DNA from: a virus | Lineage: Duplodnaviria; Heunggongvirae; Uroviricota; Caudoviricetes | Reading direction: 5' to 3' (one strand) | DNA: 12,628 bases | IMG/VR virus record: IMGVR_UViG_2690316231_000010 | Coordinates: 1 to 12,628 of that record | In this document: positions 1 to 12,628 of the stretch, in pieces | Layout of the letters: each line of letters begins with the position of its first letter | How positions within the stretch are numbered: the first letter of the stretch is position 1 | Notes under the pieces: model-generated | What the model was told of the DNA's origin: nothing | Seen by the model: only the letters and a program-made list of their open reading frames with translations | The model's database searches: none | Made by a program: the position numbers and the translations under genes

Positions 1-789
1 TGCATGACAAGGTCATCGGGCATTATCTGAACATAAAACACTATCAGTAAGTTGGAGTCACTACCTGTTAAGTAATGTCTGTTATTTTTTTTCTGTTGTT
101 TTCTGTATTTTGTTGTATGGATTAATAACTGTTCTGATCCCGTCATCATCTTTATAGCCAAGAGTATGGCTTCACCCGTGTTAATATCCTGGATAACTGT
201 GTTTGAAGGATTTCTGTTAATAATCTGCTCCTGCAACTCACCTGATGAGTATTAGTGGTAATACATAATCTTACTCGTAAAAGAGTATACCTTATGTCAT
301 TAAACAGTCTTCCGGCGTGTTGTTCAATCCTGTACCTCTGTTACTTATCTGGTACGTTGATATGTGTAATGCTACGTTAATTGCAATATCTGGTTATGGC
401 TTTATACCTTCAGCATTTAAAATATTTTATTACCGGAGAAACAGGGAAGTGGAAAGACTTTCGGGATAATGTCAGGCCATTCTGACGTTAATCACAGTAC
501 CAAATAACGAGAGGGTAATGGAAGTTAAAACCTGCGTAAGTTCCTCTGTTGTTCACTGGAAAAAGTGATTGCCCACACGCGTTATAAAGGCCTTTCCGCT
601 GCAGCCTGGTTAACAGAGCTTCAGGCGTTATATGCGCTGTATGGCTGTTACGTATGCTGTTCTTTGCCTGGTTCTGATACCCGTGGAAGTCGTTACCGGA
701 GGAAACACGTTCACCCTACTACCTGAGAACATCTTCTTCAAAAATTACGGCAACGCTTCTTCCTGTGTTACAGAACACGAGGAAGAAAC

Positions 790-1389
790 ATGCAAACTTA
801 TAACACCAATCCCGCTTACGAAATGGCTCCCCAGCTCCTGGAGCACTTTAACCAGCATCTGGATTCATTATTCGGGGTCTATTCGAAACTGTTACCGTTC
901 AGAATGGATTTTGCTTACCGAAAAAACACCCTCAGCTACAGATGTGCCTGCAGGTACGCCATGTGCGCGGAGATGCTGCAACTGATTAACGAGGTGGGAG
1001 AGAAACTGGTCGGGTATGCCTGGGTGATGGAATATACAGAACGTAAAGGGCTTCACATTCATTTTGTGGGCTATCTGAACGGCCAGAGCCACAGGAGTTC
1101 GTATCTGGTATCCAGATTGATGGGAGATATCTGGAGGCGGGTTACCGAGGGTAATGGTTACTACCACTGGTGCCGGTTTAATAAAAATTATCCGGTAAAC
1201 ATTAACCACGTCATTCACTATTCAGATCACAAAGCGGTGAATGATTTACGCTATGCCATCAGCTACCTGGCCAAACGGGAACAGAAAGAATGTGGCATCA
1301 TCCTGAAATGCAGCGGGCTTCCTGAAAAAAGTAACCGGGGTCGACCACGACTGGACAGCCCCCTGCCGGGGATATGTGCTCTGGTGTAA
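790..1389 (+). CDS. YfjJ/YagK-family (inovirus Gp2-like) protein, 199 aa, with an HUH-like 'LHIHF' motif
   Basis: Complete ORF with SD-like aggaag 5-10 nt upstream of the ATG; internal HxH motif and a YxxxY/K-like motif resemble the Rep-like YfjJ/YagK family found in P4-like cryptic elements; preceded by ~790 bp of AT-rich non-coding DNA. Family assignment is from memory, not a search. Confidence 0.5.
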   Translation: MQTYNTNPAYEMAPQLLEHFNQHLDSLFGVYSKLLPFRMDFAYRKNTLSYRCACRYAMCAEMLQLINEVGEKLVGYAWVMEYTERKGLHIHFVGYLNGQSHRSSYLVSRLMGDIWRRVTEGNGYYHWCRFNKNYPVNINHVIHYSDHKAVNDLRYAISYLAKREQKECGIILKCSGLPEKSNRGRPRLDSPLPGICALV

Positions 1390-1761
1390 ACCCCTGAACG
1401 ACAAGTACGGGCTGGCGCTAATCTTTGCTGTCGGTTCCGGCGGCCACTTCAGCGGCACTGCGCATTTTTTACGGCGTGGTCATTCCGTATGAACCATACG
1501 GAGATTTAACCATGACACATTCTTTACCATTCCTTCCGGCAACCGATACAGCACATCCCCCAATCTCCATCTCTGCTTACTGACTGTTTTTTACGTCAGT
1601 GGGCCATTGTGTGACAACCACAGTGCTGTAACAGCAACCAGCCTGCTTTACCCAAACTCCAGTCCAGATTTTAACTGAACCGCCATTCACACCCTGACCA
1701 CGCTGCCCGTACCGGGACGGCTGTTGCCTGCGTGTCGTCTGGCGGCTGAGGAACATATACT

Positions 1762-2141
1762 ATGTACGCAAAATCTTTTCTCGCACTTGATGGCAACGGA
1801 CGTCTGACCGGTGCCCGTACCGCACAGACTGCACCTTACGATAGCTACACCTGCCACCTTTGCGGCAGTGCACTCAGATACCACCCGCAATACGACACTG
1901 AACGGCCCTGGTTTGAACACGCTGACGAAGGGCTGACGGAGCACGGTCATGAGTGCCCTTATGTCAGGCCGGAACGCAGAGAAATACGGTTGATTAAACG
2001 TCTGCAGCAATTCGTCCCGGATACCTTACCCGTAGTACGTAAAGCCAGCTGGCACTGCAGGCAATGTCACCACGATTATTATGGGGAGCAGTACTGCACA
2101 CACTGCCAGACCGGGCGCTTCAGTGAGGAGGGGGGAGCAGA

Positions 2142-2145
<4 letters not shown>
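1762..2145 (+). CDS. Hypothetical zinc-ribbon protein, 127 aa (CxxC...H...H and CxxC-x9-CxxC)
   Basis: ORF with SD gagga ~9 nt upstream; several Cys/His pairs spaced as in zinc ribbons; stop overlaps the next ATG (ATGA). No confident family assignment. Confidence 0.4.
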
Positions 2146-4223
<2,078 letters not shown>

Positions 4224-4316
4224 TGAACTTCCAGCACATGCAGCTTCTGACCGCAGTTAGCGCACGTTAAAGCTCGCTCGACACTTCCTTGTTCGTAACT
4301 TCGATTTTGGTCAATC
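4224..4316 (-). pseudogene. ninF: ninF 5' fragment (31 codons), truncated by IS100
   Basis: Minus-strand frame starting with GTG overlapping the ninE stop (GTGA) reads ...SVERALTCANCGQKLHVLEV, matching the lambda NinF CxxC region as I recall it, then runs directly into the IS100 right end at 4223. Confidence 0.6.
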
Positions 4317-4497
4317 ACCTTGTTTTCCTCGCACGTTCTCTAAGCCACCGGATATCCCACAGGTGAGCCGTGTAGTTGAAGGTTTTTACGTCAGATTCTT
4401 TTGGGATTGGCTTGGATTTATTTCTGGAGCGTTTCGTTGGAAGGTATTTGCAGTTTTCGCAGATTATGTCGGTGATACTTCGTCGCTGTCGTCTCAT
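4315..4497 (-). CDS. ninE: NinE-like protein, 60 aa
   Basis: 60-aa basic ORF ([23 protein letters not shown]...) between ninB and the ninF fragment; ATGA overlap with the ninB stop; size and position match lambda NinE. Confidence 0.7.
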
Positions 4498-4904
4498 TCG
4501 TACCTCCTGTCGGTAAATCTGACACCCTGACCAATAGCCCAGGCTGTCGTGTACTCAATCAGGCTTGCCATGCGCTTCACGCTCATCTGTGCGCTACTTT
4601 CGCGAATGTTGACGTATTCTCCTTCAAGGCCTAGCAAAACATCAGCTTCCTGTTTTGTTGCCACTGCATGACCGCTGATCAACAAAACCTTCCATTGTTC
4701 TGGTTTTAACCATTTATCGCACCATTGAACCTGACGTGCGATATCCGCCAGCATCGCGTGAAATTTTGCGTTCTGGTCAAGGTTGCGCTTGTAGTCAGTA
4801 ATGCGGATGGTGACTGGCTTGTCTTTATCGAGAGGAGCTGAGAGGATGGCGTTGATTGCGGCTTGCTGTTGTTGCTTAGTTCGGAGGAAGATTGTTTGCT
4901 TCAT
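4494..4904 (-). CDS. ninB: NinB-family recombination protein (lambda orf-family), 136 aa
   Basis: Conserved RNLDQN motif and overall NinB-like sequence in the nin-region position after ren; diverged from lambda NinB, so probably from another lambdoid phage. Confidence 0.75.
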
Positions 4905-4906
4905 CG

Positions 4907-5179
4907 TTACTCCTTCACTTTGACTTCAGCGGCTATGATGGCTTTCATCACTGCAATTACCGTTTTGTCCTTCCCATCCTCATGCCCCATCGCATAAGCG
5001 CCTTCTTCGCCACCTTTCCAAAAGTTGTCATTCGATTCGGGCCAGTCGATATCCAGTTCAATAGCTGCCCTTGATGCCTGCCATATCACCCAGGCAAACT
5101 CTTTTAACCCGTCGTCTTCCGTGAACGGGCTTTTGTATTTTGACCACCACTCTTCGAATTGTCGGTAGCTATCGTTCAT
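4907..5179 (-). CDS. Hypothetical acidic phage protein, ~90 aa (ORF track extends it to 5194)
   Basis: ORF in the slot where lambda has ninA; the ATG at 5177-5179 (MNDSYRQFEEWW...) overlaps the stop of the upstream 25-aa ORF (ATGA), which suggests this is the real start rather than 5194. Confidence 0.5.
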   Translation of the reverse strand: MNDSYRQFEEWWSKYKSPFTEDDGLKEFAWVIWQASRAAIELDIDWPESNDNFWKGGEEGAYAMGHEDGKDKTVIAVMKAIIAAEVKVKE

Positions 5180-5253
5180 TTCCCTCTCCCCCAAATAAAA
5201 AGGCCTGCGATTACCAGCAGACCTGTTACAAGCTCAGTGATGTAGATGGTCAT
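5176..5253 (-). CDS. Possible 25-aa hydrophobic peptide (MTIYITELVTGLLVIAGLFIWGRGK)
   Basis: Short ORF not in the ORF track; its ATG overlaps the ren stop (ATGA) and its stop overlaps the next ATG (ATGA), giving a translationally coupled chain; one predicted TM helix. Confidence 0.35.
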   Translation of the reverse strand: MTIYITELVTGLLVIAGLFIWGRGK

Positions 5254-5540
5254 CTTTTAACTCCATATACCGCCAATACCCGTTTCATCGCGGCACTCTG
5301 GCGACACTCCTTAAAAATCAGGTTCGTGCTCATCTTTCCTTCCCGTTCTTCCTTGGTAGCAAACCGGTAATACACCGTTCGCCAGACCTTACCTTCGATA
5401 ACCAGAAGACCTGCCCGTGCCATTTTAGCCGCGGCCTGATTTATGCTGGTTACTGTTGCGCCTGTTAGCGCGGCAACGTCCGGCGCACAGAAGCTATTAT
5501 GCGTCCCCAGGTAATGAATAATTGCCTCTTTGCCCGTCAT
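5250..5540 (-). CDS. ren: Ren protein (lambda-type), 96 aa
   Basis: Sequence MTGKEAIIHYLGTHNSFCAPDVAALTG... matches lambda Ren as I recall it; ATGA overlap with the P stop; position after P. Confidence 0.85.
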   Translation of the reverse strand: MTGKEAIIHYLGTHNSFCAPDVAALTGATVTSINQAAAKMARAGLLVIEGKVWRTVYYRFATKEEREGKMSTNLIFKECRQSAAMKRVLAVYGVKR

Positions 5541-6238
5541 ACACTTGCTCCTTTCAGTCCGAACTTAGCTTTGATTTCTGCGATCTTCGCCAGAGCCTGT
5601 GCACGATTTAGAGGTCTACCGCCCATGACAGGAAGTTGTTTTACTGGTTCAGGGATCGCCTCACCACGGTTAATTCTCGCAGTCATATGGACAAGCTCAT
5701 CTGCGGCCTTACGGCGTAATTCCGCATCAGTAAGCGCATTGGCCCGCATGTTCTGATACAGGTTGGTAACCAGCCAGTAGTGCGCGTTTGATTTCCACGG
5801 ATAAGACTCCGCATCCAGATACAGGCCTCGCTTCCGGCAATACTCGTAAACCATATCAACCAGCTCGCTGACGTTTGGCAGTCCGGCGATAACGGATGCT
5901 TCTTCCCGGCACCATGCAACAAACTGCCCGGGTGATGGCAGAAATGGTCGATTCTGCCGACGGGCTACGCGCATTCCTGCGTTAACCTGTTCCATTGTGG
6001 TGATCCCGTTTTCCCGGAAAGCCAGAACCCACTGGCGGCGAATTTCGTTCAGTTCGTTCTGGTCACGGTTAGCCAGACTCGCCGGGAAAGTTGCCAGTAA
6101 CTGGCTGAACACACCATTGATGATCTGCGCTACCTGCTGTACCTGTGGCTTTTCGTCGTACTGTTCCGGCATATTGTTGGCGATCCGACGCATCTGCTCA
6201 CGGTCAAAGTTAACCATCTGTGCGGCGATGTTTTTCAT
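5537..6238 (-). CDS. P: Replication protein P (lambda-type DnaB loader), 233 aa
   Basis: 233-aa ORF MKNIAAQMVNFDREQMRRIANNMPEQYDEK... matches lambda P; overlaps the O stop as in lambda. Confidence 0.95.
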   Translation of the reverse strand: MKNIAAQMVNFDREQMRRIANNMPEQYDEKPQVQQVAQIINGVFSQLLATFPASLANRDQNELNEIRRQWVLAFRENGITTMEQVNAGMRVARRQNRPFLPSPGQFVAWCREEASVIAGLPNVSELVDMVYEYCRKRGLYLDAESYPWKSNAHYWLVTNLYQNMRANALTDAELRRKAADELVHMTARINRGEAIPEPVKQLPVMGGRPLNRAQALAKIAEIKAKFGLKGASV

Positions 6239-7134
6239 AGATCCACCCCGTAAATCCAGTCAGTGTTTGTCAGGTCGAGTTTTGGTTTTCCGGCTGTCAC
6301 GCCAGCCTGTTGCTTGTTACGGTTGATTTCGAGCTGGGTCCACTTGTCGCGGAGTTTGGCCGGACTCAGCACGTTACCGGACCAGAAGTTGTCCTGGCAG
6401 GCCCAGCGGAACAGTACACACATGTCGCGGTGGTTACGTCCATCACGTTCACGCATCAGACGGATATCGTTAGCCCACCCTGCAAAATTCGGTTTTCTGG
6501 CTGATGGCGCGATGGTCTTCACCATGTCAAACATCCACTCTGCGGCGGTCAGGTCTTCTGCTGTCCCCCACTTGCTGCCGCTCTGAATCGCAGCATCTGG
6601 TTTAACCACAGAAAGATCGTTTTCTGGCTGGTCAGAGGATTCGCCAGAATTCTCGAACGAATAATCTTTTCTTTTTTCTTTTGTAATAGTGTCTTTTGTG
6701 TCCCCCTGTTTTGAGGGATAGCAATCCCCCAATTTGAGGGATGTTTTATCCCTCGTTTTAGGGGATTTTCCCTCGTTTTGAGGGATACACCATTCTGAGA
6801 TGTTTTTATTTGGTCCAAACATGCCGCCTTGCTGCTTGATAATATTCATTCTGACGAGTTCTAACTTGGCTTCATTGCACCGTTTGACAGGTAACTTTGT
6901 AATCTCGCTAAGTTGAGAATCGGTGATTCTGTCCATTGGTTTATTCCACCCATAGGTTTTACGCAGAATGGCAAGCAGCACTTTAAACTGTCGCTTGGTC
7001 AGATCTGCGCCTGAATAAGCCTCAAGCAGCATATTTGATAGTCTGGCGTAACCATCATCGAGATCTGCCACATTACGCTCCTGTCCGGCAAAGTTACCTC
7101 TGCCGAAGTTGAGTATTTTTGCTGTATTTGTCAT
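6235..7134 (-). CDS. O: Replication initiator O (lambda-type), 299 aa
   Basis: 299-aa ORF MTNTAKILNFGRGNFAGQERNVADLDDGYARLSNMLLEAY... matches lambda O; the ori-lambda iterons lie inside it. Confidence 0.95.
   Translation of the reverse strand: MTNTAKILNFGRGNFAGQERNVADLDDGYARLSNMLLEAYSGADLTKRQFKVLLAILRKTYGWNKPMDRITDSQLSEITKLPVKRCNEAKLELVRMNIIKQQGGMFGPNKNISEWCIPQNEGKSPKTRDKTSLKLGDCYPSKQGDTKDTITKEKRKDYSFENSGESSDQPENDLSVVKPDAAIQSGSKWGTAEDLTAAEWMFDMVKTIAPSARKPNFAGWANDIRLMRERDGRNHRDMCVLFRWACQDNFWSGNVLSPAKLRDKWTQLEINRNKQQAGVTAGKPKLDLTNTDWIYGVDL
6701..6788. repeat. ori-lambda iterons: four ~19-bp O-binding repeats inside the O gene, with an adjacent AT-rich unwinding region (about 6655-6700)
   Basis: Four tandem copies of the motif tcccc/tccctc-N-ttttgaggga (tccccctgttttgagggata, atcccccaatttgagggatg, tatccctcgttttaggggatt, ttccctcgttttgagggatac), followed on the O-sense side by cttttcttttttcttttg. 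Confidence 0.85.
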
Positions 7135-7144
7135 AATGACTCCT

Positions 7145-7224
7145 GTTGATAGATCCAGTAATGACCTCAGAATTCCATCTGGATTTGATTAGAACGCTCG
7201 GTCTTGCACACCGGGCGTTTTTTA
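7145..7224 (+). ncRNA. oop: oop antisense RNA (antisense to the cII 3' end) with its intrinsic terminator
   Basis: Sequence gttgatagatccagtaatgacctcagaa...gaacgctcggtcttgcacaccgggcgttttttatt closely matches lambda oop as I recall it; terminator stem cgctcggt/accgggcg followed by a T-run; lies antisense to the 3' end of cII. Confidence 0.6.
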
Positions 7225-7466
7225 TTGGTGATTTCATCAAGCGCATACTTAAAAGCTCTGCTAATCGGACTGATGTCTGATGCCATGCCAAAAGCACACA
7301 AGACCGAAGCTATAAACCTCCAGTCTGTTCTGCTTATCTTCGATTCATGACAGCCAATCATCTTTGCCAGACCGCGCTGAGTAAGCGTTGACAGGTTGAT
7401 AAGTAAATCTGTTTCTGCGCGATCAACGTCGCGCTGTGATAGTTTGCTGTAATTTGTTTGTTCCAT
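7167..7466 (-). CDS. cII: cII-like transcriptional activator, 99 aa (non-lambda N-terminus, lambda-like C-terminus ...NKKRPxxxTERSxQIQMEF)
   Basis: Position between cro/nutR and O; C-terminal residues match lambda cII; HTH-like GLAKMIGCHESKISR. Confidence 0.8.
   Translation of the reverse strand: MEQTNYSKLSQRDVDRAETDLLINLSTLTQRGLAKMIGCHESKISRTDWRFIASVLCAFGMASDISPISRAFKYALDEITNKKRPVCKTERSNQIQMEF
7444..7457 (+). promoter_or_regulatory. pRE-like cII activator box (TTGC-N6-TTGT) overlapping the cII start region
   Basis: tttgctgtaatttgtttg contains TTGC-tgtaat-TTGT, close to the lambda cII recognition motif TTGC-N6-TTGC, placed as in lambda pRE (over the cII 5' end, oriented toward cI). Confidence 0.4.
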
Positions 7467-7551
7467 TTCTTAAGATTTCCAATAGTGAATAGTTAGTTGA
7501 AAGGTATGCGTGGAAACGCATATGGCCTTAGTTGGTCAGATATCTTGGGGC

Positions 7552-7600
7552 TCGCTTTTCAGCGACGTAGGACGAATGTCCGTTGTTACAAAGAGCGGCT
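7552..7600 (-). promoter_or_regulatory. nutR-like site: boxA (cgctcttt) plus boxB hairpin (tcgctgaaaagcga) downstream of cro
   Basis: On the minus strand: gccgCTCTTTgtaacaacgg...ctacgtCGCTgaaaaGCGa. The boxB stem-loop with GAAAA loop is shaped like lambda boxB and the same arrangement recurs upstream of N (nutL). A palindrome ccgcttattaagcgg spans the cro stop and a hairpin atgcgtggaaacgcat (7506-7521) follows, in the position of tR1. Confidence 0.5.
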
Positions 7601-7607
7601 CCGCTTA

Positions 7608-7823
7608 TTAAGCGGCTTTGTGCTCCGGCGGGAACACGTCATCAAGACTTACTTTTGCGCCTAACTTGTTTAGACACGCAACAAGAGCACGGCATGTTTT
7701 AAGGTCTGGGAAGCGACGACCAGATTCCCAATGTCCGATAGCTCCCTGTGTGCATCCAACTGCCTTAGCAAGTGTTGTTTGAGAGATATTCAGTGACTCT
7801 CGATATTTTCGTAGGTTGCTCAT
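7608..7823 (-). CDS. cro: Cro-like repressor, 71 aa (non-lambda specificity)
   Basis: Start MSNLRKYRESLNISQTTLAKAVGCTQGAIGHWESGRR with SD ggaggg; HTH; divergent from cI across the operator region. The ORF-track 128-aa version is an upstream extension. Confidence 0.8.
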   Translation of the reverse strand: MSNLRKYRESLNISQTTLAKAVGCTQGAIGHWESGRRFPDLKTCRALVACLNKLGAKVSLDDVFPPEHKAA

Positions 7824-7934
7824 ATGCCCTCCATAGTAACCATGAAGAAAAAAATACAATATGTACTTTTTTAATGCAAGCAAAAATACACATTGTGCAT
7901 GGATGGTTGCAATACAGAGCGTAATAATAAGGAC
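7824..7934. promoter_or_regulatory. OR operator / divergent pR-pRM region with repeated ATACA-N4-GT(A/G)C sites
   Basis: Related 13-bp sites atacaatatgtac (7854-7866), atacacattgtgc (7886-7898) and weaker atacagagcgtaa (7912-7924); the same motif recurs in OL (9528-9540, 9586-9598). Exact -10/-35 assignments are not resolved. Confidence 0.55.
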
Positions 7935-8594
7935 ATGAAAATGAAATGGTATGAACTGGCTAGATCCAGAATGAAAGAGCTCGGCATAACTCAAGAGAAG
8001 TTAGCCGAAGAGCTAGGTATGACGCAGGGTGGAATTGGACACTGGTTGCGCGGATCTCGTCATCCATCTCTTAGTGATATTGGTGTGGTGTTTAAATACC
8101 TTGGTATTGATAACATATCATTCAACCACGACGGGACATTTTCACCTGTTGGCGAATACTCATCGGCCCCAGTTAAAAAACAATATGAGTACCCTGTTTT
8201 TTCTCATGTTCAGGCTGGGATGTTCTCTCCAGAACTCAGAACCTTTACCAAAGGCGATGCGGAGAGATTGGTAAGCACAACCAAAAAAGCCAGTGACTCT
8301 GCATTCTGGCTTGAGGTTGAAGGTAACTCAATGACCGCCCCAACAGGTTCCAAACCTAGTTTTCCTGACGGGATGTTAATTCTGGTTGACCCTGAGCAGG
8401 CTGTTGAGCCAGGTGATTTCTGCATAGCCAGACTTGGTGGTGATGAGTTTACCTTCAAGAAACTGATCAGGGATAGCGGTCAGGTGTTTCTACAGCCACT
8501 AAACCCGCAATATCCAATGATCCCATGCAATGAGAGTTGTTCCGTTGTGGGGAAAGTTATCGCTAGCCAGTGGCCAGAAGAGACGTTTGGGTAA
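7935..8594 (+). CDS. cI: cI repressor, chimeric: non-lambda N-terminal HTH domain fused to a lambda-type C-terminal domain
   Basis: Likely start MKMKWYEL... at 7935 with SD aagga (the ORF track starts at 7893). From about residue [21 protein letters not shown] (nt ~8184) to the C-terminus ...[12 protein letters not shown] it matches lambda cI as I recall it; the N-terminal [21 protein letters not shown] differs. Confidence 0.9.
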
Positions 8595-8766
8595 TTTCTC
8601 TGTTTGTTTTTTAAGCTATCAATCTCTGGCTTGTGGATAAGTTGGAAGGTATTCGCTGCTAATGTATTGACATTTACAAAATATAGGTATTTTGGGGTTG
8701 TCTAAAATTACCTATAGGGTAAACTTCACTTAAGCTCCTACATGAGAGCTTCTGAGGAGAGATAAA

Positions 8767-9063
8767 ATGAAAACCTTACGTTGCATGGCCTACCAGCAGA
8801 ACGGCGTTTACGTAGCTGCATGTTTAGACCTGTCATTGGCAGCGCAAGCAGATACTATGAAAGAAGCTGTAAACAAACTGGATGAGCAGATTAAAGATTT
8901 TTTCACTGAAGCGCTATCAGAGCCGGAATATGCAAAACAACTACTAAGTCGGAAAGCACCTTTATCTATGTGGCTTAAGTATTGGGTAATTGCATTTCAG
9001 GTTTTTGTCAGAAAACGAGGTGAAGCAAAACTCTTTGCTGAGCCTTGTGATGCTCATGCTTAG
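8767..9063 (+). CDS. HicB-like (DUF1902/UPF0150-type antitoxin fold) protein, 98 aa, in the rexA slot
   Basis: N-terminal motif NGVYVAACLDLSLAAQADTMKEAVNKLDEQI fits the GxYVAxxPDLPGxxxQGDTxEEAxxNxxEAI signature of HicB N-domains; strong SD gaggaga; hydrophobic C-terminal tail with no obvious RHH/HTH. Motif-based call, not a search. Confidence 0.5.
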   Translation: MKTLRCMAYQQNGVYVAACLDLSLAAQADTMKEAVNKLDEQIKDFFTEALSEPEYAKQLLSRKAPLSMWLKYWVIAFQVFVRKRGEAKLFAEPCDAHA

Positions 9064-9074
9064 GGTTACATTAC

Positions 9075-9359
9075 ATGTTCTTGAAAAAGCTTACTCCTTT
9101 GAAATACGACGAGGTAATCAGGGGACTTAAGAAAATGGGGTTTGAAATGAAACCTAAAACAGGAACCTCTCACGAACAGTGGGTTCTCAAGAACAGTAAA
9201 GGAAAATGGGTGGTTACAGTTGATAAGCATCACGCCCCATTCTCCAGAGATTTAATAAAATCCATGGCTAAGCAAGCTGGACTGAAAGCTCGTCACTTTC
9301 ATGCGTTATGCAGAGGTGACGCAACGCTTGAGGATATAGGATTCCAAATCATTAGCTAA
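9075..9359 (+). CDS. HicA/YcfA-like toxin-family protein, 94 aa, in the rexB slot
   Basis: Motif VIRGLKKMGFEMKPKTGTSHEQWVLKNSKGKWVVTVDKHHAPFSRDLIKSMAKQAGL fits the HicA signature (GF...GSH...vtv..H...l..i.kqaGL); begins 11 bp after the upstream ORF; followed by a strong terminator. Confidence 0.55.
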   Translation: MFLKKLTPLKYDEVIRGLKKMGFEMKPKTGTSHEQWVLKNSKGKWVVTVDKHHAPFSRDLIKSMAKQAGLKARHFHALCRGDATLEDIGFQIIS

Positions 9360-9389
9360 AACCCGGCCTCAGCGCCGGGTTTTCTTTGC
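9359..9389 (+). terminator. Rho-independent terminator after the two-gene cassette
   Basis: aaaacccggcctcagcgccgggttttctttg: 8-bp GC-rich stem (aacccggc/gccgggtt), 4-nt loop, T-run; also A-rich on the 5' side, so possibly bidirectional. Confidence 0.7.
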
Positions 9390-9572
9390 CTCACGCCCCC
9401 ACCTAAAGACACATAACCAAATGTATTTATTGAAAAATAAATAGATACAACTCACTAAACCACGCAATTCTGATCTCTCCTTACATCGCCGAGGCGATAC
9501 ACCCACGCTAAAAAACAACACTATTAAATACAAAGTGTTATAAAAAATCACTCCATTTTAGAACAAATCGTA

Positions 9573-9601
9573 TTGACCCAATAAAGTACATATCGTACTA
9601 T
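9573..9601 (+). promoter_or_regulatory. pL-like promoter (-35 TTGACC, 17-bp spacer, -10 TACTAT) with overlapping OL operator sites
   Basis: ttgacc (9573-9578), 17 bp, tactat (9596-9601), oriented toward N; operator-like sites atacaaagtgtta (9528-9540) and gtacatatcgtac (9586-9598) resemble the OR sites. Confidence 0.65.
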
Positions 9602-9646
9602 TTAACCGTCAGCAGGACGCTGGAAGCCAAACGGAACAGACTGGCA

Positions 9647-9693
9647 GGCTCTTTAAACAACGTCGAACTCTCGACTACGTGGCTGAAAAGCCA
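9647..9693 (+). promoter_or_regulatory. nutL-like site: boxA (gctcttta) plus boxB hairpin (tggctgaaaagcca)
   Basis: ggCTCTTTaaacaacg...ctacgtGGCTgaaaaGCCa parallels the nutR arrangement (shared aacaacg and ctacgt spacer motifs, GAAAA loop); lies between pL and N. Confidence 0.55.
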
Positions 9694-9791
9694 GATCACC
9701 CAACCACATGAGCTGTGGGATGCAATGCCGAAGCAACCGTCTCAGGAGGAGCTTCGAGATTGCATCGCCAAAGTTTATTCGGGAGGAATCT

Positions 9792-10114
9792 ATGTCCAGA
9801 AAAACAGAATTTAAAGGCACCGCAGCTTCTCGCCGTAGAGCTCGTCGCGCAAATCTGCAAAGTCAGAAGGCGATCAGCTCCGACAAGCTACACAGGCCAA
9901 CCCCTTCACGAGTGGTCTTGCAATGCAAGCGCAAACCAGCAATGAGAGCAGAAGTAATAACACTGACAACGCTGACCAGAAAATATGAAGGCTCAACTTG
10001 TCTTCCAAACGTAGCTCTTTACGCGGCAGGCTACCGGAAATCCAAACAACTGACAGCAAGATGACTTGTGTTGGTCGCCAGAAAATGAAATTAGGCAGCA
10101 AACCACTTATTTGA
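9792..10114 (+). pseudogene. N: N antiterminator homologue with an apparent -1 frameshift
   Basis: Start MSRKTEFKGTAASRRRARRANLQ (arginine-rich motif, SD gggagga) is in one frame and ends at the stop at 10062-10064; the conserved N C-terminus TCVGRQKMKLGSKPLI* (lambda ...TCSGRQKIKGKSIPLI) is in the +2 frame ending 10114. The span is 323 nt, one short of 324 (107 codons plus stop). Confidence 0.55.
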
Positions 10115-10122
10115 GGTGAGAT

Positions 10123-10209
10123 ATGGAAGAAGAATTTGAAGAGTTCGAAGATCATCCTCAGGATGTGATGGAACAATACCAGGACTATCCGTATGACTAC
10201 GACTATTGA
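10123..10209 (+). CDS. Possible 28-aa acidic peptide (MEEEFEEFEDHPQDVMEQYQDYPYDYDY)
   Basis: Strong SD gaggtga 4 nt upstream of the ATG, 8 nt after the N stop; overlaps the ral remnant start; could be a chance ORF. Confidence 0.25.
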   Translation: MEEEFEEFEDHPQDVMEQYQDYPYDYDY

Positions 10210-10290
10210 TAAGAATCAATGGTGTAGACAATACGAACGACGACAATGATTGCCAGAGAACTTGGTAAACAGAACTACAAGGCTGCCTGA
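10193..10290 (+). pseudogene. ral: ral remnant: N-terminal MTTTIDKNQWC and C-terminal ...IRTTTMIARELGKQNYKAA joined out of frame (internal ~100-bp deletion)
   Basis: Both ends resemble lambda Ral (66 aa) as I recall it, but only 98 bp remain and the halves are in different frames, with a stop at 10247-10249. Confidence 0.5.
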
Positions 10291-10294
10291 TGGT

Positions 10295-10319
10295 GGCCTT
10301 TATTTTTGTCCGTAAATAA
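10295..10319 (+). repeat. Direct repeat copy 1 (ggcctttatttttg-N4-taaataa), 5' of the 149-aa gene
   Basis: ggcctttatttttgtccgtaaataa, matched by copy 2 at 10816-10839 (ggcctttatttttggcataaataa); includes a terminator-like T-run and a possible -35 (ttgtcc) for the downstream gene. Confidence 0.6.
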
Positions 10320-10348
10320 TTTCATGCTTATTACAATCAAGGTGATAT

Positions 10349-10798
10349 ATGGAAGAACAAGCAAACAAGATTCTCGTAGAACTACTGCAAAAAGCCAGTA
10401 ATGGAATAGACGCGGCTGTTTCATTTAGCCAGGCACAGATTCCTGATGTTGTTCATCAGTTGCTGCTATGGAATATGGTTGACAGTCTGATTAAAACATT
10501 AGTGGCCATTCTAACAATCCCACTGGTTTTCTGGTTTATGAAGAAGCAGTGCCAAAGAGTTGAGACAGGTAAAATCGGTGATGAAGGATATTCATGGGAG
10601 AAAGGAAATCCCAAATACAGGCCGACAATGGTTTGGGATAGCAAAGGTGATATTAATCTTCTTATCATGCCATTGGTTGGAGTTTTGACTCTGTGGGGGA
10701 TTTTTATTATTGGTGTAGTAACCAATATGACTTGGTTAAAAATTTGGCTGGCCCCAAAGCTTTACCTTATCGAATATGCAGCATCATTGGTTAGGTAA
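10349..10798 (+). CDS. Hypothetical membrane protein, 149 aa, two predicted TM helices; moron-like insertion between ral and ea10
   Basis: SD aaggtga; hydrophobic segments LIKTLVAILTIPLVFWFM and INLLIMPLVGVLTLWGIFIIGVV; flanked by direct repeats and followed by its own terminator; lambda has no gene in this ral-ea10 interval. Confidence 0.6.
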   Translation: MEEQANKILVELLQKASNGIDAAVSFSQAQIPDVVHQLLLWNMVDSLIKTLVAILTIPLVFWFMKKQCQRVETGKIGDEGYSWEKGNPKYRPTMVWDSKGDINLLIMPLVGVLTLWGIFIIGVVTNMTWLKIWLAPKLYLIEYAASLVR

Positions 10799-10802
10799 TT
10801 TC

Positions 10803-10828
10803 AGGCCGCATAGTCGGCCTTTATTTTT
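10803..10828 (+). terminator. Rho-independent terminator after the 149-aa gene (overlaps direct repeat copy 2 at 10816-10839)
   Basis: aggccgcatagtcggcctttattttt: 6-bp stem (aggccg/cggcct), 6-nt loop, T-run. Confidence 0.65.
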
Positions 10829-10947
10829 GGCATAAATAACAGAATAAACACTGCACTGTGTATTCATTCCAACGAGTGAATACACGGAGCAATGTCGCTC
10901 GTAACTAAACAGGAGCCGACTTGTTCTGATTATTGGAAATCTTCTTT

Positions 10948-10976
10948 GCCCTCCAGTGTGAGGGCGATTTTTTATC
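10948..10976 (+). terminator. Rho-independent terminator upstream of ea10 (possibly tL1-equivalent)
   Basis: gccctccagtgtgagggcgattttttatc: stem gccctc/gagggc, loop cagtgt, T-run. Confidence 0.55.
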
Positions 10977-10993
10977 TGTGAGGATATGAACAG

Positions 10994-11362
10994 ATGCCAA
11001 ACATCAAAAAATACATCATTGATTACGACTGGAAAGCATCAATAGAAATTGAAATCGACCATGACGTAATGACAGAGGAAAAACTTCACCAGATTAATAA
11101 TTTCTGGTCAGACTCTGAATACCGACTCAATAAACACGGCTCTTTATTAAATGCTGTATTAATCATGCTGGCGCAACATGCTCTGCTTATAGCAATTTCG
11201 AAAGACTTAAATGCATATGGTGTTGTTTGTGAGTTCGACTGGGATGATGGAAATGGTCAGGAAGGATGGCCTCCAATGGATGGTAGTGAAGGAATAAGAA
11301 TTACCGATATCGATACATCAGGAATATTTGATTCAGATGATATGACTATCAAGGCCGCCTGA
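10994..11362 (+). CDS. ea10: Ea10-like protein (lambda ea10 position), 122 aa
   Basis: 369-bp ORF exactly 72 bp upstream of cIII, matching the lambda ea10-cIII spacing and length as I recall them; acidic C-terminal half. Confidence 0.7.
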   Translation: MPNIKKYIIDYDWKASIEIEIDHDVMTEEKLHQINNFWSDSEYRLNKHGSLLNAVLIMLAQHALLIAISKDLNAYGVVCEFDWDDGNGQEGWPPMDGSEGIRITDIDTSGIFDSDDMTIKAA

Positions 11363-11434
11363 GTGCGGTTTTACCGCATACCAATAACGCTTCACTCGAG
11401 GCGTTTTTCGTTATGTATAAATAAGGAGCACACC

Positions 11435-11599
11435 ATGCAATATGCCATTGCAGGGTGGCCTGTTGCTGGCTGCCCTTCCGAATCTTTACTTGAACGAATC
11501 ACCCGTAAATTACGTGACGGATGGAAACGCCTTATCGATATACTTAATCAGCCAGGAGTCCCAAAGAATGGATCAAACACTTATGGCTATCCAGACTAA
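11435..11599 (+). CDS. cIII: cIII (lambda-type protease-inhibitor regulator), 54 aa
   Basis: [54 protein letters not shown] matches lambda cIII; SD aaggag. The ORF-track 78-aa version is an upstream extension. Confidence 0.9.
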   Translation: MQYAIAGWPVAGCPSESLLERITRKLRDGWKRLIDILNQPGVPKNGSNTYGYPD

Positions 11600-11711
11600 A
11601 TTCACTATCGCCACTTTTATTGGCGATGAAAAGATGTTTCGTGAAGCCGTCGACGCTTATAAAAAATGGATATTAATGCTGAAACTGAGATCAAGCAAAA
11701 GCATTCACTAA
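11568..11711 (+). CDS. kil: Kil (lambda-type host-killing protein), 47 aa
   Basis: [47 protein letters not shown]; overlaps the cIII 3' end and the gam 5' end as in lambda. Confidence 0.85.
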
Positions 11712-12082
11712 CCCCCTTTCCTGTTTTCCTAATCAGCCTGGCATTTCGCGGGCGATATTTTCACAGCTATTTCAGGAGTTCAGCCATGAACGCTTATTAC
11801 ATTCAGGATCGTCTTGAGGCTCAGAGCTGGGCGCGTCACTACCAGCAGCTCGCCCGTGAAGAGAAAGAGGCAGAACTGGCAGACGACATGGAAAAAAGCC
11901 TGCCCCAGCACCTGTTTGAATCGCTATGCATCGATCATTTGCAACGCCACGGGGCCAGCAAAAAAGCCATTACCCGTGCGTTTGATGACGATGTTGAGTT
12001 TCAGGAGCGCATGGCAGAACACATCCGGTACATGGTTGAAACCATTGCTCACCACCAGGTTGATATTGATTCAGAGGTATAA
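11666..12082 (+). CDS. gam: Gam (RecBCD inhibitor), 138-aa long form; the 98-aa short form starts at 11787
   Basis: [24 protein letters not shown]... and internal [22 protein letters not shown]... match lambda Gam; SD caggag before the internal start. Confidence 0.9.
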
Positions 12083-12087
12083 AACGG

Positions 12088-12628
12088 ATGAGTACAGCAC
12101 TAGCAACGCTGGCAGGGAAGCTGGCTGAACGTGTCGGCATGGATTCTGTCGACCCACAGGAACTGATCACCACTCTTCGCCAGACGGCATTTAAAGGTGA
12201 TGCCAGCGATGCGCAGTTCATCGCATTACTGATCGTTGCCAACCAGTACGGCCTTAATCCGTGGACGAAAGAAATTTACGCCTTTCCTGATAAGCAGAAT
12301 GGCATCGTTCCGGTGGTGGGCGTTGATGGCTGGTCCCGCATCATCAATGAAAACCAGCAGTTTGATGGCATGGACTTTGAGCAGGACAATGAATCCTGTA
12401 CATGCCGGATTTACCGCAAGGACCGTAATCATCCGATCTGCGTTACCGAGTGGATGGATGAATGCCGTCGCGAACCATTCAAAACCCGCGAAGGCAGAGA
12501 AATTACGGGGCCGTGGCAGTCGCATCCCAAACGGATGTTACGGCATAAAGCCATGATTCAGTGTGCCCGTCTGGCCTTCGGATTTGCTGGTATCTATGAC
12601 AAGGATGAAGCCGAGCGCATTGTCGAAA
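12088..12628 (+). CDS. bet: Bet (Red-beta single-strand annealing protein), 5' partial, runs off the window
   Basis: MSTALATLAGKLAERVGMDSVDPQELITTLRQTAFKGDASDAQFIALLIVANQYGLNPWTKEIYAF... matches lambda Bet; no stop before the window end. Confidence 0.9.
   Translation, partial: MSTALATLAGKLAERVGMDSVDPQELITTLRQTAFKGDASDAQFIALLIVANQYGLNPWTKEIYAFPDKQNGIVPVVGVDGWSRIINENQQFDGMDFEQDNESCTCRIYRKDRNHPICVTEWMDECRREPFKTREGREITGPWQSHPKRMLRHKAMIQCARLAFGFAGIYDKDEAERIVE

Follow-up and report, generated by a model that had tools for sequence, protein, structure and literature searches.

Organization of the early-control region

Positions 7167–10114 of the window (the whole 12,628-nucleotide stretch of DNA analysed) carry the following genes and control elements, given with strand:

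7167–7466, minus: cII (Pfam Phage_CII, E = 2.3e-33)
7444–7477, plus: inferred PRE; cII boxes TTGC (7444–7447)-N6-TTGT (7454–7457), -10 AAGATT (7472–7477)
7552–7597, minus: nutR; boxA CGCTCTTTG (7597–7589), spacer hairpin GGACATTCGTCC (7581–7570), boxB TCGCTGAAAAGCGA (7565–7552)
7608–7823, minus: cro, 71 aa, an all-helical HTH_3 protein and paralogue of the cI N-terminal domain
7851–7879, minus: candidate PR; -35 TTGCAT (7879–7874), 17-nt spacer, -10 TATTTT (7856–7851), by eye
7900–7928, plus: candidate PRM; -35 TGGATG (7900–7905), -10 AATAAT (7923–7928), by eye
7935–8183, plus: cI residues 1–83, non-lambda; N-terminal HTH domain and first part of the linker
8184–8594, plus: lambda-type cI hinge with Ala-Gly cleavage site, and Peptidase_S24 dimerisation/cooperativity domain
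8767–9359, plus: cargo in lambda's rexAB slot; a HicB-like/DUF1902 ORF (8767–9063, 98 aa, DUF1902 only at E = 0.01) and a HicA toxin gene (9075–9359, 94 aa, HicA_toxin E = 8.4e-11)
9360–9479, plus: lambda-like segment after the rexB slot, 90.8% identical to lambda 35826–35708
9573–9601, plus: PL; -35 TTGACC, 17-nt spacer, -10 TACTAT, from a consensus scan (9/12 positions)
9647–9693, plus: nutL; boxA GGCTCTTTA (9647–9655), spacer hairpin GTCGAACTCTCGAC (9662–9675), boxB TGGCTGAAAAGCCA (9680–9693)
9792–10064, plus: N antiterminator, 90 aa (Pfam N_peptide, E = 5.5e-32)
10061–10114, plus: out-of-frame relic of 17 codons (MTCVGRQKMKLGSKPLI) from the 3' end of a lambda-type N

A BLASTN comparison of the window with lambda 32000–42000 returned the following lambda-type blocks:

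5180–7231, 97.8%: ren, P, O and the last 62 nt of cII
8184–8590, 93.9%: cI hinge and C-terminal domain
9360–9479, 90.8%: segment directly after rexB
10098–10319: orf28/ral
10810–12628, 98.7%: ea10 to bet

The stretches 7232–8183 and 9480–10097 gave no match in this comparison. The first-pass annotation had described a mosaic immunity region in which lambda-type replication and recombination genes surround a cII N-terminus, cro, operators, cI DNA-binding domain, nut sites and N of another specificity; the blocks and the unmatched core between them confirm this observation and support its interpretation. The annotation had also placed a junction within cI near nt 8184, and lambda similarity begins exactly there, at the first base of a Y codon. 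Another joint lies in cII at 7231, where the lambda block ends: its first 78 codons are of the H-19B/933W/HK022/HK97 type and its last 21 are lambda-like, with amino acid identities of 87% to 933W, 83–84% to HK97 and HK022 and 39% to lambda. The non-lambda core is not a single module. Phages Dewey and phi458 share its cro-OR-cI but have other cII/nutR and N, while 933W and HK97 share its cII/nutR type but have other repressors.

The cI and Cro proteins

The N-terminal domain of cI (Pfam HTH_3, E = 1.9e-10; recognition helix TQGGIGHW) has no DNA similarity to lambda 32000–42000 by BLASTN and is about 20–23% identical to its lambda counterpart. It is 100% identical at the nucleotide level to that of a Stx1-converting phage and 2B8, and the Nil2 domain is 100% identical at the protein level. 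We favour a start at 7935 over the annotated 7899 because MKMKW N-termini are conserved in the g341c and Vibrio P2 homologues. From 8184 onward, cI departs from lambda at 27 of 411 nt. Of the 27 codons affected, 25 are synonymous sense codons, one is the stop codon (TAA here, TGA in lambda) and one puts L in place of W; 135 of the 136 residues from YEYPVF to the end are those of lambda. This part matches Pfam Peptidase_S24 (E = 1.1e-28), and cI matches the lambda repressor structure 3bdn in the PDB (E = 2.6e-96).

The cro product (Pfam HTH_3, E = 4.3e-12; PDB match 28tn_A, E = 4.8e-17) is an all-helical paralogue of cI, unlike the lambda Cro fold. It shares 22 identities over 62 aligned residues with the cI N-terminal domain, and its recognition helix, TQGAIGHW, is nearly that of cI. 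The gene is 100% identical at the nucleotide level to those of VT2-Sakai, the Stx1-converting phage and 2B8.

Operators and the recurring motif

Six putative operators, each readable as a 17-bp pseudo-palindrome with the half-site a-A-R-T-A-C-A-n, lie at the promoters:

OR1, 7852–7868, AAATACAATATGTACTT: over the PR -10 and spacer; identical to a 'putative operator' of AP005153 and to VT2-SA OR1 (PMC10742460 Table S1)
OR2, 7884–7900, AAATACACATTGTGCAT: abuts the PRM -35; identical to AP005153/VT2-SA OR2
OR3, 7910–7926, CAATACAGAGCGTAATA: overlaps the PRM spacer and -10; one mismatch to annotated AP005153/VT2-SA OR3
OL3, 9526–9542, AAATACAAAGTGTTATA: two mismatches to annotated AP005153/VT2-SA OL3
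OL2, 9559–9575, TAGAACAAATCGTATTG: overlaps the PL -35; one mismatch to annotated AP005153/VT2-SA OL2
OL1, 9584–9600, AAGTACATATCGTACTA: over the PL spacer and -10; identical to annotated AP005153/VT2-SA OL1

Every one of the 12 half-sites has A at position 5 and C at position 6 (A5 and C6). OR1, which is located inside an 11-nt inverted repeat, has the top matrix score of all sites. Upstream of the cI ATG at 7935, OR2 is centred at a distance of 43 bp and OR3 at 17 bp (42 and 19 bp in lambda). The first-pass annotation had listed four candidate operators sharing ATACA-N4-GT(A/G)C. All four proved to be cores of the 17-bp units, but the list missed OR3 and OL2, and the motif is exact only at 7854–7866 and 7886–7898; the site at 9586–9598 (GTACATATCGTAC) has one mismatch to it and that at 9528–9540 (ATACAAAGTGTTA), read directly off the sequence, has two. 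The proposal that the motif marks operators of non-lambda specificity is supported.

The literal motif occurs twice in the window against 0.13 expected, a count reached in 2 of 200 shuffles; with one mismatch allowed there are 8 matches against 4.3 expected, which is not significant. A looser core, ACA-N3-YGT, falls at six positions in the 222 bp of both control regions and at five in the other 12.4 kb (Poisson P ∼7e-10, in a post hoc test). Scored with a symmetric half-site matrix, the six operators rank above every other site in the window, although the matrix derives from these very sequences; in shuffled sequence, 0.09 sites score as high as the sixth or higher. Across six related loci, variable columns number 6 of 51 in the OL operators and 43 of 85 in their flanks (Fisher P = 3e-6). 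At OR the difference is not significant (7 of 51 and 15 of 86, P = 0.64); the flanks there include promoter elements and coding sequence. Substitutions inside the operators of relatives mostly affect the central bases. TACA-N3-YGTA sites also occur between cro and cI in Salmonella g341c, where they are annotated as repressor-binding sites, in Vibrio P2 and in Klebsiella ST340-VIM1phi10.1, whose cI N-terminal domains are only 36–49% identical to this one; none was found in the cro-cI intergenic region of P13374, which has a lambda-type N-terminal domain.

The literature searched yielded no binding experiments with the cognate repressor or Cro on these sites; its sole binding data are for lambda CI on the VT2-SA operators, with an apparent Kd of 3.7–6.4 µM (0.2–3 µM on its own sites).

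Promoters and a lambda-like switch

PR lines up position by position with PL (TTGACC-17-TACTAT), and AP005153 has PR annotated at the equivalent place and a 'putative maintenance promoter for CI' at that of PRM. Both PR and PRM are weak matches that the consensus promoter scan missed. A PRM transcript would begin at or near the ATG at 7935, leaderless as in lambda. PRE overlaps the cII start codon, lies at the same distance from it as lambda PRE and by eye resembles the TTGC-N6-TTGC of that promoter.

The region as a whole most likely operates like the lambda switch, with DNA binding, activation and cleavage projected from lambda onto the identities, positions and conservation observed here. 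Dimers of cI would occupy the six operators and repress PL and PR, where OR1 and OL1 cover the -10 and spacer and OL2 overlaps the PL -35. Since OR2 abuts the PRM -35 at a lambda-like distance from the cI start, a dimer there should activate the weak PRM, and OR3 should shut PRM off. For the lytic choice, Cro, with its nearly identical recognition helix, should bind the cI sites. Dimerisation, pairwise cooperativity, OL–OR looping and RecA-stimulated self-cleavage should come from the lambda-identical C-terminal domain of cI. However, OR1–OR2 and OL2–OL3 are 32 and 33 bp apart (24 and 20 in lambda), so lambda-style OR1–OR2 cooperativity is not guaranteed; OR2–OR3 and OL1–OL2 are 26 and 25 bp apart (23 and 24 in lambda).

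A cII of the 933W/HK022 type would act at PRE, and N would act on nutL and nutR through boxA, spacer hairpin and a boxB with a GAAAA loop. The nutR site has the three-part layout of the annotated 933W nutR, with an identical spacer hairpin, and two hairpins have been reported for H-19B nutR (PMC3526286). The nutL layout is that of nutR, with both stems altered compensatorily (RNA fold z = -2.8).

Comparison with known immunity systems

These features identify 7167–10114, very probably, as the early-control region of a lambda-like E. coli prophage with VT2-Sakai-type immunity, or cI2c / cro4 / N2 in the Stx-phage typing scheme. This immunity type is already known from Shiga-toxin phages such as VT2-Sakai, and the region is therefore ordinary rather than new. 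Its cro-OR-cI is 98–99.7% identical to those of VT2-Sakai, the Stx1-converting phage of record AP005153, Stx2 II, Nil2, 1717, 2851, YYZ-2008 and 2B8; the cro-OR-cI N-terminal segment is found over at least 80% of its length in 63 phage records, and the whole region is present at 99.7–99.9% identity in 17 complete E. coli genomes. The six operators carry the annotation 'putative operator' in GenBank AP005153, and all six coincide with the VT2-SA OR1–3/OL1–3 oligonucleotides printed in PMC10742460 Table S1. The C-terminus shared by lambda CI and the "cI2c" type has likewise been pointed out (PMC3430580).

Between the window and VT2-Sakai-type phages, including AP005153 and 2B8, nucleotide identity is 99–100% for cro and the cI N-terminal domain and 97.6–99.8% for the cI C-terminal domain. 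There is no difference in OR1, OR2 or OL1 and one of one or two bases in each of OR3, OL2 and OL3, and the phages share the window's cII type, nutR, nutL and N. The OR1–OR2 spacer, which holds the PR -35, differs from theirs at five positions. The Stx phages have a HK022-type O and a DnaB-like P, whereas the window has lambda O/P, as does 2B8, which matches at 98.8% over 5667–8595. Lambda itself shares the gene order and the promoter/operator layout, with three sites each at OR and OL. The window is also lambda-type in ren, P, O, cIII, kil, gam and bet and in the terminator block that follows the rex slot. Lambda differs in N, the nut sites, most of cII and the operators (AATACA-type here, TATCACCGC-type in lambda); in the window rexAB is replaced and sieB is absent.

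Outside this group, the C1 repressor of the P22-like Salmonella phage g341c has the same domain pairing (54% identity in the N-terminal and 80% in the lambda-type C-terminal domain), and its annotated sites ATACACATCGTAT and ATACAAATTGTAT have a core in common with the window operators, but only two are annotated and its recognition helix is TKGAVSHW. Phage 933W has the same cII type and nutR architecture and related N termini, but its cI and Cro are unrelated in sequence and its operators are CGTACTGAAAGTACG-like 15-mers, two only at OL; its repressor reportedly binds without cooperativity (PMC3317979). The recognition helix of HK620 cI, TQGAVGHY, resembles the one here, and the 17-bp operators annotated in that phage have AATAC half-sites (AATAC-N7-GTATT), but the remainder of its N-terminal domain is lambda-type, its C-terminal domain belongs to a different type (39% identity) and half-site position 7 is T or C where the window has A.

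Alternative readings

The first-pass annotation had seen in cI a foreign HTH domain fused to the lambda C-terminal domain. The join is real, but it is not peculiar to this prophage: the whole cI is of one known phage type, that of VT2-Sa/Nil2/1717/2851/2B8, and its C-terminal domain is nearer to these phages (2 nt from 2B8, 10 from the Stx1-converting phage) than to lambda (27 nt). An origin of the hybrid in this prophage, in which a lambda-type prophage and a heteroimmune phage recently crossed over in the linker to give a new repressor combination, would fit the 97.8–98.7% lambda identity of the O/P and recombination-gene flanks and the abrupt onset of cI similarity at 8184. It is essentially refuted by the presence of the same full-length cI in dozens of phage records and the 17 E. 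coli genomes, and by the nucleotide distances, which are nearly all synonymous and thus point to old divergence under selection rather than recent exchange with a lambda-like neighbour; the g341c pairing also argues against it. Domain types assort freely among related repressors. The nearest relative of this N-terminal domain, g341c, has a lambda-type C-terminal domain at 80% identity, and the nearest relative of lambda's, P13374, has one at merely 64–65%; lambda could therefore equally be the recipient, and the chimeric make-up stands while its direction is not given by the data.

It is similarly very improbable that the ATACA...GTAC words reflect chance or promoter-related AT-rich similarity, with the true operators elsewhere or of other sequence. 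In favour of that reading, the regions are rich in A and T, only two of the four proposed sites fit the literal motif, the one-mismatch search is not significant and the matrix test is circular. Against this stand the concentration of core sites in the control regions, the like layout of PR and PL (-35, 17 nt with O1, -10), the invariant A5C6 with arms conserved and centres varying among relatives, the recurrence of the core in g341c, Vibrio P2 and the Klebsiella phage, and the operators of HK620. A tentative but appreciable possibility is that this copy is a truncated remnant without a lysis–lysogeny switch, whose cI only silences PL and PR and gives superinfection immunity beside the HicA cargo. 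An IS21/IS100 element (2270–4223, with 28-nt terminal inverted repeats) abuts the nin region and joins the prophage to unrelated island DNA at 66–2269, which is known from other places in E. coli and carries genes of the YagK/YfjJ, inovirus-type Gp2 and zinc-ribbon kinds. Q and the genes for lysis and morphogenesis are thus not at their lambda-map place, and the copy may be defective, acting only as an immunity module. However, the window stops at 12628 with the remaining prophage outside view, all early genes within it are intact, and O55:H7 and other genomes have this region without the IS. This reading bears on the state of the copy and not on the identity of the region as VT2-Sakai-type.

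Cargo genes and the N relic

The HicB-like/HicA pair is the sole uncatalogued element of the region; between cI and OL, Stx phages carry a 522-nt orf and 2B8 a NYN-domain gene instead. An AF2 model of the HicB-like ORF (pLDDT 72) has the HicB N-terminal domain 6g1c as its best fold match (Foldseek probability 0.97–0.99, E 0.04–0.08), and the gene pair is kept in distant homologues. Upstream of the ORF lies an inverted repeat (8682–8716), and a hairpin and T-run at ∼9361–9390, read off the sequence, are positioned to terminate the cI operon.

The N protein is of the 'N2' type (name from PMC3430580) of VT2-Sa, 1717 and YYZ-2008, with the arginine-rich motif SRRRARRA; its gene is 96–100% identical in nucleotides to those of VT2-Sakai-type phages and 2B8, versus only about 40% amino acid identity to the N proteins of 933W and HK97. 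The relic at 10061–10114 marks an old recombination joint. By translation, its in-frame equivalent ends the lambda-type N of phage Dewey, to which the DNA at 10064–10125 is 100% identical.

Layout of the early region

The window holds a lambda-like prophage's early region, oriented opposite to the lambda map, with ninB, ren, P, O, cII and cro on the minus strand and cI, N, ea10, cIII, kil, gam and bet on the plus strand. BLASTN of the window against lambda 32000-42000 returned five lambda-type blocks, and no DNA similarity to that part of lambda was found at 7232-8183 or 9480-10097.

Lambda-type blocks in the window
5180-7231, 97.8% identical; ren, P, O and the last 62 nt of cII
8184-8590, 93.9% identical; equivalent to lambda 37637-37231, within cI
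9360-9479, 90.8% identical; the segment directly after rexB
10098-10319; orf28/ral
10810-12628, 98.7% identical

This pattern of five blocks with non-lambda gaps shows that the first-pass annotation, which had described a mosaic immunity region with a junction inside cI near nt 8184, was exact on both points, and its observation and interpretation were essentially right overall. The non-lambda core can be divided into three or more exchangeable pieces. In phages Dewey and phi458, the same cro-OR-cI segment (93%) and the same OL (81%) occur together with another cII/nutR, and in Dewey an N gene of lambda type stands beside cro-OR-cI of the window's type.

The lambda-like 3' end of cII (7167-7231) is about 89-91% identical to lambda, 2B8 and phi458, against ~98% in the adjoining O/P genes, and encodes PVCKTERSNQ in place of the PAATERSEQ of lambda and 2B8; this diverged patch is small and adjoins a mosaic joint. 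The window lacks lambda's sieB region (about 34382-35036) between N and orf28. The ral region carries an inserted 149-aa ORF (10349-10798), which matches nothing in Pfam, NCBIfam or PADLOC and is flanked by overlapping matches to lambda 34059-34148, such that a short lambda segment is duplicated (10229-10319 and from 10810). An Rfam scan of the window detected nothing besides the cIII thermoregulator Lambda_thermo (RF01804; 11422-11480, 88.5 bits), which is expected for a lambda-type cIII leader, and no tRNAs were found in the window.

Domain structure of the cI repressor

The cI protein combines the two domains of the LexA/CI family, an N-terminal HTH_3 domain (Pfam, residues 11-58, E=1.9e-10) and a C-terminal Peptidase_S24 domain (residues 87-209, E=1.1e-28), and matches the lambda repressor 3bdn with E=2.6e-96. 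From YEYPVF (8184) to the end, 135 of its 136 residues are identical to lambda cI, and the QAG site, the GNSM serine and the FKKL lysine are therefore all present. Over the same stretch, stop codon included, the gene departs from lambda at 27 of 411 nt; 25 of the 27 differing codons are synonymous, one is the stop (TAA for TGA) and one accounts for the single residue change, a Leu where lambda has Trp in ERWV. Upstream of 8184 there is no DNA resemblance to lambda and protein identity is about 20-23%. The junction lies ~10 residues before the Ala-Gly self-cleavage site and hence in the hinge, which places the cleavage site, the catalytic Ser/Lys and the dimerisation/cooperativity surface all in the lambda-type part. 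From the identity with the lambda C-terminal domain, we infer that cI would undergo RecA-stimulated self-cleavage and bind operators. The protein is a clean textbook case of domain-level mosaicism.

The cI start is best placed at ATG 7935 (MKMKWYEL). Homologues begin with MKMNW (Salmonella phage g341c), MKMKW (Vibrio P2) and MKQRW (Klebsiella phage ST340-VIM1phi10.1), and the start at 7899 assigned by GenBank and PGAP would bring the operator OR3 inside the gene.

Assignment to the VT2-Sakai immunity type

On nucleotide identity, the region is assigned to a known, annotated and widespread immunity type, that of VT2-Sakai (cI2c/cro4), which it matches at 100% in cro, 99.2-100% in the cI N-terminal domain and 97.6% in the cI C-terminal domain. 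The segment from cro through OR to the cI N-terminal domain is 98-99.7% identical in 2B8, an Stx1-converting phage (AP005153), Stx2 II, VT2-Sakai, 2851, 1717, YYZ-2008 and the PA series, and 63 phage records span at least 80% of it; Nil2 has the same cI N-terminal domain at the protein level. Among complete E. coli genomes, 17, one of them O55:H7 CB9615, match the whole of 7400-10120 at 99.7-99.9% identity. The type was named cI2c/cro4/N2 by Smith et al. 2012 (PMC3430580), who described the lambda CI carboxy terminus as common with cI2c and the lambda amino terminus as unique, implying different DNA binding. Given that report and the annotated and printed operators, the chimeric relation, the operators and the immunity type are already published, and the region has little significance beyond correct annotation. 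The immunity group predicts which Stx or lambdoid phages the prophage excludes and which can recombine with it.

Among classical phages, a donor search by direct BLASTN and TBLASTN covered lambda, HK97, HK022, 933W and HK620, and a match to the cro-OR-cI N-terminal segment was absent from all five, including lambda, HK97 and HK022, where it had been proposed to look for the donor of the immunity module. The HK620 match comprised just 33 residues around the HTH, and phages 434 and P22 (c2) appeared in a PDB search as weak matches to the N-terminal domain (E=0.25 and 0.38). Immunity of the lambda type was rejected on the lack of DNA similarity at 7232-8183, the low identity of the N-terminal domain (about 20-23%) and operators that are not TATCACCGC-type. 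The 933W immunity, considered for its matching cII and nut types, was rejected on its unrelated repressor and operators. HK97 has in common with the window the lambda-type C-terminal domain (94.9% nt identity), a cII/nutR of the same type (89%) and the last 127 nt around the stop of N.

Operators and Cro

The GenBank entry AP005153 annotates six 17-bp 'putative operators', which were mapped to the window. Three of the six sites are identical to the annotated ones and three carry 1-2 substitutions, with order and positions kept. Table S1 of PMC10742460 lists the same six sequences under the names VT2-SA OR1-3 and OL1-3.

Operators mapped from AP005153
7852-7868, OR1
7884-7900, OR2
7910-7926, OR3
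9526-9542, OL3
9559-9575, OL2
9584-9600, OL1

The four sites that the first-pass annotation had proposed under the motif ATACA-N4-GT(A/G)C are the cores of OR1, OR2, OL3 and OL1; OR3 and OL2 had been overlooked, and the literal motif is exact at only two of the four (7854-7866 and 7886-7898; 0.13 expected). The site at 9586-9598 has one mismatch and that at 9528-9540, ATACAAAGTGTTA, has two, and a search for the literal motif with one mismatch allowed is uninformative (8 found against 4.3 expected). The 12 half-sites of the mapped operators give the consensus a-A-R-T-A-C-A-n, in which A5 and C6 are invariant, and therefore the symmetric form RTACA-N3-YGTAY. Its core, ACA-N3-YGT, occurs 6 times in the two control regions (222 bp together) against 5 times in the other 12.4 kb, a clustering for which a post hoc Poisson P is about 7e-10. 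Across six related loci, 6 of 51 columns are variable in the OL operators against 43 of 85 in their flanks (P = 3e-6), with operator changes mainly in central bases that are presumably uncontacted; the corresponding contrast at OR in six related loci was not significant.

Sites of the form TACA-N3-YGTA also lie between cro and cI in g341c, Vibrio P2 and Klebsiella ST340-VIM1phi10.1, whose cI N-terminal domains are only 36-49% identical to that of the window. Such sites in distant relatives lend independent support to the predicted operators. Those of g341c are annotated as repressor-binding sites, and P13374, which has a lambda-type N-terminal domain, has none between cro and cI. The cro product (7608-7823, HTH_3) and the cI N-terminal domain are paralogous, and their near-equal recognition helices, TQGAIGHW in Cro and TQGGIGHW in cI, would fit two proteins reading one set of sites. 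In PMC10742460, lambda CI was the only repressor tested on the VT2-SA operators (apparent Kd 3.7-6.4 uM), and no test of the cognate repressor on the six sites was found in the literature searched.

Predicted promoters, nut sites and switch

The whole working scheme for the switch is modelled on lambda. A consensus promoter scan detected PL and missed PR and PRM, which were picked by eye.

Candidate promoters and nut sites
9573-9601, PL, TTGACC-17-TACTAT (consensus promoter scan)
7879-7874 (TTGCAT), 17 nt, 7856-7851 (TATTTT), PR (by eye)
7900-7905 (TGGATG) and 7923-7928 (AATAAT), PRM, weak (by eye)
7597-7552, nutR; boxA, spacer hairpin and boxB with GAAAA loop
9647-9693, nutL; boxA, spacer hairpin and boxB with GAAAA loop

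In this arrangement, OL1 would cover the PL spacer and -10 element and OL2 would overlap the PL -35 element, while PR would match PL position for position with OR1 in the equivalent place. A transcript from PRM would begin at or near ATG 7935. The centres of OR2 and OR3 are 43 and 17 bp upstream of this ATG (42 and 19 bp in lambda), so these positions would suit activation of PRM from OR2 and its repression from OR3, and acidic residues aligned with lambda E34 and D38 are present in helix 2. The cII product is 87% identical to that of 933W, and a TTGC-N6-TTGT box overlaps the cII start, as at lambda PRE.

In the 111-bp OR intergenic region (7824-7934), identity to the Stx1-converting phage falls to 91.9%, from 100% at nucleotide level in cro and the cI N-terminal domain. 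The OR1-OR2 spacer, which contains the PR -35 element (TTGCAT in the window, TTGTAT in the Stx1-converting phage), accounts for five of the differences, and promoter strength may therefore vary among otherwise homoimmune phages.

Spacings differ from lambda: OR1-OR2 and OL2-OL3 are 24 and 20 bp there and 32 and 33 bp in the window, and OR and OL are 2.4 kb apart in lambda and 1.7 kb here. Despite the lambda-identical cooperativity module, the 32-bp and 33-bp spacings may alter which operators form cooperative pairs. The hinge and C-terminal domain of cI are nearly unchanged (99% protein identity) across the heteroimmune lambda, HK97 and VT2-Sakai type, so mixed oligomers with lambda-type repressors could form. 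We consider it improbable that, in polylysogens, mixed dimers or higher oligomers of this kind couple or destabilise heteroimmune switches, with the altered spacings also rewiring cooperative pairs.

N matches N_peptide (E=5.5e-32) and has an arginine-rich motif, and candidate nut sites lie downstream of both PL and PR, so that the predicted features of N/nut antitermination of the H-19B/933W/HK97 kind are present. Both stems differ compensatorily between nutL and nutR. The annotated nutR of 933W has the same three-part architecture, with a GACAAA boxB loop in place of GAAAA, and two hairpins have been described in the H-19B nutR (PMC3526286).

Direction of the domain exchange

We compared cI homologues in a domain-wise, unrooted identity matrix, in which each of two N-terminal domain types is found paired with each of two C-terminal types.

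Phages representing each combination of cI domain types
window and g341c
Vibrio P2 and Klebsiella phage
lambda and P13374
HK620

The C-terminal domain of lambda and the window is 80% identical to that of g341c, whose N-terminal domain is of the window's type, and 64-65% identical to that of P13374, whose N-terminal domain is of lambda's type. This unrooted matrix hints, without proving, that lambda rather than the window's lineage may be the recipient. The first-pass annotation had described a foreign HTH domain fused to a lambda domain; the pairing is real, and the direction had been assumed, with the matrix hinting otherwise. The cI C-terminal domain is 2-10 nt from 2B8 and the Stx phages against 27 nt from lambda, so cI came in whole. 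The HK620 cI has a lambda-like N-terminal arm and a recognition helix, TQGAVGHY, resembling that of the window, together with AATAC-type operators.

A HicB-like/HicA pair in the rexAB position

Two ORFs separate the cI stop from the lambda-like post-rexB block and lie exactly at the position of lambda's rexAB.

8767-9063, HicB-like/DUF1902 ORF, 98 aa
9075-9359, HicA toxin, 94 aa (PF07927, E=8.4e-11, above the curated cut-off)

The 98-aa ORF matches DUF1902 below the cut-off (E=0.01), and no DNA-binding domain was recognised in it. Its structural model (pLDDT 72) most resembles the HicB N-terminal domain, in weak matches (E 0.04-0.08, TM 0.47-0.62), and its distant homologues outside prophages in every case have a HicA-like gene after them. 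A TTGACA element (8667-8672) and a 12-nt inverted repeat, TATAGGTATTTT/AAATTACCTATA (8682-8716), lie upstream of the pair. Of 5,426 complete E. coli genomes, 20 carry the HicA cassette, which had no match among 50,697 phage records, in PADLOC or in NCBIfam. The rexAB position is known for exclusion functions expressed in lysogens. The pair could act in exclusion or addiction as a module expressed in lysogens, and a defence role has been proposed for HicA (PMC10865869). This rare pair in the rexAB slot is the sole loose end of some value.

Boundaries of the region

An out-of-frame relic of 17 codons, MTCVGRQKMKLGSKPLI-stop, overlaps the N stop codon (10061-10114). It corresponds to the C-terminus of lambda-type N, and the same DNA ends Dewey N in frame; the relic is a fossil recombination joint within an ancestral N gene. 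The end of the immunity region had been set at 10114, which is the stop of this relic, whereas N stops at 10064.

An IS21/IS100-family element (2270-4223) with 28-nt imperfect terminal inverted repeats adjoins the prophage nin region.

2356-3378, istA
3375-4157, istB

To the left of the element, positions 66-2269 hold E. coli island DNA with no relation to the prophage; it recurs at other places in other genomes, at up to 100% identity, and encodes a YagK/YfjJ or inovirus-type Gp2 protein and zinc-ribbon proteins. Since the element joins the nin region to this island DNA, the prophage copy may be truncated or rearranged.

What the first reader, a model, noticed from the sequence alone, without database searches (positions are those of the whole stretch)
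7552..7615. nutR and nutL share an atypical architecture with ~23-25-nt boxA-boxB spacing and conserved spacer motifs
Both nut-like sites carry boxA (gctcttt), an aacaacg motif, a ctacgt motif and a GAAAA-loop boxB hairpin, with a much longer boxA-boxB spacer than I recall for lambda. This points to an N/nut system of a different specificity class. Overlapping palindromes (agcgg/ccgct copies) span the cro stop codon. The paired nutL site is at 9647-9693.
Basis: partly seen in the sequence, partly recalled or inferred. Interest (0 to 1): 0.4.

Follow-up and report, generated by a model that had tools for sequence, protein, structure and literature searches.

The report
H-19B-type nut sites, tetraloop boxB
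These are the two RNA sites where a prophage's N protein loads onto RNA polymerase; their long spacer holds an extra small hairpin already known from phage H-19B, and the only new detail is an N-binding hairpin whose loop is one base shorter and always matches its own N variant.

Summary
Window 7552-7597 (- strand) and 9647-9693 (+ strand) are nutR and nutL of a lambdoid prophage. They share GCTCTTT, AACAACG, CTACGT and GCTGAAAAGC, with 23-24 nt between boxA and boxB (2 matches to the combined pattern, 0.00 expected).

The long spacer is not a new architecture. It holds a 4-5 bp hairpin flanked by ACAAC and UACG, as in phage H-19B, whose published nutR is near-identical. Across 33 distinct relatives, 4 of the 5 hairpin pairs show compensatory changes.

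boxB is a 5-bp stem closed by U-A with a GAAA tetraloop, not a GAAAA pentaloop. H-19B has GACAA.

Loop type tracks the N arginine-rich motif without exception in 209 loci. RRR(A/E)(R/H)RA motifs go with GAAA or GCAA at both sites; RRRERLK goes with GACAA at both. This holds in natural chimeras and where both N classes share a cro 3' end, so a separate specificity class is well supported but not shown biochemically.

N (9792-10064, 90 aa) is intact and common. The palindrome over the cro stop belongs to one group of cro 3' ends, not to nut. Verdict: known kind, modest new variant.

The parts
7601..7615 (-). Palindrome CCGCUU-AAU-AAGCGG over the cro stop codon (TAA, 7610-7608). It comes with one group of cro 3' ends and is not a conserved part of nutR.
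   Evidence: It is present only in nutR contexts with a cro 3' end like the window's and is absent from the other cro-end types.
7589..7597 (-). nutR boxA, CGCUCUUUG
   Evidence: Conserved as CGCUCUU(U/A) in most relatives. Compared with rrn boxA UGCUCUUUA and lambda boxA CGCUCUUA in PMC2724277.
7582..7588 (-). nutR 5' single-stranded spacer flank, UAACAAC
   Evidence: ACAAC is nearly invariant in alignment A2. The looser forms CCAAC, AAAAU and AAAAC occur in other nutR sites.
7570..7581 (-). nutR spacer hairpin ('reducer'), GGAC-AUUC-GUCC
   Evidence: Forms in the predicted minimum-energy fold. Compensatory changes across relatives. Identical to the hairpin in H-19B nutR.
7566..7569 (-). nutR 3' single-stranded spacer flank, UACG
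   Evidence: Invariant in alignment A2. A few relatives have CACG.
7552..7565 (-). nutR boxB: UCGCU stem, GAAA tetraloop, AGCGA stem
   Evidence: Folds at -6.5 kcal/mol, z -3.6. Stem covariation. H-19B has GACAA at this position.
9573..9601 (+). pL-like promoter, TTGACC-17-TACTAT, about 40 nt upstream of nutL
   Evidence: a consensus match only.
9647..9655 (+). nutL boxA, GGCUCUUUA (rrn-like CUUUA form)
9656..9661 (+). nutL 5' single-stranded spacer flank, AACAAC
9662..9675 (+). nutL spacer hairpin ('reducer'), GUCGA-ACUC-UCGAC
   Evidence: Forms in the predicted fold. The loop varies in sequence and length (CUC, AUC, ACUC, ACAC, GCAC) among near-identical phages while the stem is kept. Covariation.
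9676..9679 (+). nutL 3' single-stranded spacer flank, UACG
9680..9693 (+). nutL boxB: UGGCU stem, GAAA tetraloop, AGCCA stem
   Evidence: Folds at -7.1 kcal/mol, z -3.6..
9792..10064 (+). N gene, 90 aa, intact. Arginine-rich motif MSRKTEFKGTAASRRRARRANLQSQ.
   Evidence: Pfam PF25694 N_peptide, E 5.5e-32, model positions 5-100 of 100. 40% identical to H-19B N. 451 relatives in IMG/VR. GGAGG lies 6 nt before the ATG.
7608..7823 (-). cro (71 aa); nutR lies directly after its stop codon and before cII (7466-7167)

Best explanation
The two sites are the nutR and nutL RNA elements of an N-dependent antitermination system of the H-19B/HK97/933W lineage. Each transcript carries four parts in order.

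1. A boxA (GCUCUUU[A/G]), the expected NusB/S10 site.
2. A spacer made of two short single-stranded stretches (ACAAC and UACG) around a 4-5 bp hairpin.
3. That hairpin is the 'reducer' described for H-19B. It takes 12-14 nt out of the linear path, so the single-stranded distance between boxA and boxB falls from 23-24 nt to about 10-11 nt. That is close to lambda's 8-9 nt.
4. A boxB hairpin of 5 bp closed by U-A with a true GNRA tetraloop (GAAA). The N-terminal arginine-rich motif of the 90-aa N protein binds it.

N bound at boxB, together with NusA on the spacer flanks and the other Nus factors, then makes RNA polymerase read through the terminators of the pL and pR operons.

This N/boxB pair is a separate recognition class from H-19B. 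Arginine-rich motifs of the form RRR(A/E)(R/H)RA...QS go with 4-nt GNRA loops. Motifs of the form RRRERLK go with the 5-nt GACAA loop.

What is shown here: positions, sequence conservation, both helices by covariation, homology to the experimentally studied H-19B nutR, and the co-variation between N motif and loop. What is inferred: actual binding, Nus-factor use, the distance-reducing role of the hairpin in this phage, and non-cross-reactivity of the two classes.
For: Position and chance. One site lies about 40 nt after a pL-like promoter and 98 nt before the N start codon. The other lies directly after the cro stop and before cII. The combined motif occurs twice, with 0.00 expected.

Homology. 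The window nutR and the roughly 75 nt downstream of it align almost base for base with H-19B nutR/tR1, taken from GenBank AF034975.3 and from the published antisense oligos RS662-665. H-19B nutR is described as having two hairpins, with N/NusA and Rho footprints on the spacer and boxB (PMC3526286).

Structure. In 33 distinct nut sites the spacer helix is paired in 93% of cells and 4 of its 5 pairs show changes on both sides. The boxB helix is paired in 98% and 3 of 5 pairs change on both sides. The covariation score is 0.574 against 0.126 in shuffles (0 of 500 reach it) and at most 0.071 when partners are slid. The spacer hairpin was not a selection criterion. In long transcripts both hairpins are in the minimum-energy fold.

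Specificity. Among 209 loci where both sites were found, all 76 with RLK-type N have GACAA at both sites. All 133 with RRA-type N (27 distinct motif sequences) have GAAA or GCAA at both sites. There are no exceptions.

Natural chimeras follow the rule. An H-19B backbone with an RRA motif (P0046) has GAAA at both sites, which was predicted before it was looked up. A backbone otherwise found with tetraloop sites but carrying an RLK motif (L178) has GACAA at both sites. At least four types of cro 3' end occur with both N classes, and the nutR loop follows N, not cro.

GAAA and GCAA occur together in one phage, so the second loop base is free, as in a GNRA loop.
Against: There is no binding or antitermination assay for this N. 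The co-variation involves few independent lineages, about four to six recombination contexts. N and nutL are only about 100 nt apart, so those two are co-inherited anyway.

One locus (L049) combines this N and a GAAA nutL with a lambda-type nutR (GAAAA loop, short spacer). Either cross-recognition occurs or that prophage is defective.

In short-context folds of the window sites, an alternative pairing of boxA with the 3' arm of boxB is slightly more stable. The values are -14.9 vs -12.8 kcal/mol for nutL and -11.9 vs -11.7 for nutR.

The 'reducer' experiments (Neely and Friedman 2000, PMID 11123680) could not be read here. I cite them from memory, and from their title as it appears in a reference list.
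Confidence: 0.85

Rival explanations
1. The nut sites and architecture are as described, but the tetraloop/pentaloop difference is not a specificity barrier. Both N types would recognise any GNRA-like fold, and the observed match between N motif and loop would reflect shared ancestry and linkage rather than selection.
For: Lambda N recognises a GNRA fold formed by a pentaloop with one base extruded (Legault 1998, as summarised in PMC12027372). A tetraloop-binding motif could therefore tolerate pentaloops. L049 pairs this N with a lambda-type nutR. Few independent lineages are involved.
Against: nutR lies 2-3 kb from N, across the highly mosaic immunity region. The same cro 3' ends occur with both N classes, and the nutR loop still always follows N. 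Both reciprocal chimeras conform. There are 0 mismatches in 209 loci.
Confidence: 0.2
2. boxA and boxB form a mutually exclusive switch. boxA pairs with the loop and 3' arm of boxB, so that N binding to boxB would be needed to free boxA for NusB/S10, or the reverse.
For: In short contexts this pairing is the minimum-energy structure of both window sites. The first four bases of boxA equal the 5' arm of boxB in each site (GGCU in nutL, CGCU in nutR), which creates the competition.
Against: The energy advantage is small (0.2-2.1 kcal/mol) and the z-scores are weak (-2.1 and -1.45). boxB is disrupted in the minimum-energy fold of only 11 of 33 distinct family members, and only some of those show this boxA pairing. 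In 156-193-nt transcripts the canonical two hairpins are predicted. Other nutL sites have UGCU, CGCU or AGCU with the same boxB, so there is no covariation. boxA is U-rich and the loop is A-rich, so some complementarity is expected.
Confidence: 0.07
3. The spacer hairpin is a sequence-specific binding or processing site of its own, for example for a nuclease or a second protein, rather than a passive distance reducer.
For: It is present at both sites in every relative examined, and its flanks ACAAC and UACG are highly conserved. Rho and NusA footprints fall on the H-19B spacer (PMC3526286).
Against: Stem sequences differ completely between nutL and nutR and between phages (GUCGA, GGUGA, GGAC, GAUUC, GGCGA). 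Loops vary in sequence and in length, from 3 to 6 nt. Only the pairing is conserved, which argues against sequence-specific recognition of the hairpin itself.
Confidence: 0.1

Closest known systems
Phage H-19B N / NUT system (Neely and Friedman 2000; used by the Sen laboratory, e.g. PMC3526286). The same N type is found in HK97, 933W, phi24B and Min27.
   Same: The order of parts is the same: boxA, ACAA(C/U), spacer hairpin, UACG, boxB. The nutR spacer hairpin is identical (GGAC AUUC GUCC), and the roughly 75 nt downstream (the tR1 region) is near-identical. N is homologous: 40% identity, the same Pfam family and the same C-terminal CLPNVALYAAGYRKSKQLTAR.
   Different: The boxB loop is GAAA (4 nt) rather than GACAA (5 nt). 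The arginine-rich motif is RRRARRANLQSQ rather than RRRERLKAKALANGVLAR, which makes it 7 residues shorter. N is 90 aa rather than 127 aa because a central segment is missing. boxA is consensus-like at both sites, whereas H-19B nutL has no recognisable boxA.
Phage lambda N / nutL, nutR
   Same: The genomic positions are the same: after pL and before N, and after cro and before cII. The tripartite boxA-spacer-boxB logic is the same. The boxB stem is 5 bp with a U-A closing pair, and the loop is G-first and A-rich.
   Different: Lambda has an 8-9 nt unstructured spacer (PMC2724277). Its loop is a GAAGA/GAAAA pentaloop that mimics a GNRA fold by extruding one base (PMC12027372). Here the loop is already a 4-nt GNRA loop, and the spacer is 23-24 nt with a hairpin. 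The N motif is unrelated in sequence and has no Trp.
Phage P22 gp24 (N) / boxB GCGCU GACAA AGCGC
   Same: The C-terminal part of N is related (P0058, P0070 and P0094). The boxB stem sequence is similar ((G/U)CGCU ... AGCG).
   Different: From my own knowledge, P22 uses a GACAA pentaloop and a GNAKTRRHERRRKLAIERD motif, with no spacer hairpin.
E. coli rrn antiterminator boxA (UGCUCUUUA-ACAAUUUA)
   Same: The window nutL reads GGCUCUUUA-AACAAC. This is the CUUUA consensus form of boxA followed by an ACAA-type spacer start, as in rrn (PMC2724277).
   Different: rrn antitermination needs no N-binding boxB downstream of boxA.

Membership tests
Lambdoid N-utilisation (nut) site | Lies in the early leftward and rightward transcripts: nutL between pL and N, nutR between cro and cII | tested here: met
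   Gene map. pL-like promoter at 9573-9601. Exactly one site on each strand, in the same relative positions, in most related loci.
Lambdoid N-utilisation (nut) site | boxA-like sequence (C/U)GCUCUU(U)A upstream of boxB | tested here: met
   CGCUCUUUG in nutR and GGCUCUUUA in nutL. The first base of the nutL boxA is G, which is non-consensus.
Lambdoid N-utilisation (nut) site | boxB stem-loop with a G-first, A-rich GNRA-like loop | tested here: met
   A 5-bp stem with a GAAA loop at both sites. Stem covariation, including the closing pair.
Lambdoid N-utilisation (nut) site | A cognate N protein with an N-terminal arginine-rich motif is encoded next to nutL | tested here: met
   PF25694, E 5.5e-32, with the motif SRRRARRA.
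Lambdoid N-utilisation (nut) site | N binds boxB and gives Nus-dependent readthrough of terminators | not testable with these tools
   This needs reporter or in vitro transcription assays.
H-19B-type NUT site (spacer 'reducer' hairpin) | Dyad symmetry in the spacer that forms a stem-loop between boxA and boxB | tested here: met
   Present at both window sites. 4 of 5 pairs show compensatory change across 33 distinct sites. H-19B nutR is described as having two hairpins (PMC3526286).
H-19B-type NUT site (spacer 'reducer' hairpin) | Sequence homology to H-19B nutR and nutL | tested here: met
   Alignments A3 and A4. The nutR core differs mainly by one loop base and in the boxA region.
H-19B-type NUT site (spacer 'reducer' hairpin) | N is homologous to H-19B N | tested here: met
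   40% identity, E 2e-23.
H-19B-type NUT site (spacer 'reducer' hairpin) | boxB loop GACAA with an RRRERLK-type arginine-rich motif (the H-19B specificity) | tested here: not met
   The window has GAAA and RRRARRA. It is therefore the same architecture and lineage but not the same N/boxB specificity allele.
H-19B-type NUT site (spacer 'reducer' hairpin) | boxA, NusB and S10 are dispensable for N action (reported for H-19B; recalled from memory) | not testable with these tools
   The window sites keep consensus-like boxA sequences. Some relatives lack boxA at nutL (L251 and the P0046 type).

The most novel reading that the evidence does not exclude
This very common E. coli prophage N (found in Stx2 phages 1717 and 2851 and in O55:H7/O157:H7 prophages) would define a further N-boxB recognition class. 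Its boxB is a true 4-nt GNRA tetraloop with no extruded base. A single-base insertion or deletion in the loop (GAAA versus GACAA), together with a swap of the C-terminal half of the arginine-rich motif, would switch specificity between it and the H-19B class. It would be a natural test of whether the extruded loop base of pentaloop boxBs is needed to assemble the N-NusA complex.
Probability: 0.55. Interest if true: 0.45.

Novelty: new variant of a known kind. Interest (0 to 1): 0.33.

Why it matters
The long-spacer architecture is already explained, so the finding as written is mostly a rediscovery.

What is worth keeping is a clean natural data set for RNA-peptide recognition. Two related N proteins have boxB sites that differ by one loop nucleotide. 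All studied boxBs that I know of (lambda, P22, H-19B) use pentaloops that mimic a GNRA fold. This one is a real GNRA tetraloop.

It sits in prophages present in about 15% of complete E. coli genomes. These include Stx2-converting phages, in which N-dependent readthrough feeds into late gene and toxin expression.

RefSeq annotation also calls this N 'hypothetical protein' in the top-matching O55:H7/O157:H7 genomes, and the nut sites are not annotated in the two phage records checked (H-19B and 2851).

Tried and rejected
- Rfam, all families, permissive threshold: nothing at either nut site. The only real hit in the window is the cIII thermoregulator.
- PDB sequence search with N: no hit even at E 10.
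- Reading Neely and Friedman 2000 (PMID 11123680) and Chattopadhyay 1995 (PMC42102): neither is held. The 'reducer' experiments and the NusA role of loop bases therefore rest on memory plus the title in a reference list.
- Literature searches for a described tetraloop boxB, or for nut sites of phages 1717 or 2851: nothing found in the open library. This does not exclude subscription papers.
- First versions of my nut-finding scripts missed sites. One boxA pattern was too strict for nutL, and a greedy pattern swallowed tetraloops. Both were fixed.
- 'N is broken': rejected.
- 'The palindrome at the cro stop is part of nutR': rejected, because it occurs only with cro 3' ends like the window's.
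- A boxA:boxB switch: kept only as a low-probability rival.
- A better boxA/boxB elsewhere in the leaders: none. The other four GCTCTTT matches (3962, 7974, 10014, 11139) do not carry the rest of the nut pattern, which matches only at the two sites.

Full report
**1. What is in the sequence**

The window is the immunity region of a lambdoid prophage. The genes are as follows:
- cI on the + strand (7941-8594; HTH plus Peptidase_S24).
- cro on the - strand (7823-7608).
- cII on the - strand (7466-7167).
- A hicA toxin gene (9075-9359) with a partner ORF (8767-9063), between cI and pL.
- A 90-aa N gene on the + strand (9792-10064; Pfam N_peptide PF25694, E 5.5e-32).

The rightward operon therefore reads on the - strand and the leftward operon on the + strand.

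In RNA sense:
- nutR = CGCUCUUUG UAACAAC GGAC-AUUC-GUCC UACG UCGCU-GAAA-AGCGA (7597 down to 7552).
- nutL = GGCUCUUUA AACAAC GUCGA-ACUC-UCGAC UACG UGGCU-GAAA-AGCCA (9647-9693).

A pattern combining the shared motifs matches only these two places, with 0.00 matches expected in shuffles. nutR begins a few bases after the cro stop codon. nutL lies about 40 nt after a pL-like promoter (TTGACC-17-TACTAT) and 98 nt before the N start codon. The boxA-to-boxB distance is 23 nt in nutR and 24 nt in nutL. In lambda it is 9 and 8 nt (sequences in PMC2724277).

**2. Two corrections to the observation**

First, the boxB loop is GAAA, not GAAAA. The only register that gives a continuous stem is 5 bp closed by U-A around a 4-nt loop (-6.5 and -7.1 kcal/mol, z about -3.6). 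Relatives replace the closing U-A by C-G while keeping the GAAA or GACAA loop.

Second, the spacer is not unstructured. The G of 'aacaacG' and the first C of 'Ctacgt' close a small hairpin: 4 bp in nutR and 5 bp in nutL.

**3. The architecture is that of phage H-19B**

[quoted passage not shown] It is also found in GenBank AF034975.3.

The window nutR aligns with it almost base for base, through about 75 nt downstream, which is the nutR/tR1 region used in Rho/N studies. The differences are in and just after boxA, and one base in the loop (GACAA versus GAAA).

[quoted passage not shown] From memory (the paper is not held), that study did the following:
- It named the spacer stem-loop the 'reducer'.
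- It showed that breaking one arm inactivates the site, that compensatory changes restore it, and that deleting it has little effect.
- It proposed that the hairpin brings the flanking sites together.
- It reported that H-19B N does not need boxA, NusB or S10.

With the hairpin folded, the single-stranded path here is (U)AACAAC plus UACG, about 10-11 nt. That is close to lambda's 8-9 nt.

**4. Conservation and covariation**

I fetched 283 related loci through several N variants. Most loci carry one site on the N strand about 100-150 nt before N, and one on the opposite strand 1.2-3 kb away after cro.

I aligned 33 distinct sites (A2). ACAAC and UACG are invariant or nearly so. The spacer helix is paired in 93% of cells, and 4 of its 5 pairs carry changes on both sides. 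The stems seen are GUCGA/UCGAC, GGUGA/UCACC, GGAC/GUCC, GAUUC/GAAUC and GGCGA/UUGCC.

The boxB helix is paired in 98% of cells, with 3 covarying pairs. The covariation score is 0.574, against 0.126 in shuffles (0 of 500 reach it) and at most 0.071 when partners are slid. boxB pairing was one of my selection criteria, so only the spacer-helix result is unbiased.

Among phages with near-identical N, the nutL spacer loop varies in sequence and length (CUC, AUC, ACUC, ACAC, GCAC) while the stem is kept. This means the pairing is conserved and the sequence is not. That fits a passive structural role and argues against sequence-specific recognition of the hairpin.

**5. A separate N/boxB class**

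The N family shares a C-terminal CLPNVALYAAGYRKSKQLTAR segment but has modular N-terminal arginine-rich motifs: window type, H-19B type, phage 21 type, P22 type and others. The window N is 40% identical to H-19B N. Its arginine-rich motif is 7 residues shorter and it lacks a central segment.

Over 229 loci with a parsed motif:
- RLK-type N (RRRERLK, 3 distinct motif sequences): all 76 loci with both sites found have GACAA at both.
- RRA-type N (RRR[A/E][R/H]RA, 27 distinct motif sequences): all 133 loci with both sites found have a tetraloop at both. The split is 108 GAAA/GAAA, 19 GCAA/GCAA and 6 GAAA/GCAA.
- No locus breaks the rule.

The GAAA/GCAA mix within one phage shows that the second loop base is free, as expected for GNRA.

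Linkage alone does not explain the pattern, for three reasons:
- A chimeric N with an RRA motif on an H-19B-type body (P0046) was predicted to have tetraloops. It does, at both sites, inside otherwise H-19B-like nut sequences.
- The reciprocal chimera L178 has an RLK motif and carries the boxA and spacer hairpins of tetraloop-class sites. It has GACAA at both sites.
- At least four types of cro 3' end occur with both N classes, and the nutR loop always follows N, which lies 2-3 kb away across the mosaic immunity region.

A lambda-like motif on the same C-terminal body (L212) has a lambda-type nutL with a GAAAA loop and a short spacer.

I therefore consider a distinct specificity class likely. 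This is still an inference from co-variation. One locus (L049) pairs this N with a lambda-type nutR, so cross-recognition or a defective prophage cannot be excluded.

**6.

N is not damaged. It spans positions 5-100 of the 100-position Pfam model. It has 451 relatives in IMG/VR, of which the 80 best are 97-100% identical over all 90 residues, and it belongs to large protein clusters. The nutL-N segment is in 759-859 of 5,426 complete E. coli genomes. It also occurs in Stx2 phages 1717, 2851 and YYZ-2008 and the PA series. The longer ORF starting at 9708 is in frame, but the ATG at 9792 has the GGAGG.

The palindrome CCGCUUAAUAAGCGG over the cro stop occurs only in nutR contexts with a cro 3' end like the window's. 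Other cro ends (for example ...GCAGCATAAGTAAC) have no such hairpin.

The 'better candidate elsewhere' test is negative. The other GCTCTTT matches do not carry the rest of the nut pattern, which matches only at the two sites.

**7. Alternative fold**

In 50-80-nt contexts the predicted minimum-energy fold of both window sites pairs boxA with the loop and 3' arm of boxB. This happens because the first four bases of boxA equal the 5' arm of boxB (GGCU in nutL, CGCU in nutR).

The advantage is 0.2-2.1 kcal/mol. boxB is disrupted in the minimum-energy fold of only 11 of 33 family members. The alternative disappears in 156-193-nt transcripts. I treat it as incidental, with low confidence.

**8. Comparison and novelty**

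The system works like lambda N/nut and belongs to the H-19B lineage and architecture. It fails one H-19B-specific feature, the GACAA loop with an RLK-type motif, so it is a different specificity allele.

I found no description of a natural tetraloop boxB, or of the nut sites of this N, in the searchable literature. Rfam has no family for nut sites. The two phage records checked (H-19B and 2851) do not annotate the nut sites.

The long spacer and its motifs are already known in kind. The tetraloop plus matching N motif is a modest new variant. Interest 0.33.

Noticed in passing
window 8767-9359 (+), terminator-like hairpin about 9361-9390: A hicA toxin gene (PF07927, 9075-9359), preceded by a 98-aa ORF with no Pfam hit (in the position of a hicB antitoxin), sits between cI and pL. 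Related phages carry other cargo there, such as sieB or an NYN-domain gene.
   Followed up: partly
window 11422-11480 (+): Full-length match to the lambda cIII thermoregulator RNA (Rfam RF01804, 88.5 bits, E 6e-21).
   Followed up: no
window about 9700-9775 (+): A long, stable hairpin in the N leader between nutL and the N ribosome-binding site (fold of 9608-9800: -68.8 kcal/mol, z -3.9). From memory, this is the same position as the RNase III-processed hairpin of the lambda N leader.
   Followed up: no
L049 (IMGVR_UViG_2531839234_000006), nutR near 1103 (-), nutL 3743-3776 (+): A natural hybrid: window-type N and a GAAA nutL, but a lambda-type nutR (CGCUCUUACACAUUCCAGCCCUGAAAAAGGGC, no spacer hairpin). 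Either this N tolerates the lambda boxB or the prophage cannot antiterminate rightward.
   Followed up: partly
L191-L193: Within one phage, nutL has a GAAA loop and nutR has GCAA. Most other phages have the same loop at both sites, including an N group whose first 36 residues are identical and which occurs with GCAA/GCAA (18 loci) or GAAA/GAAA (3 loci).
   Followed up: partly
E. coli RefSeq genomes, e.g. NC_013941.1 987759-988203: The nutL-N segment is present in 759-859 of 5,426 complete E. coli genomes. In the listed top hits the features under the match are annotated as 'hypothetical protein'.
   Followed up: no
window 7505-7523 (-): The hairpin AUAUGCGU-UUCC-ACGCAUAU downstream of nutR lies in a stretch that is near-identical to the H-19B nutR/tR1 region, which the Sen laboratory used as a Rho-dependent terminator.
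   Followed up: no
window 7594-7597 vs 7561-7564 (-); 9648-9651 vs 9681-9684 (+): In each site the first four bases of boxA repeat the 5' arm of that site's own boxB (CGCU in nutR, GGCU in nutL). The G that starts the nutL boxA is non-consensus and specific to this N group; a few relatives have U.
   Followed up: partly
L251; L277-L280; H-19B nutL (L275 about 3316-3375): Some family members have no recognisable boxA at nutL (GCAGUACCU or GGUGGUGAAUAU in its place) but keep ACAAC, the hairpin, UACG and boxB. As I recall it, boxA was reported to be dispensable in H-19B, which would fit.
   Followed up: no

Follow-up and report, generated by a model that had tools for sequence, protein, structure and literature searches.

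The two small genes between the repressor gene and the pL/N region of this prophage probably (we put the likelihood at roughly 0.8) constitute a type II toxin-antitoxin module, compact and of the hicBA kind (Class 2), carried as a self-contained moron: the insert would run from a sigma-70 promoter through a short leader containing a stem-loop to hicB and then, after a further 11 nt, to hicA and an intrinsic terminator. The window, that is, the whole 12,628-nucleotide stretch of DNA analysed here, covers the immunity and early genes of a lambdoid prophage, with lambda's leftward direction drawn as the + strand. A preliminary description of this DNA had placed two small genes, encoding 98 and 94 aa and separated by 11 bp, in the slot that rexA and rexB hold in lambda, and had read them as a candidate toxin-antitoxin pair. 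Coordinates, + strand and gap are all confirmed, and the toxin-antitoxin reading is supported by the HicA identity of the second protein, the HicB fold of the first, the linkage of the two genes and the selection acting on them.

On the - strand of the window, the ORF list and RefSeq names identify P (5537-6238), O (6235-7134), a cII-family gene (7167-7466) and a Cro-like HTH gene. On the + strand, immediately upstream of the slot, lies a cI-type prophage repressor gene (7893-8594; Peptidase_S24 99.5 bits, HTH_3 40.9 bits), which RefSeq names 'LexA family protein'. It is followed on the same strand by the hicB-like antitoxin gene (ORF-A; 8767-9063, 98 aa), whose product is predicted to have the HicB N-terminal fold without a DNA-binding domain, and, beyond the intergenic gap at 9064-9074, by the hicA toxin gene (ORF-B; 9075-9359, 94 aa), assigned to the HicA family by sequence and fold. 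On the far side of the slot the promoter scan called a pL-like promoter (9573-9601, + strand; TTGACC-17-TACTAT), and beyond it is the N antiterminator gene (9708-10064, + strand; N_peptide PF25694, 111 bits). The order cI, two-gene cassette, terminator, pL-like promoter, N is that of the rexAB position in lambda, the map of which runs cI-rexA-rexB-tImm-pL-N, and the neighbours on both sides bear out the earlier placement of the cassette in this slot. The cI-N interval is a mosaic hotspot, holding rexAB in lambda and bstA in BTP1 (PMC8585504).

ORF-B belongs to the HicA family by sequence as well as by fold, and keeps the conserved histidine of that family. The HicA/YcfA-type signature claimed for it was upheld by a profile-HMM search, in which residues 12-70 matched Pfam HicA_toxin (PF07927) with 42.3 bits against a gathering score of 27; the protein also matches phrog_353, 'toxin' (E 2.5e-18). 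In PHROGs the HicA family is placed in the category 'moron, auxiliary metabolic gene and host takeover'. Against the PDB, neither phmmer nor a profile search with ORF-B gave a significant match. The SHEQW motif with His33 (within GTSHEQW) is invariant across 28 homologues and aligns both with RGSHHQ, the GSH motif of the classical E. coli plasmid HicA, and with GGHRLY of 1WHZ; by analogy with published HicA work, His33 is the predicted catalytic histidine. The AlphaFold2 model of ORF-B, built on a 28-sequence alignment (pLDDT 81), runs alpha-beta-beta-beta-alpha, followed by one extra helix (residues 72-80) and a disordered end. A C-terminal extension of ~30 aa, as had been proposed for this protein, does not hold up: residues up to ~78 align with the 70-aa HicA homologue 1WHZ, and it is the last ~14-15 residues that are variable and that are missing from distant family members of 80-82 aa.

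The HicB identity of ORF-A is supported by fold only, the sequence tests all falling under threshold. ORF-A scores 16.4 bits against DUF1902 (cut-off 22) and 14 bits against Pfam PHD_like (cut-off 27), has no HicB_lk_antitox match in Pfam and no match in NCBIfam, and finds nothing significant among PDB sequences whether searched alone or as a profile (TTHA1013 appears in the profile search with an E of only 0.78); aligning the HicB-like family with classical HicB by hhalign gave a probability of 0.6%. While the HicB-type signature attributed to ORF-A thus fails as a matter of sequence, it is recovered in the fold comparison. Single-protein models match the HicA and HicB folds, but that of ORF-A reaches moderate confidence only: its AlphaFold2 model has a mean pLDDT of 75, is weaker after residue 50 and drops to 48-72 across the last 40 residues. 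The modelled order is beta-beta-beta-alpha-alpha-alpha-beta, consistent with the partial RNase-H-like beta-beta-beta-alpha-beta N-domain fold by which HicB is recognised. A Foldseek search with the model returned HicB-type structures as all of its top three hits, but at E ~0.5, and the fold alignment to the HicB N-domain covers nearly all of the protein.

The preliminary description had also given ORF-A a hydrophobic C-terminal tail in place of an RHH or HTH domain. The second half of this statement stands: no HTH or RHH was detected in ORF-A, and all 98 aa are taken up by the N-domain fold, leaving no room for one. The tail as a separate entity does not, the hydrophobic segment being modelled as helix 66-81 and strand 87-93 of the HicB N-domain fold. 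Because the fold alignment extends over nearly the whole of ORF-A, we read LSMWLKYWVIAFQVFV as helix 3 leading into strand 4. We also considered this segment as a transmembrane stretch or membrane anchor and rejected it: it is 16 residues long, with K and Q inside, and homologues carry R or K within it (e.g. WRIAFRIF). The modelled helix and strand, aligned to the HicB N-domain, speak against a membrane segment and equally against a new domain. As modelled, then, ORF-A would have the HicB N-domain fold and nothing else. ORF-A and two of its distant relatives weakly match the C-terminal half of PHD_like (positions ~63-124 of 141; 14-21 bits against 27), a hint in the sequence of kinship with the HicB part of Class 5 antitoxins; modules of that class have the hicBA order seen here, although the Phd/YefM DNA-binding half of their antitoxins is absent from ORF-A.

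The two genes are conserved as one unit, in fixed order, co-diverging and under purifying selection. Our searches yielded ~54 clusters per protein, mostly from Enterobacterales, and the contigs of the two sets agree in size. A hicA homologue lies directly 3' of the hicB-like gene in 57 of the first 60 loci, and after a genome scan we counted 54 distinct hicB-hicA pairs, with gaps of -35 to +18 nt. Identity to the window HicB and identity to the window HicA are strongly correlated (r = 0.93, n = 34), and dN/dS is 0.02-0.10 for both genes, indicating purifying selection. The exceptions to adjacency are decayed copies: one locus (L046) has kept hicB and lost the hicA core through an internal deletion, and another (L047/L068) has a truncated hicB and no hicA. 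Decay in L046 has struck the toxin first. The HicB-like family itself is large. A profile search of 1.84 billion representatives gave 1454 clusters (50% identity) at E <= 1e-3, and no Pfam model covers this family of about 1450 clusters above threshold. Among the matches listed (150 of 1454), most are 95-135 aa long and align over near their full length, so the short HicB-like architecture is widespread.

The earlier claim that the genes run antitoxin-like then toxin-like, the reverse of canonical hicAB, is correct by coordinates, and this arrangement has a name. Class 2 hicBA modules (Gerdes 2024, mBio, PMC10865869) have hicB upstream, a HicB 63-103 codons long in which no DNA-binding domain can be recognised, and close spacing of the genes; the window pair has hicB first, a 98-codon HicB without a DNA-binding domain and an 11-nt gap. 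It does not fit classical hicAB (Classes 3/4 of Gerdes), as hicB comes first and a C-terminal HTH or RHH is missing. Furthermore, Table S1 of Gerdes 2024 lists as Class 2 hicBA an Enterobacter hormaechei pair (QLT26294.1/QLT26295.1) that is 97-98% identical to the window pair and likewise has an 11-nt gap; it is labelled there, tentatively, 'hicBA (plasmid)?', and nothing essential sets it apart from the window pair. RefSeq, for its part, names the two proteins 'DUF1902 domain-containing protein' and 'type II toxin-antitoxin system HicA family toxin'. Given the RefSeq annotation, the Class 2 definition and the 97-98% identical listed pair, neither the kind of module nor, in essence, its sequence is new, and as annotation our result is routine. 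Gerdes 2024 does not describe the cI-N slot, the packaging with promoter, hairpin and terminator, or the range of prophage sites. To what is known we add that the whole 98-aa ORF-A appears, at the level of the modelled fold, to be a HicB N-domain, and we document the size of the family, its movement between classical moron sites and the conserved promoter-like and hairpin elements of its leader.

Comparison with the classical HicAB systems of E. coli K-12 (6HPB), Y. pestis (HicA3B3, 4P78), B. pseudomallei (6G26/6G1N) and S. pneumoniae (5YRZ) sharpens the differences. The gene order is reversed in our cassette, and its HicB lacks the C-terminal RHH/HTH that in those systems represses the operon; classical HicB proteins have no detectable sequence similarity to ORF-A. 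On the toxin side, HicA of the cassette differs in having the extra helix 72-80 and the variable tail of ~14-15 aa.

The module ends in an intrinsic terminator at 9358-9389 (+ strand), a 10-bp stem followed by TTTTCTTT, which overlaps the hicA stop codon. The strong terminator described before is therefore present as a hairpin with a T-run, with a dG of -16 to -17 kcal/mol (stem -16.3). Most of the 27 family members examined have a hairpin and T-run at the hicA stop, with differing stem sequences. The terminator of the window matches, at 34 of 35 nt, the annotated terminator of the mEp332 immunity-region record EF120456, and in mEp332 it is an unrelated 345-aa gene that lies between cI and this near-identical terminator. 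At 41.5%, the GC content of the cassette is lower than that of cI, N, O and P (46-53%).

The distribution of the cassette is that of a mobile cargo. The identical 795 bp is found in 20 of 5426 complete E. coli genomes, on two backbones: a P22-like prophage, and a lambda-like prophage at ybhC of O55:H7/O157:H7. The cI proteins encoded upstream on these two backbones are only 68% identical, and none of the complete E. coli genomes covers >=80% of the window. More widely, the unit follows at least 8 different S24 repressors. Among 33 distinct contexts, an S24 repressor is immediately upstream in 8 and an N-type antiterminator is downstream in 3-6; the other contexts include Q/holin, Bro, the tail module (between tail genes and the tape-measure gene) and integrase or tail-fibre ends, and in Atlantibacter the cassette sits in plain, non-phage chromosome. 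Most enterobacterial copies keep the promoter-like site, the leader hairpin and the terminator. With its predicted promoter, its terminator, its deviant GC content, a slot whose cargo varies and its occurrence on different backbones, the cassette reads as a moron.

If the module operates as established HicAB systems do, HicA would be a ribosome-independent mRNA endonuclease using His33, and HicB would bind it one-to-one and block its active site. In the lysogen, two sources would supply the transcript for both proteins, the cassette promoter and read-through from cI; such read-through is expected because no terminator is predicted between cI and hicB (8595-8766). Going by HicAB work, HicB would be the more labile partner, and HicA would be freed once HicB was no longer replenished. 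The most likely pay-off may be abortive-infection-type exclusion of superinfecting phages after host transcription shut-off, a role that we propose tentatively; prophage addiction and plain selfish persistence come next. It is from the position only, and by analogy, that exclusion suggests itself: of the slots from which lambdoid phages express defence genes in the lysogen this is the best known, and it speaks for a defence role exercised in the lysogen, of the sort provided by rexAB and bstA. Gerdes 2024 (PMC10865869) argues that HicA modules serve defence.

The likeness to these neighbours in the slot is one of place. As in our cassette, lambda RexA and RexB are encoded by two genes between cI and the immunity terminator before pL/N; they are expressed in the lysogen, as is expected of our pair. 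However, neither of our proteins has a Pfam match to RexA or RexB, so that position alone is common with lambda, and RexB is a membrane effector whereas the predicted effector here has a soluble RNase fold. BstA of the Salmonella prophage BTP1 and the 345-aa gene of mEp332 occupy the same hotspot 3' of the repressor, followed by an intrinsic terminator, but both are unrelated to the cassette proteins; BstA is a proven abortive-infection protein. Neither cassette protein has a match in PADLOC-DB 2.0 at E <= 1. Pseudomonas putida prophage P1 carries, near a cI-like repressor, a HicA/HicB pair of its own, HicAB2 (PMC12894663), in classical hicAB order. It is toxic and neutralisable, and gave no defence against the phages tried (PMC12894663). 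HicAB2 is the only tested prophage HicAB that we found in the searched literature.

The pair could instead be a prophage addiction or stabilisation module, which would punish loss of the immunity region through HicA outliving HicB. This is the classical role of type II toxin-antitoxin systems on mobile elements, the cassette adjoins the repressor, the one region that a lysogen must keep, and its presence at other prophage sites and in chromosomes would agree with such a role. We nevertheless regard it as unlikely: a chromosomal prophage is rarely lost by segregation, copies with a deleted or truncated toxin persist, and in P. putida prophage P1 deletion of hicAB2 left excision and copy number unchanged, with no prophage stabilisation (PMC12894663). 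A selfish moron, benefiting neither phage nor host and kept because its loss is costly and because the flanking promoter and terminator sequences aid recombination, is similarly doubtful. The many unrelated contexts of the unit, its rarity among complete E. coli genomes (20/5426), the existence of decayed copies and the terminator common to mEp332, whose cargo differs, are all in its favour; strong purifying selection on both genes over long divergence, the size of the broader family (1454 clusters at 50% identity, E <= 1e-3) and the repeated placement in lysogen-expressed slots, which suggests a selected function, weigh against it.

It is improbable that the cassette is a lytic-phase tool, by which induction would lead to cleavage of cI, read-through would stop, HicB would decay and HicA would degrade host mRNA to the benefit of the phage. 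The position 3' of cI, with no terminator at 8595-8766, does tie part of the expression to the repressor transcript, and the PHROGs category of the HicA family includes host takeover, but a ribosome-independent RNase would cut phage transcripts too, a promoter-like site comes with the cassette itself, copies of which are also found in non-phage chromosome, and we found no precedent in the searched literature. Finally, that the pair is no toxin-antitoxin system at all, with ORF-B a harmless dsRBD-like RNA-binding protein and ORF-A an unrelated small partner, is very improbable: while no HicB model matches ORF-A significantly by sequence, the histidine of the predicted catalytic site and the SHEQW motif are invariant, both modelled folds match HicA and HicB specifically, the genes are strictly adjacent and co-diverge, and toxin-first decay is seen.

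For the hicBA module that we favour, classical operator binding by the antitoxin is probably not the means of control, its HicB having no DNA-binding domain. Classes 1 and 2 of hicBA are experimentally untouched (Gerdes 2024, PMC10865869), and the cassette, a self-contained unit of ~0.7 kb, is a convenient test case with which the control of an operon whose antitoxin has no DNA-binding domain could be addressed.

Two promoter-like sites lie in the leader between cI and hicB, both on the + strand. The distal one, TTGACA-15 nt-TATTTT (8667-8693), is that named in the preliminary description: TTGACA is indeed found at 8667-8672, but the spacer to TATTTT (8688-8693) is 15 nt rather than 16, and the consensus promoter scan did not call the site. 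Its -35 TTGAC is kept only in the closer relatives (L019-L025, L037, L045) and is absent in the Klebsiella tail-module copies. It is the proximal site, TTGTCT-16 nt-TAAACT (8698-8725; TTGTCT 8698-8703, TAAACT 8720-8725), that is kept in divergent copies. Of 59 distinct leaders, 33 contain the pattern TTGnnn-16..18-TAnnnT, as compared to 7.3 +/- 2.5 in shuffles, TA.ACTTC is invariant in 14 aligned divergent leaders, and in the closest enterobacterial clade (~16 leaders, with 58-100% identity in HicB) the -10 keeps a distance of 38-43 nt from the ATG. We have downgraded TTGACA/TATTTT as the main promoter in view of its 15-nt spacer and its loss from Klebsiella-type copies, in which TTGnnn-16..18-TAnACT is kept.

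Both palindromes reported earlier, at 8711-8718 (CCTATAGG) and at 8732-8751, are present as described. The first is part of a longer palindrome, P1 (TTACC-N5-GGTAA; 8708-8722, + strand), which lies within the proximal promoter spacer and overlaps its -10. The window has a single match to the P1-type pattern, and shuffling yields one or more matches in 42 of 200 cases; within the window by itself the palindromes do not stand out statistically, and what gives them weight is their conservation across loci. P1 is kept in the leaders of the window and of several relatives (L020, L037, L045 and L003/L031/L032) and lost in that of L025. We rejected P1 as a cI operator: it occurs a single time in the window, and it moves with the cassette behind different repressors and into repressor-free contexts.

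The second palindrome, the inverted repeat P2 (AAGCTC-N8-GAGCTT; 8732-8751, + strand), is predicted to form a leader stem-loop directly 5' of the Shine-Dalgarno sequence of hicB (GAGGAG, 8755-8760, + strand; GGAG is invariant in the aligned leaders). In four sequence types the hairpin begins 6-8 nt after the -10, that is, at the predicted 5' end of the mRNA. Pairing is kept while the sequence varies (AAGCUC/GAGCUU, GACUC/GAGUC, GUUACC/GGUAAC and AAGUUGCC/GGUGACUU, with several G.U pairs). Across 10 related leaders pairing holds in 89.9% of cells, with five G.U cells and two pairs in which both partners have changed, as compared to 17-56% pairing in slid controls; the pairs were counted on an N-padded hand alignment, which biases the count towards structure, MAFFT leader alignments having placed the hairpin arms out of register. 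With few related sequences and an alignment fitted to the structure, the covariation of P2 is only suggestive. The window leader folds more stably than its shuffles (z = -2.7), and a search of Rfam with 8500-9750 gave no match.

Taken with its conservation, the leader hairpin is the best candidate for a cis element that controls the cassette. RNAfold also pairs GGAG of the Shine-Dalgarno with the conserved CUUCA at 8724-8728, both partners being invariant. One could imagine that hicBA cassettes of this kind are controlled at the level of the RNA: the stem-loop, along with the CUUCA:GGAG pairing, by which the ribosome binding site of hicB can be masked, would act in cis, either stabilising the mRNA or being bound or cut by HicA, whose fold is dsRBD-like, and in the cI-N slot the module would serve as an RNase-based abortive infection system in replacement of RexAB. 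We consider this combination distinctly unlikely, but, if true, it would answer how Class 1/2 modules are regulated. In Klebsiella-type copies, P1 and P2 have TTACC/GGTAA half-sites in common, so a reading at the level of DNA may hold as well, with the palindromes as a candidate operator for some binding protein.

The interval between cI and the pL-like promoter, which in the window holds the hicBA cassette, carries different cargo in phage mEp332: a 345-aa gene unrelated to the cassette lies there between cI and the terminator (L091 2448-3535; the gene is annotated as 'T2SS GspM containing protein'). The terminators of the mEp332 and window slots are identical at 34 of 35 nt, and this common element appears to be a slot junction that both share. 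The cassette itself is also found elsewhere: Klebsiella prophage loci (L003-L006, 5001-5594) carry a 75% identical hicBA cassette within the tail-gene cluster, flanked by a DUF6246 gene on one side and the tape-measure gene on the other. This copy has its own promoter-like site (TTGAAG-17-TAAACT) and its own terminator, and an additional hairpin, TTCAACC-AAA-GGTTGAA, lies over its -35 element.

Decayed hicBA copies were also observed (L046 5989-6545 and L047 6001-6273). In L046 hicB is intact, while an internal deletion in hicA has removed the predicted catalytic core and left a 73-aa remnant; in both L047 and the Trabulsiella locus (L068) hicB ends early, after approximately residue 73, and hicA is absent.

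HicB-like proteins of approximately 100-115 aa that lack a DNA-binding domain (among them P0108-P0256 from the profile search) form 1454 clusters at 50% identity, as counted at a threshold of E <= 1e-3. No Pfam model covers this family above threshold, and 10 distant members searched against Pfam yielded sub-threshold PHD_like matches at most.

At the level of the whole window, no complete E. coli genome was found with coverage of at least 80%; the O55:H7/O157:H7 prophage at ybhC is 98.5% identical to window positions 4221-12628. A short way to the left of the NinB-like gene (4494-4904, minus strand) lies an IS21-family element (2270-4220); matching records label it 'IS21-like element IS100 family' and assign istA to 2356-3378 and istB to 3375-4157.

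The N antiterminator of the window is encoded by one intact ORF of 118 aa (9708-10064; PF25694, 111 bits). In the annotation of O55:H7 CB9615, the N-equivalent stretch (L002 8998-9470) consists of a pseudogene with a frameshift and a 'hypothetical protein'. Further along the pL operon, a 149-aa ORF (10349-10795), which has no match in Pfam or PADLOC, is followed by a gene for a DUF2528 protein (10994-11362; 156.9 bits). The mEp332 gene that corresponds by position carries the annotation Ea10.

What the first reader, a model, noticed from the sequence alone, without database searches (positions are those of the whole stretch)
10123..10290. ral reduced to an out-of-frame deletion remnant, overlapped by a strongly acidic 28-aa ORF coupled to N
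Lambda-like Ral N- and C-termini are joined out of frame with about 100 bp missing, so the restriction-alleviation gene is a pseudogene. Directly after the N stop, with a strong SD, is a 28-aa ORF of unusual composition (13 of 28 residues D/E, 5 Tyr) that overlaps the ral remnant start. It may be a chance ORF created by the rearrangement, or a small acidic DNA-mimic-like peptide.
Basis: seen in the sequence. Interest (0 to 1): 0.4.

Follow-up and report, generated by a model that had tools for sequence, protein, structure and literature searches.

The report
Lambda orf28 microgene beside dead ral
The restriction-alleviation gene ral of this E. coli prophage is a deletion pseudogene that RefSeq already flags, and the acidic 28-codon ORF beside it is phage lambda's long-annotated orf28, which comparison shows to be a conserved small protein gene of unknown function that survives when ral is lost.

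Summary
The sequence observation holds, with two corrections. ral (10193-10290) lacks exactly 103 bp relative to lambda and phage 2B8 and is frameshifted. RefSeq already annotates it as a frameshifted pseudogene in the identical E. coli 2013C-4465 prophage. The acidic ORF (10123-10209) has 12 D/E, not 13. It follows an out-of-frame phage-21-type N remnant; the functional N stops at 10064.

The ORF was not made by the rearrangement. It is lambda orf28 (lambdap47, PHROG 16060), 27/28 identical, and in lambda it overlaps intact ral by the same 17 nt.

I found a homologue (22-28 aa, in-frame indels, Shine-Dalgarno kept) upstream of every ral relative inspected, from Escherichia to Proteus, Providencia, Erwinia and Pantoea. 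Variation is concentrated at third codon positions (11/11/42) and pooled pN/pS is 0.20. It also persists without ral. It lies behind N alone, or overlaps the stop of a Lar-family restriction-alleviation gene, where pN/pS is 0.05.

The 103-bp ral deletion has at least 10 junction haplotypes and occurs in about 5% of carriers.

So orf28 is a real small-protein gene whose function is still unknown. Both features are already annotated. A role in type I restriction alleviation is the best guess, at about 0.3.

The parts
9792..10064 (+). Functional antiterminator N gene (90 aa, 933W/H-19B-type C-terminus ...YRKSKQLTAR*)
   Evidence: Pfam PF25694 N_peptide, E 5.5e-32, profile positions 5-100 of 100. 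PHROG 271.
10062..10114 (+). Out-of-frame remnant of a phage-21-type N 3' end (..TCVGRQKMKLGSKPLI*). It marks the recombination joint in front of the orf28-ral cassette.
   Evidence: One mismatch to the phage 21 N 3' end over about 52 nt.
10113..10119 (+). Shine-Dalgarno GAGGTGA of orf28, overlapping the remnant stop codon
   Evidence: Read from the sequence. The same motif is kept in phage 21, Erwinia, Cronobacter and Kluyvera homologues.
10123..10209 (+). orf28 homologue: 28-aa acidic small protein gene, intact
   Evidence: 27/28 identical to lambda orf28 NP_040623.1. PHROG 16060, E 4.6e-18, full length. Purifying selection in the family.
10193..10249 (+). ral 5' remnant (MTTTIDKNQWC then frameshifted, stop at 10247-10249)
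   Evidence: Alignment with lambda and 2B8. PGAP calls it 'antirestriction Ral family protein, frameshifted'.
10226..10233 (+). Junction of the 103-bp deletion: the crossover interval inside AGACAAT|A
   Evidence: The best ungapped self-match of lambda ral has an offset of exactly 103 nt.
10246..10290 (+). ral 3' remnant (MIARELGKQNYKAA*), now in the orf28 frame but cut off from it by stop codons
10279..10310 (+). Terminator-like hairpin plus T-run that closes the orf28-ral cassette. The ral stop codon lies in the stem.
   Evidence: The same element follows ral in lambda, 2B8 and E212 and follows the ral-less orf28 genes.

Best explanation
The window is the early-left (pL) operon of a lambdoid prophage at the lambda att site of E. 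coli. Behind N sits a phage-21/lambda-type two-gene cassette, orf28-ral, closed by a terminator.

Shown:
- ral has lost 103 bp between two short imperfect repeats and is a frameshifted pseudogene.
- The acidic 28-aa ORF is lambda orf28, a small protein-coding gene kept by purifying selection.
- orf28 normally overlaps the ral start by 11-17 nt.
- orf28 is also kept, still under selection, in lineages that have lost ral entirely. That explains why it is intact here.

Inferred mechanism:
- orf28 is translated from its own strong Shine-Dalgarno early after induction or infection. In the ancestral layouts it is translationally coupled to the stop of N or of Lar.
- Its product is an unstructured peptide of about 3.7 kDa and charge about -12, rich in Tyr and Phe. 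It acts by binding a basic, nucleic-acid-binding surface.
- Because its fixed neighbours are Ral and, in another lineage, Lar (the two known enhancers of type IA modification), the most likely target is the type I restriction-modification complex or Ral/Lar themselves.

My confidence by step: identity with orf28 0.95; real protein-level function 0.85; a restriction-alleviation role about 0.3.
For: Identity:
- Lambda orf28 sits at 34271-34357c and overlaps ral by 17 nt. Its peptide differs from the window's only at E10D.
- It matches PHROG 16060 over its full length.

Conservation:
- The ORF is present in lambda, 21, P22, L, Sf6, CUS-3 and HK544.
- It is also present upstream of ral relatives from Providencia, Proteus, Erwinia, Pantoea, Kluyvera and Cronobacter that are about 61-78% identical to lambda Ral. 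These copies are 22-28 aa with in-frame indels only, and the Shine-Dalgarno is kept.
- It is open in 102 of 104 unselected ral-bearing IMG/VR stretches.

Coding signature outside the ral overlap (codons 2-22, 66 distinct DNA sequences):
- Extra states per codon position are 11/11/42. Pooled pN/pS is 0.20 and the median pairwise dN/dS is 0.11.
- Pro12 uses all four codons.

Independence from ral:
- Nine IMG/VR contigs have N ... Lar-family gene (PF14354, 33.8 bits against a cutoff of 28.6), then orf28 overlapping the Lar stop, then a terminator, with no ral. In this group pN/pS is 0.05 and variable sites by codon position are 0/3/13.
- Five more contigs have N, orf28 and a terminator only.
- orf28 is open in all 31 loci with the 103-bp ral deletion.

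ral deletion:
- The gap is 103 bp.
- 35 of 5426 complete E. coli genomes have the window-type junction and 10 have other types, out of 904 genomes carrying the segment.
- 26 IMG/VR contigs carry it, with at least 10 junction haplotypes on different ral backgrounds.

Known biology: Ral converts the EcoKI methyltransferase to de novo activity (PMC3874165, PMC12707154). Lar does the same from the Rac prophage (King and Murray 1995, as cited in PMC4041452).
Against: - There is no direct evidence of translation. The lambda ribosome-profiling paper (PMC3718152) is not held.
- CRISPRi knock-down of orf28 gave no plaque defect, but on a host without type I restriction (PMC10695390).
- Five contigs carry orf28 with neither ral nor lar nearby, so a restriction role is not obligatory.
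- The Lar adjacency may be a leftover. A ral-like ...GCTGCCTAA end still follows orf28 there, so an ancestral lar-orf28-ral layout may simply have lost ral.
- Some 103-bp-deletion alleles carry changes at otherwise invariant residues (E2G, Y24D, Y26C). This hints at relaxed constraint after ral loss and pulls the other way.
- The peptide has no similarity to Ocr, ArdA or any Pfam, NCBIfam or PDB entry.
- AlphaFold2 of a natural orf28-Ral fusion was low confidence.
Confidence: 0.6

Rival explanations
1. orf28 is a functional peptide, but its target has nothing to do with restriction. It could bind the arginine-rich N protein or another basic host protein (a nucleoid protein, or a partner of acidic SSB-type tails) as part of early host takeover.
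For: In phage 21, Erwinia, Cronobacter, Kluyvera and several IMG/VR contigs, orf28 follows N directly, with the N stop inside its Shine-Dalgarno. Five contigs have N-orf28-terminator with no ral or lar within 1.2-1.5 kb. Charge is about -12 with an aromatic, acidic C-terminus.
Against: It occurs with unrelated N types (lambda, 21, P22, 933W), so there is no N-type specificity. In lambda and P22 it is separated from N by sieB yet stays glued to ral. 20 of 25 divergent loci have Ral or Lar as the immediate neighbour.
Confidence: 0.3
2. orf28 is only a leader cistron. Its translation delivers ribosomes to the overlapping ral start, or opens a hairpin there, and the peptide itself does nothing.
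For: The 11-17-nt overlap with the ral ATG is conserved. A predicted hairpin in the first ral codons contains the orf28 stop; the fold z-score is -2.5 in lambda and -4.2 in the window.
Against: Amino-acid conservation extends over the part that does not overlap ral (pN/pS 0.20). The ORF is kept at pN/pS 0.05 where ral is absent. ral has its own AGGA 8 nt upstream of its ATG.
Confidence: 0.08
3. The acidic ORF is a chance reading frame, or a by-product of the deletion that destroyed ral.
For: It is short (28 codons) and lies next to a rearrangement. PGAP does not call it.
Against: The identical frame is present with intact ral in lambda and hundreds of records. It lies wholly upstream of the deletion. 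It shows a coding signature.
Confidence: 0.01
4. The conservation reflects an RNA or DNA element (for example a processing or regulatory site in the pL transcript), not a protein.
For: Within the lambda/P22 group the segment is more conserved at the DNA level than ral: 2 differences in 87 nt between lambda and P22.
Against: Across genera the changes are concentrated at third codon positions, indels are multiples of three, and the start codon and Shine-Dalgarno are always kept. The high DNA identity between lambda and P22 fits a shared mosaic segment that also covers the sieB promoter side.
Confidence: 0.03

Closest known systems
Phage lambda orf28 (lambdap47, NP_040623.1; PHROG 16060)
   Same: 27 of 28 residues, the same length, the same 17-nt overlap with the ral start, and the same place in the pL operon.
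   Different: There is one conservative change (E10D), shared with phage 2B8. Here it follows an N 3' remnant as in phage 21, whereas in lambda sieB lies between N and orf28. Its partner ral is dead.
Ral, the restriction-alleviation protein of lambda (Pfam PF11058)
   Same: The remnant keeps the first 11 codons and the last 14 codons of a lambda/2B8-type ral, plus its terminator.
   Different: 103 bp are missing, which removes three of the four conserved Cys codons and shifts the frame. It is a pseudogene, as PGAP already states.
Lar-family restriction alleviation proteins (Pfam PF14354; Rac prophage Lar/RalR)
   Same: In nine metagenomic viral contigs a Lar-family gene takes the place next to orf28 that ral has elsewhere, with start and stop overlapping.
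   Different: The window has no Lar gene. Lar lies upstream of orf28, whereas ral lies downstream. Whether the pairing is functional is unknown.
Acidic DNA-mimic anti-restriction proteins (T7 Ocr, ArdA)
   Same: Very acidic, expressed early, and encoded beside functions aimed at type I restriction-modification systems.
   Different: Ocr and ArdA are folded dimers of more than 100 residues that copy the shape of bent B-DNA. orf28 has 28 residues, no sequence similarity and no confident fold.
T4 Stp, a 26-residue peptide that acts on the type Ic enzyme EcoprrI (from my own knowledge, not tested here)
   Same: It is a precedent for a phage peptide of under 30 residues that modulates a type I restriction enzyme.
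   Different: Stp is not acidic and I know of no sequence relationship. No comparison was run here.

Membership tests
lambda orf28 / PHROG 16060 | Full-length sequence match to the family profile | tested here: met
   E 4.6e-18, residues 1-28 on profile positions 1-28 of 28. 27/28 identical to NP_040623.1.
lambda orf28 / PHROG 16060 | Position in the pL operon, ending 17 nt inside the ral start, with its own Shine-Dalgarno and ATG | tested here: met
lambda orf28 / PHROG 16060 | Evidence that the frame is protein-coding (selection) | tested here: met
   Codon-position variation 11/11/42 and pN/pS 0.20. pN/pS 0.05 in ral-less lineages.
lambda orf28 / PHROG 16060 | Translation observed | not testable with these tools
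   The ribosome-profiling paper is not held. No expression data are available.
Ral (PF11058) | Uninterrupted ORF of about 59-67 aa with the conserved C-x5-C-x2-C-x5-C block and the WAIRTTAMIARE helix in one frame | tested here: not met
   A 103-bp deletion removes codons for C17, C20 and C26 and shifts the frame. It is a pseudogene.
DNA-mimic anti-restriction proteins (Ocr, ArdA) | Sequence or profile similarity to Ocr or ArdA | tested here: not met
   No Pfam, NCBIfam or PDB sequence match.
DNA-mimic anti-restriction proteins (Ocr, ArdA) | A folded surface whose carboxylates copy the DNA phosphate pattern, and binding to the type I methyltransferase core | not testable with these tools
   The peptide is below the 30-aa limit of the structure tool. 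The fusion model was low confidence.
Gene translationally coupled to N | The stop codon of the functional N lies within or next to the Shine-Dalgarno or start of the ORF | tested here: not met
   The functional N stops at 10064, 59 nt upstream. Only the dead 21-type N remnant stops at 10112-10114. The feature is met in phage 21, Erwinia and Cronobacter prophages.

The most novel reading that the evidence does not exclude
orf28 is a 22-28-residue acidic counter-defence peptide. It would be the missing partner through which Ral, and independently Lar, re-programme type IA restriction-modification enzymes. Alternatively it would be a minimal anion or DNA mimic that blocks them by itself. Either way it would be the smallest known anti-restriction factor, overlooked in phage lambda since its sequence was published.
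Probability: 0.25. Interest if true: 0.7.

Novelty: already known. Interest (0 to 1): 0.35.

Why it matters
For this window, the finding reduces to two features already on record: a ral pseudogene that PGAP flags, and the lambda orf28 homologue.

The comparison adds something I did not find in the literature searched. orf28 is a real, selected small-protein gene, spread across Enterobacterales prophages. It sits next to the two known modification-enhancing anti-restriction genes and outlives ral.

No solved structure related to Ral by sequence exists, and in the reviews read here its action on EcoKI is described only as a suggested direct interaction (PMC3874165). A conserved, always-adjacent peptide is therefore a cheap and testable lead.

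The recurrent 103-bp deletion also shows that ral is often dispensable for resident prophages.

Tried and rejected
- tblastn of the peptide against phages found nothing because of the low-complexity filter. I used blastn instead.
- The large protein search refuses queries under 40 aa. I searched with Ral and read the upstream DNA of its relatives.
- The genome-contig scan returned mostly lambda contamination in unrelated assemblies. Only the Kluyvera locus was informative.
- The first IMG/VR scan kept only loci whose Ral is 100% identical to lambda's, so it was biased. I replaced it with pattern scans.
- The metagenome scan mostly re-found the IMG/VR contigs.
- The lambda ribosome-profiling paper is not held. 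A search for the peptide string in papers found nothing.
- AlphaFold2 of the natural frameshift fusion P0005 (orf28 residues 1-20 plus Ral) gave mean pLDDT 65, with 47-62 over the acidic part. It gave no conclusion, so I ran no fold search.
- The repeat behind the deletion: the best ungapped self-match in ral is at an offset of exactly 103 nt, but at 15 of 24 matches it is no better than shuffled sequence (116 of 300 shuffles). I therefore call it short homology, not a significant repeat.
- RNA folds show a hairpin over the orf28 stop and the first ral codons. Its stem coincides with conserved Ral codons, so I did not treat it as evidence.
- Comparing orf28 variation with and without intact ral is confounded by ascertainment, and I left it as a weak hint.

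Full report
**What the window is.** The window is 100% identical to the chromosome of E. coli 2013C-4465 (NZ_CP015241.1). It lies in a lambdoid prophage next to ybhC, the lambda attachment region. On the + strand it carries the early-left operon. The gene order is:
- cI (LexA family);
- a DUF1902/HicA pair;
- N;
- the region of the finding;
- a 149-aa ORF;
- ea10 (DUF2528), cIII, kil, gam, bet and exo.

**Checking the observation.**
- The ATG at 10193 opens MTTTIDKNQWCRQYERRQ*. MIARELGKQNYKAA* (10246-10290) lies in another frame.
- Aligned with lambda and with phage 2B8 (98% identical in the flanks), the window has one clean gap of 103 bp inside ral. The gap removes three of the four conserved cysteine codons.
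- PGAP already annotates these coordinates as 'antirestriction Ral family protein, frameshifted'.
- The 28-aa ORF MEEEFEEFEDHPQDVMEQYQDYPYDYDY (10123-10209) is real. GAGGTGA lies 3 nt before its ATG, and it overlaps the ral ATG by 17 nt.
- Two details need correcting. D+E is 12, not 13.
- The stop codon just before the ORF (10112-10114) is not that of the functional N.
- N is 9792-10064, a full-length Pfam N_peptide match with a 933W-type C-terminus.
- Bases 10062-10114 are an out-of-frame copy of the phage-21-type N 3' end (..CVGRQKMKLGSKPLI*), a recombination joint.

**What the acidic ORF is.**
- Lambda carries the same ORF: orf28 (lambdap47, NP_040623.1, 34271-34357 complement). It is 27/28 identical and overlaps intact ral by the same 17 nt.
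- It matches PHROG 16060 (unknown function) over its whole length. It has no Pfam, NCBIfam or PDB relative.
- It is listed as a non-essential hypothetical gene in a lambda CRISPRi screen (PMC10695390). It has been annotated in a P22-like phage (PMC4837284).
- The deletion therefore did not create it. The deletion lies wholly downstream.

**Is orf28 a real gene?**
- The ORF is intact in lambda, 21, P22, L, SW-70, Sf6, CUS-3 and HK544.
- I then took Ral relatives that are about 61-78% identical to lambda Ral, from Providencia, Proteus, Erwinia, Pantoea, Kluyvera and Cronobacter, and read the DNA upstream.
- Every one has a homologous acidic ORF of 22-28 codons that ends 11-17 nt inside ral. Each has a Shine-Dalgarno and an ATG or GTG start, and length differences are only in multiples of three.
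- Examples are MEDDIEEFDEHPDDDMSQYQDYPYEYDY (Providencia), MDEEEFDEHPADDMSQYQDYPYEFDY (Pantoea) and MEEFDQHPDDDMSQYQDYRYEY (Erwinia).
- Over 66 distinct DNA sequences, codons 2-22 (outside the ral overlap) show 11, 11 and 42 extra states at codon positions 1, 2 and 3. Pooled pN/pS is 0.20 and the median pairwise dN/dS is 0.11. Pro12 uses all four codons.
- In a sample of IMG/VR stretches picked by a ral 3' motif, and so not selected on orf28, the ORF was open in 102 of 104 usable cases.
- This is the signature of a translated, selected peptide. It does not fit a chance frame or a purely nucleic-acid element.

**Independence from ral.** A degenerate pattern for the divergent (..HPxDDM..YQDY) form found 25 viral contigs.
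- Eleven have orf28-ral.
- Nine have a Lar-family restriction-alleviation gene instead (Pfam PF14354, 33.8 bits against a cutoff of 28.6). Its stop overlaps the orf28 start, and orf28 is followed at once by a terminator with no ral.
- Five have N-orf28-terminator only.
- In the Lar-linked group the six distinct sequences differ almost only synonymously. pN/pS is 0.05 and variable sites by codon position are 0/3/13, including the C-terminal codons that no longer overlap anything.
- orf28 therefore has a function of its own. That is the simplest reason it is intact in this window while ral is dead.

**The ral deletion.**
- The window-type junction is in 35 of 5426 complete E. coli genomes, including O55:H7 and O157:H7 strains. 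Other junction types are in 10 more. 904 genomes carry the segment, and most of those have intact ral.
- IMG/VR has 26 contigs with the deletion.
- All alleles lack exactly 103 bp, but there are at least 10 junction haplotypes.
- These haplotypes switch from 'left-type' to 'right-type' bases at three or more different points inside GGRCAATWCRARCG..GCAATGAT. They also sit on different ral backgrounds (lambda-like, 2B8-like, ST415-like).
- The best ungapped self-match in lambda ral is at an offset of exactly 103 nt. It is weak (15 of 24 matches, no better than shuffles).
- I read this as recurrent short-homology deletion. One old event followed by patchy conversion is not excluded.
- ral also decays by a 1-nt frameshift (Kluyvera), by IS insertion (L258) and by whole-gene loss.
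- orf28 stays open in all 31 loci with the deletion. A few carry changes at otherwise invariant residues (E2G, Y24D, Y26C). This is a weak and confounded hint of relaxed constraint.

**Mechanism.**
- Shown: gene identity, selection on the peptide, its fixed neighbours, and its survival without ral.
- Inferred: it is translated early from its own strong Shine-Dalgarno. In the ancestral layouts it is coupled to the stop of N (phage 21, Erwinia, Cronobacter) or of Lar.
- Inferred: the product is a peptide of about 3.7 kDa with charge about -12, no basic residues and seven aromatic residues, which would bind a basic surface.
- Ral makes the EcoKI methyltransferase act de novo, probably by direct contact (PMC3874165, PMC12707154). 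Lar has the same phenotype (King and Murray 1995, cited in PMC4041452).
- Two unrelated genes with that function are the immediate partners of orf28 in 20 of 25 divergent loci. On that basis I put a role in type I restriction alleviation first, at about 0.3.
- An unrelated early target, such as N or a nucleoid protein, comes second at about 0.3.
- A pure leader-cistron role is unlikely, given the selection seen without ral.
- Structure prediction did not help. The peptide is under the size limit, and a natural frameshift fusion (P0005) modelled poorly.

**Comparison and verdict.**
- The window's ORF is a member of the lambda orf28 family, and all testable defining features are met. The ral copy fails the Ral definition.
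- The ORF is not a member of the Ocr/ArdA DNA mimics. It has no similarity to them and is far too small, although it might work in a loosely similar way.
- Both features are already annotated elsewhere, so I rate novelty as 'already known' and interest as modest.
- What is worth passing on is the comparative result. orf28 is a conserved small protein gene tied to Ral and Lar and retained without them, which I did not find in the literature searched.

Noticed in passing
window 10062-10114: An out-of-frame phage-21-type N 3' end is fused behind a 933W-type N, so the N stop TGA at 10062-10064 comes from the 21-type sequence. In the phage 2B8 record the resulting 40-aa ORF is annotated as 'antitermination protein N', which looks like an annotation artefact.
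   Followed up: partly
window 10291-10830: A 149-aa predicted membrane ORF (10349-10798, PHROG 3054, unknown function) lies between two copies of the GGCC-TTTATTTTTG terminator. It starts with AAGGTGATATATGGAAGAA, identical over 19 nt to the lambda orf28 start. Phage mEpX2 (L009 629-811) has a different 60-aa ORF behind the same N-3'-end/Shine-Dalgarno linker. The site behaves as a cassette slot with conserved boundary sequences.
   Followed up: partly
window 8767-9359: A DUF1902 (HicB-like) gene and a HicA toxin gene sit between the repressor gene and pL, where lambda carries rexA and rexB.
   Followed up: no
L266, L269, L270, L276, L278, L282-L284, L286 (for example L284 13216-13449, minus strand): A Lar-family restriction-alleviation gene (PF14354) lies directly upstream of a ral-less orf28 homologue, with its stop overlapping the orf28 start. 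A terminator follows. No isolated phage in the phage collection has this layout.
   Followed up: partly
L124 404-475; L126 520-591: In some alleles with the 103-bp deletion, PGAP names the 23-aa leftover (MVWAIR..MIARELGKQNNKAA) as an intact 'antirestriction Ral family protein' (WP_353654437.1, WP_106425302.1). It lacks all four cysteines.
   Followed up: no
L032 1498-1694; L258: ral is also broken in other ways: a 1-nt deletion near the 3' end in a Kluyvera prophage, and an insertion-sequence-like element replacing its 5' part in an IMG/VR contig.
   Followed up: no
L011-L026, L029-L031, L033: ral segments 100% identical to lambda's occur on short or low-coverage contigs in assemblies of Pseudoxanthomonas, Nocardioides, Paenibacillus, Bradyrhizobium, Vibrio and others. 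This is most likely lambda DNA contamination of those assemblies.
   Followed up: no
P0001, P0005 (protein clusters): 89-aa proteins fuse orf28 residues 1-20 to full-length Ral through a 1-nt deletion (..YQ-TIR-MTTTID..). One cluster has 76 member sequences from read-archive assemblies. Whether this is a real variant or a sequencing error is unknown.
   Followed up: no
window 9592-9814: PGAP annotates a 'frameshifted hypothetical protein' that overlaps the pL/nutL leader and the N start. A promoter-like site (TTGACC-17-TACTAT) lies at 9573-9601.
   Followed up: no
window 10196-10226; lambda L003 equivalent: A predicted RNA hairpin (CUAUUGAU-loop-AUCAAUGG) in the first ral codons contains the orf28 stop codon. 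The fold z-score is -2.5 in lambda and -4.2 in the window. The stem coincides with the conserved Ral codons TID..NQW, so its meaning is unclear.
   Followed up: partly

What the first reader, a model, noticed from the sequence alone, without database searches (positions are those of the whole stretch)
10291..10845. Inserted 149-aa two-TM membrane-protein gene flanked by ~25-bp direct repeats between the ral remnant and ea10
The lambda-collinear block ea10-cIII-kil-gam-bet places ral about 180 bp upstream of ea10, but here ~700 bp separate them. The extra DNA is one gene for a 149-aa protein with two hydrophobic helices, bracketed by near-identical copies of ggcctttatttttg-N3/4-taaataa (10295-10319 and 10816-10839). 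Copy 2 forms an intrinsic terminator. A promoter-like element (ttgtcc, 17 bp, tattac at 10306-10334) and SD aaggtga precede the gene. This is the layout of a phage moron, and its position next to N is where lambdoid phages often carry superinfection-exclusion genes such as sieB.
Basis: partly seen in the sequence, partly recalled or inferred. Interest (0 to 1): 0.65.

Follow-up and report, generated by a model that had tools for sequence, protein, structure and literature searches.

The report
Optional phage membrane-protein gene cassette
The extra DNA between ral and ea10 is a real gene from a very large, uncharacterised family of small phage inner-membrane proteins; it comes and goes by recombination at short shared gene-boundary sequences, and nothing links it to SieB or to an independently transcribed "moron".

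Summary
Compared with lambda, 521 bp are added between the ral stop and ea10. They carry a 149-aa two-TM ORF (10349-10798) bracketed by an exact 14-bp repeat, 24/25 when extended.

- Both repeat copies are the descending arm plus T-tract of terminator-like hairpins. They are not target-site duplications.
- A second boundary repeat (SD-ATGGAAGAA) is shared by the orf28 and ORF149 starts.
- Lambda has orf28-ral only, the window and Sf6 have both units, and SPN9CC and Oslo have the ORF149-type gene only. This is cassette shuffling at lambdoid boundary sequences.
- The proposed promoter is 8/12, lacks the -7 T, and is absent from half of the gene's contexts.

The protein is Sf6 gp34 / PHROG 3054. 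The family has more than 2,500 clusters at 50% identity, no Pfam, PDB or PADLOC match, and no similarity to SieB, SieA, Imm, P22 gp17 or P2 LysA. It also occurs in virulent N4-like and phi92-like phages. In about a quarter of prophage loci it lies directly behind the spanin genes, often overlapping them.

It is most likely a lytic-cycle envelope protein, expressed here from pL by N antitermination. Its function is unknown. Interest is modest.

The parts
10114..10134 (+). Gene-start boundary repeat, copy 1: SD plus ATG GAA GAA of the orf28-like ORF (10124-10209)
   Evidence: 19/21 identical to 10340-10360 (D1). Alignment score 32 against a shuffle maximum of 26. In SPN9CC and Oslo the junction between lambda-like upstream DNA and the ORF149-type gene falls inside this motif.
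10193..10290 (+). ral remnant: 98 nt against 201 nt in lambda, from an internal 103-nt deletion; frameshifted, with a stop after 18 codons
   Evidence: ral is full length (201 nt) in Sf6 and in Stx2a phage EH2086, which carry the same cassette. The deletion is therefore independent of the cassette.
10279..10308 (+). Terminator-like hairpin 1 (the ral terminator): 9-bp stem at 10279-10300 followed by a T-tract
   Evidence: RNA fold -15.8 kcal/mol, z = -3.5. The same hairpin follows ral in lambda.
10295..10319 (+). Direct repeat copy 1: GGCCTTTATTTTTG-TCCG-TAAATAA
10306..10334 (+).
   Evidence: 8/12 match with no T at -7, and not reported by the scan. Present only where the ral 3' end precedes the gene: window, EH2086, Sf6 and Gally. 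Absent in SPN9CC, Oslo and PhiR46_1, and only partly present in HF4s.
10340..10360 (+). Gene-start boundary repeat, copy 2: SD plus ATG GAA GAA of ORF149
10349..10798 (+). ORF149: a two-TM inner-membrane protein of the Sf6 gp34 / PHROG 3054 family (RefSeq WP_000392425.1, 'hypothetical protein')
   Evidence: dN/dS 0.12-0.35. AF2 model pLDDT 78.8.
10803..10829 (+). Terminator-like hairpin 2 (the cassette's own): 6-bp stem at 10803-10820 followed by a T-tract
   Evidence: RNA fold -9.7 kcal/mol, z = -1.8. Conserved after the gene in six phage contexts.
10816..10839 (+). Direct repeat copy 2: GGCCTTTATTTTTG-GCA-TAAATAA
10848..10895 (+). Long conserved hairpin inside the region annotated 'bsq4 boundary sequence' in Sf6
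   Evidence: I1. RNA fold -24.9 kcal/mol, z = -6.3. Sf6 annotation. Also present in lambda.
10946..10975 (+). tL2a-like terminator just upstream of ea10
   Evidence: -12.9 kcal/mol, z = -3.2. The homologous Sf6 site is annotated 'tL2A, homology to phage lambda'.
10994..11362 (+). ea10 (DUF2528), the right-hand neighbour

Best explanation
What it is (shown). ORF149 is an optional gene cassette in the early-left (pL) operon of a lambda-like prophage. It encodes a member of a very large, uncharacterised phage family of small inner-membrane proteins (Sf6 gp34 / PHROG 3054).

How it got there (shown by comparison). Its presence or absence results from recombination at short sequences shared by adjacent modules. 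At the 5' end these are an SD-ATG-GAA-GAA gene start. At the 3' end they are a terminator tail, GGCCTTTATTTTTG...TAAATAA. The same junctions fit either an insertion or a deletion between the repeats in lambda's ancestor, so the polarity cannot be decided.

How it is expressed (inferred). There is no credible promoter of its own, and the gene sits behind N and a terminator. It is therefore transcribed from pL by N-antiterminated polymerase, as a delayed-early lytic gene.

What the protein does (inferred, low certainty). It is a helical hairpin. The N-terminal 43 residues and C-terminal 22 residues are strongly conserved and lie on the same side of the membrane. The positive-inside rule places them in the periplasm. 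The TM1-loop-TM2 core is variable and swaps between variants. The family occurs in virulent phages and often lies, translationally coupled, directly behind the spanin genes. I therefore think it acts at the cell envelope during lytic growth, through a conserved host or lysis-machinery partner.

My split for the specific role is:
- lysis timing or spanin/holin-associated role, about 0.3
- Imm-like block of secondary DNA entry, about 0.2
- other membrane takeover or counter-defence, about 0.5

The confidence figure is for the overall reading: a boundary-sequence cassette, a lytic-cycle envelope protein, and not a SieB-like prophage moron.
For: Cassette and boundaries:
- Lambda has a single hybrid copy of the repeat.
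- All three arrangements exist: orf28-ral alone, both units, and the ORF149 type alone.
- The cassette's 3' end is conserved in six contexts, whereas the upstream copy is present only after ral.
- Both repeat pairs are significant.
- Sf6 annotators marked the adjoining DNA as a 'boundary sequence'.
- 750 E. coli genomes carry the empty junction, 270 carry the gene family, and 48 carry this exact layout.

Real gene:
- 517 clusters at 90% identity and 2506 at 50%.
- dN/dS 0.12-0.35.

Operon member:
- No promoter reaches the scan's criteria.
- The gene starts 8 nt after N in HF4s.
- Its start overlaps or abuts the upstream gene in many loci.

Lytic and envelope role:
- Full-length homologues occur in phi92-like, N4-like, Vibrio and Pseudomonas phages.
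- The gene lies directly after holin-endolysin-spanin in Pantoea and C. freundii prophages, and after the lysis cassette plus two intervening genes in an Enterobacteriaceae prophage.
- 6 of 35 species-level loci have an Rz Pfam hit as the immediate upstream gene, and 9 of 35 have an embedded lipoprotein o-spanin there.
- 9 endolysins and 7 holins are found two or three genes upstream.

Topology and conservation:
- The loop holds more K+R than both flanks in 102 of 109 members.
- Conserved termini and a variable core.
- Intragenic mosaic at the DNA level.
Against: - No experiment addresses function.
- One family member (SPN9CC AEW47744.1, 'UDP0047') was among 200 accessory genes screened in ECOR strains. 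It is not among the genes listed there with a lethality or counter-defence phenotype. That screen was not designed for lysis or for exclusion of lambdoid phages.
- The regions behind the lysis cassette and beside N/ral are both general accessory-gene hot spots, so adjacency to spanins may be positional rather than functional. In virulent phages the gene is not near lysis genes.
- Topology rests on a rule of thumb, and short-loop variants are ambiguous.
- A weak promoter cannot be excluded from sequence alone.
Confidence: 0.55

Rival explanations
1. One reading: an autonomous moron (own promoter, gene, terminator) expressed from the prophage. Its membrane protein would exclude superinfecting phages in a SieB-like or SieA-like way.
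For: - The gene is optional between genes that are adjacent in lambda.
- Terminator-like hairpins on both sides would insulate it from pL in a lysogen.
- It sits in hot spots that also hold sieB, hicAB, KilA-N and Bro-N genes.
- It is a small membrane protein with a variable core, as expected for arms-race genes.
Against: - The promoter is 8/12, lacks the -7 T and is absent from half of the contexts.
- The gene abuts or overlaps upstream genes elsewhere.
- No similarity to SieB, SieA or Imm, and no PADLOC hit.
- Full-length homologues exist in virulent phages.
- The highly conserved termini across Vibrio, Pseudomonas and enteric phages point to a conserved target rather than a specific competing phage.
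- The SPN9CC homologue is not among the genes listed with a phenotype in the ECOR screen. The authors say Imm and Cor gave protective effects in that screen.
Confidence: 0.15
2. An Imm-like exclusion factor made during lytic growth. It would be inserted in the inner membrane early after infection or induction and block DNA entry by secondary phages. It would be useful to temperate and virulent phages alike.
For: - Early or middle position in N4-like and phi92-like phages, and a pL position here.
- Small two-TM architecture like T4 Imm.
- Predicted periplasm-facing conserved helices.
Against: - No sequence or profile similarity to Imm.
- A late-operon position coupled to spanins in many prophages is an odd time to begin exclusion.
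- The homologue is not among the genes listed with a phenotype in the ECOR screen.
Confidence: 0.2
3. A membrane-located counter-defence or host-takeover factor. It would neutralise, for example, a membrane-anchored abortive-infection system or a conserved envelope protein.
For: - Silas et al. classed it computationally as an accessory gene in a highly variable accessory region. In the window and Sf6 it lies beside ral.
- Broad distribution with conserved interaction-type helices.
Against: - It is not among the genes listed with a counter-defence phenotype in that screen.
- No homology to any known anti-defence protein; Pfam, NCBIfam and PHROG carry no annotation.
Confidence: 0.1

Closest known systems
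Shigella phage Sf6 gene 34 protein (AAQ12224.1) / PHROG 3054 'unknown function'
   Same: Same family (PHROG 3054 E = 6e-64; all 109 sampled members hit it). Sf6 has the same layout: ral (gene 35), the same upstream repeat and 'promoter' region, gene 34, terminator, bsq4, then tL2A.
   Different: The Sf6 protein is only about 50% identical. It shares the 5' 120-240 nt and the last 65 nt of the gene at 93-97% DNA identity, but its TM-loop-TM core differs. Neither protein has a known function.
Lambdoid module 'boundary sequences' (described for HK620 and Sf6 by Clark, Casjens and colleagues; recalled from my own knowledge, and seen here as the Sf6 'bsq4' feature)
   Same: Short conserved sequences at gene starts and ends are shared by otherwise unrelated modules, and they coincide with mosaic junctions.
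   Different: The two boundary motifs used here are the SD-ATGGAAGAA gene start and the terminator tail GGCCTTTATTTTTG...TAAATAA. They lie next to the annotated bsq4, not inside it.
Phage morons (HK97/HK022 concept: promoter, gene and terminator inserted between conserved genes; own knowledge)
   Same: The gene is optional between genes that are adjacent in relatives. It is followed by a terminator-like hairpin and located in an accessory hot spot.
   Different: No credible or conserved promoter. It is often translationally coupled to the upstream gene. Its composition matches its neighbour ea10 (GC 0.39 against 0.38).
SieB (lambda, P22) superinfection exclusion
   Same: Encoded in the same N-ral neighbourhood of lambdoid phages.
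   Different: No profile similarity (hhalign probability <1%). SieB is on the opposite strand with its own mapped promoter and an internal esc start. The window lacks sieB altogether.
T4 Imm (PF14373)
   Same: A small two-TM phage inner-membrane protein made during lytic growth.
   Different: No Pfam hit and no profile similarity. ORF149 has long conserved extramembrane N- and C-terminal helices that Imm lacks.
Accessory membrane proteins of lysis cassettes, e.g. P2 LysA
   Same: Small multi-TM proteins encoded inside or beside holin-endolysin-spanin cassettes. Many ORF149 homologues sit directly behind the spanins.
   Different: No similarity to P2 LysA. LysA precedes the spanins. In the window and in virulent phages the ORF149 homologue is not near lysis genes.

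Membership tests
Sf6 gp34 / PHROG 3054 family | Significant full-length match to the family profile | tested here: met
   E = 6.3e-64 over residues 1-149. All 109 diverse relatives hit the same PHROG.
Sf6 gp34 / PHROG 3054 family | Shared architecture: conserved N-terminal helix, two TM segments, conserved C-terminal W-x-K-I-x-x-A-P-K-x-Y-L-x-E-Y helix | tested here: met
   Alignments A1, A2 and A5, hydropathy and the AF2 model.
Moron (autonomous promoter-gene-terminator unit) | Present or absent between genes that are adjacent in related phages | tested here: met
   Lambda and 750 E. coli genomes have the empty junction.
Moron (autonomous promoter-gene-terminator unit) | Own promoter upstream of the gene | tested here: not met
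   The best candidate is 8/12 without the -7 T, and the scan reports none. It is not conserved with the gene. The sequence test only argues against a promoter; transcript mapping was not possible.
Moron (autonomous promoter-gene-terminator unit) | Own terminator downstream | tested here: met
   Hairpin plus T-tract at 10803-10829, conserved after the gene in six contexts. This is a prediction only.
Moron (autonomous promoter-gene-terminator unit) | Expression from the repressed prophage | not testable with these tools
   Needs RNA-seq or 5' end mapping in lysogens.
SieB superinfection-exclusion family | Sequence or profile homology to lambda or P22 SieB | tested here: not met
   hhalign probability 0.1-0.3%.
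SieB superinfection-exclusion family | Location between N and ral, transcribed against pL from its own promoter | tested here: not met
   ORF149 lies downstream of ral on the pL strand.
T4 Imm / P22 SieA / P22 gp17 / P2 LysA | Sequence or profile homology | tested here: not met
   No Pfam hit.
Known anti-phage defence proteins (PADLOC-DB v2) | Match to any defence-system model | tested here: not met
   No hit at E <= 1.
Transposable insertion with target-site duplication | Direct repeats created by the insertion and travelling with the element; terminal inverted repeats or a transposase | tested here: not met
   The upstream copy is absent where the gene follows N or sieB or lies near the terminase genes. 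The repeat is part of two hairpin terminators. There is no transposase and there are no terminal IRs.
Lambdoid module boundary-sequence recombination | Short conserved motifs at module ends that coincide with mosaic junctions in several phages | tested here: met
   Junctions fall in SD-ATGGAAGAA (SPN9CC and Oslo versus lambda) and in GGCCTTTATTTTTG (window versus lambda). The Sf6 record annotates the adjoining 'bsq4'.

The most novel reading that the evidence does not exclude
PHROG 3054 / Sf6 gp34 proteins are a previously unrecognised, very widespread class of phage envelope effector. Their conserved N- and C-terminal helices would engage a conserved partner in the inner membrane or periplasm. 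The partner might be the spanin or holin apparatus, to tune lysis, or a host envelope complex used for DNA entry. The swappable TM-loop-TM core would set specificity. The window's gene would then be one allele of a lysis-control or entry-control module shared by temperate and virulent phages of Proteobacteria.
Probability: 0.3. Interest if true: 0.6.

Novelty: new member of a known kind. Interest (0 to 1): 0.3.

Why it matters
The locus itself is ordinary lambdoid mosaicism. It is a clean example in which all three recombinant arrangements and both boundary motifs can be read directly.

The more useful point is the protein family. It has more than 2,500 clusters at 50% identity, spans temperate and virulent phages of Gamma- and Betaproteobacteria, has near-invariant terminal motifs, and has no Pfam model, no structure and no reported function. 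Its recurrent position behind the spanin genes gives a testable lead for a missing component of lysis or envelope control.

Tried and rejected
**Homology and fold searches that found nothing informative**
- Pfam, NCBIfam and PADLOC on the protein and on 109 relatives gave nothing.
- A PDB sequence profile gave nothing.
- Foldseek against PDB gave no hits.
- BFVD returned only uncharacterised phage proteins.
- The afdb50 library was unavailable.

**Specific candidates rejected by hhalign or BLASTP**
- Lambda SieB, P22 SieB, P22 SieA, T4 Imm, P22 gp17 (which occupies the analogous slot in P22) and P2 LysA are all unrelated.

**Names and literature**
- Source-given names for close and distant homologues are only 'hypothetical' or 'TMhelix containing'.
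- Searches for PHROG 3054, Sf6 gp34, boundary sequences and sie proteins found no functional study.
- The only experimental trace is inclusion of the SPN9CC homologue in the Silas et al. accessory-gene screen, where it is not among the genes listed with a phenotype. The published Mol Cell version was not available.

**Other readings rejected**
- The target-site-duplication reading is rejected.
- The distinct-composition argument is rejected: the insert has GC 0.39 and its neighbour ea10 has 0.38.
- Rfam finds no RNA family in the interval.

Full report
**1. Observation**

The window carries a lambda-type early-left operon on the + strand:
- an N-like gene ending at 10064
- an orf28-like ORF (10124-10209)
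- a ral remnant (10193-10290)
- ORF149 (10349-10798)
- ea10 (10994-11362), followed by cIII, kil, gam and bet

ral and ea10 are 703 nt apart, against 182 nt in lambda.

The 14-mer GGCCTTTATTTTTG occurs exactly twice, at 10295 and 10816. Extended to ...N3/4-TAAATAA, the copies align 24/25 with one gap. The score is 33, against a maximum of 26 in 2000 shuffles.

Lambda has one copy. Its left flank equals that of copy 1 and its right flank equals that of copy 2. Relative to lambda, the window therefore has 521 extra bp.

**2. What the repeats are**

Both copies are the descending stem plus T-tract of terminator-like hairpins:
- 10279-10300, -15.8 kcal/mol
- 10803-10820, -9.7 kcal/mol

A third hairpin, the tL2a homologue, lies at 10946-10967.

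I compared eight contexts of the gene.
- The gene's 3' end (TAA, hairpin 2, T-tract, then the lambda ral-ea10 spacer) travels with it in the window, Stx2a phage EH2086, Sf6, Gally, HF4s and SPN9CC.
- The upstream copy is present only when the 3' end of ral precedes the gene: the window, EH2086, Sf6 and Gally.
- HF4s has the gene 8 nt after N.
- Oslo and SPN9CC have it after sieB.
- PhiR46_1 has it upstream of the terminase genes, with unrelated flanks.

In SPN9CC and Oslo the DNA upstream of the gene is the lambda sequence that normally precedes orf28. The junction falls inside AAGGTGATATATGGAAGAA. The window contains this motif twice, at the orf28 start and at the ORF149 start (10114-10134 and 10340-10360, 19/21).

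Three arrangements therefore exist:
- orf28-ral alone (lambda)
- orf28-ral plus ORF149 (window, Sf6)
- the ORF149 type alone (SPN9CC, Oslo)

Each is related to the others by a crossover in one of two short boundary motifs. This is the boundary-sequence mosaicism described for lambdoid phages. The Sf6 record annotates the adjoining DNA as 'bsq4; boundary sequence'. It is not a target-site duplication. Whether the window gained the gene or lambda lost it cannot be decided from the junctions.

Among 5,426 complete E. coli genomes:
- 750 have the empty lambda-type junction
- 270 have the gene family
- 48 have exactly this layout

**3. Expression signals**

TTGTCC-17-TATTAC is present at 10306-10334. 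It matches 8/12, lacks the -7 T, has no extended -10, was not reported by the scan, and is no better than other matches nearby. It is also missing from half of the gene's contexts.

In other genomes the gene's start abuts or overlaps the stop of the upstream gene, at -3 to +8 nt. I infer that here the gene is read from pL through the ral hairpin by N-modified polymerase. That makes it a delayed-early lytic gene.

The GC content of the insert (0.39) equals that of ea10 (0.38).

**4. The protein**

Coding status. ORF149 is a real coding gene.
- It has 517 homologous clusters at 90% identity and 2,506 at 50% identity with E <= 1e-3.
- dN/dS is 0.12-0.35. Constraint is strongest on residues 1-43.

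Database matches.
- All 109 sampled relatives match PHROG 3054, 'unknown function'.
- None has a meaningful Pfam, NCBIfam, PADLOC or PDB match.
- Fold searches are empty or nonspecific.
- Profile comparison finds no relation to lambda or P22 SieB, P22 SieA, T4 Imm, P22 gp17 or P2 LysA.

Architecture.
- The AF2 model (pLDDT 78.8) has a long N-terminal helix running into TM1.
- A poorly defined loop follows, then TM2 and a C-terminal helix.
- Hydropathy gives TM segments at about 44-64 and 104-126.

Conservation.
- The N-terminal 43 and C-terminal 22 residues carry near-invariant motifs: F-x-Q-A-Q-I-P-D-V-x-x-Q-L-L-x-W and W-L-K-I-W-x-A-P-K-L-Y-L-x-E-Y.
- These motifs hold from enteric to Vibrio and Pseudomonas phages.
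- The TM-loop-TM core varies in sequence and length, with loops of 10-69 residues.
- At the DNA level, Sf6 and SPN9CC share the ends of the gene at 93-97% identity but not the middle.

Topology. The loop holds more Lys+Arg than both flanks together in 102 of 109 members. By the positive-inside rule the loop is cytoplasmic and both conserved termini are periplasmic. This is an inference, and short-loop variants are ambiguous.

**5. Context elsewhere**

The family is not confined to temperate phages. Full-length homologues occur in phi92-like myoviruses (gp220), N4-like Schitoviridae of Salmonella, Klebsiella and Vibrio, many other Vibrio phages, and Pseudomonas and Rheinheimera phages. In the four contexts examined (phi92, Salmonella FSL SP-076, a Vibrio N4-like phage and Pseudomonas Lyrsu02) it lies among genes of unknown or nucleotide-metabolism function, away from any annotated lysis gene.

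In prophages of other Enterobacterales and Betaproteobacteria, the most frequent recognisable position is directly behind the lysis cassette.
- Pantoea: holin, lysozyme, i-/o-spanin, then the gene, with its start overlapping the o-spanin stop.
- Citrobacter freundii: the start overlaps a DUF2514 spanin gene.
- An Enterobacteriaceae prophage: after the lysis cassette, a KilA-N gene and a further 79-aa gene.
- In 35 species-representative loci, the immediately upstream gene is a Pfam Rz in 6 and contains an embedded lipoprotein o-spanin in 9.
- The next two upstream genes include 9 endolysins and 7 holins.
- N is among the three nearest upstream genes in three of these loci, immediately upstream in two.

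**6. Best explanation and rivals**

The data show an optional operon-embedded cassette moved by boundary-sequence recombination. It encodes a member of a large unknown membrane-protein family.

From the lack of a conserved promoter, the tight coupling to upstream genes, the presence in virulent phages and the conserved terminal helices, I infer a lytic-cycle envelope function acting through a conserved partner. Within that reading, a lysis-associated role is my leading specific guess (about 0.3), an Imm-like entry block is second (about 0.2), and the rest is open.

The only experimental trace is the SPN9CC homologue, AEW47744.1, with 2 TM by TMHMM. It was one of 200 accessory genes screened in ECOR strains. 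It is not among the genes listed there with a cell-death or counter-defence phenotype. The authors say the Imm and Cor controls gave protective effects in that screen (bioRxiv 10.1101/2023.04.06.535777, Suppl. File 3; PMC12373910).

**7. Verdict**

The locus is ordinary lambdoid mosaicism that involves a known but uncharacterised gene family. Novelty lies only in the family's unexplored function and its recurrent linkage to spanin genes. Interest is 0.3.

Noticed in passing
window 10193-10290: ral is a pseudogene here. An internal 103-nt deletion relative to lambda causes a frameshift and a stop after 18 codons. The window segment 10229-10256 aligns to two places in EH2086, 104 nt apart, on either side of the deleted stretch. 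ral is intact in Sf6 and EH2086, which carry the same ORF149 cassette.
   Followed up: partly
window 10064-10124: Only 59 nt separate N from the orf28-like ORF. Lambda has about 680 nt there, containing sieB on the opposite strand. This prophage therefore lacks sieB entirely.
   Followed up: partly
window 8767-9359: Two ORFs lie between the cI-like repressor and N, the position of rexAB in lambda. In identical RefSeq prophages they are annotated as a DUF1902 protein and a HicA-family toxin. This looks like a HicAB-like toxin-antitoxin module. A hicAB pair also sits near an ORF149 homologue in metagenomic locus L022 (7740-8402).
   Followed up: no
window 10848-10895: A very stable, conserved RNA hairpin (-24.9 kcal/mol, z = -6.3). 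It lies between the cassette terminator and tL2a, inside the stretch annotated 'bsq4 boundary sequence' in Sf6, and is also present in lambda. There is no Rfam family and its function is unknown. It could be a processing or attenuation site.
   Followed up: partly
window 10349-10798 versus L002 (Sf6) and L008 (SPN9CC): The gene is mosaic internally. The first 120-240 nt and the last 65 nt of the gene are 93-97% identical between variants. The TM1-loop-TM2 core is unrelated at the DNA level, and in SPN9CC it is 28 codons shorter. This suggests exchange of the core between alleles.
   Followed up: partly
L015-L017, L020, L028, L038, L039, L041, L042, L047, L048, L054, L057: In many non-E. coli prophages the ORF149 homologue is the gene immediately 3' of the i-/o-spanin pair of the lysis cassette. 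Its start codon often overlaps the spanin stop.
   Followed up: partly
window 11422-11480: Rfam match to the lambda cIII thermoregulator element (RF01804, 88.5 bits), as expected for a lambda-like cIII leader.
   Followed up: no
E. coli genome hits H154, H160, H161 (46-111 kb plasmids): Homologues of the gene, 80-96% identical at the DNA level, also occur on E. coli plasmids. The two of 46-48 kb (80-82% identical) match the gene over the same span and at the same identity as phage PhiR46_1, so they may be related phage-plasmids.
   Followed up: no
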